Source of the DNA: a virus | IMG/VR virus record: IMGVR_UViG_3300017917_001434 | Location: 1 to 64,000 of that record | DNA length: 64,000 nt | Direction: 5' to 3' (one strand) | Shown: positions 1 to 64,000 of the stretch, in pieces | Position numbering within the stretch: the first letter of the stretch is position 1 | Layout: the number at the start of each line of letters is the position of its first letter | Position numbers and translations under genes: made by a program | The notes under the pieces: generated by a model | What the model was told of the DNA's origin: nothing | Seen by the model: the letters and a program-made list of their open reading frames with translations, nothing else | The model's database searches: none

Positions 1-1
1 C

Positions 2-106
2 TTGACTAACCCAACAGACGCTTTAGGTGCTGCTGGTGGTTACGCTGAATTGACTAAGTACAACGCTGCTCCTGGCGGCGGTGCACTGAACGTGTTCAGT
101 TTGTAA
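2..106 (+). CDS. xoxF: C-terminal fragment (5' truncated by window edge) of PQQ-dependent methanol dehydrogenase large subunit, XoxF/MxaF family
   Basis: Frame +2 reads LTNPTDALGAAGGYAELTKYNAAPGGGALNVFSL-stop(TAA 104-106), matching the C-terminal pattern of methanol dehydrogenases (L.D/N.T..LGA.G.Y/F..L..Y...GG.L.VFSL). Only 34 residues are visible, so XoxF versus MxaF is inferred. Confidence 0.8.
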   Translation: MTNPTDALGAAGGYAELTKYNAAPGGGALNVFSL

Positions 107-120
107 TCTGTAGTTGATCT

Positions 121-146
121 AAAAAGCCCACTTCGGTGGGCTTTAT
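121..146 (+). terminator. Rho-independent terminator after the dehydrogenase gene
   Basis: AAAGCCCAC-TTCG-GTGGGCTTT hairpin. Confidence 0.8.
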
Positions 147-185
147 CTATTAAATAGTATTGTAAGTTAACTAAAGGATAGTAAA

Positions 186-485
186 ATGAAATACATTTTA
201 GCAATCGTTTTAGCAACAAGTATCAACAGTGCTATAGCTAATGAGTCTCTTGCTCAAAAGAGTGGTTGTTTAGCCTGCCATAACGTAAATGTTAAGGTTC
301 TCGGTCCAGCATATAAAGACGTAGCAGCTAAGTATCGCGGACAAGCAGGTGCTGAAGACAAATTAGTAGCTAAGGTCAAAGCAGGTGGTAGTGGTGTTTG
401 GGGTGCTATTCCAATGCCGCCGCATCCGCAGATTAAAGAAGAAGACATTAGAACTATAGTAAAATGGGTATTAACCCTTAAGTAA
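186..485 (+). CDS. Periplasmic class I cytochrome c (c551/c552-like)
   Basis: Signal peptide, CLACH haem motif, GPAYKDVAAKY, and WG..PMPP carrying the Met axial ligand; TAAATA at 151-156 and AAGGA RBS. Confidence 0.93.
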   Translation: MKYILAIVLATSINSAIANESLAQKSGCLACHNVNVKVLGPAYKDVAAKYRGQAGAEDKLVAKVKAGGSGVWGAIPMPPHPQIKEEDIRTIVKWVLTLK

Positions 486-486
486 T

Positions 487-512
487 AAAAGCCCACTTTA
501 GGTGGGCTTTCT
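487..512 (+). terminator. Rho-independent terminator after cytochrome c
   Basis: AAAGCCCAC-TTTAG-GTGGGCTTT, nearly identical to the 121-146 hairpin. Confidence 0.8.
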
Positions 513-513
513 C

Positions 514-542
514 TTGACTTTAATAAATATTGATAGTATAAT
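514..542 (+). promoter_or_regulatory. sigma70-type promoter
   Basis: TTGACT-N17-TATAAT. Confidence 0.7.
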
Positions 543-602
543 ACAAGTATACTAGTCCAATTACCGTTGGAAATTTTATTAATTATCCCAAAAGGAAGAA
601 AT

Positions 603-758
603 ATGGAAGTTGTACAGAACAAATCCGAAGTTGAAGTAAAAGAGACGGCTGAACAAATTTATCGTCCTCATCAGAGTCAAAATCTAAATGTCTGCGCCGA
701 TGGCGATAAAGAATGCCTAGCTAGATGGATAGCCGCGTCAAGCGATTGCACAGATTAA
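603..758 (+). CDS. Small hypothetical protein (51 aa) with Cys-containing C-terminus
   Basis: AAGGA RBS before ATG 603; ends CADGDKECLARWIAASSDCTD. Confidence 0.6.
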   Translation: MEVVQNKSEVEVKETAEQIYRPHQSQNLNVCADGDKECLARWIAASSDCTD

Positions 759-814
759 TTTAAAGAGTCAAATTACAAATATTAAATATTAGTTTAGGCT
801 ATAAAGGTCATTCA

Positions 815-1642
815 ATGAGTATTCTCAAAAAAATCAGTTCCGACACAAAAGTTAAAATGCTACAGGGATCAGTATATCTAATACTGGCGGTTACTTTAAT
901 TGGATTTTGGGATACAAAATTATTTCTAATTGGCCTGGGACTAGGTTGGTTTTTATGGTTAACTGGTATTCACGGCAGCCTACACAAATATTCAAGTCAC
1001 AAATGTTTTACTGCCCGTAATAAATTAGCAGAAGTTTTTATTCTATTAATGGGAACATTAACAAGTTTAGGCAGTAATATCAGCTGGGCCGCTACGCATC
1101 GCAAACATCATCAACACAGTGACCAAGAAGGTGATCCGCACAGTATACACACAGGTAGTGGTAGTTTTTGGCGAGCTGTAAAAATTTACTTTTACTATTT
1201 TCCAACCTACCTAATCAACCCACGTACTATTAAAGATCTAACTAATGATCCTATGCACCGTTGGTTCCATAAGCATTATTATAAAATTATTTTTGCCTAT
1301 GTTGCTGTGCTTGCTCTAATAGATCCATTGTATGTAGGTTATTTTTACGCACTACCTGTGTTTTATGTCTACACTGGTATTAGTTACATTACTGTGCTAG
1401 CACACAATATTACACTGAACAAATTTGTTGGTTATCGCAATTATGAAATCACTGATCATACATTTAATTGGTCAGTGGCAAGTATACTATTGCCTGGGGA
1501 AGGAAATCATAACAATCATCATGCCCTACCTGGCGCCGCAACTAATAAAATGTCCCGACGAGACATCGACCTAGGTTACTGGTATTTAAAAGTAATAGGA
1601 CACGTAAACGATCAAGACTACCATCAGAAATTTATCACCTAA
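815..1642 (+). CDS. Membrane fatty acid desaturase (delta-9-like)
   Basis: Three His boxes HKYSSH, HRKHH and GEGNHNNHH; transmembrane segments. Confidence 0.9.
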   Translation: MSILKKISSDTKVKMLQGSVYLILAVTLIGFWDTKLFLIGLGLGWFLWLTGIHGSLHKYSSHKCFTARNKLAEVFILLMGTLTSLGSNISWAATHRKHHQHSDQEGDPHSIHTGSGSFWRAVKIYFYYFPTYLINPRTIKDLTNDPMHRWFHKHYYKIIFAYVAVLALIDPLYVGYFYALPVFYVYTGISYITVLAHNITLNKFVGYRNYEITDHTFNWSVASILLPGEGNHNNHHALPGAATNKMSRRDIDLGYWYLKVIGHVNDQDYHQKFIT

Positions 1643-2406
1643 TGAATAACTACGACAAAATTAAATTAGCACAGGCAGTGGCAATGATCAGCACAGTATT
1701 AACACTGTGCTTTGCCTTTGATGCGGCACTATTAATTGCTGGCCTTGTTGTTAGTTGGCTGTTCTGGTGTTTTGGATTAACTATTGCTCTGCACAAATAC
1801 GCGAGCCACAAAACATTCGACCCACGCAATCGTTTTGTAAAATATTTCCTACTCTGGGCAGGTACAGTAATTACCATGGGTAGTACTATTAACTTTGCTG
1901 CAGGGCATAGACAGCATCATGTTCACGCCGATACTCCGCAGGATCCTTATTGTCTAGATGGATCGATTTGGCATCGAATTAAATTATTCTTTTATTGGTT
2001 TCCTACTTATAAAATAAATCCAATGATTATTAAGGACCTATTGCGTGATAGAGATCACGTGTTGTTTAATAATCATTATTGGAAAATACTTCTGGTATAT
2101 CCAGCAATTCTATTGTTAATTGACCCAGTTTGGTTTGGGTATTTTTACGCATTGCCAGTAACATATATTATCTTAGGTATGGGATACGTTACAGTACTTG
2201 CACATTTGCCTATGCTAGAAAAATTTGGCACGAAACCTTATAAAACCAACGACAGCAGTTGGAACAGTCAGTTGTTCGCAGTGCTGTTAGCCGGCGAAGG
2301 ATATCACAACACACATCATGCTTGCCCAGGAAGGTATGACTATTCTACAGGACGCGGTGAATGGGATATCTCAGGTAAGATCATTAAATATTTAAAGCAT
2401 GATTAA
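1642..2406 (+). CDS. Second membrane fatty acid desaturase, paralog of upstream gene
   Basis: His boxes HKYASH, HRQHH and GEGYHNTHH; TAATG coupling. Confidence 0.9.
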   Translation: MNNYDKIKLAQAVAMISTVLTLCFAFDAALLIAGLVVSWLFWCFGLTIALHKYASHKTFDPRNRFVKYFLLWAGTVITMGSTINFAAGHRQHHVHADTPQDPYCLDGSIWHRIKLFFYWFPTYKINPMIIKDLLRDRDHVLFNNHYWKILLVYPAILLLIDPVWFGYFYALPVTYIILGMGYVTVLAHLPMLEKFGTKPYKTNDSSWNSQLFAVLLAGEGYHNTHHACPGRYDYSTGRGEWDISGKIIKYLKHD

Positions 2407-2587
2407 AATCTTATTAATTGGTTTACTACTAGTAGGGTGTGCTACACCGCCTAAGTCTACTGTAGTAGTACCTAAGAATGATAAGAAGATGTTTTACGTA
2501 CCACCAGAAGAACTTTGGCCCGAGGATTTCCCTCCGGCGCCAAAAAGTTGCGGTAGCCCATTTACAGGAAGGTTAATATCAAGATGA
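2399..2587 (+). CDS. Small putative lipoprotein
   Basis: Hydrophobic signal with lipobox LVGC; overlaps both neighbours. Confidence 0.6.
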   Translation: MIKILLIGLLLVGCATPPKSTVVVPKNDKKMFYVPPEELWPEDFPPAPKSCGSPFTGRLISR

Positions 2588-4602
2588 AAAAACTTAAAAA
2601 GATTTTAGTAAGTCCATGGACAGCATTAATAACTTTAGCTGTCATTGTAGCAGTAGTATTTCAAGGTCCTACATTTGTTGAAAGTGTTAGGTTAAGATAC
2701 TTTGATACACTAGTTACCAGTGCGGAACCTACTCAAAATAATATCTATACTGTAAACATTGACGAAGCTACACTAGACAAATACGGGCAGTGGCCATTTA
2801 ACCGTGGTGTATATGCTAAGATTATACACGAACTATACAGTCACAATGCTGGCATTGTAGTTTGGAACGTAATGATGCCAGAAGCCGACAGACAAGGCGG
2901 TGATAGTGTACTGGCAGATATGCTTACACATCATCCTGTAATTCTATCAAACACTGTAGCAGAAAAGACTAAGAATATTCCACGTAAGCCAGGCTCGGCT
3001 GTTATTGGCGCAGAAAACTTAGGTACTATCTATAACTATCCTGGTATTATTGCTAACATTCCTGAGCTAGAACGTAATGCCACAGGTGTTGGCCTAACCT
3101 ATACCATGCCAGAAGTTGACGGTGTTAACCGCCGCTTGCCATTGTTCGCTGGCTATGATGGCAATGTATATCCAAGTTTACCTTTAGAAGTGCTACGTGT
3201 TCTAAGTCAAAACTCGACATTCCAAGTTAAGTTAAATGAGAATGGTGTTGAGAAAATGCGTATTCCGGGCTATCCTCCAATCAGTACAGACAGCTATGGG
3301 CAAATATGGGTAGACTGGAGTCAAAAATCTACAGCAGTATCCGCAGTAAACTTACCATCTGACTTTGCCAATGCTGTGGTTATTGTAGGCACAACAGCCG
3401 CAGGTATTGCTAATCCAGTACCAACTAGTTTAGGTAGCATTTGGCCTCAGGACATGCAGGCCGCTGTTATTGGCACACTGGCCAACGGTGTAAACATACA
3501 ACGTCCAGACTGGGCACCCGGTGCTGAACTGTTAGCTCTAGTTGCTATTAGTTTGTTAATTCTGTTCCTAAGTCGTTGGGTATATGTTGGCCTGGGTGTT
3601 GGTGTAGTGTTGGCCGCTAGTTTAACTCCGGTAAGCATGTATGTCTACAGTGAATACAAGTTCCTGATAGATGCTATTGTGCCCACAGCTGGTGTAGTCC
3701 TAGTTATGCTACATGCTTATGGTGTTAAGTTTATCAGTGAGTTCTTACAGAAACAACAAATCAAGAAACAGTTTGGCAGTTATGTAAGTCCTGTGATCGT
3801 TGAACGCTTACAAAAGAACCCAGACTTAATCAAACTTGGTGGTGAAGAAAAAATGCTGACCGCTGTTATGACAGACATGCGTAACTTTACTGGCTTAGGT
3901 GAGAAGTATGGCGCAGATGTAGAAGGCTTTACTGCTATCATGAACGCTTACATGACTGCTATCAGTAAACCTGTGTTTGCCAATGACGGCTGTTTAATTA
4001 AGTTCATTGGTGATGCGAGCTTACATATTCATGGTGCGCCCTTAGATGACGATCGCCATGCCTATCATGCTGTAAAGACTACACTTGAAATGATACAGGC
4101 AGTAGAGGAATTTAACAAACACTTAGAGTCAATTGGTAAACCGCCAGTAGGCATGGGTGCAGGTGTTAACACAGGTAAGATACTTGTAGGTAACATTGGT
4201 AGTGAAGGCAAGATGGGCTATGACGTATTAGGTGACCCAGTGTCAGTGGCCAGCCGATTAGAAGGACAGACCAAAGGATACGGAGTGCTAATGATCATTG
4301 GCCCCGATACTGCCGAAGCAGTTAAAGATGACTTTGAACTAGTATGGTTAGACAACATCGCAGTTAAAGGTAAAGAAGTTGGTCTAGACATCTACACTGT
4401 AGGTAAGACTGTTAAGTACAAGCACGAAGAATTTAAGAAAGAATACTTACGTGGTGATTGGAAAACTGCTAAAAAATGGGCAGAAAGTTTATTAGCAGAA
4501 CCGGGAGTAGAGATCAAAGACTACTACAAGAAAATGATTGAACGTTTAGATCAAGGCGTTCCTGCTAACTGGGATGGAACGTATCATGCTACGAGCAAGT
4601 AG
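2584..4602 (+). CDS. CHASE2-domain class III adenylate/guanylate cyclase
   Basis: CHASE2 motifs (VNIDEATL..YGQWPF.R, DGVNRRLPL), three TM helices, cyclase motifs TDMRNFT, KFIGDA, NIGS and YDVLGDPVSVASRLEG. Confidence 0.92.
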   Translation: MKKLKKILVSPWTALITLAVIVAVVFQGPTFVESVRLRYFDTLVTSAEPTQNNIYTVNIDEATLDKYGQWPFNRGVYAKIIHELYSHNAGIVVWNVMMPEADRQGGDSVLADMLTHHPVILSNTVAEKTKNIPRKPGSAVIGAENLGTIYNYPGIIANIPELERNATGVGLTYTMPEVDGVNRRLPLFAGYDGNVYPSLPLEVLRVLSQNSTFQVKLNENGVEKMRIPGYPPISTDSYGQIWVDWSQKSTAVSAVNLPSDFANAVVIVGTTAAGIANPVPTSLGSIWPQDMQAAVIGTLANGVNIQRPDWAPGAELLALVAISLLILFLSRWVYVGLGVGVVLAASLTPVSMYVYSEYKFLIDAIVPTAGVVLVMLHAYGVKFISEFLQKQQIKKQFGSYVSPVIVERLQKNPDLIKLGGEEKMLTAVMTDMRNFTGLGEKYGADVEGFTAIMNAYMTAISKPVFANDGCLIKFIGDASLHIHGAPLDDDRHAYHAVKTTLEMIQAVEEFNKHLESIGKPPVGMGAGVNTGKILVGNIGSEGKMGYDVLGDPVSVASRLEGQTKGYGVLMIIGPDTAEAVKDDFELVWLDNIAVKGKEVGLDIYTVGKTVKYKHEEFKKEYLRGDWKTAKKWAESLLAEPGVEIKDYYKKMIERLDQGVPANWDGTYHATSK

Positions 4603-5353
4603 TTTTATAGCATTATTATTAGTTACTTCGCTAGCCTGGGCCGGTCAAGTAAACATCACTGCTAAAAGTTATTTGGTAACAGATACCCATGGGCAAGTCT
4701 TACAAGAATACGAAGCAGATAGTCCACGCCCTATTGCTAGCATTACTAAATTAATGACAGTAATGGTAGTACTGGATACTAAATTGCCTTTAGATGAAGC
4801 TGTGCCATTGAATTTTAAACTAGCTAAAAGATACCACACACACTTACCACGCAGACTTAAAACTCTAACACGTAGTGAGTTAATTGATCTAGCGATGGTT
4901 AAAAGTGATAATTTTGCTGCTTATCATTTGTGTGCAAGTTACCCAGGTGGTGTTGACGATTGTATACGTGCTATGAATCTAAAAGCACACAACCTTAGCA
5001 TGACCAGTACTGTGTACACTGACCCAACTGGATTAGACGCTACTAACATAAGTACTGCCCGTGATCTAATTAAGTTAATGATTATGGCAAGAACTTATCC
5101 TGAAATTGTAGGATCAACTAAACCTAAAGTTGATGTGCAGGTCAAAAAACGTTGGTGGCAATTTTGGAACACAAATCCATTGGTGCGTAAAGGTGATGAT
5201 ATAATTGTAAGTAAAACTGGATATATTTCGCAGAGTGGCGGGTGTCTAGTTATGCTAATGAATACAGAATTTGGTCAGCGTATTGTAGCTGTGTTAGGAA
5301 GTCGTAATACACGCACACGTTTTCCGGAAGCACTAGAGCTTGCTAAGAATTAA
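4574..5353 (+). CDS. Peptidase S11 D-Ala-D-Ala carboxy/endopeptidase (PBP7-like)
   Basis: SxxK (IASITKLMT), SDN and KTG motifs; signal peptide. Confidence 0.9.
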   Translation: MERIMLRASSFIALLLVTSLAWAGQVNITAKSYLVTDTHGQVLQEYEADSPRPIASITKLMTVMVVLDTKLPLDEAVPLNFKLAKRYHTHLPRRLKTLTRSELIDLAMVKSDNFAAYHLCASYPGGVDDCIRAMNLKAHNLSMTSTVYTDPTGLDATNISTARDLIKLMIMARTYPEIVGSTKPKVDVQVKKRWWQFWNTNPLVRKGDDIIVSKTGYISQSGGCLVMLMNTEFGQRIVAVLGSRNTRTRFPEALELAKN

Positions 5354-5996
5354 AATAAGTCCAAATAATAATTGCTTCTTTGCCCGGAATACCATTCTTA
5401 ATGTAGTTGTCGCTGGTATGAAATTTGCTTCTACTGGCAGCAAATAAAGATCCTTTGGTCCAGGGAAATATTGCCTCAATGCTCATGTATTCCAAATCAT
5501 CTTTTGGAAGATGACTAAAATATTTTTCAACTTGTTCTGGTGTAATTGCGTTTAATTTCTGAGCACCGGTTGTAGATGCCCACTCTGATACTGTTTTAAT
5601 ATCAGGACTGATCTGTTCAAACACAATGGTGTTTGAATTATAGTTTTCCATTGGAATAATAAATGTCCATGCTGGCGTAGTTGTTACAAAGTTTTCCCAG
5701 TCGCCGCTTAGTACATCGCTGTGTATTCCGTAAGGTTCGGAACTATATAACATATGAATATCTTGAATTTTTAGCTTAGGGCTAAATTCTTTGTAGATAC
5801 GTGGCAGTAAGATATTTGTAACTTCAGGATGTTGTTCTGAAAATATGTTTTTTGTGTAACACACATAGTTGCCAGTCTTAGGATGATAATCGTCGTACCG
5901 CATAAAATCAATGTCGGTACGATTCATATAATTTTTAATAAAATTTATTTCTTCGTCGGAAACAAAGTGATGTATTGTTCTGGTATCTATATTCAT
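5343..5996 (-). CDS. Putative 2OG-Fe(II) oxygenase-like protein
   Basis: HSD plus distal H (KFHTS) in a DSBH-like pattern; TAAATA 5 nt upstream of ATG. Confidence 0.5.
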   Translation of the reverse strand: MNIDTRTIHHFVSDEEINFIKNYMNRTDIDFMRYDDYHPKTGNYVCYTKNIFSEQHPEVTNILLPRIYKEFSPKLKIQDIHMLYSSEPYGIHSDVLSGDWENFVTTTPAWTFIIPMENYNSNTIVFEQISPDIKTVSEWASTTGAQKLNAITPEQVEKYFSHLPKDDLEYMSIEAIFPWTKGSLFAASRSKFHTSDNYIKNGIPGKEAIIIWTYFNS

Positions 5997-6034
5997 ATAG
6001 ATATTTATTGACCAGTTTTACACCCAGTGATATT

Positions 6035-6400
6035 TTAGCCTTCGCCGCTTGCAGCAGTGTTGTCGTCTTCTGATTTTGCTTTCTTTTTATCTAGAGATAC
6101 TGCTTCGTTAAACTTCTCAGCGGCTTCGCGTTCAACTTTAACACTTTCCATAACACGTTCACTTTCAATCATTTTACCACGTAAGTGTAAGACAGTGTTT
6201 ACTTTTTGATTCAAACGTATTAGGTCATTGTCTAACATACGTATACGATCGATAAGCGCAATCAGCACAGTGTTAGCTTCGGATATAACAGGTTTAACTT
6301 CTTTAGTTGACCATTCCCATACATACTTGATAATAAAACCCATACCGACAGCAAACACTATCGGAAAACCATACTTACTAATTAAACCTACTACATCCAT
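6035..6400 (-). CDS. Small membrane-anchored coiled-coil protein (GFPI motif)
   Basis: N-terminal TM with YGFPIV; paralogous to 8226-8507. Confidence 0.7.
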   Translation of the reverse strand: MDVVGLISKYGFPIVFAVGMGFIIKYVWEWSTKEVKPVISEANTVLIALIDRIRMLDNDLIRLNQKVNTVLHLRGKMIESERVMESVKVEREAAEKFNEAVSLDKKKAKSEDDNTAASGEG

Positions 6401-6401
6401 G

Positions 6402-6536
6402 TTAATCCCCCGACAGTGGTGTTACAACGATTGTTGGCGCAACTGTGTGTTTTTCAGCGTAATTATATTCTACAACTGCCCAGATTACTAAAGTAACCCA
6501 TACAGCAAACAAAAATAATTTTCTAAGTTCTATCAT
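6402..6536 (-). CDS. Small membrane protein (44 aa), absent from the ORF track
   Basis: MIELRKLFLFAVWVTLVIWAVVEYNYAEKHTVAPTIVVTPLSGD; ATGA overlap with the upstream stop; fills the gap. Confidence 0.6.
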   Translation of the reverse strand: MIELRKLFLFAVWVTLVIWAVVEYNYAEKHTVAPTIVVTPLSGD

Positions 6537-7087
6537 AAGAATAATAAAAATCCCTGTAGCATTAAAAATATGCCAGCACCTGCCATGACAAAACTACCCC
6601 AGAATAGGGCCATACTAACTGACAGAATACTTGCTGATAATAATACAATACTTAGTTGATATGCTGTTGAGGCATAACCAATCCAGGGTAGTTGACGCTT
6701 GTAGTGATCACGCTGTTCTTCAAGCGCCTTGGCCTGTGCCATTAGTGCTGGCTTGCCTTCATCACCTAAGTCGTAACTCTTAGCCTTTTCTGCCCAGGCC
6801 TTAGCTTTGGCAGGATCTGTGGATTGCTGTGCGGCAAGTTCATACTGTGTTTGTTTAATGCTTTTTGCTTGATAGAACGCCCACAGGTCGTTAGCCTGGA
6901 TAGTATTGTTCATTACTTTACTATTTAAGCTACCTTGAAACCACATATTAAAAGCTAGAAGAGCGGCAAAGATGTTAATAACTAATCCTGCTTTACTCTT
7001 AATGCGACTACTGCGTTCTTCGTTTGGTGTGCCTTTTTCTTCGTTACGACGAAGTAATTTTACTACTGAATCTGTTACTAGTGCCAT
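6533..7087 (-). CDS. DUF4337-like membrane protein
   Basis: ANDLWAFYQAKSIKQ motif with TM helices at both ends. Confidence 0.75.
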   Translation of the reverse strand: MALVTDSVVKLLRRNEEKGTPNEERSSRIKSKAGLVINIFAALLAFNMWFQGSLNSKVMNNTIQANDLWAFYQAKSIKQTQYELAAQQSTDPAKAKAWAEKAKSYDLGDEGKPALMAQAKALEEQRDHYKRQLPWIGYASTAYQLSIVLLSASILSVSMALFWGSFVMAGAGIFLMLQGFLLFL

Positions 7088-7863
7088 TATCCGTTATCTC
7101 CATCTGCCCAACGTCTTAAATTTTCTGCATAACGTGTTATGCTGTGATTTGTAAAGAAATTAATATTCTTTTTCTTAAGGCCTACTAAGAATCCACGCCA
7201 CACATCTTTGGTAACTTGCCAAAATGTTAAAGCACGTAGATGTCCATAGTGATTCATATAGTACATACCACCAAAGTGATAGAATGGCCACAAAGGAACA
7301 CGTGCTACAATATCAGCATTGTTTACAAAACGGAAGTGTAGTACACCTGTCGCTTCAATACCTTTAACGTAGGCTTTGTTGCCAACACGCGGACTTCCAA
7401 AAGTAAACAAAGCCATTGGATTGGGTGTATCTTCTGTACGCTGTAATCTAAATGCTATTAATGTTGCCATAGCAGCACCTAGGCTGTGTCCAGTACACCA
7501 AACTTGACGTGTTTTACCGTAGTCGTTGGCTAATTCATGTAAGGTGGGCCAAATATCATCTACTGATTCTCTAAACCCTGCGTGTACCTTACCAACACCT
7601 GTTACACTCGGTACAGGAATTGCTTTTAAGTCCGCGGCAATGTCTTTAAACTCTGTAGGTTCGGTACCACGACATACAATAACTAAATCTTCATCGTTAA
7701 CTAACCAGTACGCCTGACTACCATCATGATCAATAAACGTAGCATCAAATCCTAGGTCCGCGTAGGCATTTACACCATCTCTAGGTTCCAAATAGGCTAT
7801 TTCACTACACTTAGCCATCAACCAAGCACGTTCTGGGAACGGCAACATATTAATCGCTGTCAT
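7087..7863 (-). CDS. Lipase class 3
   Basis: RGTE, VHAGF, TGHSLGAA nucleophile elbow, TFGSPRVGN, DIVARVP and C-terminal His. Confidence 0.92.
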   Translation of the reverse strand: MTAINMLPFPERAWLMAKCSEIAYLEPRDGVNAYADLGFDATFIDHDGSQAYWLVNDEDLVIVCRGTEPTEFKDIAADLKAIPVPSVTGVGKVHAGFRESVDDIWPTLHELANDYGKTRQVWCTGHSLGAAMATLIAFRLQRTEDTPNPMALFTFGSPRVGNKAYVKGIEATGVLHFRFVNNADIVARVPLWPFYHFGGMYYMNHYGHLRALTFWQVTKDVWRGFLVGLKKKNINFFTNHSITRYAENLRRWADGDNG

Positions 7864-8024
7864 AATGAAATCCCCAAAAGAAATCCTACCATAAGTCCTG
7901 CTAAACTACCGTAGACAAAAAATAACCATAAATCTCGGTCGTGCCATACAGGCTGTTTCTTCATCCATTCCTGAGTCCATTTTGGCTGACTCTCAAACCA
8001 ACGTTGAAATTCACTTTTATACAT
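7860..8024 (-). CDS. Small hypothetical membrane protein
   Basis: GGGGAG RBS before ATG 8024; C-terminal TM. Confidence 0.55.
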   Translation of the reverse strand: MYKSEFQRWFESQPKWTQEWMKKQPVWHDRDLWLFFVYGSLAGLMVGFLLGISL

Positions 8025-8223
8025 TGTCTGTCTCCCCTGCTGTTGCTCTGGCATAATCCCAAGCAAATTGTTCTTCTGTTGTTAAGGTGTAAACTTTAGT
8101 CACTCGAGCAACACGATCGGCTAGATCACGCAATTCACTGCCAAGTACAGCAGTTTTTTTACTGTTTTCTAACGCTCGAGCAATACTATGTAAATCTATA
8201 ACTATTTGACTATATTCGTTCAT
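8017..8223 (-). CDS. Hypothetical protein
   Basis: Packed ORF in the minus-strand operon. Confidence 0.55.
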   Translation of the reverse strand: MNEYSQIVIDLHSIARALENSKKTAVLGSELRDLADRVARVTKVYTLTTEEQFAWDYARATAGETDNV

Positions 8224-8225
8224 GA

Positions 8226-8507
8226 TTAATCTCTACGTGCGTCATTTTTACCGTCGGCACGTGCTATACGGTCTACATCAGGTTTTAAACCTAGTGCATT
8301 ACTTACAATAGTGTCAATGCGTACTACATCATGATTCATAGTCTTAACACGGTTATCTAGCGCCGTGATAATACCAGCCATGCCTTTAATACTGCCTAAC
8401 ACGCCTTGTAATAGTAATTTGATTGTGAGATAAACGAAATAGCCGCCAGCTAGGGCAACTGCGATAGGAAATCCAAGATCTCCAATGAGTTTGAATACTT
8501 GATCCAT
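8226..8507 (-). CDS. Small membrane-anchored protein (GFPI motif), paralog of 6035-6400
   Basis: AAGGAG RBS before ATG 8507; LGFPIAVAL TM; ALDNRVKTMNHD aligns with ALIDRIRMLDND. Confidence 0.7.
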   Translation of the reverse strand: MDQVFKLIGDLGFPIAVALAGGYFVYLTIKLLLQGVLGSIKGMAGIITALDNRVKTMNHDVVRIDTIVSNALGLKPDVDRIARADGKNDARRD

Positions 8508-8561
8508 GTCTTGCTCCTTGATTTTACTTCTTTTTATTATAAAAGTATTTATGGATTCTGC

Positions 8562-8590
8562 TTGACTTTTTAGGTTCGGGGCAGTATAAT
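8562..8590 (+). promoter_or_regulatory. sigma70-type promoter, divergent from a minus-strand TAAATA at 8546-8551
   Basis: TTGACT-N17-TATAAT. Confidence 0.7.
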
Positions 8591-8618
8591 ATAAATACTC
8601 GCACAAGGAGAGTCTAAA

Positions 8619-18452: not shown

Positions 18453-18880
18453 ATGGGTTTAGATATGTATGCTTATGTTGCCGCACGTACGGGACAATAT
18501 GGCGAATTTTGGGAAGGCGGTGACTTTGACAAAGAGTCTGGTGATTACACTAACCCGAAAGTAACTAAACCTATCGAAATTGCCTACTGGCGCAAGCACC
18601 CAAACCTACACGGTTGGATGGAACAACTATGGGTAGAGAAGGGCAAGCCTATGCTTAAGGATGATTATCCAGAGTTTAACGGTGTGGAACTTGAATTGAC
18701 ACGTGAGGACATTGACAGTTAGAACAGGATCTTCTAGCACAAGATTTGCCCTACACTACCGGCTTCTTCTTTGGTGATCCTAGCGACGAATATTATCGTC
18801 AGCAAGACTTAGAGTTTGTTAAAGAAGCACGTGCTCAACTGTTCTTAGGATTAAAGGTATTTTATAATAGTTCATGGTAA
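18453..18880 (+). pseudogene. Phage hypothetical gene interrupted by a 1-nt frameshift (or assembly error)
   Basis: MGLDMYAY...YWRKHPNLHGWM...LTREDIDS stops at TAG 18720; the -1 frame continues LEQDLLAQDLPYTTGFFFG...KVFYNSSW to TAA 18878-18880. Confidence 0.75.
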
Positions 18881-19113
18881 AAATAGACATCAACACGCCC
18901 AATAATATTATCCTGTTCAAACGTATGAACCAAAGGATCATTGACAATTATAGACTCCACTTGGGCAATGATATACCTGATATGCAGCAACATAGGGAAT
19001 TGTTTGAGAAGGCATATGATGTTAAAATACATCATGAAAATTGGGGTAGTTGGACTCATATGGAGTTTACCAGTCAAGAAGCATACACAATGGCATTACT
19101 AAAATGGATGTAA
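18874..19113 (+). CDS. Hypothetical phage protein
   Basis: Packed ORF ending EAYTMALLKW. Confidence 0.6.
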   Translation: MVKIDINTPNNIILFKRMNQRIIDNYRLHLGNDIPDMQQHRELFEKAYDVKIHHENWGSWTHMEFTSQEAYTMALLKWM

Positions 19114-19117
19114 AATA

Positions 19118-19438
19118 ATGTTAACTGATTTTGAAGTAAGAAATATTGCGTGGGTACGTGCTAATCGTGGAAGACGAGTATTCCATGCCAACGTTACTAA
19201 CAGTAAAAAGATTGGGCGTTACATCAAGGACTTTCCTGTAGTGCTTGAGTTAGAACGTGGTACTAAAACTGCGGTTATGAATGCTTGCCGCAAGTACCTA
19301 GGCCGCAGTTACTTGTATATGGTAGACTATAGAATCTACGTACACAAAGAGGGTACCTGGATTTATTATGATGGTAAATTGTACTTGAAAAACCCAGCAG
19401 ATGAAGGTATTATTACCATGGCTTTATTAAGCAAATAA
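19118..19438 (+). CDS. Hypothetical phage protein
   Basis: Packed ORF ending IITMALLSK. Confidence 0.6.
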   Translation: MLTDFEVRNIAWVRANRGRRVFHANVTNSKKIGRYIKDFPVVLELERGTKTAVMNACRKYLGRSYLYMVDYRIYVHKEGTWIYYDGKLYLKNPADEGIITMALLSK

Positions 19439-19448
19439 AGGAGAAACA

Positions 19449-19676
19449 ATGCTATACACCAATGAAGATATGCCCGCACTTATTGAAGAAGTAAAGGGCT
19501 ATATTATAGCCGCAGGGCAAGACCCGGACAAATTTGAATTTGACATTATCGAAGACCCAAAGTATCCAGCCTTACGTGTAGCAGTCTACACAGACAACGG
19601 TGGTTTTATGGTACGCTTGTATGGCACTAACGATATGGCTACATTCCATAAGAGCATGAAGGAACTTTTTGGTTGA
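19449..19676 (+). CDS. Hypothetical protein
   Basis: AAGGAG RBS. Confidence 0.65.
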   Translation: MLYTNEDMPALIEEVKGYIIAAGQDPDKFEFDIIEDPKYPALRVAVYTDNGGFMVRLYGTNDMATFHKSMKELFG

Positions 19677-19701
19677 CATTTTGGTTAGATTGTGCTATAA
19701 T
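19673..19701 (+). promoter_or_regulatory. Early promoter of the conserved-spacer family
   Basis: TTGACA-TTTTGGTTAGATTGTGC-TATAAT; ATG 6 nt downstream. Confidence 0.85.
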
Positions 19702-19707
19702 AGACCT

Positions 19708-19941
19708 ATGAAAAATGATAAATTGAATTGGTATTTGGAATGGACGGCTACGGCAATCCTTATTTTTGGTACAGCAGTTAACAGTCTAGGCTACTACCCA
19801 GCGGGACCAATCTTGTTATGTTTGGGCGGTGTTGTTTGGTTTGTAGTAGCCCTACGCTGGCGCAAACTTAGCCTAATGGTAGTTAATGGTGTTATGCTGT
19901 TAACTGGTGTAAGCGGCCTACTATGGAAGTATTTCTCATGA
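19708..19941 (+). CDS. Small three-TM membrane protein
   Basis: Three hydrophobic segments, YP.GP loop. Confidence 0.65.
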   Translation: MKNDKLNWYLEWTATAILIFGTAVNSLGYYPAGPILLCLGGVVWFVVALRWRKLSLMVVNGVMLLTGVSGLLWKYFS

Positions 19942-20144
19942 CAGAATTAGAAATGATACGTGCGGCTCTATCAGAAGCACATGAACTCGGACGTATTCTA
20001 GCATTAAATCCGCAGTTGTCTGACGAGTACAAGACTCGCAGTGAAAAAAGTGTGCGCACCCTGCTAAGTCTGCTATATACTAGACTACAGGAAGTGGACA
20101 CACCACAGGAAAAATTACCCGCAAACATAAAGAGTGATTACTAA
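19938..20144 (+). CDS. Hypothetical protein
   Basis: ATGA and TAATG coupling to neighbours. Confidence 0.55.
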   Translation: MTELEMIRAALSEAHELGRILALNPQLSDEYKTRSEKSVRTLLSLLYTRLQEVDTPQEKLPANIKSDY

Positions 20145-20395
20145 TGAAAGAACTTGTATTAAACGACGATTGGCAGTATAACAATGAAGAAGAGGCTGAA
20201 ATGGGCCAACTTCATGCTATCCATAACAACATGAATGCTGTAGCTGACGTGCGCCGTAAGTTACTGGAACAAGCTGCACAACCTAGCGCAGAGTTCTGTG
20301 AAGAGTGCGGTGATGAAATCCCAGAAGCTAGACGCAAGGCTGTACCAGGTGTACAGTTCTGCGTATTCTGTCAAGAAAAACATGAGCGTAGATAA
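20144..20395 (+). CDS. DksA/TraR family C4 zinc-finger protein
   Basis: CEECGDEIPEARRKAVPGVQFCVFCQ. Confidence 0.88.
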   Translation: MKELVLNDDWQYNNEEEAEMGQLHAIHNNMNAVADVRRKLLEQAAQPSAEFCEECGDEIPEARRKAVPGVQFCVFCQEKHERR

Positions 20396-21506
20396 TATTT
20401 GTTTTCATCCATGGGTAGGATTAGATATTGGTCCCCAAGGTGAGTTTAAGCCTTGTTGTAAATATCAAAACAGTATTGCCAATAACATTGATGATTACTA
20501 CAACAGCAAAGAATTAGCTGATCTTAAAGATGCTTTCTCACGAGGAGAACGGCCAACTGGTTGTCAGCGTTGTTGGAGTGATGAGGATGCCGGTCATCCT
20601 AGCAAACGTTTAGATGACTGGAAATATATTTTTAATGAAACAGTTCCTAACACAGACAAACTAAAAGTTTTAATGTTTGCCTTTGGTAATAGTTGTAATT
20701 TAGCCTGTCGAACCTGTAACAGTTATTCGTCGTCAACTTGGATCATTGAATCGAGAAAAGTTATCGATTTATTCCCAGACTCTAAGATATATAAGCACCA
20801 GAGATTTTATCAAGACATCTATTTACTCGATCGTTTAAAGTCTTTAGGATCAGACATCACCGAGCTGTATTTTCATGGTGGCGAACCATTCATTGCTGGC
20901 ACTGCTGAACACTTAGATTTTTTAAAATATTTCCTTACTCAACGGCCTGAAAATATAACTTTGCATTACATGACAAATGTCACAATATTTCCTCAGCAAG
21001 AATTTTGGGATATTTGGAAACAATTTAAAAAAGTTAACATACAGTTGAGCATTGACGGTATTGGTTCACATTTTGAATATACTCGTTGGCCTGCGAAATG
21101 GACCGACGTTGAATTAAATATCAATCAATATAAACAGTATTCAGGCGACAATATAAAATTATCAGTGGGACACGTGATTAGTATTTTTACAGTCTACTAT
21201 CTGCCAGAATTTTATAAATGGCTATTACAAAATAAATTTGTTGATCCGTTTATTAGTCTGCTAGCAGACCCTGAAATCTATAATATTAAAACTTTACCCA
21301 AAGATGTTAAAGATCGTGTTGCTGAAAAATTGACAAAATATAAGTTTGACACTATAATACAGTATATGTATTCTGAAGATTTAAGCGGTACATTTGGTCA
21401 AACCGCAGAGTATACAAGAATATTGGATCAACAGAGAAATCAAAATTTTGAAAACACTTTTCCAGAATTTAATCAATTATTAAAGGAATCAGGATGCCAA
21501 ATTTAG
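20382..21506 (+). CDS. Radical SAM protein with N-terminal SPASM/twitch-like Cys cluster
   Basis: CNLACRTC and GGEPF; N-terminal CFHPW..PCC..CQRC. Confidence 0.88.
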
Positions 21507-22114
21507 TACCAATGGTTTTAGAGCGTACATCAGAAGGTGAACGCAGTTATGATATCTACAGTCGATTGCTCAAAGACCGTATTGTCATGCTAGACACTGA
21601 AGTTAGTGAACATTCAGCCAGTCTGCTAGTAGCACAGTTGCTATTTTTAGAAGCAGAAAATCCAGAACAGGATATTTTGTTTTACATTAACAGCCCAGGC
21701 GGTAGTGTTACTGCTGGTCTAGCAATTTATGACACTATGCAGTTTATCAAACCAGACGTGCGTACTATTGTAATTGGACAGGCTGCCAGTATGGGCAGTT
21801 TTCTAGCACAAGCCGGTGCACCAGGTAAACGTTATGTGTTACCCGAATCGCGTACAATGATTCACCGTGTGAGCTCGGGCACACGCGGCACAGGCGGTAG
21901 CGTGTATGTACAGGAATTAGAGTTTGAAGATGCACGTCGACACTTAGAAGAAAGCAAACGTTTAAATCAACGTCTGACAGAGTTGTATGTTAAGCACAAC
22001 TCTAAAGGCAAGGCCTATGATGAACTTGCCGAGGCAATGAAGTTTGATACCTTTTTATCAGCTGAACAGGCAGTTGAATATGGCCTAGCGGATGAAATCA
22101 TTACCAAACGCTAA
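21494..22114 (+). CDS. clpP: ATP-dependent Clp protease proteolytic subunit
   Basis: [31 protein letters not shown] (catalytic Ser), MIH. Confidence 0.95.
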
Positions 22115-23378
22115 CGTCTTTTGTAATACACCATGGTACGAGGCTCACATCTATTGGGATGGGAGTCTCGGTATCTGCTGTCAGGAAAGTTTTAAACTCA
22201 GCGAAGATCCTCAATATAATATCCGAAACATGACTCTAGCCGAGTGGTTTAACAGCGAGCCTGTTAGAAAGCTTCGGTTGGGTATTTTAGGCAACGACGG
22301 CTTACCTATTTGTAATCGTTGTTACCAAGAAGAAACACACAGTGGCACTAGCCGTAGACACCGTAGCAATCAAAAAAGTGTAATCTTTACCAAGCAGGCA
22401 TTTGCGGAAAGTTTTGATCAAAGCCCAGGTTACGAACACTTTATGTTCAGCAAAGGTATGGATGGACTTACTACAACCATGCCCATTGATCTGCATATTG
22501 ATTTAGGTAATCACTGTAATTTAGCCTGCAAGATGTGTTGGCCAGGTGCTAGCACACGTATTGCTAGCCAATGGGTTAAATGGGGACTTCCTGCTGAACA
22601 ATATCTTGGCGTAGACTGGACCAAAGATGAACAGGTCTGGCGCAGGTTTATGGGCGAACTGGTTGCCATACCTAAACTTAAGAACATACATTTTATGGGC
22701 GGCGAAACACTGTTAAGTCCTAGACTAGAGCAACTAATAGATCACATGATCACGCATAAAAGATTTGATGTTTGTTTTAGTTTTGTCACTAACGGAACAG
22801 TGTATAAGCCGGACTTAATTGAAAAGCTCAAACTGTTTGGGCGGGTAGGCATTGAAATCAGTATAGAAACAACTACTCGGCACAATGATTATATACGGCA
22901 AGGATCTCGGGTTGAAGAAGTCATTGAAAATATCCAACGTTATAAACAGCTATGCGACGGGTCCAAGGTTAGTCTTACTCTACGTCCTGCTATCAGCGCA
23001 TTATCTATTGGATACTATCATACACTACTACAATTTTGTTTAGATGAACAACTATTAATCAAGAGCTTGATAGTGAGAGATCCGCGGTATCTAGAACCAT
23101 CAGTACTGTCGCATAAAATACGCGAGCATTACATACTACCTTACTTAAAAATGTTAAATTCTCTAGGCGATGTTGATACTATTACAGATTACAACGAAAG
23201 TGACCCAAACAATTATCTTCGGGTAGTTAAACAACAGGTAGAACAGGTAATAAATCTACTTAGAGAAAGTCCCAAATCTTACGCTACCGCGGAACTATTA
23301 CATTGGTGTCAGCGTTGGGACAAAGAGTTTGGTTTTGACATGTTTGAACTCTATCCAGAATTTAAGGATCTAAAATGA
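22092..23378 (+). CDS. Radical SAM protein with N-terminal SPASM/twitch-like Cys cluster
   Basis: [16 protein letters not shown]; N-terminal CNTPW..CC..CNRC. Confidence 0.88.
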
Positions 23379-23764
23379 GAACCTATGCTGTTAGAGTAAG
23401 TGTCTTATTAGAGCCTGTAGGAACTCCTGACGTTGCAATTACCTGTGGAGGCGAGATTGTCGAAGTTATACTTTCTGAACCAACTTGGTTTGACTTTTCC
23501 TACACGCAGGATGCAGGGCCTAGTCAGTTGACTGTTGAACATAGAAATCGTCAGGATTATGTTACTGCTGTAATAGTCAAGACAGTTAAACTAAATGACA
23601 TAGAGAATTCTCAGAACATCTATCAGGGCATGTATTATCCTAATAACATGGATGCAAAATCCACAAACTATGTAGATTGGAATGGCACTTGGGTGTTAGA
23701 TTTTACTGTGCCAGTGTATACCTGGCTACACAAAACACAAAATCTAGGCTGGATTTATGACTAA
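23375..23764 (+). CDS. Hypothetical beta-rich protein
   Basis: ATGA-coupled to the radical SAM gene; WNG.W.LDF..PVY.WLH. Confidence 0.6.
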   Translation: MRTYAVRVSVLLEPVGTPDVAITCGGEIVEVILSEPTWFDFSYTQDAGPSQLTVEHRNRQDYVTAVIVKTVKLNDIENSQNIYQGMYYPNNMDAKSTNYVDWNGTWVLDFTVPVYTWLHKTQNLGWIYD

Positions 23765-23769
23765 ATTGG

Positions 23770-23798
23770 TTGACATTTTGGTTAAATGGCTGTATAAT
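23770..23798 (+). promoter_or_regulatory. Early promoter of the conserved-spacer family
   Basis: TTGACA-TTTTGGTTAAATGGCTG-TATAAT. Confidence 0.85.
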
Positions 23799-23841
23799 TG
23801 TTTTTGTAATTTAGTATTTTTAACACAACTCGGAGAGCATT

Positions 23842-24030
23842 ATGGCACAATTAGGCAAACTGGTAAAAGTAAACGATTCATTTAGTGTCTATCGTTATGA
23901 CAACGGCTGGATGGTTGAAGTCAGTGGTAACGATAAAAAGGACGATTGGAAAACTGTTAAAGTTGTCTGTAACACAGAAGATGACTTAATAGCTCTAATC
24001 AAAGAATATAACTCAATGGATTTAAATTAA
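23842..24030 (+). CDS. Hypothetical phage protein
   Basis: GGAG RBS; YDNGWMVEV.G. Confidence 0.7.
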   Translation: MAQLGKLVKVNDSFSVYRYDNGWMVEVSGNDKKDDWKTVKVVCNTEDDLIALIKEYNSMDLN

Positions 24031-24041
24031 TAGGAGACAAC

Positions 24042-24353
24042 ATGGACTTGTTTAAGGTAGGTGGTGTATCAACTCACAATGGCAAAACTAAAGTTCGATT
24101 TGCTAACGATTTAGTCAGTCGTGTTAAGATGCTGGTCAAAGGCAATCACCAAGACATTAATTTAATGGAGTTGCCTGCGGCAATGACCAAGGGCGAAGTA
24201 GTTAAACATCTTAAGACCACAGATCTTATGAATACACCTAAGTTTGCTGATGCTATTACCACAGCAGATGAAAAGTACAATACAGTTAAGTTCTCTAAGA
24301 AGCCTGAAATTAGCCTTGATGCTATCAAGGCTAGAGCCGGTATAGAAGCCTAA
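24042..24353 (+). CDS. Hypothetical phage protein
   Basis: AGGAG RBS; KVRFAND motif. Confidence 0.7.
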   Translation: MDLFKVGGVSTHNGKTKVRFANDLVSRVKMLVKGNHQDINLMELPAAMTKGEVVKHLKTTDLMNTPKFADAITTADEKYNTVKFSKKPEISLDAIKARAGIEA

Positions 24354-24356
24354 CGC

Positions 24357-24379
24357 AAAGCCCCGCAAGGGGCTTTTTT
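24357..24379 (+). terminator. Rho-independent terminator
   Basis: AAAGCCCC-GCAA-GGGGCTTTTTT. Confidence 0.85.
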
Positions 24380-24509
24380 GTTATATAGATATAAAAACAA
24401 AATATTAAACTGTTACAAATTATTTACAAATCAATAGTTAAATACTATTAGCGATCCCGATATCTGATCTTGTCTCTTATCCCGACCGCTACTAACTAAG
24501 GAAAAACAT

Positions 24510-24878
24510 ATGAAATTGATCCTAGCTTTAGTAGCAGCGTTACTCTCTTTAACTGCTACCGCGGCAGACTACAGCGAACACAAAGAGTTATTCATGGCTA
24601 ATCAAGCCGGTGGTGATGTTGTCTTGACATTAGAACCCTGTGCTATAGAAGAAGCTAAAAAATTAGGCTTTGAAAACAGAACCTATGCCACAGTGGCAGG
24701 CGGTAAAATTATTGAAGAAGGTTGCTGGATCGCACCCAGCGTTAATGGCGCACCTAATGTACCCGGCGTGACAATTATACCTCTAGTCAATGTTTGGTAT
24801 AGCGGTATCATCCTGCCGTTTGAACAGAATATGTTTGAACCACAGGCGCATACTGTAGCACTTAAGGACCCGATTTAA
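24510..24878 (+). CDS. Secreted small protein with LT...C...GCW motif
   Basis: Signal peptide; two Cys. Confidence 0.7.
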   Translation: MKLILALVAALLSLTATAADYSEHKELFMANQAGGDVVLTLEPCAIEEAKKLGFENRTYATVAGGKIIEEGCWIAPSVNGAPNVPGVTIIPLVNVWYSGIILPFEQNMFEPQAHTVALKDPI

Positions 24879-24879
24879 A

Positions 24880-25179
24880 ATGAGAACGTTATTGTTTATT
24901 GCTGCCCTAGCTCTCTCAACTGCGGCACAGGCAGAAACATATCTTGTCTATCATGTTAGTCAACATGCTCGTATAGTCCTAAGCAAACGGGCCTGTGTAG
25001 TTCCAACGCTACAAGGTCTTGCGGCTTCTATACAAAACACCAAGGGGCAGTATATCCAAGGCTGTTGGCATGTTGATCGTAACAATAGCGATCACATACG
25101 TATCGATTGGAACAATCCTGCGGCACCTGGCGACTTTAGTGTAATTGAAGCAAACAAGTTTACTCCAGTTGACCAATAA
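24880..25179 (+). CDS. Secreted small protein, probable paralog of upstream gene
   Basis: Signal peptide; IVLSKRAC...QGCW. Confidence 0.7.
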   Translation: MRTLLFIAALALSTAAQAETYLVYHVSQHARIVLSKRACVVPTLQGLAASIQNTKGQYIQGCWHVDRNNSDHIRIDWNNPAAPGDFSVIEANKFTPVDQ

Positions 25180-25234
25180 TTAGTTCTGCTATAAGCTAAA
25201 TAAAAAGATTTAGGTCTTTACATTAGGAGAGCTT

Positions 25235-25417
25235 ATGACAGAATCGCACAAAAGAACCATAGTAAGAGCCATTAGCTGGCGCATTGTGGCCACACTGGTC
25301 ACAGCCGCATACACAGGCATTAGTGGCGCAATCATTATCAACGTATGGATGACCCTAGCACACTACATTCACGAGCGTGCTTGGCTTCGTTGTGATTGGG
25401 GTAAAGTAGCAAAATAA
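25235..25417 (+). CDS. DUF2061-like small membrane protein
   Basis: ESHKRTIVRAISWR...HYIHERAW...WG. Confidence 0.75.
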   Translation: MTESHKRTIVRAISWRIVATLVTAAYTGISGAIIINVWMTLAHYIHERAWLRCDWGKVAK

Positions 25418-25524
25418 GGTATGCTGATCAGTATATACTGACCTACATACTCCAGCATACGATTTTTGGCCTCAATCGTGTATAATTATTAGTAAGCAAA
25501 GTGTTTTTTAAGAGGAGAAATTAA

Positions 25525-25794
25525 ATGAAAGCACAAAGTTTACTATTAGCCGTTCTATTTACATCCGGTCTTGCTCTAGCAGATCATCATGACACAGCAA
25601 AACAAGATGGCGTGGCAAATCCTAAGAACGTTAGTCAACATAATCTATCACGCCGCCCATACTCAGCACCGGTGGCTAATAAAGCAGATCAAGCTGAAGA
25701 CAGTGTAGACGATATGGTTGAATCTGAATCAGAAAAAACCTACAAAAAAATTCAACTACATAACTTAGGCCGTAGACCCTACGCTGAAAAATAA
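25525..25794 (+). CDS. Secreted protein with duplicated HNL(S/G)RRPY motif
   Basis: GAGGAG RBS, signal peptide, two motif copies separated by an acidic linker. Confidence 0.75.
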   Translation: MKAQSLLLAVLFTSGLALADHHDTAKQDGVANPKNVSQHNLSRRPYSAPVANKADQAEDSVDDMVESESEKTYKKIQLHNLGRRPYAEK

Positions 25795-25797
25795 CGG

Positions 25798-25838
25798 TTG
25801 ACCGATAAACTGTTATGTAGTACAATTAGCAATAAATA
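25798..25838 (+). promoter_or_regulatory. Tandem sigma70 promoter and late TAAATA motif upstream of the tmRNA locus
   Basis: TTGACC(25798)-N17-TACAAT(25821); TAAATA 25833-25838. Confidence 0.6.
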
Positions 25839-26106
25839 TTCACATGAACGGTGAATATAGATTAAACAATTTAGGTGAATTGGAGGTGTATCGTGAAGGT
25901 TATTGGCAACCAGCATAACATATTTTGGTACCATAAACTTGGCTGTACCTGCCCAATTTGTAGTGTATGATTAAGTTTATTAAACGATTATTTCAAGGTA
26001 AGGACTATGTAGGTTATAGACCTTATTGGTTTAAACAGCGTAAACACTAAGGTAAGGACTTCAAGACGGCGGTTCGATTCCGCCCAGGTCCACCAAAAGG
26101 TATCTT

Positions 26107-26211
26107 ATGGAATATATTTGGATAACAGTATTTGTTTCAATTCATATTTGGGCATTATTAAAATATGAATCAGATGAAAAAATAGACCAAATGTGGCAAG
26201 ATAATTTTTGA
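26107..26211 (+). CDS. Putative 34-aa peptide in the tmRNA intervening segment
   Basis: AAGG 6 nt before ATG; MEYIWITVFVSIHIWALLKYESDEKIDQMWQDNF-TGA; ends 1 nt before tmRNA G1. Confidence 0.45.
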   Translation: MEYIWITVFVSIHIWALLKYESDEKIDQMWQDNF

Positions 26212-26428
26212 TGGGCCTGACCAGGTTTCGATTGGGGTAGATAGAATAAGTGCGCTCGAGAGTCGACTGACGTAATCAGCGAAAAACTAGTAAATGCAAA
26301 AGCAAATACTTCTAACGTAGTCAAAGTATCTATGGGCCGTGGCTTCCGCTTCGGTACTCGTAATACTGAGGCTTTAGCAGCTTAGTACTGCCGTTCGGGG
26401 CAGTTATGCCTTGTTACCCAAAATAACC

Positions 26429-26449
26429 AAACCCGCTTCGGCGGGTTTG
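26429..26449 (+). terminator. Terminator-like hairpin at the end of the tmRNA coding piece
   Basis: AAACCCGC-TTCG-GCGGGTTT. Confidence 0.75.
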
Positions 26450-26567
26450 CTACCTTTATAAAGAGGTTGACAAATACACTAAATCGTGTATAATTATAAT
26501 TGTAGATGAAACATTCTACACTTTATTGACGGTGCATTGTGCATCATTTAACATAAGGAGAAGTAAT

Positions 26568-27623
26568 ATGGCTAAACGCCTCACACGTAAACTTACGGAC
26601 GTTGTCGCTGAAGTTGAACAACAACTTAAGGCACACTACAACGTAACTCAAAAAGAATTAGACAGTTGGCGCAAACGTGCTATGTCTAGCCCACATCAAT
26701 TCCCAGAAAGTAAAATGGTTGCTATTGAAGAGCTTTATATTGACTATGAAGTTCAACGTGATGTTTTACACAAACACATTATCAATATTATGAAGAAGTG
26801 GGATCCTCGTATTTGTAGTCCTGTTAGTGCTTGTCGTCTTACAGGCAAAGAGCACAGTGATACATATGATGGGCAACACAGAACTATCAGCGCCGCTATA
26901 CTAGGCTATGTAGAAATTCCTGGTGCAGTTGTAAACACCGATGATCCAAACTTTGCTAGTTATGCGTTTGAACAGTTAAATGACACAGGTGTTAAACGTT
27001 TGAATCCAGGTGACCTACATCGTAACGCCTTGGTACGTTATAAGAATGGTAGCCGTGATATTAAAAACGTTCGTGCTCGCACTTTACAGGATCAATTTGA
27101 CGCACTGGAAATTGACCTACAAGATAAAAATGCACGTGGCAGTGATACCCTGTGTGGTGACAATGAGTATTTCTTTAGTCACTTTAAGTATGCTCAAAAA
27201 GGTGTAGAAATTGATGAGTCGGGCAAAGTTCTCTATAATATCCTAAAGGCAATTAGAGATACTTTCCCAAAACAAGAAGAAATTGATCAAGGTGTTTTTA
27301 TTGGACTTTGGGAACTACAACGTTTAGCCAGTACTAATCCAAATGTTAAGTTGCCCGATGGTTGGATGGAATCTGTGCTTAAAACAATTAAGACAGTTTT
27401 CAAAGGTTCGCACCTAGTACACTCTAAAGCCAAAATACAATGGGAACATAGTCATCCAGGTGCAGGCTGGACTGCTCCAACAGCAATGAGTAACTTTATA
27501 CGTGAAATTTATATGTATGCCGGTGGTGATATCAACTTGCCATATCATGGTGATGGTAGTAAGGTTGGTATTATTGATAACAATCCAGCACCAGGATTAT
27601 TTCCTGAGAAAGTTGAGTCATAA
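26568..27623 (+). CDS. ParB/Srx-superfamily protein with DGQHR motif
   Basis: ID..VQR...WDP...YDGQHR...FEQLN; AAGGAG RBS; sigma70 promoter at 26467-26494. Confidence 0.7.
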   Translation: MAKRLTRKLTDVVAEVEQQLKAHYNVTQKELDSWRKRAMSSPHQFPESKMVAIEELYIDYEVQRDVLHKHIINIMKKWDPRICSPVSACRLTGKEHSDTYDGQHRTISAAILGYVEIPGAVVNTDDPNFASYAFEQLNDTGVKRLNPGDLHRNALVRYKNGSRDIKNVRARTLQDQFDALEIDLQDKNARGSDTLCGDNEYFFSHFKYAQKGVEIDESGKVLYNILKAIRDTFPKQEEIDQGVFIGLWELQRLASTNPNVKLPDGWMESVLKTIKTVFKGSHLVHSKAKIQWEHSHPGAGWTAPTAMSNFIREIYMYAGGDINLPYHGDGSKVGIIDNNPAPGLFPEKVES

Positions 27624-28180
27624 TGTTGCAAGAATCTTTAGAAAAGTTTATTGCACCAATCTATGGTAAAACACAGCGCAGTACTGATACTTACAAAACT
27701 GTAGCAGCACACTGTTCTCGTCATATCCAGCGTTTAGTTGAAGAGTATTCACAGGTTGAAAACGATCAACAGTTGTTACGTGAAATACGTAACGACATTG
27801 ACTACTACCTACGTAGATATCACGAGTACTGTATTCAACAGCGTGATGGTATGAAAGCACACTACCACGAAGTTGGTGCCGATGAAGACTGTGACTTTGA
27901 GCATTTGATTCCAGCGGCACGTATTCGTGACCTACTGTTAGCTGATGCTATTACTGTAGAGCAGGCACTCAATGCTCCTACTGTACGTTTGAGTCGCAGT
28001 AAACATCACGCATTAAAAGACGCCGGCTGGGCTAGTAAGACACCAGACATGTGGAGACCATTCCGCCGTTACACTAACGTGTTTACAGCAGAATATCAAA
28101 CACACGATGGTACAGCAATAGACCCTGAAACCTGGACCTTGGAACAGCATTATAATTATTTTAAACATTTGGTTATCTAA
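27623..28180 (+). CDS. Hypothetical protein with HNH-like FEHLIP motif
   Basis: TAATG-coupled to the ParB-like gene; DFEHLIP...KHH. Confidence 0.55.
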   Translation: MLQESLEKFIAPIYGKTQRSTDTYKTVAAHCSRHIQRLVEEYSQVENDQQLLREIRNDIDYYLRRYHEYCIQQRDGMKAHYHEVGADEDCDFEHLIPAARIRDLLLADAITVEQALNAPTVRLSRSKHHALKDAGWASKTPDMWRPFRRYTNVFTAEYQTHDGTAIDPETWTLEQHYNYFKHLVI

Positions 28181-28183
28181 TCG

Positions 28184-28240
28184 TTGACTAAATAATTCTG
28201 CTAGCTTATACTATATTATTGAGTATAGGCTAGCAGTTTT
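28184..28240 (+). promoter_or_regulatory. sigma70 promoter overlapped by a 14-bp inverted repeat upstream of groES
   Basis: TTGACT(28184)-N17-TATACT(28207); TGCTAGCTTATACT-N9-AGTATAGGCTAGCA, then a T-tract. Confidence 0.65.
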
Positions 28241-28295
28241 TCGTGCCTATCGGGCGAAATATAAAAATTTTATTTGCTTAACTAAGGAGTAAAAA

Positions 28296-28589
28296 ATGAA
28301 GTTAAATCCCATACATGACCGTGTGGTCATTCGACGTATCGAAGCCGATACACAATCTGCTGGGGGTATCATAATCCCAGATACAGCCACAGAAAAACCC
28401 GATCAAGGAATCGTCTTAGCAGTAGGACAAGGTCGCCGTACCGAAGATGGTGTACTGGTGCCTATGACTCTTAAAGTTGACGATCGAGTATTGTTTGGCA
28501 AGTTTGCAGGACAACAAGTTAAGATTCAAGGTGAAGAACTACTGATTCTTCGCGAAGAAGATATTTTTGCAGTAATTGAGGAGGTTTAA
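28296..28589 (+). CDS. groES: Co-chaperonin GroES
   Basis: [17 protein letters not shown] mobile loop, [14 protein letters not shown]. Confidence 0.95.
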
Positions 28590-30215
<1,626 letters not shown>

Positions 30216-30244
30216 TTAACTACGTAGTTAATTCCATATCTTAC

Positions 30245-30274
30245 AATAGCAGGACTAAGTCCTGCTATTTTTTT
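30245..30274 (+). terminator. Rho-independent terminator
   Basis: AATAGCAGGAC-TAA-GTCCTGCTATT plus T-tract. Confidence 0.85.
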
Positions 30275-30317
30275 GGCCTGCATAAATACAATAAAGCTAT
30301 TAGGGAGATATGGAACA

Positions 30318-31232
30318 ATGGCTAACAAAAACTTTGTAGTCCATAATGGACTTACAGTCGGCCTTTTAACAATCGACGCCACAACCGGCGACATCAATAC
30401 CCCAGGTAACGTTAATATATCAGGTAGCGTTGGCGTAAGTCAAATTGCTAAGAATGATAGCAGTATTGCTATCAATGATAGCGGTCTAGGTTCATCTGTC
30501 GTAATTAAAATTGATAACAGTACAGAACACACAGTTGATGCTGATGGTGTAAATCTTGCCTCTGGTAACAGATTTGCTATTGCAGGTGTTGAAGTTTTAA
30601 ATGGAACTGGACTTGGTAGTGCTGTAGTAAACAGCAGTTTGACCACAGTTGGTAATTTAACAGCATTAAGCGTAGCCGGCGATACTAATATATACGGCAA
30701 CCTAACAGTACAAGGGTTAAGTACACTAAATGGTGGTACATTAACCATTGGTGATGCAAACACTGACAATGTTGTATTTGGCGCAGAAATTAACAGTAAT
30801 GTAGTACCAAATACCGATAACGCCTACAGTTTAGGCAGTTCATCTCAAAAATGGGCTAACGTTATTGCAACAAATTTAACTGGCACGTTACAAACTGCAA
30901 GCCAAACAAACATCACTACAGTTGGTAATTTAACAGCATTAAGTGTAGCCGGTAGTGCTACCGTATTTGGTAATTTAACTGTACAAGGATTAAGCACACT
31001 AAACGGTGGTACATTAACCTTAGGTGATGCAAACACTGATAACGTTGTGTTTGGTGCAGATGTTAATAGTAATGTTCGACCAAACACAGATAATACATAC
31101 GGTTTAGGAACTGGTAGTAATCGTTGGGCAGATTTATATTCTGTCAAGGTTACTGCTAACGTGGTTACTATTGCTGGTGCAACAGCGGCCACTACAGATG
31201 ACGCAACAGCTTTAGCAATAGCATTAGGATAA
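30318..31232 (+). CDS. Virion or tail-fibre-related protein with internal duplication at 91-aa spacing
   Basis: TAAATA 30283-30288; G/N/T-rich; two copies of TTVGNLTALSVAG...GDANTDNVVFGA...PNTDN; ends ALAIALG. Confidence 0.75.
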   Translation: MANKNFVVHNGLTVGLLTIDATTGDINTPGNVNISGSVGVSQIAKNDSSIAINDSGLGSSVVIKIDNSTEHTVDADGVNLASGNRFAIAGVEVLNGTGLGSAVVNSSLTTVGNLTALSVAGDTNIYGNLTVQGLSTLNGGTLTIGDANTDNVVFGAEINSNVVPNTDNAYSLGSSSQKWANVIATNLTGTLQTASQTNITTVGNLTALSVAGSATVFGNLTVQGLSTLNGGTLTLGDANTDNVVFGADVNSNVRPNTDNTYGLGTGSNRWADLYSVKVTANVVTIAGATAATTDDATALAIALG

Positions 31233-31236
31233 TTAT

Positions 31237-31569
31237 ATGGCAAATACATTTTATAGAAAGTTAAGTGCAAACGTTGGTACAACATCAGAGGCAGTGGGTA
31301 GTTACACTGTAGGTGCAAGTACTACCACAGTGGTCGTGGGCCTAACAATATGTAACGTATCAGGTAGTACTATTAACGTTGACGTTTCATTGAATAATGG
31401 TTCAACTGATCACTACATTGTTAAAGGCGCTCCAGTCTCTGCTGGCGGTGCGTTGGTTCCAATCGGTGGCGAACAAAAAGTTATTATGACTACAGGTGAC
31501 AGTATCAAAGTAAAAAGTGATAGTGCAACGTCAGCTGATGTTATTTTGAGTATCATGGAGATAACATAA
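31237..31569 (+). CDS. Small virion-associated protein
   Basis: MANTF...ADVILSIMEIT; lies within the structural operon. Confidence 0.65.
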   Translation: MANTFYRKLSANVGTTSEAVGSYTVGASTTTVVVGLTICNVSGSTINVDVSLNNGSTDHYIVKGAPVSAGGALVPIGGEQKVIMTTGDSIKVKSDSATSADVILSIMEIT

Positions 31570-31570
31570 T

Positions 31571-33745
31571 ATGGCATATATTGGTTTACAACCTCAGACT
31601 AAAACGGTTGCTACCAGTACCCAGACACTAACAGGTAATGGCGTTGATCTTGAATACTCGCTTAATCGCGCAGTAAGTAAAGCTGCTGACATTCTTGTAT
31701 TTGTTGGTAATACTGTACAGGTACCCGAAAGCGATTATACAGCATTTGATAATACTCTGTTATTTGCATCAGGTAAAACACCTGCTAACGCCGCAGTAAT
31801 TAGTATTAACTACAAAGCTGGTGCGTTAACCACTACATTTGTATCATCAAACAGCTATCCTGTGGGCACTACAGTTAACCCAAGTATTCGTTCAGTTGAT
31901 GCTGCATCAACTGGTATTTACTTCCCTACTACAACTAGTGTAGGTATAACAGTAGCTGGTAATACTCGTCTTAAAGTAACTAACCAAGTTTCTGCAATTG
32001 ACACAGCATCAGGTGCACTACAGGTAGTTGGTGGCGTTGGTATTAGTGATAACATGGTTGTTGGCGGTCCAGTGGCATTTGTAGACAGTAGCTCTTCAGG
32101 AGACACTACAACTGGGGCACTAACCGTAAACGGTGGTGTTGGTGTAGCAGAAAACTTAAACGTTGGCGGTGACTTAAATGTAGCCGGTGACTTTACAGTT
32201 GCTGGTCAATTTACCACAACAGGCGCAGACAGCTTGGCTGTTAACGACCCGTTCATTTTCTTAGCTAATGCTAACCCAGGCGATAACTTAGATACTGGTT
32301 TTATTTCTAGTTATAACGATGGAAGCGATCAACGTTATACTGGTATTTTCCGCGATATCACAGATGGAAACTATAAATTATTTGATAATCTTTTAACCCA
32401 ACCATCTACTGTAGTTGATACAGCTAACGTAAGTTACAGAGCCGCTAATCTGGTAGTTGGAAACATCATTGCTACTAACTTGTTTGGTACTGTGCAAGGT
32501 GCTACAACTATTACTACAGTGGGTAACTTATCTAGTTTAAGTGTCGCTGGTACAAGTAGTTTATACAATATCACCTACATTTATAGTACACAGGCTGCTA
32601 GTTCCACAACCACTGGCGCACTGCAAGTTAGTGGAGGTGTCGGTATTAGTGGTAATGTGTTTACTGGTGGTATTGTTGATATCTCCAGCACTGCCGCAAG
32701 TACAAGTACATCAACTGGCGCACTGATTGTTGATGGTGGTGCCGGTATTGCTGGTAACTTAAATGTCGGCGATAGATTAATCATCGGCGATACTACTCCT
32801 CTAGCTGGTGTAACTACAACAGGTCAAATTATTACCAGCACTGTCACTGCTGCTACCCCTGTACTAAGCCTAAGAGTATCATCTTCGGCTGGTAATCCAA
32901 TTTTTGGACAATTTACTTCATCCGGCACACCATCGGCGCCTACTATTGTAGCAGACGGCAGGGGTCTTGGGCGTAATAACTGGTACGGCTATGATGGCTC
33001 TAATTATATAATCGCAGCATCTATGATAGTATCTGTTGATGGTACTCCAGGACTTAACGACATGCCCGGTCGTATAACATTCGCTACCACAGCAGATGGC
33101 GCATCTAGTCCTACAGAACGTGTGCGTATTAACAATGCAGGTAACGTAGGTATTGGTAATACAAATCCCCTGCATACCCTATCAGTGGGGGGAGACTTGT
33201 TTGGTGTTAATATAACGTCCACTGCAAACGTTGTAGTAGCTCATCAATTAAGAGTAAATAGCAGTAACTTTGCTACAGCGATAGTCAATAGCGGCACAGC
33301 CGGAGTAGGCAACATTGGTGCTAGCGGTCAAGGATTCAACACTGTATTTGCTCGTGCTACATCAGCACAGTACGCTGACGTTGCTGAGAGATATTTAGCA
33401 GATGCTGACTATGCTCCTGGTACAGTTTTACACTTTGGCGGATCTGCTGAAGTAAGTCAATGTAATGTGGATCACTGCTCACGTATTGCTGGTGTTGTTT
33501 CTACTAATCCAGCTTATATCATGAACGACAGTTTAACCGGTGAGCATGTAGTCGATCTAGCCTTGCTAGGTCGTGTACCTTGTCAAGTGCAAGGTCCAGT
33601 ACGTCGTGGCGACATGATGGTATCGGCAGGCAACGGCCGAGCACGTGCCGAAGCTAATCCACGTTTAGGTGCTGTAATTGGTAAAGCATTACAAGACTTT
33701 GATGGCACAGAAGGTGTTATTGAAGTAGTAGTTGGAAGAGTCTAG
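31571..33745 (+). CDS. Tail fibre-like protein with C-terminal intramolecular chaperone (peptidase G2/IMC-like) domain
   Basis: MAYIG N-terminus, GAL.V.GGVG repeats, YADVAERY...GVVSTNPAY.MN...GRVP...IGKAL...IEVVVGRV. Confidence 0.8.
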   Translation: MAYIGLQPQTKTVATSTQTLTGNGVDLEYSLNRAVSKAADILVFVGNTVQVPESDYTAFDNTLLFASGKTPANAAVISINYKAGALTTTFVSSNSYPVGTTVNPSIRSVDAASTGIYFPTTTSVGITVAGNTRLKVTNQVSAIDTASGALQVVGGVGISDNMVVGGPVAFVDSSSSGDTTTGALTVNGGVGVAENLNVGGDLNVAGDFTVAGQFTTTGADSLAVNDPFIFLANANPGDNLDTGFISSYNDGSDQRYTGIFRDITDGNYKLFDNLLTQPSTVVDTANVSYRAANLVVGNIIATNLFGTVQGATTITTVGNLSSLSVAGTSSLYNITYIYSTQAASSTTTGALQVSGGVGISGNVFTGGIVDISSTAASTSTSTGALIVDGGAGIAGNLNVGDRLIIGDTTPLAGVTTTGQIITSTVTAATPVLSLRVSSSAGNPIFGQFTSSGTPSAPTIVADGRGLGRNNWYGYDGSNYIIAASMIVSVDGTPGLNDMPGRITFATTADGASSPTERVRINNAGNVGIGNTNPLHTLSVGGDLFGVNITSTANVVVAHQLRVNSSNFATAIVNSGTAGVGNIGASGQGFNTVFARATSAQYADVAERYLADADYAPGTVLHFGGSAEVSQCNVDHCSRIAGVVSTNPAYIMNDSLTGEHVVDLALLGRVPCQVQGPVRRGDMMVSAGNGRARAEANPRLGAVIGKALQDFDGTEGVIEVVVGRV

Positions 33746-33753
33746 GAGAACGT

Positions 33754-34158
33754 ATGGCTTATTTAGGTAAATCCCCAGTAGCGGGTAATTTTGTTAAACT
33801 TGATGACATCAGCACGCAGTTTGATGGTAATACTAGCGTGTTTAACACGTTAGTATCAGGAACCGCTTATACTGTAAGCAATCCTTTTGCTACACTGGTA
33901 GTTGCTGGTGGTAATGTTCTAGAACCAGAAGTGGATTACAACTTTAACAATGACACAATCACATTTAGCACAGCACCTACAAGTGCTTGGTTAAATAATT
34001 TTCATGTAATAGCATACGGAGATGTACTAGACACTGGTATTCCTAGTGATGGTACAATTACAAATGCTAAAGTAACTAATGGTACGCTATCGTACAGTAA
34101 ATTCTCAGCAGTTTTGAAGGCAAGACTGTTGGCTAACTCTATTATTTTCGGGGCATAA
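33754..34158 (+). CDS. Virion protein (MAYLG...LDDIS..FDG type)
   Basis: Motif typical of large-phage tail/baseplate accessory proteins. Confidence 0.65.
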   Translation: MAYLGKSPVAGNFVKLDDISTQFDGNTSVFNTLVSGTAYTVSNPFATLVVAGGNVLEPEVDYNFNNDTITFSTAPTSAWLNNFHVIAYGDVLDTGIPSDGTITNAKVTNGTLSYSKFSAVLKARLLANSIIFGA

Positions 34159-34159
34159 A

Positions 34160-37100
34160 ATGGCAAGACAACAACAGAAAGATTATAAATTTACACCTGG
34201 CGGTGCTGGTGTAGGTACTGTTAAGATCCCAGGCAACTATGAGATCGCAGATATTTTAACGATCTTAAATGCTACAGATCAAACATTTATCTATAACTTT
34301 GCTGATCCAGATCTGGGTGCTTCAGTAACATTTAGCAAAGAATACGACAGCGATTTTCCGCAGGCACAGGATGGTGTAACTACAATTACACTGGTGACCA
34401 GCACCAGTTCAATGAATGCCAGCGATAGTCTTGCTATTTACATTGAAACTGAATCGCAATACATTCGTCCTTGGCCGTTTGGCACTGATGCTGTTGAACG
34501 TATGCGTACATCAAATCCACAGTCACTAATTGACGCTGACTTTGAATACGGTTTACAAAATACCAAATGGCAATCATTGTCATTGAACAATGACATTCCA
34601 AGTTTGTACGAATTGCCTGGCAGTGAACTAACTATTAATACTTCAGGATATGCTACATTCATTGGCGCAAATACAATCGCTAGCAATTCAGATACCAGTA
34701 TTGAAGTTACTAACCAGTCCGGAACAGCAACACCAAACTGGGCTACAGATGACTATGCTCTTGTAGTTAACCCATACGTGGCTAATCCTCCACCGACAAC
34801 ATATATTACAGCTAACGTAGTTAACAGTAACCAACGTGCTATTACAGTGGCTAATGCGCAACCATACAGTGCCAATGATGAATTAATTATGGTACAGTTG
34901 CCTGGTACAAATACAACTACAGTGGCCACAGGTATTACCAGTGGTGCTACTACTTCTTTAGTGTTAACTAGTGGAGCTGGCTTTGCTATTGACCAACAAA
35001 TTTTAGTACAGACTAACACTACCAATCTTTGGGAATTGATGACCGTAACTAATGTAGCAACAAATACTCTAACAGTTGTGCGTCGTAGATTAAACACTAA
35101 CAGCGGTAACGTAAACATTGACGCAGGTCGAGGTGTACGTATTGTCAGCAACGTTGAAATTGCTCAGGTCGTTACAGTTGACAGCGCAACACAATTTAGT
35201 TTGAACCGTGGTTGGATGAATACTACCCCAGTTAAAAACATGTTAGCTGGTAGTGTAATACAAAAACTTAACAAAGATCCAGGTACAGCCAGTGGTGCTA
35301 ACGTTGAAATTATTAAACTTACCACAATTGGAACTGGTACTGGTAACTTAGCTACTATTGCTCGTGGACAAGTGGGTACTACCGCAATTAGCGCAGCACC
35401 AGAAGGCAGTCCAATTATTCGTTTAACAGGATTATTCCAAGCAGGCAATAGTGAAGTTCCACTAGTAGGTGCTTATATCACTGACAACGGGCATACAGCC
35501 AATAACTTTATCAGTACAGCACAGCACAATAACAGTAACACTGAAGGTTTATATCAAATTTACCAAGCTGATACAAATTACATATTCTGGTATCCACGTA
35601 GATTGACAGGTCTACAACTTGGTTATCCTCTAAACAAATTTGACACTCAGTTACGTAAAGCAGAAACCTACACTGGTGCACTGATTCCTGTAAGCTCAAT
35701 TAGCAGTGATGGCTTAAATCCAAGCACAATTACAGTTACTACACCTTATGCTCACGGTCTAAGTCCAGGTACACCATTAATTGTTGACATTACCAGTGCA
35801 GCAGGTAACTTAACCTATGGTGAAGGTTCATTTACTACACTAAGTATTCCTTCAACAACAACATTTACATACCAAGCCAAGACTGGACGTCCAGTAACTG
35901 GTAGTATCACTGCTAACGTGTATGTACGTCCAAGTGCGTTCTTTGTACACAGACCGTTTGACGGCGGTGTGTTAATTGGATCAGGAACTCCACACCGTGG
36001 CGCTATGGCAGCACGCCAAAGTAAGAAATACTTCCGTTACCAATCTGGTAAGGGTCTAGTATGGACAAGTGGTACATTATTAAGTACAAACTTTGACGTA
36101 GCTAACGTAAGTGCTACAGGTACAGCAGTAAGTGGTAATACTATTAGCATCACTACAGAAGTTGAACACTATCTACAAATTGGTGCAAACGTAAAATTAA
36201 GCGGTGTGACCACTAGCGGCTACAACGGCTTCTACCGTGTGGCAGGTATTACCGGCGATAGCACATTTACAGTAGGATTAAACGGTACATTAGGTAATGT
36301 TACTCCAGTGCTAGACACACAACCAAAACTTAACCTAATGGGTTGGCACGGTGGTGCTGTACGTGCTGGTATTTTTGATGAACAAAACGGTGCGTTCTGG
36401 GAAAACAACGGTACTAACATTAACGTAGTACTACGTTCAGCAACGTTCCAATTGGCAGGTACATTAAACATGGAAACTGACAGTAACTATGTAACCGGCG
36501 ACGGTAACTGTCGTTTCTTGGAACAATTAAAAATGTACGATCGCATTGTAGTTCGTGGTATGAGTCACACTGTGACCAGTATCATTGATAACAATACAAT
36601 GACTGTGAGTCCGCCATGGCGTGGCATACGTAATCAAACACGTGTTAAAGCAAGTCGTGTTATTGACCGTCGTGTTCCACAGAGTGAATTTAATATTGAT
36701 CGAGTAGATGGCACAGGTCCAAGTGGTTATGTGTTAGATGCAAGTAAGATGCAGATGTTGTTAATTCAGTACACATGGTACGGTGCCGGTTTCGTTGACT
36801 TTGGCCTACGTGGCCCATTGGGCAATTACATTATGTGTCATCGTTTCCAAAACAATAACGTGAACGACGAAGCATACTTCCGCTCAGGTAACTTACCAGT
36901 ACGTTATTCAGCTAACAATGAAGGTCCTACAGCTAAACTAGCTAATGCTATTACTGCCGGTGATACAGTGTTATATGTTGATAATGATAAACAATTCCCG
37001 CAGGCAAACGTAGCCTACCCATTCTATGTACAAGTAGACAACGAAGTTATTAAGGTAAGTGGCCATACTCCTGGTACTAAGCAGTTTACTAACCTAACAC

Positions 37101-38188
37101 GTGCTGCTACCTACACATTGTGGCAAGATGGTTCAAGTAAATCATTTACCATGGGTAATGCCGCAAGTCACAGCGGTAATGTTTCAGTAGCACTGTTAGA
37201 TGCTACGTCAAGCCCAACATTGAACCACTGGGGTTCTGCGGTAATCATGGACGGTGGGTTTGACCAAGACCGTGGTTATGCGTTTACCTATGCACGTAAC
37301 AACATGGCGTTACCAACAGCTGCTGACCAAAAATCTACAGTGTTCTTGATGCGTCTAGCACCAAGTGTAAGTAACACCATCATTGGTGACCTAGGCGACC
37401 GCGATCTAATTAATCGTGCGCAGTTGATTCTAGAAAATATGTTTGTTAACGTAACCGGTGGCCGTTACTTAGTTGAAGGTATTTTGAATCCAACTAACAT
37501 CGATGGTAGAACTATTCAATGGATTGATTTGAATGTAGAAAACACTGGTAACCAACCAAGCTTCACACAGTTTGCTACAGCGTTTAGTTTCAATGCTGGT
37601 CAAACTGGTGGTATAGTTCCGGCAGCACAGGGACAAGCAGGTGGTGTTGACCGCACTGGTACTTCAACTAGTATCTCTGGTTTCCGTTATATTAACTATG
37701 CTAAACTTGGCTCGACTGTTGGTATGATAACCAGTGGTGCTGGTACAGGCGCTAACATCAGTGTTTGGGAACTAAGTACATCCAGTGCTGCTGTTAACCA
37801 AACAACTAGTGCGGTTATTGTACACGAACAAGGGTCGGGATTTGCAGTAGGTGACACTATATTGATTCCAGGTAACCTATGGGCCAACAGTACAACATCT
37901 GGTTCAACATTTGGTAGTAACGCAGCTAACTTTGTGTTATTAACTGTTACCAGTGTTGCATCTGGTGTAGCAGGCGGCGAACGCTTATTTGGTATTCCAG
38001 TAAGTACAACCAACTCAGGCTTCTTAGACTTGACCAAAGTTAAACAGATTGGTACTAGTGCTATTCCAGGTACAGAAGTTTATCCAGATGGTCCAGAAGT
38101 ATTGGCTATTAACGTAACAGCAATTACTCCTACATCGGGTACTCCAACTGGTGACTTCCAAATTACGTTCTCAGAAACACAAGCGTAG
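34160..38188 (+). CDS. Large virion structural protein (1342 aa)
   Basis: R.S.PQSLIDADFEYG, RQSKKYFRYQSGKG, YTWYGAG motifs; T/N/G-rich beta modules. Confidence 0.75.
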   Translation: MARQQQKDYKFTPGGAGVGTVKIPGNYEIADILTILNATDQTFIYNFADPDLGASVTFSKEYDSDFPQAQDGVTTITLVTSTSSMNASDSLAIYIETESQYIRPWPFGTDAVERMRTSNPQSLIDADFEYGLQNTKWQSLSLNNDIPSLYELPGSELTINTSGYATFIGANTIASNSDTSIEVTNQSGTATPNWATDDYALVVNPYVANPPPTTYITANVVNSNQRAITVANAQPYSANDELIMVQLPGTNTTTVATGITSGATTSLVLTSGAGFAIDQQILVQTNTTNLWELMTVTNVATNTLTVVRRRLNTNSGNVNIDAGRGVRIVSNVEIAQVVTVDSATQFSLNRGWMNTTPVKNMLAGSVIQKLNKDPGTASGANVEIIKLTTIGTGTGNLATIARGQVGTTAISAAPEGSPIIRLTGLFQAGNSEVPLVGAYITDNGHTANNFISTAQHNNSNTEGLYQIYQADTNYIFWYPRRLTGLQLGYPLNKFDTQLRKAETYTGALIPVSSISSDGLNPSTITVTTPYAHGLSPGTPLIVDITSAAGNLTYGEGSFTTLSIPSTTTFTYQAKTGRPVTGSITANVYVRPSAFFVHRPFDGGVLIGSGTPHRGAMAARQSKKYFRYQSGKGLVWTSGTLLSTNFDVANVSATGTAVSGNTISITTEVEHYLQIGANVKLSGVTTSGYNGFYRVAGITGDSTFTVGLNGTLGNVTPVLDTQPKLNLMGWHGGAVRAGIFDEQNGAFWENNGTNINVVLRSATFQLAGTLNMETDSNYVTGDGNCRFLEQLKMYDRIVVRGMSHTVTSIIDNNTMTVSPPWRGIRNQTRVKASRVIDRRVPQSEFNIDRVDGTGPSGYVLDASKMQMLLIQYTWYGAGFVDFGLRGPLGNYIMCHRFQNNNVNDEAYFRSGNLPVRYSANNEGPTAKLANAITAGDTVLYVDNDKQFPQANVAYPFYVQVDNEVIKVSGHTPGTKQFTNLTRAATYTLWQDGSSKSFTMGNAASHSGNVSVALLDATSSPTLNHWGSAVIMDGGFDQDRGYAFTYARNNMALPTAADQKSTVFLMRLAPSVSNTIIGDLGDRDLINRAQLILENMFVNVTGGRYLVEGILNPTNIDGRTIQWIDLNVENTGNQPSFTQFATAFSFNAGQTGGIVPAAQGQAGGVDRTGTSTSISGFRYINYAKLGSTVGMITSGAGTGANISVWELSTSSAAVNQTTSAVIVHEQGSGFAVGDTILIPGNLWANSTTSGSTFGSNAANFVLLTVTSVASGVAGGERLFGIPVSTTNSGFLDLTKVKQIGTSAIPGTEVYPDGPEVLAINVTAITPTSGTPTGDFQITFSETQA

Positions 38189-38201
38189 TTGCGGTAATAA
38201 C

Positions 38202-38232
38202 AAAAATAGGACCTCCGGGTCCTATTTTTTTT
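38202..38232 (+). terminator. Rho-independent terminator followed by late TAAATA (38235)
   Basis: AAAAATAGGACC-TCCG-GGTCCTATTTTT. Confidence 0.85.
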
Positions 38233-38264
38233 GCTAAATACTAAAACAGATATGAGCTAAAAAG

Positions 38265-41200
38265 ATGTCCTTAATTAGACCACGTTTTTCACAACTTAAT
38301 ACAGTCGTAACAACTATCGACGATCCAATGACCGTGCTGAATAAAAGCGGCACATCAGCTAACATTGACGTTGGATTTATTATAAACAGAGATGGCGGCG
38401 CTAGTTCAAACCTAGCAATGATCTGGGACCAGACCGCTAACAACTTTGCTTTTGGTTTTACTACAGCCAGTGGACTTACCAATGCTAACATATCCATTGG
38501 TACATACGCTAATCTGCGTGCTGGAAGTTTCATTGGTGACGGTAGTCAACTAACTGGAATCAATACCAGCACTGATAAAATATTTTCAGGCAATAGTAAT
38601 GTCGTAGCAACATCAAATTATGTAAACATAGCAATAAACAACAGTAACGTAATATCGATACTAGACGATCTAGACACTCCAGGATATAACGACACCACCA
38701 AAGGTGATGTACGAATAAATGGTACGGTTAATATCACTGGTCAGGCCTATGCTAATTCAGGATTAGCTGTTAGAGGTGGAGTTGAAGCTAGAGAAAACAA
38801 TGCAGGAAGTTGGTCAACTCTAAGCAGTACTATACCACTGGTAGCAAGAAATACTGGTAGTGACACAGTAGCGTTTGGTTTGTATAACAGCGCAGGTGAT
38901 AATGAAAATATACTTCTGGTTAATTACCGCGGAAATTTACACATCAACAGTGGATCCAGCGATTTTGTTATAGTTAGCAATCGCGGAACTATAGTAAATG
39001 TTGAGACTGTATCAACTTCTACCAGCACAGGTGCTTTACAGGTCAAGGGCGGCGCAGGTATTGCTGGCAACTTATATGCCGCAACACTCTACGGCAATAT
39101 TGGCGGTGGTAGTACTCTTTCAAATGTCTATGTAACCGGCAGTTTAATTCCTACAGCAAACATAACCTATGATTTGGGTAGTCCAACGCAACGCTGGCGT
39201 GATGGTTGGTTTAGCGGCACTACTATCTACATTGGCTCTGAAGCAATGAGTGTAGATGAAAACGGTAAATGGTCATTTACCTCCAAAGGTGCTACAGTTG
39301 AATTAGGTAAAGAAGCAGATTTTAATCCTCCAAGTGCTAACATTTCTGGTAATGTGACCGCATCAGCATTTAATTTTGCCAATGGTGTATCAATGATGTC
39401 TGTAATTTCCAGTGCTATCACAGATACAAACACCGCTATGAAAGGTTATGTTGACGGGCATGTTAACAGTTTATCTTCAAATGCAGCGGTACAGGCCGGC
39501 GAGTTGGCTAATCTGTGGGCTAATGCAGGTGCACAATCGTCAACTATAACCACAGCCAATACTAACATGAAAGGTTATGTTGACAGCACTATTACTACAG
39601 CCAATACCAATTTAAAAGGTTATGTTGATGGACAGATTACAAATTTAGTCAATGGCGCACCAGCGACCCTGGACACATTAAAAGAGTTAGCTGCCGCATT
39701 AGGTAACGATGCTAATTTAAGTGTAACTATAACCAATCAGATTGCAAACGTAAACAGTAATATTACCACAGCTAATACTAATATGAAGGGTTACATTGAT
39801 GGACAACTATCATCAGTAACCGCTAACACTGGTGTACAAGCAGGTCTTATATCATCAGCAGAAGCAAATATAACACTAGCCAATACCAATATGAAGGGCT
39901 ATGTTGATGGGCAAATATCTACCGCTACTTCAGCAATAACCACAGCTAATACTAACTTAAAAGGTTATGTTGATGCAGCTAACACAATACAGTCAAATCA
40001 AATCTCAGGTGCTAACTCAGCAATAACCGCAGCTAATACCAATATGAAAGGTTATGTTGATGGCGAAATAACCACAATAGTTAGTAGAATAGATGCCGCA
40101 AACTCAGCAATAACCACAGCTAATACTAACTTAAAAGGTTACGTTGATTCTGCCAACACTATACAATCAAATCAGATCGCAGGCGCTAATTCAGCAATAA
40201 CCACAGCTAATACCAACATGAAGGGTTATGTTGATGGGCAGATATCAACTACCACCTCAGCAATAACCACAGCTAATACCAATATGAAGGGTTATGTTGA
40301 TGCGCAGGTGTCAGGTGCGAGCGGATATGGTAATGCTAATGTAGCCGCATACTTACCAACCTACAACGGTAACTTAACTACTGCTGGTATCTATACTGAT
40401 GGATATTTCTATGCCAATGGCACTGCTGTAAGTTTTAGTGGTGGCAGCAGTTCTTATGGTGATAGTAATGTAGCTGCGTACTTGACTACAAACCAATATG
40501 CAGTTATAGGTAACATCACTACAGCCAATACCAATATGAAAGGCTATGTTGATGCGGCTAACACAATACAGTCAAATCAGATCTCAGGTGCTAACTCAGC
40601 AATAACCACAGCTAATACCAACATGAAGGGGTATGTGGACGCACAGATCACAAACTTAGTTAACGGTGCTCCGGCTACTCTTGATACCCTAAATGAATTA
40701 GCCGCAGCTCTGGGCAACGATGCCAATTTAAGTGTGACTATAACCAATCAAATTGCAAATGTTAACAGCAACATTGGTACTGCTAATACCAATATGAAGG
40801 GTTATGTTGATAGTATTGCTTACAGTAACTCTAGTGTGGCAAGTTATCTGCCCTCATACTCTGGTAACGTAGCGTCATTAACTGTTGCTGGTAACATAAA
40901 TGTTGTAGGTAACTTATTGGCCAAAGGACTCAAAGGTAGTGATGGTCAATTACTATCTGCTACAGAAACTGGTCTAGCCTGGGTAAGTTTAGGCAACAGC
41001 CCACTGATTACCGACGACAATGGGACTACTGTTCAGACCAATGGACTGTTTGTTAATGTTGAAATTGACAGCAGTAATGTTGCTCGTTTTGAACCCAGCA
41101 AATTAACAGTATTTGGCAATGTCTATGCTGGCACCTTCTACGGTGATGGTAGTCAATTAACTGGTATAGCCGGTGAATATGGCAACGTTGATGTGGGCAC

Positions 41201-42857
41201 ATACCTGCCGACTTATAACGGCAACATAGGTAACTTAACATTAAACAGTTCGGCTACGATATTTGCTGGCAATACCACAGCAAATATTACCATTGGGGCA
41301 ACTACTTGGGGAGCCGAAGCCGTAAATAGAAAAATAACCATTGGCGGCATCGGGCAAAAGATTTACTTTGATGGTAACAGTAGCCAATACAGTTACATGG
41401 ATGATGATGAATTCTACATCTATGACGGTAAAAATAATGCCACAGCTTACTACAAAGCTAATCAGTTTGCACTTAATCGCAATGACTATACTGGTTATTT
41501 TGATGCTGGCCCAGGTACTCTAACTATTGGAGCCTATGTAGGCAACGATCGATCCTTTGTAGCCAACCTAAATATGGTTACTTGGGGTAATAGTACCGTC
41601 AGAACTACGATCGGTAACACTGGTATTACAACCACCGGAAATGTTACCGCGGGTAATGTAAGTGCCACTAACTTAACTGGTACACTACTAACAGCCGCAC
41701 AAACTAATATTACATCAGTTGGTAACTTGTCAAGTTTATCAACCAGTGGCACCGTTAGTGCTATTGGTCAAGTGCGTGCTAATAGTGGAATTGCTTCCAC
41801 TAGTACAACCACTGGAGCATTAACAGTTATCGGTGGTATCGGTGTTAGTGGTAACGTATACACCGGCGGTATTGTTGATATTACCAGCACTGCCGCAAGT
41901 ACAAGTACGTCAACTGGCGCACTGATTGTTGATGGTGGTGCCGGTATTGCTGGCAATGTTAACGCAGGTAACGTAAGTGCTACTAACTTAACTGGTACAC
42001 TACAAACAGCTGCACAGCCAAGTGTCACCAGCGTAGGTACGTTGACTAGTTTAGCTGTAAGTAACGGTCTAGCGGCTACTTTTGCTGTAACCGCCAACTC
42101 GTCAACATTTACAGATACTGTAAATGTTTCTACAACAAATAAAGTTATACGAGTAGTAAACAATCTACAAGATATTCATTTTAATGCTAATTTGGGTACC
42201 GGTAGCTACAACAATCTTGTTCAAGCCCGAGATGGCGGCATTATATTCTCTAACGGTACCCAAGGACAAGGTAACTTAACTATCGGTCCATGGATTTCAG
42301 GAACATCAGGAATTAGAATTGTTGGAAATACCGGACAAGTTACTGTTCCTGGTTTCTTAAATATCAACAGTAACAATAATGCTACTGCTATTGTGAACGG
42401 TGGTACCAACGGTGTTGGTAACATTGGTGCCAGTGGTGCTGGATTTAACACAGTATTTGCTCGTGCTACATCAGCACAGTACGCTGACTTAGCCGAGATC
42501 TATACCAGCGATCGCGACTATGTTCCGGGCACTGTACTAATATTTGGTGGTGAGCAAGAAGTTACTGTCAGCACGGAGTCACATGATCCGCGTGTAGCAG
42601 GTGTTGTATCCACTAACCCAGCCTACATCATGAACAACTCCTGTGATGGTGTAGAAGTTGCTCTACAAGGTCGTGTGCCAACTAAGGTACAGGGTCCTGT
42701 AAACAAAGGTGATAGACTTGTGACCAGTAGTACACAAGGTGCTGCAGAACGCTTAGACATGACCAAATATCAACCAGGTTGTATCATTGGTAAAGCACTA
42801 GAAGCTATTGCCGATGATAGTATACAAACTATCGAAGTTGTGGTTGGTCGCGTCTAA
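38265..42857 (+). CDS. Long tail fibre protein with coiled-coil repeats and C-terminal intramolecular chaperone
   Basis: 13 copies of about TANTN(M/L)KGY(V/I)D; two copies of LVNGAPATLDTL.ELAAALGND; C-terminal YADLAE...IEVVVGRV. Confidence 0.85.
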   Translation: MSLIRPRFSQLNTVVTTIDDPMTVLNKSGTSANIDVGFIINRDGGASSNLAMIWDQTANNFAFGFTTASGLTNANISIGTYANLRAGSFIGDGSQLTGINTSTDKIFSGNSNVVATSNYVNIAINNSNVISILDDLDTPGYNDTTKGDVRINGTVNITGQAYANSGLAVRGGVEARENNAGSWSTLSSTIPLVARNTGSDTVAFGLYNSAGDNENILLVNYRGNLHINSGSSDFVIVSNRGTIVNVETVSTSTSTGALQVKGGAGIAGNLYAATLYGNIGGGSTLSNVYVTGSLIPTANITYDLGSPTQRWRDGWFSGTTIYIGSEAMSVDENGKWSFTSKGATVELGKEADFNPPSANISGNVTASAFNFANGVSMMSVISSAITDTNTAMKGYVDGHVNSLSSNAAVQAGELANLWANAGAQSSTITTANTNMKGYVDSTITTANTNLKGYVDGQITNLVNGAPATLDTLKELAAALGNDANLSVTITNQIANVNSNITTANTNMKGYIDGQLSSVTANTGVQAGLISSAEANITLANTNMKGYVDGQISTATSAITTANTNLKGYVDAANTIQSNQISGANSAITAANTNMKGYVDGEITTIVSRIDAANSAITTANTNLKGYVDSANTIQSNQIAGANSAITTANTNMKGYVDGQISTTTSAITTANTNMKGYVDAQVSGASGYGNANVAAYLPTYNGNLTTAGIYTDGYFYANGTAVSFSGGSSSYGDSNVAAYLTTNQYAVIGNITTANTNMKGYVDAANTIQSNQISGANSAITTANTNMKGYVDAQITNLVNGAPATLDTLNELAAALGNDANLSVTITNQIANVNSNIGTANTNMKGYVDSIAYSNSSVASYLPSYSGNVASLTVAGNINVVGNLLAKGLKGSDGQLLSATETGLAWVSLGNSPLITDDNGTTVQTNGLFVNVEIDSSNVARFEPSKLTVFGNVYAGTFYGDGSQLTGIAGEYGNVDVGTYLPTYNGNIGNLTLNSSATIFAGNTTANITIGATTWGAEAVNRKITIGGIGQKIYFDGNSSQYSYMDDDEFYIYDGKNNATAYYKANQFALNRNDYTGYFDAGPGTLTIGAYVGNDRSFVANLNMVTWGNSTVRTTIGNTGITTTGNVTAGNVSATNLTGTLLTAAQTNITSVGNLSSLSTSGTVSAIGQVRANSGIASTSTTTGALTVIGGIGVSGNVYTGGIVDITSTAASTSTSTGALIVDGGAGIAGNVNAGNVSATNLTGTLQTAAQPSVTSVGTLTSLAVSNGLAATFAVTANSSTFTDTVNVSTTNKVIRVVNNLQDIHFNANLGTGSYNNLVQARDGGIIFSNGTQGQGNLTIGPWISGTSGIRIVGNTGQVTVPGFLNINSNNNATAIVNGGTNGVGNIGASGAGFNTVFARATSAQYADLAEIYTSDRDYVPGTVLIFGGEQEVTVSTESHDPRVAGVVSTNPAYIMNNSCDGVEVALQGRVPTKVQGPVNKGDRLVTSSTQGAAERLDMTKYQPGCIIGKALEAIADDSIQTIEVVVGRV
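39420..40812 (+). repeat. Coding repeat array (TANTNMKGYVD) in the tail fibre gene
   Basis: Recurrent ACCACAGCTAATACYAAYATGAARGGTTATGTTGA-like units with variable in-frame linkers. Confidence 0.9.
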
Positions 42858-42864
42858 AAACCTC

Positions 42865-42893
42865 TTGACTTTTACTCAAAAAGGCTGTACAAT
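42865..42893 (+). promoter_or_regulatory. sigma70-type promoter
   Basis: TTGACT-N17-TACAAT. Confidence 0.7.
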
Positions 42894-42923
42894 ACGCTTA
42901 TACTTAATTAATAGGCGTATTCT

Positions 42924-44255
42924 ATGGACTTTCCTTGGCAGGTAATCAGCGCACTAGAAACACACAATCTGCGCACTAACAAAGAACAAATTATTGAAGC
43001 GCAAGTCAGTGAAAAGAATACAGAATTCTTTGCAGGCTGTAGACTTGCTCTTGATCCTATGATTACATTTGGGGTTCGGCAAATTGATGAAAAAACCAAT
43101 GAACCTCCTAAACCCGGTACTGGCACAGGACTCAGCTGGGCAGGATTCCAACAACTAGCCGACCGACTGTCTAGTCGCGCCCTAACAGGCAACGAAGCAC
43201 AAATAGCACTTACACATGCACGTCAAAAAGCCACAGTAGAACAGTGGAACCTGTGGTATCGCCGCATTTTAATTAAAGATCTACGCTGCGGTGTAACAGA
43301 AAAAACAATTAACAAAGTAGTGGAGAAACATAATGCTAAAGATTACGCTATTCCTGTGTTTACTTGTCAACTTGCTCACGACAGCGCCAATCATGAAACT
43401 AAGGTTACGGGACAGCGACTCATCGAAGTCAAACTTGATGGAGTACGTGTTATTGCTATTGTCTATCCAAATGGCACTGTTAGTCTTTTTAGCCGGAACG
43501 GTAAACAGCTAACAAACTTCCCATTGGTTGAACAACAACTGAGCAAACACGCTATATTTTTTGCTGAACCCATAGTACTTGATGGCGAAATTATGAGTGC
43601 TAGTTTTCAGGATTTAATGAAACAAGTACACCGTAAAAGTGATGTACAGAGCGAAGATGCCGTACTAAATTTGTTCGACATCATAACATTACGCGAGTTT
43701 CAAGCTGGTCGCAGTGAACACAGGCAAATTGACCGTAGTGTAAGTTTAGCACATTGGTACAATCAATTTGCTGATCATATGCCCAATGTTACAGTAGTAG
43801 GGCAAGAGCTAGTTGACTTAAATACAGATGAAGGGCAACAGCGTTTTAAACAAATTAACGCGGAAGCCATTGCTGGTGGGTACGAAGGTATTATGATCAA
43901 AGACCCAGAAGCAGTGTACGAATGTAAACGTACAGTTAATTGGCTTAAACTCAAGCCATTTATTGAAGTTAGTTTGGAGGTTAAACATGTGGAAGAAGGT
44001 ACTGGAAGGAATGAAGGACGACTTGGCGCCCTTGTTTGCGAAGGAATCGACGATGGGCGACAGATATCTGTCAATGTTGGTAGCGGTTTCAGTGACAGTG
44101 ATCGTAGCCTGTTTTGGAGCGATCGTAGTAGAATTATTGGAAATATTGTGGAAGTGAGAGCAGATGCTGTTACGCAAAATCAAGACGGCACTTACTCGCT
44201 ACGTTTTCCTAGGTTCTTGCGTTTTAGAGGCTTTGAAATTGGCGAAAAACTATAA
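42924..44255 (+). CDS. ATP-dependent DNA ligase
   Basis: EVKLDGVR (motif I), LDGEI, EGIMIK, WLKLK, SLRFPRF. Confidence 0.93.
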   Translation: MDFPWQVISALETHNLRTNKEQIIEAQVSEKNTEFFAGCRLALDPMITFGVRQIDEKTNEPPKPGTGTGLSWAGFQQLADRLSSRALTGNEAQIALTHARQKATVEQWNLWYRRILIKDLRCGVTEKTINKVVEKHNAKDYAIPVFTCQLAHDSANHETKVTGQRLIEVKLDGVRVIAIVYPNGTVSLFSRNGKQLTNFPLVEQQLSKHAIFFAEPIVLDGEIMSASFQDLMKQVHRKSDVQSEDAVLNLFDIITLREFQAGRSEHRQIDRSVSLAHWYNQFADHMPNVTVVGQELVDLNTDEGQQRFKQINAEAIAGGYEGIMIKDPEAVYECKRTVNWLKLKPFIEVSLEVKHVEEGTGRNEGRLGALVCEGIDDGRQISVNVGSGFSDSDRSLFWSDRSRIIGNIVEVRADAVTQNQDGTYSLRFPRFLRFRGFEIGEKL

Positions 44256-44496
44256 ACTAATACAAGAAGCAGACAAAGATCGGGTTTACGGTGCGCTCAA
44301 AGAGTTTACTCATAATAGTAAACTCTGGCGGCACAGTGATGTTGGCCGCGAATACTGCTATCTGACTGAAGAAGGACGTGAAGTTATAGCGGACTTTATG
44401 GAAGATATCTTGCGCACTGTTGACGTACTAGACCGCAAGGCCTTAGAACAACGGGCTAAAGAAGTTGTTTGGTCCGAACTTAAAGGAAAAGATTAA
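44239..44496 (+). CDS. Hypothetical protein
   Basis: Probable TTG start after GAGG; start uncertain. Confidence 0.55.
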   Translation: MAKNYKLIQEADKDRVYGALKEFTHNSKLWRHSDVGREYCYLTEEGREVIADFMEDILRTVDVLDRKALEQRAKEVVWSELKGKD

Positions 44497-44549
44497 TGTT
44501 ATTAGGTTGGGGTAGTGACGCATTTACACTGGCAAAGGAAAGGAATCGT

Positions 44550-44819
44550 ATGATATTGACACGCACAGAACTTATTGAAGCATTATCCGCACATAAATGT
44601 GTAGTAAAGTTTACTAAAGTAAATGGTGAAGTAAGAGAAATGCCCTGTACTCTGCGTGAAGATATTGTGCCCAAATATGAGCACAAAACTGAACGGTCCA
44701 AACAACCAAATGAAAAGGTCCTAAGTGTTTGGTGCTTGGATAAGCAGGAATGGCGCAGTTTTCGAGTGGACAGCGTACTAGAACTACGCTTAGACTTGGG
44801 CATGCCTGTAGTTGTATAA
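44550..44819 (+). CDS. WYL_2/SH3-like beta-barrel protein
   Basis: VKFTKVNGEVREMPCTL...VW.LDK..WRSFR.D. Confidence 0.8.
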   Translation: MILTRTELIEALSAHKCVVKFTKVNGEVREMPCTLREDIVPKYEHKTERSKQPNEKVLSVWCLDKQEWRSFRVDSVLELRLDLGMPVVV

Positions 44820-44846
44820 TTTTGGTAAAAAAGAGGCAAAAAGTGG

Positions 44847-44875
44847 TTGACAATAATACCAAATGAGTGTATTAT
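44847..44875 (+). promoter_or_regulatory. sigma70-type promoter
   Basis: TTGACA-N17-TATTAT. Confidence 0.7.
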
Positions 44876-44942
44876 ATACACATGCTTAGATATTAAGCAG
44901 TTGTTGTTTTTCTTTCTTTTAATTTAAATGGAGATGTAACAC

Positions 44943-45191
44943 ATGGCTAATTTGGCTAAAGTATCAAATCAAAAGGCATTTTTAGAGAAGTATTTGCGCG
45001 GTACAGGTCGTACATTGTCAGTAGCACAAGCTAAGGCAAACTACGGTATTGAAAAGTTGTCAGCTCGTATTAGCGAAATGCGTGATGCAGGTTTAGTTGT
45101 TTACACAGATGTAAACTCAAAAGGTAACACAACTTACCGTATCGTAGCTCGTGACGTAAACGGTTCACGTGCTGCTAAGTTTGCTGAGTAA
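44943..45191 (+). CDS. Small winged helix-turn-helix DNA-binding protein
   Basis: GRTLS..QA...YGI..LSARISEMR..G. Confidence 0.75.
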   Translation: MANLAKVSNQKAFLEKYLRGTGRTLSVAQAKANYGIEKLSARISEMRDAGLVVYTDVNSKGNTTYRIVARDVNGSRAAKFAE

Positions 45192-45213
45192 TATTAGCTA
45201 AAATTGTAGTGAT

Positions 45214-45240
45214 AAAAAAGCCCGCTTTGGCGGGCTTTTT
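45214..45240. terminator. Bidirectional terminator
   Basis: AAAAAGCCCGC-TTTG-GCGGGCTTTTT between convergent genes. Confidence 0.85.
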
Positions 45241-45246
45241 AATGAA

Positions 45247-45624
45247 TTATAAAACTCGTTGCGATGGTCTATCGATAGTTAAACGTTCCCACCCAGTATG
45301 GTCGGGGTTGGCTACTTCTGTAATAGGACTGGTGATATTATTATCGTTTTGATACAAATCTACTTCGTCGGCATTAGCTGAAGTTTTCCACAGTGGAATA
45401 TACTGTAATGCTGTATCTTTATAGCTAGCAAAAAAAGCATCATCATTAAAATGATGATCTACGGTAATAACTAAATCTCTATCTTCGTGCCCTTGTATAT
45501 AACTTTCAACACCAGCGGCCTCAAGTGCATTAAAATTTGATTCAAGTACCATTGGCCAAATATCAAACGGCCAAACAGTGCTAATATTTGGTCTTGTCAT
45601 TACTACTCTTAGAGAAACTGACAT
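45247..45624 (-). CDS. Hypothetical protein
   Basis: GAGGAG RBS; TAAATA upstream. Confidence 0.65.
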   Translation of the reverse strand: MSVSLRVVMTRPNISTVWPFDIWPMVLESNFNALEAAGVESYIQGHEDRDLVITVDHHFNDDAFFASYKDTALQYIPLWKTSANADEVDLYQNDNNITSPITEVANPDHTGWERLTIDRPSQRVL

Positions 45625-45670
45625 GTAAAACTCCTCAATAATAACTGTATTTAGCTAAGATATATTTAGA

Positions 45671-45699
45671 TTGACTTTTTAGTTAAATGAGTGTATAAT
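45671..45699 (+). promoter_or_regulatory. Early promoter, variant of the conserved-spacer family
   Basis: TTGACT-TTTTAGTTAAATGAGTG-TATAAT. Confidence 0.75.
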
Positions 45700-45731
45700 G
45701 TTTTTGTAATTAACAATTATGGCTCACTATT

Positions 45732-46316
45732 ATGGCATCTACTAGAACTTATTTGGCCTTAGGCGCGGCAGTTTTTGCAGGTAATGTAGCATATCACGCT
45801 GTTAATTCAGATAGCAATCGTATTTCTAGTGTAGAATCACAGGTAGCAGAAATACGTGAAGAAGTTGAGGAAATTAAAGAGGTTGTACTAGCCTATCAAT
45901 CTATACAGATTAAGTACAATCAAAAAGACGTAGAATGTTTGGCTCGTAATATCTATTGGGAAGCAGGAGTTGAGCCAATGACAGGCAAACTTGCTGTAGG
46001 TATTATTACCCTAAATCGTGTTAAAACTAAGCACTGGGGGCGTAATATCTGTGACGTAGTTTATAGTCCGGCACAGTTTTCCTGGACCCAAAAACGCAAA
46101 CGTGCTTGGGTCAAACTCGAAGGCAAGGCATGGAAAGAAAGTCAAACAGCTGCTCGAGCAGTGTTAGACGGCATTACAGTTAAACAGTTAAACAAGGCAC
46201 TATTTTATCACGCAGATTATGTACAGCCTAAATGGCGTGATCGCAGTAAACAGGTAACAAAAATTGGTCGGCATATTTTTTACACACAGGCAAAGGATAC
46301 AAACATTAAGTTATGA
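45732..46316 (+). CDS. Cell wall hydrolase, SleB/Hydrolase_2 family
   Basis: CLARNIYWEA, NRV, QFSW, FYHA.YV.P.W, IGRHIFY. Confidence 0.9.
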   Translation: MASTRTYLALGAAVFAGNVAYHAVNSDSNRISSVESQVAEIREEVEEIKEVVLAYQSIQIKYNQKDVECLARNIYWEAGVEPMTGKLAVGIITLNRVKTKHWGRNICDVVYSPAQFSWTQKRKRAWVKLEGKAWKESQTAARAVLDGITVKQLNKALFYHADYVQPKWRDRSKQVTKIGRHIFYTQAKDTNIKL

Positions 46317-46777
46317 AATATTTTAGTTATGGTATGAACACTAATTTAGGCAGTATGGCCATGCGTTGTCCTAAAGCTCGTAGTCTAGGTGCCGCTGTGT
46401 TGCCGCACTACAAGTTTGAATTTAAATCGTTTGCTACAGTTACTCCCAAGATGGATGAAAACGCACACGGAGTTTTGTGGGAAATTACACCGGATTGTGA
46501 GCGCAGTCTGGACATGTTAGAGGGCTATCCTGTTTACTACGGTAAGATTAATGTATGGGTGGAACACGAAGGTATTATGGTTCCTTGTATGACCTATTTA
46601 ATGTATCCCGAAGAAGAGTATAATTACCCCAGCGATAGCTATGTACGTATGTTAGAAGAAGGGTATCGAGCGCACGGTATCAGCACGCTACAAATTGACG
46701 AAGCATTAAGAGACATAGATTACAAATTTGGATTGACAGAACCCAATCATTACTCTAAAATGTATACTACAGCATAG
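46313..46777 (+). CDS. Gamma-glutamylcyclotransferase (AIG2-like) protein
   Basis: YFSYG.N...M..RCP, GVLWEI, LD..EGYP..Y, PS..Y. Confidence 0.85.
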   Translation: MKYFSYGMNTNLGSMAMRCPKARSLGAAVLPHYKFEFKSFATVTPKMDENAHGVLWEITPDCERSLDMLEGYPVYYGKINVWVEHEGIMVPCMTYLMYPEEEYNYPSDSYVRMLEEGYRAHGISTLQIDEALRDIDYKFGLTEPNHYSKMYTTA

Positions 46778-46786
46778 GAAAAAATT

Positions 46787-47494
46787 ATGGCAACAGATCA
46801 GGAAAAAGAGCAGTTAATGCAGACACTTCGATTTACACCACGCAAATATAAAGTTGAGATTTTTGGTTATGGTGGTGAGATTTATTGGGGCAGTGTTGAC
46901 CGTAAAATTTACGATTTCTTTAAAGATAAAGAAATTGACATCAGCCAGTACGCCAGCGACTGGGACGATGACAAATGGGCAGATATTCCCGAGGACCTGC
47001 GCCCATTTCCGCCAGGAGCACCCTATGAATGCGACCACGGGTGTCATCAATCAGGTGCAACATTCGACAGTGGCAGTACTATCGTAGTCTACGACGAACA
47101 CGGCGAAGAAGTTTGGCGAAGTGACTTAGATGGGCGATCGCTAAACGATCAAGAGATTCCTGCAGAAGAAACAGAAGAACTCTACATCAATGAGTACGAC
47201 GAAGGCACTGTGGTATTTTTTGGTGCACAAGGTGAAAAAGGTCTATTCTTTGGCAATGATTTTGAACTTCGCGCACCATTTGACCCTAAAAAACTTTTTA
47301 TCAGCTACGGCGACTACGATGGTTGGCTTATAGTAAACGGTGTACAGTACGATGGCGAAGACATCGACGGTAGTGATTATGATACATCAGGTAAATGGGG
47401 CGAGGCTAAATGGCTTATCGTCGGCGAGACTGAGGAAGTCTACGAAGGTGTAGAACGTGATGATGATTTTGGTAGTGAAGAGGACGAAGATTAA
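46787..47494 (+). CDS. Acidic hypothetical phage protein
   Basis: 235-aa ORF with RBS; GYGGE and EKG.FF. Confidence 0.7.
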   Translation: MATDQEKEQLMQTLRFTPRKYKVEIFGYGGEIYWGSVDRKIYDFFKDKEIDISQYASDWDDDKWADIPEDLRPFPPGAPYECDHGCHQSGATFDSGSTIVVYDEHGEEVWRSDLDGRSLNDQEIPAEETEELYINEYDEGTVVFFGAQGEKGLFFGNDFELRAPFDPKKLFISYGDYDGWLIVNGVQYDGEDIDGSDYDTSGKWGEAKWLIVGETEEVYEGVERDDDFGSEEDED

Positions 47495-47877
47495 TGGCTG
47501 CAGTATATCCAGGATACGGCGCTGTGCCTCCAGGTAAAACGGCCAATCTGACAGTAGGCGGAGGCGCTGGGGGTGCTACGTCAGGGCAAGTGCTGACCAT
47601 TAGTAATGGCACTGGCACTACCTATGCTACCGCTAATACTACCTGGAGTGCTAGTGCTAAAACCACAGCCAAGGGTGAACTACACCTAGAAGGCGAAAAT
47701 GCTGACTTAGTCATCAACGGTGTTAGACTAAGCGAAACGCTGAAAGCTATTACTGATAGACTAGCAGTCTTACAGCCCAAACCAGAATTACTCAGCAAGT
47801 ATGACAACCTACGTCAAGCCTACGAACACTATAAAACACTCGAAGCACTACTACATGAAGAAACATCAGATAAGTGA
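47494..47877 (+). CDS. Hypothetical phage protein
   Basis: TAATG coupling; RLAVLQP...YEHYKTLEALL. Confidence 0.65.
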   Translation: MAAVYPGYGAVPPGKTANLTVGGGAGGATSGQVLTISNGTGTTYATANTTWSASAKTTAKGELHLEGENADLVINGVRLSETLKAITDRLAVLQPKPELLSKYDNLRQAYEHYKTLEALLHEETSDK

Positions 47878-48049
47878 TACTGTAGTAGACATTAGGGACA
47901 ACAGTCAAATTGCTAGGATGGCTGACTGGTGTAAAAGTAATCTTGCTACAGAAGAGTGGGATTATACCGTAATAACTATGTTTCCTTTGTGGATTAGATT
48001 CCGTTTTCACTGCCCAAAAACCAAACTTTTAGCCATACTTAGCTCTTGA
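47855..48049 (+). CDS. Hypothetical protein
   Basis: Packed ORF; start uncertain. Confidence 0.5.
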   Translation: MKKHQISDTVVDIRDNSQIARMADWCKSNLATEEWDYTVITMFPLWIRFRFHCPKTKLLAILSS

Positions 48050-48074
48050 CATTTTGGTAAAATTGTAGTATAAT
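48046..48074 (+). promoter_or_regulatory. Early promoter of the conserved-spacer family
   Basis: TTGACA-TTTTGGTAAAATTGTAG-TATAAT. Confidence 0.85.
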
Positions 48075-48106
48075 ACTGTTAAATAATGTTAATACAGGAG
48101 CAGACT

Positions 48107-48442
48107 ATGTCAATTTTACTTAATATTTTAATATTTTATGCGGTAATTTGTACGGTATTGTGTACACTGTTTTTCTTTGGACTAGCTAAACATGTACGTA
48201 AAGCTCTAAAAAAAGAAGACTCGGTTGAACAAATTCGTAAATCAATTAAGCTGGTTTATATAGAAAAAGTTGATGATATTAACTATATGTATGACGGGCT
48301 AACACACAATTTTATCACACAAGCAGACACAGAAGAACAAATGTGGACAAATGCCAAGTTGCGTTTTCCTGACAAAGAGTTTATAATTAGAGGTGAAAGT
48401 GGCAATGCCACTGTGGTTAGTGTAAACGTGAAAGGCGCATAA
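48107..48442 (+). CDS. Membrane-anchored hypothetical protein
   Basis: AGGAG RBS; N-terminal TM. Confidence 0.65.
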   Translation: MSILLNILIFYAVICTVLCTLFFFGLAKHVRKALKKEDSVEQIRKSIKLVYIEKVDDINYMYDGLTHNFITQADTEEQMWTNAKLRFPDKEFIIRGESGNATVVSVNVKGA

Positions 48443-48864
48443 TGAGCATGCACATGGAAGGGCCGTGGCTTAGTACCACAGGCAAGTACAAAAGCAAACG
48501 TAAGCACCGTACAGCAGCCGCTGCTGACAAAGCTCGCCGTAACGCAGAAGCATGGCAACAACTCCTGGAGAAGTATGATGTTAAAACTGATAAAGTGGTG
48601 GTGGCGAAATCTAAGTCCCATAGAACAGACACTAGTAAAACTGTGGCTAGTCCTAGGTATGATTGGCGAAGCCGTATTGATCCTAGCCGTCTTACTGACC
48701 ATATTAGTAGTGTGGACACGGGTGCCGGGGTAGCCGCTAAACCCGCAGACAAAGTCTACACTGGTGATGCTATGATTGGTATTGGACAACTACACAAGTC
48801 CAACGGCATTCCGATCTTTAAGTCAGAAGATGCTGTGGATATTGCTAAGATGCGTAGAGGCTAA
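48442..48864 (+). CDS. Hypothetical phage protein
   Basis: KVYTG..MIGI...HKSN..PIF....A.DIAKMRR. Confidence 0.7.
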   Translation: MSMHMEGPWLSTTGKYKSKRKHRTAAAADKARRNAEAWQQLLEKYDVKTDKVVVAKSKSHRTDTSKTVASPRYDWRSRIDPSRLTDHISSVDTGAGVAAKPADKVYTGDAMIGIGQLHKSNGIPIFKSEDAVDIAKMRRG

Positions 48865-49121
48865 TGCCATATACTCCACTAAAACGTGATTATCAAATGC
48901 GCAGTGCGATGGGCGGCTGGCGCTTTACTCTAAAGCATAGATTTAAAAATGGTCCTTGTCCTTATTGGAGGGGACATGCTGGAATTAAACGCAGACTTCT
49001 AAACAATTTACTATTTGAAAAATGGCTTAAACGTCCACAGAGTGCGTATAAACTATACTGGCGTCTTCACCCGGAAGAATTCAAAGCAGCGAACGAATGG
49101 TACAAAACAAGGAAAATGTAA
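48864..49121 (+). CDS. Basic hypothetical protein
   Basis: TAATG coupling at both ends. Confidence 0.55.
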   Translation: MPYTPLKRDYQMRSAMGGWRFTLKHRFKNGPCPYWRGHAGIKRRLLNNLLFEKWLKRPQSAYKLYWRLHPEEFKAANEWYKTRKM

Positions 49122-49483
49122 TGGAATATAAAGATATACCCTGGAAAGATAAGATTAGCGAAGACGATAATATTGCTGTGTACAAGGACCGGTATCCTGT
49201 AACTGAAGGGCATATCCTTGTAGTACCAAAATATGATACCCTAACATGTCAAGCAGAAGCGTTTAAGTATGCTGTGAGTATTGGCCGTCATCAAGTGGCT
49301 ATTAAACAATGGGACGGTTTTAACATTGGTATGAACTTAGGTGAAGCCGCAGGACAGACAGTTATGTGGCCACACATACATGTTATACCTCGACGCTACG
49401 GTGATGTTGAGGATCCGGTGGGTGGTGTGCGTAACACTATTCCTGGTAAGGGCAATTACAAGAAAAATGCGACACAGAACTAG
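49121..49483 (+). CDS. HIT family hydrolase
   Basis: D.YPV.EGH.LVVPK, AGQTV, HIHVIPR. Confidence 0.9.
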   Translation: MEYKDIPWKDKISEDDNIAVYKDRYPVTEGHILVVPKYDTLTCQAEAFKYAVSIGRHQVAIKQWDGFNIGMNLGEAAGQTVMWPHIHVIPRRYGDVEDPVGGVRNTIPGKGNYKKNATQN

Positions 49484-49775
49484 CACTAAAATCTACGGGC
49501 AATGGTTAAAGTTAGTTAAGAAAACTAACCCTAAAACAGGACGCAAACATTATTCGGTGATTGCAGATGTTTATCAATATCTTGCTCAACCAGGCGAGTA
49601 TGGACATGTATTCACCGGAACACCAAAAGATGTATTACAGGCCTGGCGTGATCATTTTGACCCTGCGGGCAATCGTGGCATGAAAAGTGCTACAAGTTGG
49701 AAGTTTAGTAATCGTGAAGAAGCAGAAAAACTAGTGACCTTAGCGTTGCTGAAGTGGGGACATAGATATGGGTGA
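49467..49775 (+). CDS. Hypothetical phage protein
   Basis: Packed ORF ending TLALLKWG. Confidence 0.6.
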   Translation: MRHRTSTKIYGQWLKLVKKTNPKTGRKHYSVIADVYQYLAQPGEYGHVFTGTPKDVLQAWRDHFDPAGNRGMKSATSWKFSNREEAEKLVTLALLKWGHRYG

Positions 49776-50115
49776 TGAGAAAAAAGATTGGGACTTTTGG
49801 TTAGACGAATACAACAATACCATGGCCGATTCTGGACTTACTGTAGGCGATGTTACTATTGATCTAAGTGATTACTACAGCGGTGCTGACGATGTAATCA
49901 CCGTAGGTAACTATGACGAGTGGTTTAAAGATCTTAATACTCATGACAATATTACCCTAACAGGTGGCGGTGAAGAAATGTTGCGTGTTGCCGAAGATGG
50001 TTTTTATGTTCGTGGCATTAAGGTAGAAGCAGACGCTAAAGAAGCAGAGCAAGTGTATAAGGCTTTTAAACAATGGCTAACTTGGGCAACTTTATCTAAG
50101 AACCCAGATGAATAG
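49768..50115 (+). CDS. Hypothetical phage protein
   Basis: EMLRV..DGFYVRG. Confidence 0.6.
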   Translation: MGDEKKDWDFWLDEYNNTMADSGLTVGDVTIDLSDYYSGADDVITVGNYDEWFKDLNTHDNITLTGGGEEMLRVAEDGFYVRGIKVEADAKEAEQVYKAFKQWLTWATLSKNPDE

Positions 50116-50146
50116 GCTTAAATAGTATATTATTAAGGAAAGGTAA

Positions 50147-50362
50147 TTGGCAAAAGAAGACGTATTAAAATTTACCGGCACAGTTGAAGAAGTATTGGGC
50201 AACAGCATGTTCCGTGTAACTCTAGAAAATGGACACTCTGTTGTAGCATATATTGGCGGTAAAATGCGTATGCACACTATTAAAATTATCATGGGTGACA
50301 CCGTAGAAGTTGAAATGACGCCTTATGATTTATCTAAAGCTCGTATTGTATATAGGAAATAA
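50147..50362 (+). CDS. infA: Translation initiation factor IF-1
   Basis: AKED.L...[22 protein letters not shown]....[17 protein letters not shown]; TTG start. Confidence 0.93.
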
Positions 50363-50364
50363 CT

Positions 50365-50688
50365 ATGGTAACAATGAATCCAGGCGCGATAACTAAAATT
50401 AAAGAATTACTTGCTGAAGAAAATAACCCAAATTTAAAACTACGTATGTTTGTGCAGGGCGGAGGTTGTTCGGGTTTTCAGTATGGTTTTACCTTTGACG
50501 AAGATGTTAACGAAGATGATTTTGACTTTGAATTTGATGGCGTACATTTGCTAATTGACAGTATGAGCAGTCAGTATCTGCAAGGTGCCGAAATTGACTA
50601 CACAGAAAGTCTAAGTGGTAGTCAATTTAACATTAAAAATCCACAGGCTACAACTACCTGTGGATGTGGATCAAGTTTTGGCGTGTAG
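50365..50688 (+). CDS. erpA: A-type Fe-S cluster carrier (ErpA/IscA)
   Basis: [11 protein letters not shown] and [12 protein letters not shown]. Confidence 0.9.
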
Positions 50689-50689
50689 T

Positions 50690-51052
50690 TTATCCTGCGT
50701 GACGTGTTAAGAAGTTAATTCTAACGTTTTCAGGCTCAAAGTATTCTTCAACAGTTTGTTTTACTGTAGCAATTTCAAAATCTTTGCAGCTGAACACATC
50801 TAAGTAGATGTCGCCGGTGCTGTCAATAAAGTGTGCTACAATACTTGAAGTAACAATGATTTGAACTGCGGTAAATCCTGCTTTATCTTCAAACTCACCA
50901 GCAGTGTATTCAATCCAAGGTTCACCAATTGGTTCCATGTCAATGCGTTTAACTAAATCACGAATGAAACGGTCAACGTGGTCACGATCCTTAATTAAGA
51001 TACGATTTGCGTTATGACAGTCTAATGTTACGTGATAACCCCAAAAACTCAT
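50690..51052 (-). CDS. speD: Pyruvoyl-dependent AdoMet decarboxylase-like proenzyme
   Basis: GYH..LD, G.TAVQII.TSSI..HF, YLDVFSCK.F; AAGGAG RBS; TATAAATA upstream. Confidence 0.8.
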   Translation of the reverse strand: MSFWGYHVTLDCHNANRILIKDRDHVDRFIRDLVKRIDMEPIGEPWIEYTAGEFEDKAGFTAVQIIVTSSIVAHFIDSTGDIYLDVFSCKDFEIATVKQTVEEYFEPENVRINFLTRHAG

Positions 51053-51097
51053 TGATATTCTCCTTGAACAATTAAATAACTATTTATATAACAGAAC

Positions 51098-51210
51098 CGG
51101 TCCTCTTTTACTTCTTAGTGAAGAGCAAAATGATAAGCTGAATTTACAGCTAAAACTTGAGGACGCTCAAGGCTTCGGTCATCCGGGAGGATAACTCCCA
51201 ACTCCCCTAA
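51098..51210. other. GC-rich multi-hairpin intergenic element (candidate structured RNA)
   Basis: Stems GTCCTC/GAGGAC, AGCTG/CAGCT, CTTC/GAAG, TTGAG/CTCAA and GGGAG/CTCCC within about 110 nt; no long ORF. Confidence 0.4.
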
Positions 51211-51254
51211 TCATAATTTTGCCATAAATACTTAACAAGTATTAGAGTAAAATT

Positions 51255-51554
51255 ATGACTATATCAACAGAACAATTTATCCCAGTATTAGTAGGTACAG
51301 TAGCTAACGATGGTACCGGCGACAGTCTTCGTGAAGCCTTTATTAAAGTCAATGATAACTTTTCAAATATCAGTGACATTGGCTTTGATGCTGCCAACGT
51401 AAATGTTACTAGGGCTTTGGTATTGAATGACTACGGAGTGCCAACTGCGGCAGGCGATCCCGGTACCGCCGGACAGATCGTTTGGGATACTAATCATATC
51501 TATGTATGCGTTGCCGCAAATACTTGGAAACGTGCTAATATTAGCACCTGGTAA
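51255..51554 (+). CDS. Small virion protein with baseplate gp9/gp10-like N-terminus
   Basis: VG..ANDGTGD.LR.AF.K.N.NF; C-terminal IYVC.A.NTWKR. Confidence 0.75.
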   Translation: MTISTEQFIPVLVGTVANDGTGDSLREAFIKVNDNFSNISDIGFDAANVNVTRALVLNDYGVPTAAGDPGTAGQIVWDTNHIYVCVAANTWKRANISTW

Positions 51555-51565
51555 TAGGACAGATA

Positions 51566-54500
51566 ATGGCTCTACCTAAGTGGATAACCCCAGCTGGTAA
51601 TTTAGGAATAATACCTGAACTAGAGTATTATCAGTTCAATCTTGACGCTTATGATGCCAGTGGCGGAACATTAGTTTACAGTCGTGTAAGCGGACGTTTA
51701 CCATTAGGTATTCAGCTGGTTAACTCCAATGGTGCAGGTAGATTACAAGGTATTCCTGTCAGTGAGTTAGGTGGGGACCAAAACGTAGAGTACCGTTTTA
51801 CTATACGTGTTAAAAACTCCAGTACCAACGAAGTTGCTGATCGAACATTTACACTAACAGTTAGCAATATTATTCCGCCAATTATTACACCAAGAAATGT
51901 TGATCTTGGAATTTTCCTTGACGGTACCATAGTAAATCAACAGCTAGTAGCCGTAGAATCTACTCCAGGTGCAGTTTTGCAATGGCGTGTTAAAAGTGGC
52001 GAACTGCCACCAGGATTGTTTTTAAGCGATACTGGGTTACTCTACGGATATATTAAACCTATTCCCGAGCCCGGTCCGGGTTCCGTTCCTGGGTGGGACT
52101 TAACTCCCTGGGATTTTGACAGTGATTTAACTGACCAATCAGTCGAAGGTGGCGACCCTACACCAGGATTAGGTTGGGACTTTTCGCTACGAGCTATTAA
52201 TAAAACGTTTAATTTTACTGTTGAAGTTACTGATGGTGTAAACGTTGATAATTCTACATACAGAATAGAAGTATTTCCTCGCAGTGCATTAACCGCAGAC
52301 AATGACATATTAACTGTTGATACTGGCGACTTGTCCACTGGTGAGGGATTAGCCGATGTTGATGGTGAACGCCACGACCCAATTATTATTACTACTCAAG
52401 AAGATCTACCGCCAATACGTCAAGGCAGTTACTTTAGTTTTAACGTTGACGCTATTGATATTGACGGCGATGTACTACAATACAGTATTCCAAGTTCTGC
52501 ATCTGGTGCGTTTGATGAACAATCTCTAGTAGGACCAAGTTTACCTTACGTAGCTGCAACGCCCGTTGGTACTACATTGTTTGGTGGTGCCAACAATCTA
52601 ATAGATCCAACTACTGCTGGTTTATTTGCCGGCGATAATATCAAAGTATTTTTTAACGGTGGATGGTATGAAGCCAGTGTTGACCGTGGAACCACAGTAA
52701 GACTTTTTGGTACTACTATAGTATCTGCAAACGTAGGCAATATTGTTACACAAACTGGAACAGCAGTTAATGCCACAGTAACTGGTATAACTGTTACTTC
52801 AGGATTTATTGAATTTGTTGGTAATTTAGTTACAGCCAACGTTGGTGACTTTATAACACAGACTGTTTCGGGTGCTAATGCAACTGTAACATCTAATGTT
52901 ATATCGCAGTCAAGAGTACCTGTTACCTTTACGTCAGGAACATTTACTGTAGGGTCTGGCAACATTAGCATTAACAGCACAGCCGTTGACTCTTATCCAG
53001 CAAATGTTCAATGTTTCACTGATTTGTCTGTAGAATATAACATTGGTTACACTGATACATTTAATCTAAACAATTCATTATTCCCTGTGTTAATTGGTAA
53101 CGGCACAGTACAAACCTCTACACTTAGCTATCCTATACAAACTGTTAGTGTCGAGATCGCTCTTGGATCATTAGCCACCGAAGGCACAGTTGGATTTGAT
53201 GAATCTCGATTTGATCAGGGCACGTTGGCATTGCCATTAATTATTCCAAGTACTCAATTAAGTCAAATTGATGCGAACACTGGTTGGATTACTGGTACTG
53301 TTCCGGCACAGACTATTAGTTCTGTAGAATATCAATTTGAATTAGTGGTATTTAAACGTGACTATCCAACTTATAGTGCATCAAGACTGTATACCATAAC
53401 CGTATTAGGTGACTTAAATGACACAGTTGAGTGGATTACTCCTACTGATTTGGGCACCATAGAAAACGGTCGTGTCAGTGATCTATTTGTTAGAGCTGAA
53501 TCAACCAAAGGCAAGCCATTGGTATACAGTCTAAAATCCAATGGCAGTCATAGATTGCCACAGGGTCTGTTATTAACCAGTGAAGGATTAATCACAGGAC
53601 GTGTCAGTTTTGAAATTTTTACTCTAGACGCATCCTCTACTACTATCGATGGCGGTAGCACAACCTTTGACAATACATACTCATTTACAGTTACAGCACG
53701 CGATTACCAAGGTACTATTAGCAACGATCGTACCTTTACTCTTAGAGTGCTAGTAAGAAACACAAGACCCTACGAAGATCTATATCTACAGGCATTGTTA
53801 TCGCTGGATCAAAGAGTTACATTTAACCAATTAATGTCTGATCGCAGTATATTCCCACTGGAATCAATATATAGATTATCAGATCCATTCTTTGGTATTG
53901 CAGAAAATATACGTACATTATTTTTAGCAGGATTGAGTCCTAGTACCTTAGAAGAATATGCGCTGTCTTTGGCTAATAATCATTTTATTAAGCGTGTGCA
54001 GTTTGGCGATGTAAAAACTGCTGTAGTTCTAGACTCTAATTTTGATGTTAAGTACGAAGTTGTATATGTTGAGATCTTTGATGAAAATACCAGCGTAGCC
54101 GGCGAAGCTCCTGCAAATACCATTGACTTAACAGAAGTAATTGATACACCATATTACGATTTAGAAAATAATCCCTACACCATTGCATATCCAAATGCTT
54201 TTGAAAATATGAGTTCAACTGTTATTGAGGATATTGGCTACGAAGACAAAGGTGCTCTGCCAGATTGGATGACCAGCAGACAACCTAACGGACGTGTACT
54301 AGGATTTACTCGAGCTGTAGTATTGGCCTACACTGTTCCTGGTGCCAGTGAAAAAATCGCCTATAGATTAAAAGACAGCAATTTTAATTTCAATCAACTT
54401 GACTTTACCGTTGATCGTTACATGCTGGATAATAGCTATAGTCAAAACTATAATATCACAGGAAATTCTTTCAATACCGCCGAAGAAACTACATTTGATA

Positions 54501-55423
54501 GATACCCAAGTCTATCAAGTGCATTCACTGAACAAGGCACTGTTAATTATGCACTTAGCGTTGCCTATGAAGATATTGACAATAGACTTGTATCAGAAAT
54601 ACAAGAACTTTGGAATGGAATGGACGGTATTAAAAATTTCCGTGACGGCGATACTGTTGTCTTTGCTACTCAAGAATTCTTCCGCGGACAATTTGACATT
54701 GGTGAATACAATCAAGGTTGGACTGATGTACAGACCATCTGGGACGGCGATGATTGGGATTACGACAGCGATTTAACTGATAATCCTTATACCGAGGCAC
54801 TACCTTGGACTGCTAACACTATATTCCAACCAGGATTCACAGTGGTGTACAACGATGTTCCTTATAGAGTAAATGCGCGATTCCAGTCCGGCACTAGTTT
54901 TGCTATCTTTAATGTATTCAATGGTCAATTTGATGAAAATGGCGGCGGATATGATGCAACAGGTCTTGAAGGAGAAATCATTGTACCAAACATGACACAG
55001 ATTCCAATCAGTTCAGGCATTAATTTAACTGATGGACTTGGTTGGGATGCAGCTACCTATGTTCCCGGATACGACGAAAATCTATTAGACCCAACGGTAC
55101 CCAACAAGCGTGCTGGTATTTGGCGTGTGAACATCAGTGACACGGATGTAGTAACCTTGACCTTTATACAGTCTGTGCCAATTAACGGTACTTTATACGT
55201 TAAAAACGGTTTCACCTATGGCGGAACTACTATCTACTATGATCCTGTTGTGAAACCCGGACTATTGTATCCAAACTACAGTATTATTCCTCAACAGATT
55301 GAAACTACCTACACAACCTTTGATGGCAACGGAACACGCTTCTTTAGTGATCGAGATGTGTACACTGTTCCAGGAAGCAATGATAAATATATTAAATTTG
55401 GTAAACTCGGAGTTTTTAATTAA
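51566..55423 (+). CDS. Large virion protein with putative Ig-like (He_PIG) domains
   Basis: Repeated W.TP.G.LG, G.LP.GL.L...G.I.G and FTV.A.D motifs. Confidence 0.75.
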   Translation: MALPKWITPAGNLGIIPELEYYQFNLDAYDASGGTLVYSRVSGRLPLGIQLVNSNGAGRLQGIPVSELGGDQNVEYRFTIRVKNSSTNEVADRTFTLTVSNIIPPIITPRNVDLGIFLDGTIVNQQLVAVESTPGAVLQWRVKSGELPPGLFLSDTGLLYGYIKPIPEPGPGSVPGWDLTPWDFDSDLTDQSVEGGDPTPGLGWDFSLRAINKTFNFTVEVTDGVNVDNSTYRIEVFPRSALTADNDILTVDTGDLSTGEGLADVDGERHDPIIITTQEDLPPIRQGSYFSFNVDAIDIDGDVLQYSIPSSASGAFDEQSLVGPSLPYVAATPVGTTLFGGANNLIDPTTAGLFAGDNIKVFFNGGWYEASVDRGTTVRLFGTTIVSANVGNIVTQTGTAVNATVTGITVTSGFIEFVGNLVTANVGDFITQTVSGANATVTSNVISQSRVPVTFTSGTFTVGSGNISINSTAVDSYPANVQCFTDLSVEYNIGYTDTFNLNNSLFPVLIGNGTVQTSTLSYPIQTVSVEIALGSLATEGTVGFDESRFDQGTLALPLIIPSTQLSQIDANTGWITGTVPAQTISSVEYQFELVVFKRDYPTYSASRLYTITVLGDLNDTVEWITPTDLGTIENGRVSDLFVRAESTKGKPLVYSLKSNGSHRLPQGLLLTSEGLITGRVSFEIFTLDASSTTIDGGSTTFDNTYSFTVTARDYQGTISNDRTFTLRVLVRNTRPYEDLYLQALLSLDQRVTFNQLMSDRSIFPLESIYRLSDPFFGIAENIRTLFLAGLSPSTLEEYALSLANNHFIKRVQFGDVKTAVVLDSNFDVKYEVVYVEIFDENTSVAGEAPANTIDLTEVIDTPYYDLENNPYTIAYPNAFENMSSTVIEDIGYEDKGALPDWMTSRQPNGRVLGFTRAVVLAYTVPGASEKIAYRLKDSNFNFNQLDFTVDRYMLDNSYSQNYNITGNSFNTAEETTFDRYPSLSSAFTEQGTVNYALSVAYEDIDNRLVSEIQELWNGMDGIKNFRDGDTVVFATQEFFRGQFDIGEYNQGWTDVQTIWDGDDWDYDSDLTDNPYTEALPWTANTIFQPGFTVVYNDVPYRVNARFQSGTSFAIFNVFNGQFDENGGGYDATGLEGEIIVPNMTQIPISSGINLTDGLGWDAATYVPGYDENLLDPTVPNKRAGIWRVNISDTDVVTLTFIQSVPINGTLYVKNGFTYGGTTIYYDPVVKPGLLYPNYSIIPQQIETTYTTFDGNGTRFFSDRDVYTVPGSNDKYIKFGKLGVFN

Positions 55424-55425
55424 CC

Positions 55426-56325
55426 ATGACATCATCAATTAACCCAAACAATATTGACGGCCAGTATCCTGTTGCCGGTCAAGATAATGACAGTCAGGGA
55501 TTTCGTGATAATTTCACTAATATCAGAAATAACCTAACTTTTGCAAAAACAGAGATTGAAGACCTACAACAAAACGTGCTGTTAAAAGGTGCATTGTCAG
55601 GTGCTACACTAGACAACGAAATGAGTAACACACAGCTAAAAGGTGTTCAGTGCTTACGTTTTACAGAAACCATTGACGAACTAGGCCCTCTCAGCGGAAC
55701 AGTTACAATAGATTGGCAACAAGCACACTTTCATGTTTTAGAAACCAGTGGAAGTGTAGAATTAGATTTCATTGGTTGGCCAACTAGTGGATTTTTTACT
55801 AAACTACGTTTAGAGGTTGACGTTACTAGCACAGCACATACATTAACATTGCCAACTGAAGTTACTCAAGGTGCACGTTTTATACGTGGTGCAGCCCTTG
55901 ACAGTGTAACTGGTAAATGGACTATTACGTTTACACAAATTGGTGTTTATCAATTTGAATTTAGTAGCTACAACAACGGTACTACTATAACAATGTTTGA
56001 TTTAACACGCAACAGTAACCCAGCATTAACTGATTATCAATATCTAACTCCAACAGCAGGCGGCTTTGCTAATATCAGCGCATACGCATCAACTGTTATT
56101 GTTAATCCAGCTGGTACTATTGCTAGTGCTAATATTAATTTTCCTGCAAATACCAGTGTATTAGATGGACAAACTATAAGTTTTGCCTTTGGAAATACCA
56201 TTACTACATCAACGTTATTTGGTAATGGTGCTACAATCAGTGGTACGTTAACCACTGCTGGTGCTACAACACCTGCAAAATTCATTTACAAGCAATCAAC
56301 AAACACTTGGTATAGATTAGGTTAA
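55426..56325 (+). CDS. Virion protein
   Basis: YPVAGQDNDSQGFRDNF N-terminus; lies in the late operon. Confidence 0.7.
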   Translation: MTSSINPNNIDGQYPVAGQDNDSQGFRDNFTNIRNNLTFAKTEIEDLQQNVLLKGALSGATLDNEMSNTQLKGVQCLRFTETIDELGPLSGTVTIDWQQAHFHVLETSGSVELDFIGWPTSGFFTKLRLEVDVTSTAHTLTLPTEVTQGARFIRGAALDSVTGKWTITFTQIGVYQFEFSSYNNGTTITMFDLTRNSNPALTDYQYLTPTAGGFANISAYASTVIVNPAGTIASANINFPANTSVLDGQTISFAFGNTITTSTLFGNGATISGTLTTAGATTPAKFIYKQSTNTWYRLG

Positions 56326-56339
56326 TATACCAAAAATCA

Positions 56340-56391
56340 TTGACTCCTTATAGTTTATGCTGTATAGTATAGCTATAAGGAGTTTTCTTTT
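56340..56391 (+). promoter_or_regulatory. Overlapping terminator, RBS-sequestering hairpin and sigma70 promoter
   Basis: TTGACT(56340)-N17-TATAGT(56363); inverted repeat ACTCCTTATAG (56343-56353) / CTATAAGGAGT (56373-56383) contains the RBS, followed by a T-tract. Confidence 0.65.
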
Positions 56392-56805
56392 ATGAGCAAT
56401 CAAATCGATCTAAACAAATATCAAGAGTTTGTTGAAGCTGTGACATCAGCAGAATCAAACTACTGCGGACAATTTGTAAGCCAACTACAGTATCTTAAAA
56501 GCAATTCAGATGTTAATTTTAGTCTACTGCTTACCGCAGTTATTGGCCTAAGTGCTGAAACAGGTGAGTTTGCTGAAATACCCAAAAAGATCTTGTTTCA
56601 AGGTAAACCATTGAATGAAGAAAGTCTATTTCATATGAAACGTGAACTAGGTGATATCATGTGGTATTGGGTAAATGCTTGCCGTGCTCTTAACCTAGAT
56701 CCTAATGATGTTATTGCTGAAAACGTAAATAAACTACAGAGTCGCTATCCTGGCGGCACGTTTGACGCTTACTACAGCGAGAATAGGAAACAAGGAGACT
56801 TGTAA
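56392..56805 (+). CDS. MazG-like NTP pyrophosphohydrolase
   Basis: GL.AE.GEF.E..KK, ELGDIMWY, NV.KL..RYP. Confidence 0.88.
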   Translation: MSNQIDLNKYQEFVEAVTSAESNYCGQFVSQLQYLKSNSDVNFSLLLTAVIGLSAETGEFAEIPKKILFQGKPLNEESLFHMKRELGDIMWYWVNACRALNLDPNDVIAENVNKLQSRYPGGTFDAYYSENRKQGDL

Positions 56806-57041
56806 TGCACCCATTGACCCCTGATTTATCTAAACTGACCGACGACGAACTACATAAAAAACGTGGCGAGTTGATGAATCGATTGACGTTTGCTTATCGT
56901 ATGGGTCACTCTGATATAGTTGGACAAGCTCAATTAATTCTAGGCGATTACGAAGCAGAAATATCGCGTCGTAATCAAAAAATGCTAGAAGAAATGCAAA
57001 AAACTAATCCCGGCTTTAAAGACAAGATTGATATTAAATGA
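56805..57041 (+). CDS. Hypothetical protein
   Basis: TAATG coupling. Confidence 0.65.
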   Translation: MHPLTPDLSKLTDDELHKKRGELMNRLTFAYRMGHSDIVGQAQLILGDYEAEISRRNQKMLEEMQKTNPGFKDKIDIK

Positions 57042-57550
57042 AATACGACCGCTACGGTAGAACTTATACAACTAGTAATGAGCTATGCGAATTACTATAT
57101 AAAAATCCCGATTTAGATCTAAGTCTGTTTCAAGTTGAAGATCCGCAGGAGTTCAACAAAAGCCGACATGAGTTACACGCAGAAGTTCCTAACTTATCTG
57201 GATATGTTGAACTAGCAGAAAGTGTGGATGTGTTTGATCAACGCTGGCAAGCTAAATGGCACATGCCCAACGAATACAAAGAACTAGATATTGCTGAATA
57301 TGTATTAGGGCTGTGCAAAGAAGATTACGAACTACAACGTGTAGGTCAAGAGTTACTGTTATTTCAAGAACGTGATGCGTTCGATCTATTACGCTATATG
57401 AAATATCTAGTAGATACTTTACGTAAACATAATATTGTTTGGGGTGTAGGTCGTGGTAGTAGTGTAGCAAGTTATGTGCTGTTTTTATTAGGAGTACATA
57501 AAATTGACAGCCTATACTATAATTTAGATATCGAAGAATTCCTCAAATAA
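57038..57550 (+). CDS. Stand-alone fragment of DNA polymerase III alpha (DnaE-like)
   Basis: RV..EL, GVGRGSSVAS.VL.LLG.H.ID motif of family C polymerases; ends before the catalytic DxD. Confidence 0.8.
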   Translation: MKYDRYGRTYTTSNELCELLYKNPDLDLSLFQVEDPQEFNKSRHELHAEVPNLSGYVELAESVDVFDQRWQAKWHMPNEYKELDIAEYVLGLCKEDYELQRVGQELLLFQERDAFDLLRYMKYLVDTLRKHNIVWGVGRGSSVASYVLFLLGVHKIDSLYYNLDIEEFLK

Positions 57551-57577
57551 ATACGCATATATTAGGAGAAATAAACT

Positions 57578-58012
57578 ATGGCTAAACAATACAGATCAGC
57601 TATGGGCAAGATTGTTGATATTGACGCACTGCGTCTTGCTAATGAAAGTGCCATTGCTCTGGGTAACATGAAAGTTAATGCCCGCGGTGATGAATTAGGT
57701 CCCGGTGGTAAGGTACTAAAAACTCGCGCTCAACTAATGCGAGAATATCACAAAATTAATACCCCAATGATGAACGATGATGTTGTTCTAGATACCGATG
57801 CACCTATAGTTAACAAACCCACCGGTAAGTTGACTACACCAATGGTAAAAGATACACCAATTTCAGACACTTCCGATGATGCCGCAACAGCTAACAAACC
57901 TCGTGGAAGTTTTGCAGAAGCTGTAGCTAATGAAACTGAAGTAAACACAGAACTGTTAGAACCAAAATCATTGTTAGGCAGTAACAAGCCTACCGGTGTA
58001 CAACGTATTTAG
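57578..58012 (+). CDS. Hypothetical phage protein
   Basis: AGGAG RBS; GNM.VNARGDELG.GG. Confidence 0.7.
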   Translation: MAKQYRSAMGKIVDIDALRLANESAIALGNMKVNARGDELGPGGKVLKTRAQLMREYHKINTPMMNDDVVLDTDAPIVNKPTGKLTTPMVKDTPISDTSDDAATANKPRGSFAEAVANETEVNTELLEPKSLLGSNKPTGVQRI

Positions 58013-58023
58013 AAAGGTGTAAT

Positions 58024-58380
58024 ATGACCAGCGTTTTTGAGCCAGATAGAATTAAATCTATTAGAGCACTAAGAGATCACGTCATTGTATGTGATATGAA
58101 CTTTGATCAAAAAATCAGCCACGGCGGTATTATTATCCCCAGCGGCGATGGCAAACTAGAAGGCGTACATGCTCGTTGGGGTCGTGTGTACGCTATCGGA
58201 CCTAAACAACGAGACATACAGGTAGGGCAGTATGTCTTAGTCAAACACGGTCGCTGGACCAGAGGTATTGATATTGTTGACGATGCAGGCGAAAAAACTA
58301 TTCGTCGAATAGACAATGCTGATATTTTAATGGTAAGCGACGAACCAATGGTTGACGAAACCATTGGAGATGGGTTATAA
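58024..58380 (+). CDS. Divergent GroES-like co-chaperonin
   Basis: ALRDHVIV, GGIIIP, G.VYAIGP..VG..VLV. Confidence 0.8.
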   Translation: MTSVFEPDRIKSIRALRDHVIVCDMNFDQKISHGGIIIPSGDGKLEGVHARWGRVYAIGPKQRDIQVGQYVLVKHGRWTRGIDIVDDAGEKTIRRIDNADILMVSDEPMVDETIGDGL

Positions 58381-58410
58381 TATTAACAACTCAACTACAA
58401 AAGGCGTTCA

Positions 58411-59331
58411 ATGAAACAATTATGGGTAGAACAGTATCGCCCTCGCGATATTGAGGGCTATGTCTTTCGCGATGAAGCACAGCGAGATCAAGTAAAGTCC
58501 TGGATCAAAGATGGTAGTATTCCGCATTTGCTGTTCAGTGGTGCTGCAGGCATTGGCAAAACAACCTTAGCTAAAATTCTTATAAATGCGTTAGGTATCG
58601 ATGAATACGATGTATTGGAACTAAATGCTTCACGTACCAACAGTGTCGACGATGTGCGAGAAAAAATTACTAATTTTGTTAGCACTATGCCTTTTGGCAG
58701 TTTTAAGATTGTTTTGTTAGATGAAGCAGACTATTTGAGTCCAAATGCACAGGCTGCCTTACGTGGTGTTATGGAAGAGTATAGTCAAACTGCTCGTTTT
58801 ATTTTAACCTGTAACTATCCGCATAAGATTATTCCGGCACTACACAGTCGTTGTCAGGGTTTTCATATTGAAAAAGTTGATCACACTGAATTCACTGCTC
58901 GTGCCGCAACTGTACTAGTAACCGAAGGGGTAGAGTTTGATTTAGATACCCTTGATAGTTATGTTAAAGCTACCTACCCTGATCTGCGTAAATGTTTAAA
59001 TTTGTTACAGATGAACAGTACAGGCGGCAAATTAATTGCTCCTAGCGAAAGTAACAACAGCACCGCTGACTATAAACTTGCTATGGTAGATCTGTTCAAA
59101 CATGGGAAAATTAAAGAAGCACGACAACTGTTATGCAGTCAAGCCCGCCCAGAAGAAATGGATGATGTTTTCCGCTGGCTATACGATAATCTACAGTTAT
59201 TTGCAAAAACAGAAGAACAGGAAGACGAAGCAATTCTTATTATTCGCAAAGGGCTAGTCAACCATACTATGTGTGCAGACGCCGAGATTAATCTGTCAGC
59301 TACACTTGTTGAATTAAGTCAAATAGGATAA
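58411..59331 (+). CDS. Clamp loader ATPase (RFC small subunit/T4 gp44-like)
   Basis: WVEQYRP, GAAGIGKTT (Walker A), LDEAD, SRC motif. Confidence 0.92.
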   Translation: MKQLWVEQYRPRDIEGYVFRDEAQRDQVKSWIKDGSIPHLLFSGAAGIGKTTLAKILINALGIDEYDVLELNASRTNSVDDVREKITNFVSTMPFGSFKIVLLDEADYLSPNAQAALRGVMEEYSQTARFILTCNYPHKIIPALHSRCQGFHIEKVDHTEFTARAATVLVTEGVEFDLDTLDSYVKATYPDLRKCLNLLQMNSTGGKLIAPSESNNSTADYKLAMVDLFKHGKIKEARQLLCSQARPEEMDDVFRWLYDNLQLFAKTEEQEDEAILIIRKGLVNHTMCADAEINLSATLVELSQIG

Positions 59332-59335
59332 CACT

Positions 59336-59650
59336 GTGAAAAATCTAAACATTTATCTAGTGGCAAATTACATAGGACGGCCAAAAGATCCTAGACGTAC
59401 CTTTGAAAAAGGTTACGTAAATAATCCCGACAATATGATATATGATGAACACATATACCTATGTCGAGGATTACGCAACAAAGATCACCAAAACAGTGTT
59501 GTTTTGGATCTAACTGAACAAAAAATTATTAAAAATACCTTCAAAACAGGCGCTAGTTTTGAAGAAGCGTTTACTCACTACTATGAGGGTTACGGTGACT
59601 ACATTGATGACTGTGTAAACAAATTAAATGAAGCGTTACAAGTTAAATGA
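59336..59650 (+). CDS. Hypothetical protein
   Basis: GTG-start ORF in the operon. Confidence 0.6.
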   Translation: MKNLNIYLVANYIGRPKDPRRTFEKGYVNNPDNMIYDEHIYLCRGLRNKDHQNSVVLDLTEQKIIKNTFKTGASFEEAFTHYYEGYGDYIDDCVNKLNEALQVK

Positions 59651-59948
59651 GTGCGGAGCCCGTGGCTGGTTCTTGGGCGATTTTTCCGGTAGTGTACTAC
59701 CCACAAAAGACTTTGAAGTATGCTACCAAAAGAATCCTCGCAGTCAGACAGCCAGTCATATTCATAAGGTTGCCCACGAAATTACATTAGTAATCAGTGG
59801 GCGTCAGATATGTAACGGACAAATGTTTGAAGCTGGGGATATTTGTGTACTAGAGCCAGGCGATATAAGTCAGATTGAATACCTAGAAGAAACCGAAGTA
59901 GTCACTATTAAAGTTCCAAGTGTACCTGGCGACAAATATCTTCTCTAA
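59628..59948 (+). CDS. Cupin-fold protein
   Basis: RGWF.GDF, H.HK..HEI..VISG, GDI.VL.PG. Confidence 0.75.
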   Translation: MKRYKLNECGARGWFLGDFSGSVLPTKDFEVCYQKNPRSQTASHIHKVAHEITLVISGRQICNGQMFEAGDICVLEPGDISQIEYLEETEVVTIKVPSVPGDKYLL

Positions 59949-60958
59949 GAATCTTTAACACCGCAAGTTTGATTACAACGCCAAAGTCTGCCTTCCTTGT
60001 AGCTATTTTTACTCCAGGATTCTTCGACCCGATTGAACCATTCCATACACTCTCGTAATGGTCTTTTTAGAGCATTAATTTCTTCATTGCCTATCAGTTC
60101 TTTAATCTGTTCTAGTCCGTAGACATACGCAGGCGAATAAGTCTTTGGCATGATTCCTAGATAACAACAAGGGCTTACATCTCCATTGGCACTAATGTAG
60201 ATTGTTCTGTCTCTAATTGTTTCGCAGTCAATTTTTTTATGCACCGGATCTGTATATTTTCTAGTTTTAGAAAACTGTATAATATCTTCTAAATGTTTGT
60301 GATATGTTTTATATTTGCCTACATCTTTGGAGCCAATGGAATGAGTATAGTTTCCATCTCTGTCATAGGCAGCACCCTGATTTCTACCATGGTCTACTGG
60401 AGTGAAATCACTAAAGCCTAATTCTTTAGCTAGTTTACGACATTGTTCAATTTGATGTCTATTATGATCAAACTCAATCATTTTCCATATGGCCGTTCCG
60501 CCAGCATTCATAAAAATTTTTGCATTTTTAATAACAGTATGCCAGTCGGTGTCTGCCCTATATAAACTATGGGTGTCTTCAAGACCATCGAGGGCAAATA
60601 TGATTTCAATATTGCCTAATTTGCCCAAGGCGGTCCAAAATTCACGATCTCTGGCACTACCATTGGTACCAATGGACACAAAAAGTGACGGGTTGTGTTG
60701 TCTAAAATAACTAATAATTTCTAAGGATTCAGGGGCTAACATAAAGTCCCCAAAATTGCCATTGATGTACAATCTTTTTAACCTACCAATAAAGTCTGGT
60801 TCGAATATTTTTTTGATGTCATCTAAGGATAAAGAGGTTTCAGGATACCCTAAATTTATAGGGTATCCGTGAAAGTTTCTTGGACAAAGAATGCAACGTG
60901 CGTTACATTTCGTTGAAAGTTCAAGATGTATTACTCTTACATCTTCATATTTTATCAT
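59945..60958 (-). CDS. Radical SAM protein with C-terminal SPASM/twitch Cys cluster
   Basis: CNARCILC, TNGS, ALDG, ANGDVSPCC...CNQTC. Confidence 0.88.
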   Translation of the reverse strand: MIKYEDVRVIHLELSTKCNARCILCPRNFHGYPINLGYPETSLSLDDIKKIFEPDFIGRLKRLYINGNFGDFMLAPESLEIISYFRQHNPSLFVSIGTNGSARDREFWTALGKLGNIEIIFALDGLEDTHSLYRADTDWHTVIKNAKIFMNAGGTAIWKMIEFDHNRHQIEQCRKLAKELGFSDFTPVDHGRNQGAAYDRDGNYTHSIGSKDVGKYKTYHKHLEDIIQFSKTRKYTDPVHKKIDCETIRDRTIYISANGDVSPCCYLGIMPKTYSPAYVYGLEQIKELIGNEEINALKRPLRECMEWFNRVEESWSKNSYKEGRLWRCNQTCGVKDS

Positions 60959-60974
60959 GCTACTATTTATAGCA

Positions 60975-61718
60975 TTAGAATTCTTTATAGATCTTTAACA
61001 CCTCCGCAACCGCCGGATGGCGCATGATATCTTTGCTTATAAATTCAACACCGGCTACGTACTTACTCTGTTGGTACGCAGCAACAAGACTCTTGAAGTC
61101 TAGTAACCCGTTGTTACTTTCACTACGGTCTGCCTGACGTGTATCACCTGTAACAACTATCTTGGAGCCTTCGCCGAGTCGCGTTAGGAGCATCTTCATC
61201 TGTCCAGGAGTGGCGTTCTGCATTTCATCTGCAACGATCCAACTATCCTTAAAAGTGCGACCTCTCATGTATGCTAGTGGAGCTATCTCTATTGTTTGTT
61301 CGTCTATCATACGAGCGATGTCTCTTGAACTATAATACTCTGCAAATACATCAAACAGAGGTCTAGTCCAGGGTTCCATTTTAGCGTTAATATCACCTGG
61401 TAGGAATCCGTGCTGTTCATCATCCACTCCTACCGCTGGACGAGTCATTACAATTTTCTTCACCTCCCCTTCTTTAAGTGCTTTAATTCCGGCTAACACG
61501 GCTAGCATAGTTTTACCAGTACCAGCAGGACCTGTGGCAAATACTATGTACTTGCTAGTATCTTCTAATAGGCTGATATATTCTTCTTGGTTCAAACTTT
61601 TTGGAATTAGATGTACTGCTTTACGTTGTTGAACATATTGGTTAAAATTTACTACGGTGTTATCTACTACAAATGCTTGTGCGTTGTTGCTACGACTGCT
61701 TCTGCGGTGTCTTGACAT
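60975..61718 (-). CDS. phoH: PhoH-like ATPase
   Basis: GPAGTGKT, GFLPG, YMRGRTF, DEMQN, TGD..Q.D. Confidence 0.93.
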   Translation of the reverse strand: MSRHRRSSRSNNAQAFVVDNTVVNFNQYVQQRKAVHLIPKSLNQEEYISLLEDTSKYIVFATGPAGTGKTMLAVLAGIKALKEGEVKKIVMTRPAVGVDDEQHGFLPGDINAKMEPWTRPLFDVFAEYYSSRDIARMIDEQTIEIAPLAYMRGRTFKDSWIVADEMQNATPGQMKMLLTRLGEGSKIVVTGDTRQADRSESNNGLLDFKSLVAAYQQSKYVAGVEFISKDIMRHPAVAEVLKIYKEF

Positions 61719-61905
61719 ACTGCTCCCTTATTTCTGAATGTTGTGTGGACGACAGTATCCACACAAATATTTACAAGGTAATTTTAATGACAAAGTAAGC
61801 AGTTAAATCAGAATCTTCCAAACTAAATATTAAGCTGTCCTAGCAACCCACCTTTAAAACCTTTACTTGCTTAAATTCATAAATAACATAAAGAGCGCAA
61901 TTACT

Positions 61906-62460
61906 ATGGCTAAAATTATTGTTGAAAATAAACCAATATCTGATGTAATCGAAAACACCAAAGAGCTGTACATGACAGATTCTGCAACAGAAACACTCAT
62001 GGACTTCGAACGTGTACTCGATGAATTAGATTTATATGTTTTTAAACACTGGAAACAAGGTGAGTTAGTTGAAGGACCAACCTACGAAAAATACTTTGTG
62101 ACCTGTACATTTATGTGGCCTTATAAATTAATGCCAGATCCACGTGGCGCAGAACGTTTGCTTGACTACGACTGCGAAGTAAGCTATCGTAAAGATCTAT
62201 TAGAATACCCAGTTAAAATTGAAAGTCCAGATGACTTTCAAGATGGCGGTAAAATGCCTAAGATGGCGCAAACACCAATTTGGCTAGTAACTATCACTAT
62301 GCCTAAACAATTGATGCAGGAAATTAATCAAGGTAGCCTAGAACTAGAAAGTGCTACTTTAGATATGGAAGACATTGAGCAGGCCTATGAAGAAGGCACT
62401 GACGATGCAACAAATTTTGATCAAGAAGACGAGTTGGACAATGCACAAACCACTGCTTAG
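61906..62460 (+). CDS. Hypothetical phage protein
   Basis: DFERVLDE..YVFK.W..GELVEGP, MPDP.GA.RL. Confidence 0.7.
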   Translation: MAKIIVENKPISDVIENTKELYMTDSATETLMDFERVLDELDLYVFKHWKQGELVEGPTYEKYFVTCTFMWPYKLMPDPRGAERLLDYDCEVSYRKDLLEYPVKIESPDDFQDGGKMPKMAQTPIWLVTITMPKQLMQEINQGSLELESATLDMEDIEQAYEEGTDDATNFDQEDELDNAQTTA

Positions 62461-63031
62461 AGAAAATTTAGAGTACGGCGACTTAAAAAGACTAGTACAC
62501 AACGAACTACACATCGACGAATATAAATCTAAGATGGGCAGTGACAGCGAAGTTTGTGTTGTAAGTTTTAAAGTCAGTGGTAAACAGCCCAGTGCAGATT
62601 TGGTTGCTTTTATAGAAAAGAGCTATGATTTTGTTCTAGATGCTGATGTAAGCTCTGGAGAAAAAGAAGACGGCGACTACCTGGTCTTTGTTGAAATTCC
62701 ACGCAGTCCTGATACAGCATCTCAGATTGTTGAGATGATCAAGGACGTATTAAATCTAACCGAACAAACTGAAGAAGAATGGCGTGTTAGATATTATAAA
62801 TCAACTGAAGATCATCCACTAGATGCAGACAAACTTCGTGAAGTTATTCCGAGTACACCAGAAGAATACGCCAGTCGATTTGGCGACAGCGAAGCTGAGG
62901 ACGAGGAAGATGCCGAAGATATTACTAAAGATTTAGACGCATTGAAATCAGCTGCAGGTGTTAAAGTTAACACAGTAGCACCAAAGAACGAATACACAGA
63001 AAGTTTGAGGGTCGCAGCAGGAATAAAATAA
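62441..63031 (+). CDS. Hypothetical phage protein
   Basis: IDEYKSKMG, FVLDADVSSGE. Confidence 0.7.
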   Translation: MHKPLLRENLEYGDLKRLVHNELHIDEYKSKMGSDSEVCVVSFKVSGKQPSADLVAFIEKSYDFVLDADVSSGEKEDGDYLVFVEIPRSPDTASQIVEMIKDVLNLTEQTEEEWRVRYYKSTEDHPLDADKLREVIPSTPEEYASRFGDSEAEDEEDAEDITKDLDALKSAAGVKVNTVAPKNEYTESLRVAAGIK

Positions 63032-63051
63032 TAATTTAGGAGTTATCAACG

Positions 63052-63885
63052 ATGCAAATTACAGCAGGACATATTCGAGCACTTTTCCCAAAATACAAAT
63101 ACCCAGAAGATCTAGCAGAAGCCTTAACAGAATCCTTTGACAAATACGAAATCAACACTGTTAACCGTGCTGCTGGTTTCTTAGCACAATGCGGACATGA
63201 AAGTGCCGGATTCACAATCTTACAAGAAAACTTAAACTATTCGGCCGAAGGTTTGAATAAGATATTTAAGAAATACTTCCCAACAGTAGCAGACGCACAA
63301 CCGTATGCTCGCAATCCAGAAAAGATTGCTAACAAGGTCTACGGTGGACGTATGGGCAACGGCCCAGAGTCTAGCGGTGATGGTTACAAATTCCGTGGCC
63401 GTGGTGCTATCCAATTAACTGGCCGTGACAACTACACACAGTTTGCCAAAGCAGTTGGGCTTACAGTAGACGAAGCAGTGGCAGACTTAGAAACACTTGA
63501 CGGTGCTATCGAGTCAGCCTGCTGGTTCTGGAAGAAAAATGGTCTAAACGGTATATGTGATAAAGATGATATCGTTCTAATGACTAAACGTATCAACGGT
63601 GGTACCATTGGCTTAGATGATCGTAAGAAACATTATGAACATGCTAAACATGTATTAAGTGGACATGTTGAAGAATCACACGGTGTCAACGTGGTTAATT
63701 ACGAAACAGTACGTCTAGGTAGCAATAACGACACAGTCAAAGCAGTACAGGCTAAACTAGGACTTGCCGCAGATGGTAAGTTTGGACCAGGAACAGAAAA
63801 GGCAGTTAAAGCATGGCAAACAGCTAATGGCTTAACCGCAGATGGTATCATGGGACCTAAGAGCCTTGCTAAACTATTAGGATAA
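63052..63885 (+). CDS. Endolysin: GH19 chitinase-like domain plus C-terminal peptidoglycan-binding domain
   Basis: FLAQCGHES, ENLNYS, FRGRG.IQLTG..NY, T.RINGG; DG.FG.GT..AV..WQ...GL..DG..G. Confidence 0.92.
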   Translation: MQITAGHIRALFPKYKYPEDLAEALTESFDKYEINTVNRAAGFLAQCGHESAGFTILQENLNYSAEGLNKIFKKYFPTVADAQPYARNPEKIANKVYGGRMGNGPESSGDGYKFRGRGAIQLTGRDNYTQFAKAVGLTVDEAVADLETLDGAIESACWFWKKNGLNGICDKDDIVLMTKRINGGTIGLDDRKKHYEHAKHVLSGHVEESHGVNVVNYETVRLGSNNDTVKAVQAKLGLAADGKFGPGTEKAVKAWQTANGLTADGIMGPKSLAKLLG

Positions 63886-63888
63886 TCA

Positions 63889-64000
63889 ATGTTTTTACTA
63901 CACTTTTTACCAGACAGTTTTCTTCATACTATAATTAATCTTGTGTTGTTTGCAGGCCTAGGTTTAACTGTCGTTGGCTTTTTCTTAGTAGGTTGGATAC
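63889..64000 (+). CDS. Membrane protein, 3' truncated (possible lysis accessory)
   Basis: MFLLHFLPDSFLHTIINLVLFAGLGLTVVGFFLVGWI directly after the endolysin. Confidence 0.55.
   Translation, partial: MFLLHFLPDSFLHTIINLVLFAGLGLTVVGFFLVGWI

Follow-up and report, generated by a model that had tools for sequence, protein, structure and literature searches.

The probable end of a phage-resident xoxF gene and a neighbouring c551/c552-type cytochrome gene on a fragment of a large Methylophilaceae phage

The DNA analysed here (the window, 64,000 nucleotides) comprises bases 1-64000 of the 89.6-kb virus record IMGVR_UViG_3300017917_001434, base 1 of the window being base 1 of the record. As the best overall explanation of our results, we regard it as quite probable that this record is a piece of a large phage of Methylophilaceae and that a xoxF gene resident in the phage ends within the record's first 106 bases. 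The Methylophilaceae are freshwater methanol-utilising bacteria that rank among the chief methanol consumers of lakes and coastal water, and their energy metabolism centres on XoxF, a periplasmic methanol dehydrogenase that requires a lanthanide and PQQ. The record carries phage-type genes, among them genes for tail-fibre and virion structural proteins, DNA ligase, clamp loader, GroEL and ClpP, and it is collinear with three other viral contigs (G001, G002 and G003). CheckV estimates its completeness at 22%, which implies a genome of several hundred kb, and a genome of this size with T4-like replication and tail-fibre/virion genes is not typical of a temperate phage. The virion structural protein found no match in the fragments G001-G005, a result that is uninformative because each of these is at most 20% complete. 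The features at the start of the window are collected in Table 1; two minus-strand ORFs, at 40-219 and 254-622, lie opposite the xoxF tail and the cytochrome gene and, having no support, were rejected as genes.

Table 1. Features near the 5' end of the window, with positions counted from its first base.
Feature	Position	Strand	Basis and remarks
Stretch identical to host alleles	1-99	+	100% nucleotide identity to the bacterial xoxF alleles L030 and L031 and to the phage-type contig L029
3' end of xoxF	2-106	+	Last 34 codons and TAA stop, the gene being cut by the 5' contig end; translation and C-terminal matches
Phage-specific gene end and 3' UTR	98-146	+	Ser codon AGT (AGC in hosts), then TAATCTGTAGTTGATCT and hairpin 1
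TAAATA, similar to the core of a T4 late promoter	151-156	+	Putative; 29 nt before the ATG of the cytochrome gene
Weak sigma-70-like match	160-187	+	Putative; 9/12 consensus positions
AAGGA, putative ribosome-binding site	174-178	+	Ahead of the cytochrome gene; from sequence only
Class I cytochrome c, c551/c552 (c8) type, periplasmic	186-485	+	99 aa; PDB, Pfam and tree
Hairpin 2, AAAGCCCAC-TTTAG-GTGGGCTTT	488-510	+	-15.7 kcal/mol; near copy of hairpin 1
Candidate strong sigma-70-type promoter, TTGACT-17-TATAAT	514-542	+	11/12 consensus positions; consensus match only

A preliminary description of this DNA had placed a coding tail in the first 105 nt, and translation bears this out: bases 2-103, read in frame 2, give LTNPTDALGAAGGYAELTKYNAAPGGGALNVFSL, with the stop codon at 104-106. 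The tail is missing from the ORF track because the contig begins inside the gene. Compared with PDB sequences, the best four matches of the tail are all to methanol dehydrogenase large subunits, in each case over the very C-terminus and from end to end (XoxF 6oc5, E = 0.026, and MxaF 2ad6, 1g72 and 2d0v), and this end-to-end match takes in the C-terminal strand and tail that close the eight-bladed propeller of the family. The tail is 94% identical to residues 588-621 of the full-length phage XoxF L032 (E = 2e-15) and, as a protein, 100% identical to the XoxF C-terminus encoded on the metagenome contig L030; the NAAPGGG motif is present in 82 of 85 Methylophilaceae and phage XoxF sequences. The C-terminal PDB matches, the identity to L030 and the distribution of the motif support the earlier suggestion that a Methylophilaceae XoxF of the lanthanide type ends here. 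Judging from its relatives, this phage would carry the gene at full length, although the record holds only 34 codons of it. A search for the start of xoxF at the opposite end of the record gave none, with matches confined to the tail region, and an exact 60-mer scan of the viral contigs produced no match. The nine viral contigs with xoxF likewise include no upstream partner, all of them being at most 84% identical in nucleotide sequence to the L030 allele.

The transition from host-like to phage-specific sequence is located at the very end of the gene. In alignments, divergence from host-type xoxF starts at base 100, and blastn against L030 gives 2 mismatches in 107 nt, at bases 100-101; the boundary between phage and host sequence falls within the last 7 nt of xoxF. 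The 3' UTR and hairpin that follow are common to the phage contigs L032 (G001), L035 (G003) and L029, whereas in the hosts L030, L031 and L041 the UTR is of another sequence, exceeds that of the phages by about 42 nt and contains another hairpin. Contig L029 belongs to a different assembly; over bases 1-597 its identity is 86.6%, and xoxF tail, hairpin, cytochrome c gene and hairpin follow one another in it just as they do here. This variant is 13% diverged, yet its xoxF coding tail is perfectly conserved. Within the fetched flanks (up to ~6 kb) of 82 host xoxF loci, no c551-like gene was found near xoxF, and xoxJ was near it in 62. The phage-specific 3' UTR, the collinearity with three xoxF-bearing phages and the recurrence of the junction in L029 favour the earlier proposal of phage genes over host flank, and they support a junction that is real and phage-borne. 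Downstream, the gene is flanked by phage DNA, as seen in the phage genes and the collinearity, while its upstream flank is seen only in the relatives.

These relatives allow the xoxF gene to be viewed in its phage context. Nine IMG/VR viral contigs carry xoxF, at 87-92% amino acid identity to L030, and in G001, G002 and L033 the gene is full-length (621-624 aa) and encodes a signal peptide, the vicinal Cys-Cys and DEWDYDG. The relatives carry it between phage genes on both sides: in G001, G002 and G003 it lies 5-10 kb upstream of a gene for a CHASE2-cyclase (at 2584-4602 in our window) and is complete in two of the three, and the region from xoxF to the cyclase gene is rearranged among relatives. 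The L032 protein reaches 613 bits against TIGR03075 (cut-off 480) and matches 6oc5 at E = 7e-201. Lanthanide-type XoxF is marked by an extra ligand Asp, D-Y-D, as against the D-x-A of MxaF; DEWDYDG occurs in all 85 XoxF sequences from relatives and hosts, and CCDNV in all six inspected sequences that cover that region.

In the XoxF tree, four phage sequences do not form one clade, and supported branches force at least three changes. Between L032 and the isolate RH-M32, xoxF is 97.3% identical in nucleotide sequence; by windows of 150 nt, the identity is 99-100% in most and 82% in the first 150 nt. The phage genes are not one clade, and the host allele paired with each is a different one, which suggests that host alleles have overwritten them repeatedly. 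We propose that in this phage lineage xoxF would have a fixed place a few kb upstream of the CHASE2-cyclase gene, where the phage signal-peptide region and the 3' UTR hairpin would be kept and the body of the gene repeatedly swapped, by homologous recombination, for the allele of the current host. We lean, if only slightly, towards a reading in which xoxF occupies a permanent slot between hairpins and each infected host's allele keeps replacing the body of the gene, with an adjoining slot for interchangeable helpers. Directly after the xoxF hairpin, this phage has the host-derived gene for the c551/c552-type cytochrome, and relatives have pqqA or other cargo. If this is true, the phage enzyme would always be matched to the host's own XoxG, XoxJ and lanthanide-handling partners, and xoxF would become a nucleotide-level marker of who infects whom, the heterotroph counterpart of psbA exchange in cyanophages.

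The pairing with host alleles would also explain a practical problem, namely the tendency of phage and host contigs to end within xoxF. Identity to a host allele over bases 1-99 and divergence from base 100 fit a branch in the assembly graph, where phage and host would share a node; if the xoxF coding sequence of the phage is the allele of a co-occurring host, the assembler would have been left without a unique path upstream. The contigs L029 and L031 begin no more than 25 nt from the same position, and ends inside xoxF are found in six of the nine viral xoxF contigs, in this record and in the host contig L030. Near-identity between phage and host in short-read assemblies could partly be the product of variant collapsing by the assembler.

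The gene that follows the xoxF hairpin was described earlier as a cytochrome c with a signal peptide (CLACH...PMPP), and its product indeed has a signal peptide (probable cleavage after A18), a haem site C28LACH32 and an axial ligand M77 in IPMPP. Its best PDB match is 2d0s (E = 1e-28), followed by c551/c552 cytochromes of Pseudomonas, Nitrosomonas and Hydrogenobacter, and 16 solved c551/c552 sequences match the whole mature protein (E = 1e-28 to 1e-21), as befits a member of this family. It scores 35.4 bits against Pfam PF00034, above the cut-off, but at 19.7 bits falls short of the 118 bits that NF045774, a narrow NCBIfam model, requires. In the tree its clade, which also contains Methylophilaceae hosts and related phages, is supported (SH-aLRT 95). 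A homologue exists in 188 of 201 Methylophilaceae genomes, with the phage protein at most 77-81% identical to any sampled host, and the single host locus that we looked at has its homologue apart from the xox cluster, as a gene standing alone. The cytochrome was also considered as a XoxG/cL protein and rejected as such, having no match to TIGR03872 and, by BLASTP, 24% identity to the XoxG of L030 (E = 0.001); both host cytochromes of L030 match TIGR03872 at E ~1e-25, below the curated cut-off. The predicted protein is a general small carrier of Methylophilaceae, of c551/c552 type, and not the direct partner of the enzyme that XoxG/cL would be.

This assignment bears on the idea, put forward in the preliminary description, of an enzyme-plus-carrier module. 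The two genes are adjacent, but the cytochrome is not of the cL/XoxG type, and the adjacency is not conserved in relatives, where the cytochrome gene lies elsewhere and in either orientation: in G001 its neighbours are ahpC and the cyclase gene, and in L004 it is surrounded by queuosine and SAM genes. Hence, "module" overstates the linkage, and the adjacency may be incidental. It is indeed possible, though we hold it to be the less probable case, that the cytochrome is not specific to methanol and forms an independent cassette, a chance neighbour of xoxF that serves general respiration (from bc1 or other dehydrogenases to the oxidase) or some other periplasmic redox process. The c551/c552 type, the stand-alone host homologue (one locus inspected), the changing place and orientation in relatives and the occurrence of c551-type cytochromes on 27 IMG/VR viral contigs of several clades agree with such a cassette, whereas the two diverged phage variants that keep the cytochrome gene directly after xoxF do not. 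In obligate methylotrophs most respiratory electrons derive from methanol oxidation, and with methanol as the main electron source a general carrier would still serve the methanol path, so that this explanation differs from ours only in how specific the role of the cytochrome is.

Two further explanations concern the xoxF tail itself. Shuffling of hairpin cassettes might have removed most of the gene and left a 3' remnant, with cytochrome c as the sole functional cargo. Just 34 codons are visible in the record, the xoxF-to-cyclase region is rearranged among relatives, pqqA, the companion of xoxF in G001-G003, was not found in the record, and a remnant of ~100 nt or more, if it matched a host allele exactly, would likewise interrupt the assembly. 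Nonetheless, we consider a remnant unlikely: the frame is intact up to the stop codon, the identity of bases 1-99 to a live host allele is unexpected for a decaying gene, a complete xoxF is present at the syntenic site in G001, G002 and L033, and L029 combines 13% divergence with the same arrangement and a perfectly conserved coding tail. Far less probable still, to the point that we set it aside, is a bacterial origin of the first ~100 bases, which an assembly error would have joined to the phage or which would mark a prophage-host junction. They are 100% identical to the bacterial L030 and L031 over bases 1-99 and lie at the very end of the contig, as such a join would have it; but the last two codons and the 3' UTR are of phage type and run on from the coding tail without a break, the independent, diverged contig L029 has this junction too, the relatives' xoxF has phage genes on both sides, and the cytochrome gene was near none of the 82 host xoxF loci. 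A prophage is also at odds with the implied genome of several hundred kb and its virion structural and T4-like replication genes, which are untypical of temperate phages. These observations rule against host flank and chimeric join alike.

With a phage-resident xoxF as the preferred reading, the most reasonable function is the sustaining of methanol respiration during infection. Provided that both genes are expressed, the phage would re-supply two abundant periplasmic components in the course of a long infection: XoxF would oxidise methanol and pass the electrons to the host's XoxG (cytochrome cL), and the small cytochrome would then carry them to the terminal oxidase, whereby proton-motive force and ATP supply would be upheld while host gene expression fails. 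The phage cytochrome may represent the "cytochrome cH" step of methanol oxidation; a literature search retrieved no paper on cytochrome cH of Methylophilus. No XoxG or XoxJ was found in G000-G003, so the phage enzyme would depend on host partners. A pqqA gene (PF08042) lies beside xoxF in G001, G002 and G003, and none was found in the 89.6-kb record, which covers only ~22% of the genome. By carrying xoxF and a soluble cytochrome, phages would allow infected cells to go on respiring methanol, and this bears on estimates of carbon flux.

Phage methanol dehydrogenase was published in 2020, and the present record is a further, fragmentary example that adds a few new details. Coutinho et al. 2020 (Microbiome 8:163, PMC7678222) described methanol dehydrogenase together with pqqA, radical SAM and SAM-cycle genes in VP_139 and VP_266, T4-like phage populations of Lake Baikal whose predicted hosts are Methylophilaceae. 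Like VP_139 and VP_266, the phage studied here appears to be a large T4-like freshwater phage of Methylophilaceae with a host methanol dehydrogenase gene, and its relatives also have pqqA. Three features have no counterpart in the published description: the c551-type cytochrome gene immediately behind xoxF, the paired hairpins, and the match of phage xoxF genes to particular host alleles. No cytochrome is mentioned in the main text or text supplements of Coutinho et al. 2020 (PMC7678222), and our search of the literature beyond that paper returned nothing on phage c551/c552 auxiliary genes or on Methylopumilus jumbo phages with xoxF.

The enzyme is the same as that of the chromosomal xoxF-xoxJ-xoxG(-xoxG)-ndh cluster of Methylophilaceae (L030 and L031; complete chromosomes L041/L042, L084 and L107). 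What differs is the sequel: bacterial xoxF is followed by xoxJ and cL-type cytochromes (TIGR03871, TIGR03872), phage xoxF by a different UTR, a hairpin and the c551-type cytochrome gene. With its ~80-residue mature protein, N-terminal CxxCH and PMPP Met, the cytochrome resembles Hydrogenophilus thermoluteolus c552 (2d0s), 351c and 451c of Pseudomonas and 1a56 of Nitrosomonas europaea (E = 1e-28 to 1e-24 for these named comparators), and it differs from the family members compared in being encoded by a phage. A parallel also exists with psbA, a photosystem II gene that cyanophages carry and that shows phage-host exchange and intragenic recombination. In both cases the phage has a copy of a key, highly expressed host energy gene whose phylogeny is interleaved with host alleles. 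The pathway and the cell compartment are different, however, and, unlike psbA, xoxF is 99-100% host-identical over most of the gene, with boundaries at the gene edges.

The preliminary description had also noted two almost identical terminators around the cytochrome gene, and hairpins are found there at 123-144 (hairpin 1, AAAGCCCAC-TTCG-GTGGGCTTT, -15.0 kcal/mol) and 488-510. The pattern GCCCAC-N(3-7)-GTGGGC occurs in the 64 kb only at these two places, with 0.01 occurrences expected by chance; the hairpins bracket the cytochrome gene here and likewise in L029, and the same hairpin, AAAAAGCCCACTYCGGTGGGCTTTTTT, brackets xoxF itself in G001. The U-tracts of both are weak, and a consensus terminator scan called neither. 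The TAAATA motif before the cytochrome gene is present as had been claimed, and it is enriched upstream of gene starts, occurring within 40 nt of 23 of 112 crudely called genes where ~1.9 would be expected from its genome-wide density; over the whole window, TATAAATA, the canonical T4 late promoter, shows no enrichment (4 found, 7.5 expected). The candidate sigma-70-type promoter directly after hairpin 2 faces a small ORF (603-758) and two desaturase genes.

This layout recalls the PeSLs (promoter-early stem-loops), mobile regulatory cassettes of T4-type phages that Arbiol et al. reportedly described in 2010. The likeness consists in a repeated stem-loop, a strong sigma-70 promoter after hairpin 2, a single flanked cargo gene in a hypervariable region, and different cargo behind the same hairpin in relatives. 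Unlike PeSLs, there are two hairpin copies only in 64 kb and no strong promoter after hairpin 1; as a mobile cassette of this family, the arrangement is a candidate at most.

The pairing of phage and host xoxF, within flanks that are phage-specific, would provide a testable link between uncultured large phages and their hosts and would be of use in studies of recombination. One phage XoxF allele is 98% identical in protein sequence to the cultured isolates RH-M32 and MMSCM63, which makes these isolates candidate bait hosts.

The window opens inside a gene, with the last codons of xoxF, which encodes the lanthanide- and PQQ-dependent methanol dehydrogenase. A search of all PDB sequences with this tail placed methanol dehydrogenase large subunits in the top four positions, each aligned end-to-end at its extreme C-terminus: the lanthanide enzyme XoxF came first (6oc5, E = 0.026), and the other three are the related MxaF (2ad6, 1g72, 2d0v). 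A preliminary description had listed an XoxF/MxaF-type dehydrogenase tail, a signal-peptide cytochrome c (CLACH, PMPP) next to it, a TAAATA motif between the two and near-identical twin hairpins flanking the cytochrome gene, and all of these are present (see table). The tail is absent from the ORF track for the sole reason that the contig starts partway through the gene, and the upstream 2 kb in which that description proposed to look for the remainder lie outside the record: the window covers positions 1-64,000 of this 89,592-bp IMG/VR entry, so base 1 is also where the entry begins. What the record holds is only a fragment of a real phage auxiliary gene, xoxF.

Features at the start of the window, with window coordinates
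Feature	Position	Details
xoxF 3' end	2-103	translation LTNPTDALGAAGGYAELTKYNAAPGGGALNVFSL; stop at 104-106
Hairpin 1	123-144	folds at -15.0 kcal/mol
TAAATA	151-156	upstream of cytochrome c gene
AAGGA		ahead of cytochrome c ATG
Cytochrome c gene	186-485	99 aa; signal peptide; C28LACH32; M77 in IPMPP
Hairpin 2	488-510	near-identical to hairpin 1; folds at -15.7 kcal/mol
Predicted sigma-70 promoter	514-542	strong; precedes 51-aa ORF and desaturase genes
CHASE2-sensor adenylate/guanylate cyclase	within 2584-5353	gene at 2584-4602; 672 aa; 52-75% identity in G001, G002, G003; synteny anchor downstream of xoxF

The record is that of a phage. Among its products are tail-fibre proteins, a virion structural protein of 1342 aa (phrog_5838), a DNA ligase and a clamp loader, as well as GroEL, ClpP, a Clp ATPase and twitch radical-SAM proteins, and its 89.6 kb are collinear gene by gene with the related viral contigs G001 (104 kb), G002 (72 kb) and G003 (23 kb), in each of which xoxF lies 5-10 kb upstream of the cyclase gene. 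CheckV completeness is 22%, which puts the whole genome at several hundred kb.

Three metagenome contigs, L029, L030 and L031, contain an exact 60-mer taken from the start of the window. In L030 (104.7 kb), downstream of an xoxF with exactly the window's C-terminus come xoxJ, two cL-type cytochromes (for both, TIGR03872 is the top NCBIfam model, under its cut-off), ndh, an MFS transporter and phoH; this is the gene order of complete Methylophilaceae chromosomes, so L030 is bacterial, and L031 has the same host-type layout. The layout of L029 is phage-type (xoxF tail, hairpin, cytochrome c that is 92% identical, hairpin), and this contig shares 86.6% identity with window 1-597. No difference separates the four sequences across window bases 1-99; at bases 100-101 the window leaves the host type (AGT TTG TAA vs AGC CTG TAA); L029 and L031 start 6 and 25 nt upstream of the window start, respectively. 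We read the contig end as an assembly-graph branch, explained by nucleotide-level identity to the host allele: the xoxF body would be common to two genomic contexts in the samples, so that contigs would break there. Six of the nine IMG/VR viral xoxF contigs (L035-L040) end inside xoxF, as do this record and the host contig L030. These breaks are a systematic assembly problem arising from near-identical phage and host alleles, and phage xoxF could be under-counted owing to them.

That the first ~100 bases are instead host flank, or a chimeric join, is very unlikely. Decisive here is the phage-type sequence past the stop: the post-stop TAATCTGTAGTTGATCT-AAAAAGCCCACTTCGGTGGGCTTT is common to the window, G001 and G003, with a changed version in L029, and the hosts L030, L031 and RH-M32 (a cultured Methylophilaceae isolate) have another UTR, ~42 nt longer, with a CACCCCGCTTCGGCGGGGTG hairpin. 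In addition, none of 82 host xoxF flanks (up to about 6 kb) contains a c551-like cytochrome, xoxJ being present in 62 of them. Together with the collinear relatives, these observations uphold the earlier view that the genes belong to the phage rather than to host flank. The possibility that the phage keeps only a short xoxF remnant is made less likely by a frame that is intact and a tail perfectly identical to a live allele, an identity retained even in L029, which is 13% diverged. XoxF occurs on nine viral contigs, with 87-92% amino acid identity to that of L030, and is complete (621-624 aa) in G001, G002 and a further viral contig, L033, with signal peptide, vicinal CC and DEWDYDG; the complete phage copies match 6oc5 at E = 7e-201 and TIGR03075 at 613 bits. 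In G001, xoxF sits within an island of envelope/periplasm genes (5963-16608), with a FecR-like protein, a PA14-domain protein and a porin upstream, and a metallophosphoesterase, a PstS-like phosphate-binding protein, a phosphate-selective porin O/P and an AhpC peroxiredoxin downstream.

A tree of 85 XoxF sequences does not unite its four phage copies in one clade; well-supported branches force at least three changes, and each phage copy pairs with a different host. The G001 and G003 proteins pair with isolates RH-M32 and MMSCM63 (98% amino acid identity), that of L033 with LSUCC0665 (95%) and that of G002 with Uisw_099_01 (95%). The window tail equals that of the L030 allele; among named organisms, Ca. 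Methylopumilus universalis is closest to this allele. The xoxF genes of G001 and RH-M32 are 97.3% identical in nucleotides, with most 150-nt windows at 99-100% and the first 150 nt (signal peptide) at just 82%; phage-to-phage identity is 79-82%. The switch from host-like to phage-like sequence falls inside the last 7 nt of xoxF, where 4/4 phage-type sequences have AGT and 3/3 hosts AGC. The simplest reading of these alignments is that homologous recombination may have repeatedly put the current host's allele in place of the gene body, with phage edges and regulatory hairpins kept. Short-read assemblers can merge near-identical variants, which is a caveat on allele identity, but the long identical stretches are real, because the frequent contig breaks require them.

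Among solved structures the cytochrome is closest to 2d0s (E = 1e-28); c551/c552 of Pseudomonas, Nitrosomonas and Hydrogenobacter come next. Identification as XoxG/cL, the cytochrome acceptor of XoxF, is ruled out by the lack of a match to the cL model TIGR03872 and by only 24% identity to host XoxG. Homologues occur in 188 of 201 Methylophilaceae genomes, the highest identities (77-81%) being those of the smallest genomes; at the single host locus examined, the gene stands alone, outside the xox cluster, and the window and L029 cytochromes fall within a supported clade of host and related-phage proteins. It is the general small soluble cytochrome of Methylophilaceae. In G001 the gene is on the other strand, with ahpC and the cyclase gene as its two neighbours; in L004 it lies amid queuosine and SAM genes. 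The slot directly behind the xoxF hairpin is itself variable, holding pqqA in G003 and the metallophosphoesterase in G001. Given these different sites and the variable slot, the cytochrome is an independent hairpin-bounded cassette and not a fixed xoxF partner. The enzyme-plus-carrier module proposed earlier implies too tight a link: the cytochrome lies next to xoxF here, but its position differs in the relatives. Genes for c551/c552-type cytochromes were found on 27 viral contigs; they extend past the Methylophilaceae-phage group into several distinct clades, and contigs L007-L028 may include prophages with host flanks.

The GCCCAC-N-GTGGGC core has two sites in 64 kb, only those of the twin hairpins (chance expectation 0.01), and copies of this hairpin stand on both sides of xoxF in G001. 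Of 112 crudely called genes, 23 have TAAATA within the 40 nt ahead of them, where genome-wide density predicts ~1.9, an enrichment that fits T4-like late promoters; the full TATAAATA showed no overall enrichment. Behind the strong promoter, the small ORF (603-758) has three Cys and no Pfam/NCBIfam family match, and L029 contains a weak match to its C-terminal part.

During infection the phage would re-supply periplasmic XoxF and a small carrier cytochrome, with electrons passing from methanol to XoxF, host XoxG, the c551-type carrier and a terminal oxidase. No xoxG, xoxJ or ndh was found in G000-G003, so host partners are needed, and this need would favour a phage allele that stays matched to that of the host. 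pqqA (PF08042, above cut-off) is present at G001:55615-55671, G002:41887-41943 and G003:1571-1627, and was not found in the 89.6-kb record. Phage methanol dehydrogenase is already published: Coutinho et al. 2020 (PMC7678222) reported it in T4-like phages of Methylophilaceae from Lake Baikal, together with pqqA, radical SAM and SAM-cycle genes, and put forward the same function; literature beyond that study added nothing. Their text and text-form supplements mention no cytochrome, whereas the record here has one. What is added is the cytochrome cassette that immediately follows xoxF, its pair of hairpins and the nucleotide-level identity to the host allele.

The window also holds several other genes. 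It is unusual for a phage to encode a membrane cyclase; after it comes a signal-peptide-bearing D-Ala-D-Ala carboxypeptidase (Peptidase_S11). At 815-2406, two fatty-acid desaturase genes lie in tandem (PF00487; 275 and 254 aa), with homologues (67-78% identity) elsewhere in G001 (41397-42970). The ClpP gene (21494-22114) is flanked by two twitch-domain radical SAM genes (NF033640; 402 and 428 aa) within 20298-23378, and GroES and GroEL lie at 28296-30215. On the minus strand at 7087-7863, a 258-aa protein with GHSLGAA, 72-84% identical in G001 and G003, looks like a class 3 lipase or esterase.

Follow-up and report, generated by a model that had tools for sequence, protein, structure and literature searches.

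An uncultured giant phage carries a genuine circularly permuted (two-piece) transfer-messenger RNA (tmRNA) gene, confirmed here by tmRNA detection and covariance models, with a tag reading frame of 29 codons. The window, that is, the whole stretch of 64,000 nucleotides analysed here, comprises bases 1-64000 of an 89,592-bp IMG/VR virus record with a CheckV completeness of 22%, which implies a genome of several hundred kb and thus a jumbo phage. We consider it likely, from sequence comparisons, that the gene yields a functional, phage-encoded tmRNA of the betaproteobacterial type that is processed into two pieces and adds a bipartite tag to rescued chains. In part of the clade to which this phage belongs, the predicted tag is bipartite, with a basic and hydrophobic extension (core VKVSMGRGFRF) standing before a C-terminal degron. 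The tmRNAs of phages are usually treated as curiosities of large phage genomes, and we know of no clue to the benefit that they bring beyond the host copy.

Identity and parts of the tmRNA gene

At 26003-26476, ARAGORN called a permuted tmRNA whose tag is AKANTSNVVKVSMGRGFRFGTRNTEALAA (its output carries the remark 'Tag not identified'). The Rfam model RF04321 (tmRNA_permuted) matched with 104.2 bits against a gathering threshold of 47 (E 3e-19), while RF01850 (beta_tmRNA) gave 88.3 bits, only just over its gathering threshold of 84. The strength of these matches is far beyond chance, and ARAGORN and permuted tmRNA covariance models, the check that an earlier note on this DNA had proposed, thus agree with its reading. 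The parts of the gene are as follows.

25798..25826, + strand: candidate sigma70-like promoter, TTGACC-17-TACAAT, 10/12, predicted from a consensus scan
26037..26095, + strand: acceptor piece (3' tRNA-like half), from Rfam alignment, ARAGORN and covariation; 5' end approximate
26037-26040 and 26058-26064, + strand: AGCG and ACTTCAA, 5' strands of the inter-piece helices, in the acceptor piece
26068-26084, + strand: T-arm, GGCGG-TTCGATT-CCGCC
26085-26091, 26092 and 26093-26095, + strand: acceptor 3' strand CAGGTCC, discriminator A and CCA
26096..26212, + strand: intervening segment of 117 nt, predicted to be excised
26213..26449, + strand: coding piece, from Rfam, ARAGORN and covariation
26213-26219, + strand: acceptor 5' strand GGGCCTG, then the D-loop analogue GGTTTCGA
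26232-26238 and 26253-26256, + strand: TTGGGGT and CGCT, P2 3' strands in the coding piece
26291-26295 and 26296, + strand: resume context TAAAT and start of the resume codon GCA
26296..26385, + strand: tag frame AKANTSNVVKVSMGRGFRFGTRNTEALAA, 29 codons plus TAG (26383-26385), from ARAGORN
26320..26352, + strand: core of the tag extension, VKVSMGRGFRF, from the codon table; also within a covarying hairpin
26396..26413, + strand: post-stop hairpin CGGGGCA/GCCTTG, covarying across the family
26428..26449, + strand: intrinsic-terminator-like hairpin CAAACCCGC-TTCG-GCGGGTTTG; T-run weak in the window, good in relatives

The positions that the earlier note had given for the two halves, the acceptor stem, the CCA end at 26095 and G1 at 26213 were all exact when the sequence was re-read. 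The 7-bp acceptor stem contains the G3.U70 pair that it had described (G26215 pairs with T26089), and the 29-codon frame that it had read from GCA 26296 after TAAAT is the same tag that ARAGORN called independently. The candidate promoter could drive the tmRNA precursor. Between this promoter and the tmRNA gene stands a 25-codon ORF (25893-25970, MKVIGNQHNIFWYHKLGCTCPICSV) with a strong GGAGGTG Shine-Dalgarno sequence and a Cys-rich 3' part; in relatives, the tmRNA gene begins right after the stop codon of the upstream ORF. Rfam finds no riboswitch at the window's tmRNA locus.

The possibility that the order of the halves is an assembly artefact was dismissed because more than 25 independent IMG/VR contigs, drawn from different samples, and Logan contigs of several studies share the identical permuted order. 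Four sequencing runs yielded contig fragments of relatives in which the permuted order is the same and the intervening segments are different. One wastewater 'RNA-Seq' run contained only small conserved parts of the locus, as contigs.

RNA structure, covariation and the intervening segment

Covariation was analysed among 14 unique family sequences. Pairs 2 and 4-7 of the acceptor stem covary, and G3.U70 is kept in 14/14; the acceptor stems found in the family are GGGCCTG/CAGGTCC, GGGGGTG/CACCTCC, GGGGTCG/CGACTCC, GGGGATG/CATCTCC and GGGGGTG/CGCCTCC. The T-stem and the inter-piece helix P2a (26058-26064 with 26232-26238) covary in the same sequences, as do the post-stop hairpin (26396-26413), in which the alignment pair 292/300 is C-G, U-A or U-G, and the terminator hairpin (26428-26449). 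By alignment reading, the outer inter-piece helix joins AGCG (26037-26040) to CGCT (26253-26256), and relatives have CGUUG/CGACG or AGUUG/CAACU in its place. In the PK1 region, the Rfam hairpin at 26257-26272 contains two non-canonical pairs, relatives have a clean ACGUG/CACGU hairpin, and no partner for a PK1 pseudoknot was identified upstream of the resume codon.

Deviant tRNA-like domains were also encountered in the family. An aberrant T-loop, GGCAGAA or GGGCGGTT replacing TTCGANT, occurs in L133, L141, L150 and L155 (the 329-kb complete phage and others) and in L298, together with an altered D-loop analogue (AGATTCGA); these tmRNAs are missed by ARAGORN and score 92-125 bits with Rfam. 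The CCA end is not encoded in L123 and L148, where ACTG follows the acceptor strand.

The intervening segment ranges from 26 to 194 nt among relatives, and its sequence is unrelated between subgroups. Its ends pair in every member, forming a 9-14-bp closing stem with 3-6 unpaired bases before G1. Such a stem in all members is what a single precursor, cut by RNase P and trimmed at its 3' end, would need, and we infer that the precursor is processed into two RNAs. The segment of the window holds a 34-codon ORF (26107-26211, MEYIWITVFVSIHIWALLKYESDEKIDQMWQDNF) with an SD-like AAGG that ends 1 nt before G1. Two relatives with long segments have unrelated ORFs at this place: in L147 one of 36 aa, with an AAGGA SD and a hydrophobic helix at its C-terminus, and in L129 one of 73 aa that runs into the tmRNA 5' half. 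No homology was found among these three ORFs, and members with short intervening segments (26-63 nt) have no such ORF. The excised loop may offer small genes a site in which to insert.

Gene neighbourhood and phage origin

The gene is assigned to a phage because it lies in an IMG/VR virus record and because its synteny extends across contigs as long as 329 kb, one of them a complete genome. The tmRNA is the sole tRNA/tmRNA gene of the entire 89.6-kb record. Upstream of it in the window lie a DksA/TraR zinc-finger protein and radical-SAM/SPASM proteins on either side of ClpP, and downstream lie GroES and GroEL, then fibre-like proteins. Neighbours of the tmRNA include the following.

21494..22114, + strand: ClpP, 206 aa; PF00574 217.7 bits, NF001368 253.9 bits (cut-off 249)
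24042..24353, + strand: conserved 103-aa protein of unknown function, a clade marker independent of the tag
28296-28589, + strand: GroES, downstream neighbour of the tmRNA throughout the clade
28593-30215, + strand: GroEL, downstream neighbour of the tmRNA throughout the clade

The Ser/His/Asp triad of the window's ClpP is conserved in an alignment with solved ClpP. Relatives have ClpP proteins 80-84% identical to it and GroEL proteins about 80% identical. A full-length ClpA is encoded outside the window, at record positions 66702-69008 (TIGR02639 830 bits); it aligns end to end with E. coli ClpA (PDB 1ksf) and has both Walker A motifs and the IGF ClpP-docking loop.

Several further features of the neighbourhood were recorded. 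The two radical-SAM/SPASM proteins (402 and 428 aa) flank ClpP at 20298-23378 of the window, preceded by the DksA/TraR zinc-finger protein, and this radical-SAM/ClpP/DksA arrangement is also kept in relatives; this setting is unusual for ClpP and might be a sign of peptide maturation. At 26467-26494, a sigma70 promoter that matches the consensus perfectly (TTGACA-16-TATAAT, 12/12) lies ahead of a two-gene cassette (26526-28180; 365 aa and 185 aa) that stands between the tmRNA and GroES. The cassette looks like an insertion, because it stands at this place in this phage only and, apart from one weak partial match, no counterpart was found at the loci of relatives. The TTGACA...TATAAT element itself is kept 3' of the tmRNA terminator in most relatives.

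The host is probably a betaproteobacterium with a two-piece tmRNA. At the start of the window (2-485) are the C-terminal 34 residues of a protein ending in ...GGGALNVFSL, then a 99-aa cytochrome c (CLACH) with a signal peptide. This hints at the tail of a XoxF/MxaF-type methanol dehydrogenase and its cytochrome; a methylotrophic host, if that is right, would fit the beta-type two-piece tmRNA and the 40% G+C.

Distribution in an uncultured jumbo-phage clade

Relatives were collected by three scans of IMG/VR. A scan for the T-loop plus acceptor 3' strand gave more than 119 loci, nearly all of them permuted tmRNAs and most with tags of 10-13 residues (e.g. ANDERFALAA), a subset sharing the window's long tag. 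Scanning for MGRGFRF-coding DNA added further members, some of which are missed by ARAGORN but found by Rfam. The 103-aa marker sampled the clade independently of the tag and gave more than 324 relatives, of which 80 loci were fetched. Contigs of the clade reach 329 kb (with direct terminal repeats, rated 100% complete), and others measure 218, 201, 158 and 149 kb. The gene order DksA-like, ClpP, radical SAM, 103-aa protein, tmRNA, GroES, GroEL is conserved, and this shared syntenic place of a tmRNA across a large clade of uncultured jumbo phages is new here. Neither blastn of the locus against 50,697 GenBank phage records nor tblastn of the 103-aa marker against the GenBank phage records gave a match, and no cultured relative was found in these phage-record searches; the nearest ClpP is that of Pseudomonas jumbo phage PA5oct (62.6% identity).

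Matches to the exact 31-nt 3' half were confined to permuted tmRNA copies of Cupriavidus, apparently extra ones, and two CPR MAG contigs. In several Cupriavidus genomes (L158-L163; G006, G007), permuted tmRNA genes encode the tag ANDEKFALAA, and their 31-nt 3' half is the same as in the phage; in one genome, as many as three matches exceed the Rfam threshold. These genes may be additional copies borne by mobile elements. A sample of 151 Burkholderiales genomes contained three strong permuted tmRNAs, with tags of 10 residues. None of our conclusions draws on the unpublished genome G033.

The tag and its extension

The tag frame is open and conserved in all relatives, and three types of tag occur at one position in the clade: canonical 10-residue tags (ANDEVYALAA, ANDSRFALAA, ANDSQFALAA, ANDEVFALAA and ANDSLFALAA), 14-residue tags (ANENSYFEEFALAA) and tags of 28-34 residues. 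The long tags share the motif [VAF]-K-[VF]-[SATK]-[MVA]-[GNS]-[RK]-[GDA]-[FVIA]-[RKF]-[FL]-[GAS], with the core in summary form [VF]-K-[VF]-S-M-G-[RK]-G-F-[RK]-[FL] and the core variants VKVSMGKGFRF, VKVAMNKGFRF, AKVSMGRDFRF, VKVTVGKGFRFG and FKFSGKGVKLA. In two long tags the C-terminus is the canonical-looking AANDS.VLLAA, so that the long form looks like an ordinary tag with an extension added before it. Conservation is stronger in the core than at the C-terminus (ALAA, AVAA, ATFA, AVLA, LLAA), and several tags of the family end in ATFA, AVLA, AVLV or AFAV, not LAA.

The codon pattern shows that the extension is under selection at the peptide level. In the codon table of the marker-based sample, the core Ser has four codons (TCT, TCA, AGT and AGC), the basic positions have CGT, CGC or AAA in one case and CGC, CGT or AAG in the other, and five codons occur at the Phe/Leu position. 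Because conservative replacements are thus accompanied by switches between codon families (TCN/AGY; CGY versus AAA/AAG), the core is conserved as amino acids. The MGRGFRF scan retrieves only sequences that keep MGRGFRF, which makes synonymous-only variation within this stretch partly a matter of ascertainment, and the argument for peptide selection is therefore drawn from the marker-based sample. Part of the conservation is at the RNA level, since the tag-coding region also folds into a conserved hairpin with some compensatory changes; in the closest relatives, the nucleotides of the core hardly vary. One compensatory pair in this hairpin, that of L152, is synonymous on both sides. Such compensation beside the codon pattern indicates constraint on both the RNA and the peptide.

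The alternating hydrophobic and basic residues around a G-[RK]-G turn suggest a beta-hairpin. That the extension is an additional binding determinant is speculative, and the precedent for it is the extended, Lon-directed tags of Mollicutes. DNA encoding VSMGRGFRF was absent from 185,579 bacterial and archaeal species (one genome each), GRGFRF was absent from the searchable literature, and a six-frame translation of the 89.6-kb record contained no tag motif elsewhere.

The marker-protein tree mixes long and short tags and needs at least 4-5 changes between them, although the marker is short (103 aa) and the tree weakly resolved. Treating the long tags as a single clade was unsupported, as 53 of 500 label shuffles did as well. 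From this mixture it seems that the tag form has been gained, lost or exchanged repeatedly. In the IMG/VR viral contigs L012, L053, L072, L068 and L115, beta-type permuted tmRNAs carry long tags of another, unrelated family (ANADTFDFSAMSFTGN[TS]VSGKSKVALAA, ANADTFEFSGFNFTGNTVRGAANEGRFALAA and AEDADTFEFGALSFTGNTVGGEVAVAA). Tags seem to have become extended on more than one occasion.

Clp partners and dependence on host SmpB

The earlier note had found no smpB in the window, and none was found there, in the rest of the 89.6-kb record or in the complete 329-kb relative. Its proposal that the phage supplies its own rescue RNA is upheld for the RNA only, given that SmpB is absent even from the complete relative, and the phage would therefore need host SmpB. 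More broadly, SmpB, ClpX, Lon and SspB were all absent from the record and from four large relatives, including the complete 329-kb one. ClpS is present in four relatives.

ClpA (~770 aa; TIGR02639 800-837 bits) is found in every large clade contig examined, with long tags in G001-G004, G162 and G163 and with short tags in G158, G159, G166 and G167. An association of the long tag with a phage ClpA was considered and rejected, as ClpA is clade-wide, short-tag contigs included. The ClpA/ClpP/ClpS/GroESL set is therefore a trait of the clade and is not tied to the extension. Taken together with the interspersion of tag types on the marker tree, this indicates that the extension is dispensable for the clade and not ClpA-tied. 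The suggestion that the long tag alters adaptor or protease routing is plausible in view of the peptide-level selection and the phage ClpA and ClpP, but ClpA also accompanies short tags, so that no specific link is seen.

Proposed mechanism and alternatives

The following steps are drawn from the established biology of tmRNA. The tmRNA would be transcribed as a single precursor, possibly from the promoter at 25798-25826, in which the 3' tRNA-like half (to the CCA at 26095) would pair with the 5' half (from G26213). RNase P would remove the 117-nt intervening hairpin 5' of G26213, and 3' trimming would proceed to the encoded CCA, giving an RNA of two pieces joined through the acceptor stem and the P2 helices. 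Host AlaRS would charge this RNA through G3.U70, and host SmpB and EF-Tu would deliver it to stalled ribosomes. Translation would resume at GCA 26296 and add 29 residues ending in ALAA, a degron of the ClpXP/ClpAP type, and the tagged product would be degraded through this C-terminal ALAA by ClpXP or ClpAP. With low confidence, we propose that the role of the RNA is to keep ribosome rescue running during infection and to feed tagged products into Clp proteolysis, and that the extension would add a second determinant for recognition or binding.

More tentatively, and with the odds in our judgement somewhat against it, the tag in a subclade of uncultured freshwater jumbo phages could be a two-part signal in which a conserved, beta-hairpin-like module of basic and aromatic residues (VKVSM-GRG-FRF), joined to the front of the usual C-terminal degron, forms a handle for a dedicated partner. 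Candidate partners within that reading, again doubtful, are the phage ClpA/ClpS/ClpP system, phage GroEL or a host protease such as Lon. If a two-part signal does exist, every rescued nascent chain in the infected cell would carry a handle specified by the phage, which would be a virus-evolved re-routing of trans-translation products.

The tmRNA could instead be a working one whose long tag is a mere by-product of an extended RNA helix, or a neutral spacer, with a peptide that has no function. The long, partly compensated hairpin of the tag-coding region and the near invariance of the core nucleotides in the closest relatives are what such a by-product would leave, and close relatives have short-tag tmRNAs at the same position. 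In the tag-independent sample, however, conservative replacements come from unrelated codons (Ser TCN/AGY, Arg/Lys CGY/AAA/AAG, Phe/Leu); RNA pairing alone does not predict this codon pattern, which weakens the by-product explanation, and we regard it as unlikely. We give still less weight, though not a negligible one, to an RNA that acts chiefly against the host by competing for SmpB or by re-tagging host nascent chains and altering their fate. A mycobacteriophage tmRNA-like RNA that lacks a coding sequence inhibits host tmRNA, according to a study as cited in PMC11915505; the phage here has no SmpB, and the ATFA, AVLA, AVLV or AFAV endings of several family tags would suit such a function. 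Against it, the full tRNA-like domain, the resume context and the selected frame favour productive trans-translation, and the tag of the window ends in the canonical ALAA.

It is very improbable indeed that the locus plays no part in the phage, being an assembly artefact, the remnant of an attP site or host DNA carried as a passenger. tmRNA genes are common integration sites, and many other IMG/VR matches with canonical tags may be host flanks of prophages, but the gene analysed here is full length and always occupies the same syntenic place in dozens of jumbo-phage contigs, one of which is a complete genome. Both covariation and coding selection also speak against a passenger, as does the absence of the tag core from the 185,579 species genomes. 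We thus retain, as the likely explanation, a functional phage tmRNA that is processed and tags in the manner proposed above.

Comparison with known systems

Permuted tmRNAs are established in Alphaproteobacteria, Betaproteobacteria and Cyanobacteria (PMC11915505). With the betaproteobacterial two-piece tmRNA (RF01850/RF04321), the gene described here shares the permuted order, the 7-bp acceptor stem with G3.U70, the T-arm, the inter-piece P2 helices, the UAAAU-GCA resume context and a tag ending in ALAA. It differs in being phage-encoded and in reaching only 88 bits on the beta model (threshold 84), in its tag of 29 residues as against 10 in the three permuted genes of the 151-genome Burkholderiales sample, in its long intervening segment with a small ORF, and in a minimal post-tag structure of one hairpin plus terminator.

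Phage two-piece tmRNAs are not new as a kind, since they have already been published (PMC9004378; PMC7162821). Among unique phage tmRNAs, 53 of 133 are two-piece, these 53 coming from isolate phages and 50 of them being marine or aquatic (Buchholz et al., 2022; PMC9004378). The Methylophilales phage Melnitz and the pelagimyophages resemble our phage in having a complete permuted ssrA in a lytic-looking aquatic phage without smpB, and the role proposed for their tmRNA is upkeep of hijacked translation or tagging for proteolysis (PMC9004378). The Melnitz gene is of the alphaproteobacterial type with a glutamine riboswitch, whereas the window's gene is of the beta type with no riboswitch by Rfam, has an extended and conserved tag, and has ClpP and GroES/GroEL as gene neighbours. 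Huge phages also carry tmRNA, some of them together with SmpB (Al-Shayeb et al., 2020; PMC7162821), and phage G has a tmRNA with a 13-residue tag alongside ClpP and ClpX (PMC12484599). A jumbo phage with a tmRNA plus Clp protease genes is common to these and to our clade; some of them encode SmpB or ClpX, whereas the clade of the window encodes ClpA, ClpP and ClpS, with no SmpB and no ClpX.

Nor are long tags new as such, because the ssrA tags of Mollicutes are extended and recognized by Lon (PMC9382460). These tags share with ours a length far above 10-11 residues and extra residues that carry recognition information, which makes them a precedent for long tags that re-route substrates to another protease; they differ in being bacterial, in ending in AFA and in their unrelated sequence, and the phage of the window encodes no Lon. 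The E. coli tag contains binding sites for ClpX, ClpA and SspB, and ClpS lowers the action of ClpA on it (PMC9382460). To judge from the searchable literature and from 185,579 species genomes, a bipartite, peptide-selected tag in an uncultured jumbo-phage clade that encodes ClpA, ClpP and GroESL is undescribed. The phage copy departs from bacterial ones in a defined way, with an extension conserved as amino acids amid phage Clp and chaperonin genes. What this extension does matters for the question of whether giant phages seize protein quality control as well as translation, and it could serve as an orthogonal degron in synthetic biology if a dedicated partner exists.

Follow-up and report, generated by a model that had tools for sequence, protein, structure and literature searches.

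Structure of the permuted tmRNA gene

A permuted tmRNA gene with the tag AKANTSNVVKVSMGRGFRFGTRNTEALAA was identified by ARAGORN at 26003-26476 (+ strand) of the 64-kb stretch of DNA analysed here (the window), which is the first part of an 89.6-kb IMG/VR record. The CheckV completeness of the record is 22%, and such a value for 89.6 kb points to a very large phage as the source. Tail-fibre, virion-structural and DNA-ligase PHROG families are present in the window. The tmRNA was also recognized by Rfam, with scores of 104.2 bits for RF04321 (tmRNA_permuted; gathering threshold 47) and 88.3 bits for RF01850 (beta_tmRNA; gathering threshold 84), and a search of the 89.6-kb record was in agreement. 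The order of the parts is permuted, the sequence CAGGTCC-A-CCA (26085-26095) being located upstream of GGGCCTG (26213-26219), and the acceptor stem contains a G3.U70 pair. No blastn match to the tmRNA region was found among GenBank phages. The gene and its borders are composed of the following elements.

25798..25826, + strand: promoter-like site TTGACC-17-TACAAT, 10/12 in a consensus scan, of putative function
26034..26095, + strand: acceptor piece of the two-piece tmRNA (ARAGORN, Rfam and relatives)
26068-26084, + strand: T-arm (read from the sequence)
26085-26091, + strand: acceptor 3' strand CAGGTCC (read from the sequence)
26092, + strand: discriminator A (read from the sequence)
26093-26095, + strand: CCA (read from the sequence)
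26096..26212, + strand: intervening segment (IVS, or spacer), 117 nt, GC 0.25 (read from the sequence)
26213..26427, + strand: coding piece of the tmRNA, G1 = 26213 (ARAGORN and Rfam)
26296-26385, + strand: tag reading frame for AKANTSNVVKVSMGRGFRFGTRNTEALAA, with alanine resume codon and tag end ALAA (ARAGORN)
26428..26449, + strand: GC-rich terminator hairpin closing the tmRNA gene, its position kept in relatives
26467..26494, + strand: consensus promoter TTGACA-16-TATAAT, 12/12, of the next gene, marking the end of the tmRNA unit

The promoter-like site at 25798..25826 is likely to be the start of a transcript that carries three mini-ORFs together with the tmRNA precursor. Protein-quality-control genes, named here from their sequences, flank the tmRNA gene, with a ClpP-like gene upstream (21494-22114) and GroES- and GroEL-like genes downstream (28296-30215). 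tmRNA tags ending in ALAA direct tagged proteins to ClpXP.

The open reading frame in the intervening segment

The IVS contains an ORF preceded by an SD-like sequence.

26097..26100, + strand: SD-like AAGG (spacer positions 2-5), within the 5' arm of the closing stem and 6 nt 5' of the ATG
26107..26211, + strand: 34-codon ORF encoding MEYIWITVFVSIHIWALLKYESDEKIDQMWQDNF, ATG at 26107, TGA at 26209-26211 (ORF listing)

The initial annotation had described this arrangement in the 117-nt spacer, from AAGG through ATG to TGA, and all of its coordinates hold in both the sequence and the ORF listing. The ATG is located at spacer position 12, with 11 nt between CCA and ATG, and the ORF fills the spacer to a fraction of 0.87. 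A single base (T26212) separates the stop codon from G1, and this stop is the conserved TGA of the leader that precedes G1. The encoded peptide of 34 aa is hydrophobic in its N-terminal half and acidic in its tail. Residues 4-18 are strongly hydrophobic, with a mean Kyte-Doolittle value of 2.14, and this stretch would fit a membrane helix.

The IVS is predicted to fold into a single long, imperfect hairpin extending the acceptor stem, with a free energy of -19.7 kcal/mol (z -1.2 vs shuffles). In the minimum-free-energy fold, 26096-26106 pairs with 26198-26209, giving 11 closing pairs. The SD of the ORF, which is only a 4-mer, is located within this closing stem, and the last five codons and the stop lie in the stem-constrained 3' arm. 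Since the fold is no stabler than that of shuffled sequences, selection for a hairpin fails to explain the sequence of the IVS. For the same reason, pairing of a U-rich arm with an A-rich arm is not supported as the sole cause of the hydrophobic and acidic halves of the peptide.

The GC content of the IVS is 25%, compared with 40% for the phage. When the IVS was shuffled 20,000 times at the dinucleotide level, 0.6-1.0% of the products contained a complete ORF of 34 codons or more. Under a lenient definition, in which any start was accepted and read-through was allowed, the frequency was 6.6%; both estimates concern a 34-codon ORF that was picked post hoc, after being seen. The initial annotation had raised the concern that chance can make a 35-codon frame; with an occurrence in 1-7% of the shuffles, the frame is nominally unusual, but not decisive alone.

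Codon usage was analysed with a frame-specific trinucleotide model trained on 22,000 codons from 58 long ORFs of this phage. The in-frame log-likelihood ratio of the 34-codon ORF was 15.2, compared with 14.8 +/- 5.6 for real 34-codon gene pieces and 5.1 +/- 4.4 for stop-free shuffles of the ORF, of which 0.7% reached 15.2 (P 0.007). The codon usage of the ORF is gene-like. When applied to the ORFs of other spacers, this test was significant only for a 124-aa gene; the training sets there were small and the test had little power, and even ORFs with clear signs of purifying selection gave non-significant values.

Homologues of the 34-aa peptide

Conservation of the ORF had been named in the initial annotation as a check, and here the ORF fails. 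In a HMMER search of 1.84 billion representative proteins, only the peptide itself and two long proteins (855 and 1134 aa) were recovered. We rejected the latter two as relatives of a small peptide, because one showed 38% identity over 22 residues and the other contained no scorable stretch. The 90% cluster of the peptide consists of one member from one contig, making it a singleton. No Pfam match was obtained; the best PHROGs match (phrog_5054, E 0.032) was not significant, and the best ESM Atlas score (0.81) was inside the range reached by shuffled proteins. Two degenerate DNA probes, back-translated from the peptide, detected nothing in IMG/VR. Searches with the spacer and the peptide (blastn and tblastn) against the 89.6-kb record and retrieved loci, the set of loci being larger for tblastn, detected neither a repeat nor a paralogue.

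Replacement of the spacer in close relatives

Relatives were retrieved by three scans, all with exact patterns. The T-arm plus acceptor sequence detected more than 119 loci in IMG/VR, and the tag core ATGGGNCGTGGCTTCCGCTTCG detected 19 loci in IMG/VR and 30 loci in the JGI metagenomes. The tmRNA tag of this family is unusually long, about 28-30 aa, with the core ...VSMGRGFRF.... Its core DNA is exact in all of these 19 and 30 loci, the same sequence having served as the search pattern, and five different tRNA-like domains were present among 20 tag-family members inspected. These observations suggest that the tag-core DNA may be constrained at the RNA level besides the peptide level.

The phages with the ...VSMGRGFRF... 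tag are syntenic with the window, having 103-aa and 89-aa genes upstream and groES downstream. The closest relatives of the window among the matches listed are L195, L202 and L206. In these three loci, the identity to the window is as follows.

Mini-ORF region: 90-94%
Acceptor piece: 84-87%
Coding piece: 78-93%
IVS interior: shuffle baseline

The IVS of L195 (137 nt) has the same beginning as that of the window (AAAAGGATTTTATGGA...), but its reading frame codes for an unrelated peptide of 50 aa and continues through G1. The IVSs of L202 (76 nt) and L206 (57 nt) are without SD and without ORF. Flanks that are 78-94% identical around unrelated spacer interiors indicate that the arms have been conserved and the IVS interior exchanged as a cassette. 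The suggestion in the initial annotation that cargo can insert between the tmRNA halves is therefore supported, the spacer ORF being unrelated or absent in the closest relatives. The start of the spacer is shared by several loci: in L190, L195 and L189, CCA is followed by AAAGG(A) and then by ATG at spacer position 12, as in the window.

Mini-ORFs upstream and genes downstream of the tmRNA

Three mini-ORFs are located between the promoter-like site and the acceptor piece.

25844..25918, + strand: mini-ORF A, 24 aa, MNGEYRLNNLGELEVYREGYWQPA
25893..25970, + strand: mini-ORF B, 25 aa, GTG start after GGAGG (25882-25886), CTCPIC motif
25967..26050, + strand: mini-ORF C, 27 aa, KDY[VI]GYRPYWFK, last codons in the 5' end of the acceptor piece

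Mini-ORFs A and C had been noticed in the initial annotation and are both present, the latter ending in the conserved 5' end of the acceptor piece. At the protein level, mini-ORF A is 92-100% identical in L195, L202 and L206, and 65-73% identical in L183, L181 and L086; the homologue in L183 is a separate ORF. The motif WATAAATA just 5' of mini-ORF A shows no enrichment across the window (9 occurrences vs 16 expected). Mini-ORF B, which overlaps mini-ORF A in the +1 frame, is kept in L195, L202 and L206 and occurs alone in L096, L102 and L140. Mini-ORF C is kept in L202 (70% over 23 aa) and deleted in L195. In more distant phages, A-like and B-like peptides occur singly. Further small ORFs were observed in this region of other loci, namely, an extra basic peptide (MAKFRAHHPRSIRATARR...) in L202 and L096, and small hydrophobic ORFs upstream of the tmRNA in L190 and L062.

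On the downstream side, between the tmRNA and groES, the segment 26526-28180 of the window encodes a 351-aa protein with a DGQHR motif and a 185-aa protein, neither of which matched Pfam at E 0.1. This two-gene cassette is absent from all of the 11 syntenic tag-family relatives compared (11/11). It is present in 58 other phage loci with 67-79% identity, none of which has a tmRNA within 6 kb according to ARAGORN, and we therefore rejected the DGQHR protein as a marker for tmRNA relatives. The cassette appears to move on its own.

Spacer ORFs in a wider set of two-piece tmRNA genes

All retrieved viral and metagenome loci were scanned generically for permuted tRNA-like domains, which gave 83 distinct IVSs. 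A closing stem (at least 6 pairs between the first 14 and the last 20 bases) was detected in 80/83, and in 76/83 a stop triplet occupies positions -4 to -2 relative to G1. In 14 of the 83, ranging from 110 to 398 nt, an ATG ORF that begins at IVS position 12-24 takes up at least 77% of the IVS. Of these 14, 13 are AT-rich (GC 0.23-0.36), and the fourteenth, L204, has a GC content of 0.43. The 116-nt spacer of L204 (Ga0007876_1021992) contains a tRNA-like T-arm fragment, GCAGGTTCGAATCCTGT, recalling the tRNA-Ala cargo of PMC11915505, and its open frame may be incidental.

Every IVS longer than 121 nt is ORF-filled (8/8), whereas the filling is 25-63% in the GC-richer IVSs of 101-119 nt that do not belong to the ORF class, with the exception of L071 (91%, non-ATG start). 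An SD-like 4-mer in the first 16 nt is present in 10/14 ORF-bearing IVSs and in 4/69 of the others (Fisher 3e-7, for sequences that are related to one another).

Two families of spacer ORFs and one larger gene provide real coding sequence in other spacers. The ORFs of L156 and L190 (31 codons) share 77% amino-acid identity, with 15 differences at 19 synonymous sites (pS 0.78) and 10 at 74 non-synonymous sites (pN 0.135). Those of L077 and L103 (65 codons) gave a dN/dS of 0.11. The substitution patterns show strong purifying selection in both families. The 398-nt IVS of L100 and L153 contains an ORF of 124 aa (L153:2791-3162), a member of a family that comprises at least 28 protein clusters and has 15 invariant residues, including YHAT, GL, NW and EY, but no corresponding Pfam family. 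In 24 IMG/VR loci the 124-aa family is found inside a tmRNA gene in L100 and L153 only, and the other 22 homologues are outside, indicating that an ordinary phage gene was captured by the spacer slot in L100/L153. The phage context of L190 includes a tail spike and ribonucleotide reductase, and that of L153 a T4-type single-strand-binding protein.

The ORFs of L195, L077/L103, L112/L101, L176, L154 and L189 have no stop within the spacer and continue past G1 into the tRNA-like 5' strand (...GPDxVSTG...). Cleavage of such a read-through ORF by RNase P would give a message without stop codon, which would be a trans-translation substrate of its own tmRNA.

The T-arm plus acceptor sequence was found at only 15 places in 185,579 species genomes, in tRNA-Ala genes and in Cupriavidus tmRNA genes. 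The Cupriavidus tmRNAs have an identical tRNA-like domain, and their IVS is a bare stem-loop of 18-32 nt ending in CTTCTGAT. This bare form indicates that the closing stem and the TGAT leader are the ancestral processing hairpin, at the tip of which the phage genes grew. In Cupriavidus consociatus LEh25, three contigs (L225, L228 and L234) share the tmRNA T-arm/acceptor sequence, and a further match is located where a contig ends. In one copy the spacer measures 18 nt rather than 32 nt. The extra copies may be located on mobile elements.

Probable coding capacity of the window spacer

The interpretation in the initial annotation is supported in part: that the precursor may double as an mRNA is reasonable, since spacers of this type of phage tmRNA gene do carry protein-coding genes. 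The 34-codon ORF is a plausible candidate member of this recurring class of spacer genes. On balance, we consider it probable that the ORF is a real and young cassette gene, an orphan for a small membrane-type peptide, which is translated from the tmRNA precursor.

The most serious alternative, which we regard as possible but rather doubtful, is that the spacer is non-coding, an AT-rich filler at the hairpin tip that is open by chance, with AAGG and TGA being parts of the stem and the leader. AAAG after CCA and T(G/A)AT before G1 are indeed kept in ORF-less spacers too, the stem and the stop triplet being nearly general in the wider set; moreover, the peptide is a singleton, two of the closest relatives (L202 and L206) are ORF-less, and the lenient chance estimate is 6.6%. 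However, given the open frame, the codon usage is gene-like at a P value of 0.007, and the G that makes AAAG into AAGG recurs, together with ATG at position 12, among the ORF-bearing spacers. The consistent filling of the spacers longer than 121 nt, compared with the partial filling of most GC-richer spacers of 101-119 nt, and the purifying selection on two ORF families also count against a non-coding reading.

A second alternative is that translation acts in cis only, in the manner of a leader peptide, the ribosome holding the closing stem open and thereby timing or gating the cleavage of the precursor, and the peptide itself being irrelevant. The location of the SD and the stop in opposite arms of the closing stem (5' and 3', respectively) would suit such a role, as would the unrelated peptides of close relatives in which the start and end positions are yet kept; in addition, several spacer ORFs run through G1, so that cleavage and translation must compete. 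We nevertheless judge this role clearly unlikely, because the amino-acid sequences of two spacer-ORF families are under purifying selection, the 124-aa spacer gene belongs to a family that exists outside tmRNA genes, and 69/83 spacers as well as those of Cupriavidus are ORF-less, showing that processing needs no ORF.

The idea of the initial annotation that the halves behave as separate genes is not supported, and that the two tmRNA halves are independent transcription units with an ordinary gene between them under its own signals is very unlikely: cassettes are exchanged between the halves and a standalone gene family entered one spacer, but the consensus scan detected no promoter- or terminator-like site on the + strand of 26096-26212, merely 11 nt separate CCA from ATG and 1 nt the stop from G1, and the spacer ends pair beside the acceptor stem in 80/83 IVSs, which is relevant only in a single precursor.

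Proposed expression of the spacer gene

In this family of phage tmRNA genes, the IVS is a hairpin in which a closing stem of approximately 11 bp extends the acceptor stem and the tip tolerates insertions. In many phages this tip houses a small protein gene, with an SD-like sequence in the 5' arm and ATG just past the stem, and with a stop within the cassette, at the conserved TGA/TAA of the 3' arm, or beyond G1. The translation, timing, membrane location and function of the 34-aa peptide are inferred, and we envisage four steps. A single transcript would start near 25798, with the three conserved mini-ORFs aboard. Ribosomes would then load on AAGG/ATG during transcription, when the 3' arm, needed in transcribed form for the closing stem, is still approximately 100 nt away. 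Once termination at the TGA (26209-26211) is over, the closing stem could form. Finally, RNase P cleavage at G1 and 3' processing to CCA would free the two tmRNA pieces, and the spacer would be discarded.

A broader proposal, which we consider unlikely, is that the two-piece tmRNA genes of phages are dual-use: the spacer would be a general slot for exchangeable genes that itself supplies the ribosome-binding site and the stop codon, and the highly transcribed precursor would first serve as mRNA. The membrane peptide of the window would be made along with the tmRNA, beside the ClpP and GroES/GroEL genes, and work with this proteolysis and rescue set, and the read-through ORFs would be self-made tmRNA substrates.

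Stable-RNA precursors are regarded as non-coding and the spacers of two-piece tmRNA as waste. If the spacer is a translated, swappable slot, it would allow compact expression of phage accessory peptides from a strong RNA-gene promoter, and the same molecule would be subject to competition between translation and RNA maturation. A whole class of small genes would then escape annotation pipelines in which RNA genes are masked. The window yields a concrete candidate in the 34-aa membrane-type peptide, and the three close relatives that differ in the cassette constitute a natural experiment for its function.

Comparison with known systems

In the tRNA punctuation of mitochondria, coding stretches are bounded by tRNA-like structures, and RNase P and 3' processing set the ends of the messages. 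This is a normal route of mRNA release, whereas at the present locus the coding stretch is inside one RNA gene and its release is putative.

Phage-borne two-piece tmRNAs have been published for the OM43 phage Melnitz and for pelagimyophages (PMC9004378, PMC11915505), and in the two-piece family the precursor is cut into two pieces with removal of the intervening segment (PMC11915505). The gene order, the G3.U70 pair and the tag end ALAA of the window are those of the permuted tmRNAs of RF01850 and RF04321. In the published descriptions consulted, the IVS is regarded as discarded RNA (PMC9004378, PMC11915505), whereas in the window and its relatives it contains SD-led ORFs, some of which are under selection. 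The literature searched, to which the founding two-piece tmRNA papers did not belong, contained no description of protein-coding ORFs in tmRNA IVSs; as far as we found, this class of spacer-borne small genes is unpublished.

An ORF in an excised segment of a stable-RNA precursor has a parallel in the intervening sequences of 23S rRNA in Coxiella and others, which contain the ORF for S23p; this protein is reported to be apparently not made (PMC4990558). That system concerns rRNA and an ORF apparently without product, whereas the present one concerns tmRNA and includes two ORF families that show purifying selection. Intron-form tmRNA genes, in which a LAGLIDADG homing endonuclease gene may be carried by a group I intron (PMC11915505), likewise have a protein gene nested in a part that is missing from the mature RNA. 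In that case, a mobility gene is located in a self-splicing intron of the T-loop, whereas the genes described here are small and diverse, without any intron, and the segment would be removed by end processing of the tRNA type. Further precedents are the cargoes reported in tmRNA intervening sequences, namely, an intact tRNA-Ala gene and a repetitive element (PMC11915505), which reveal the same tolerance of large IVS insertions with retention of the tmRNA. Those cargoes are single RNA or repeat oddities, whereas the spacers analysed in this study contain recurring protein-coding cassettes that share a ribosome-binding site.
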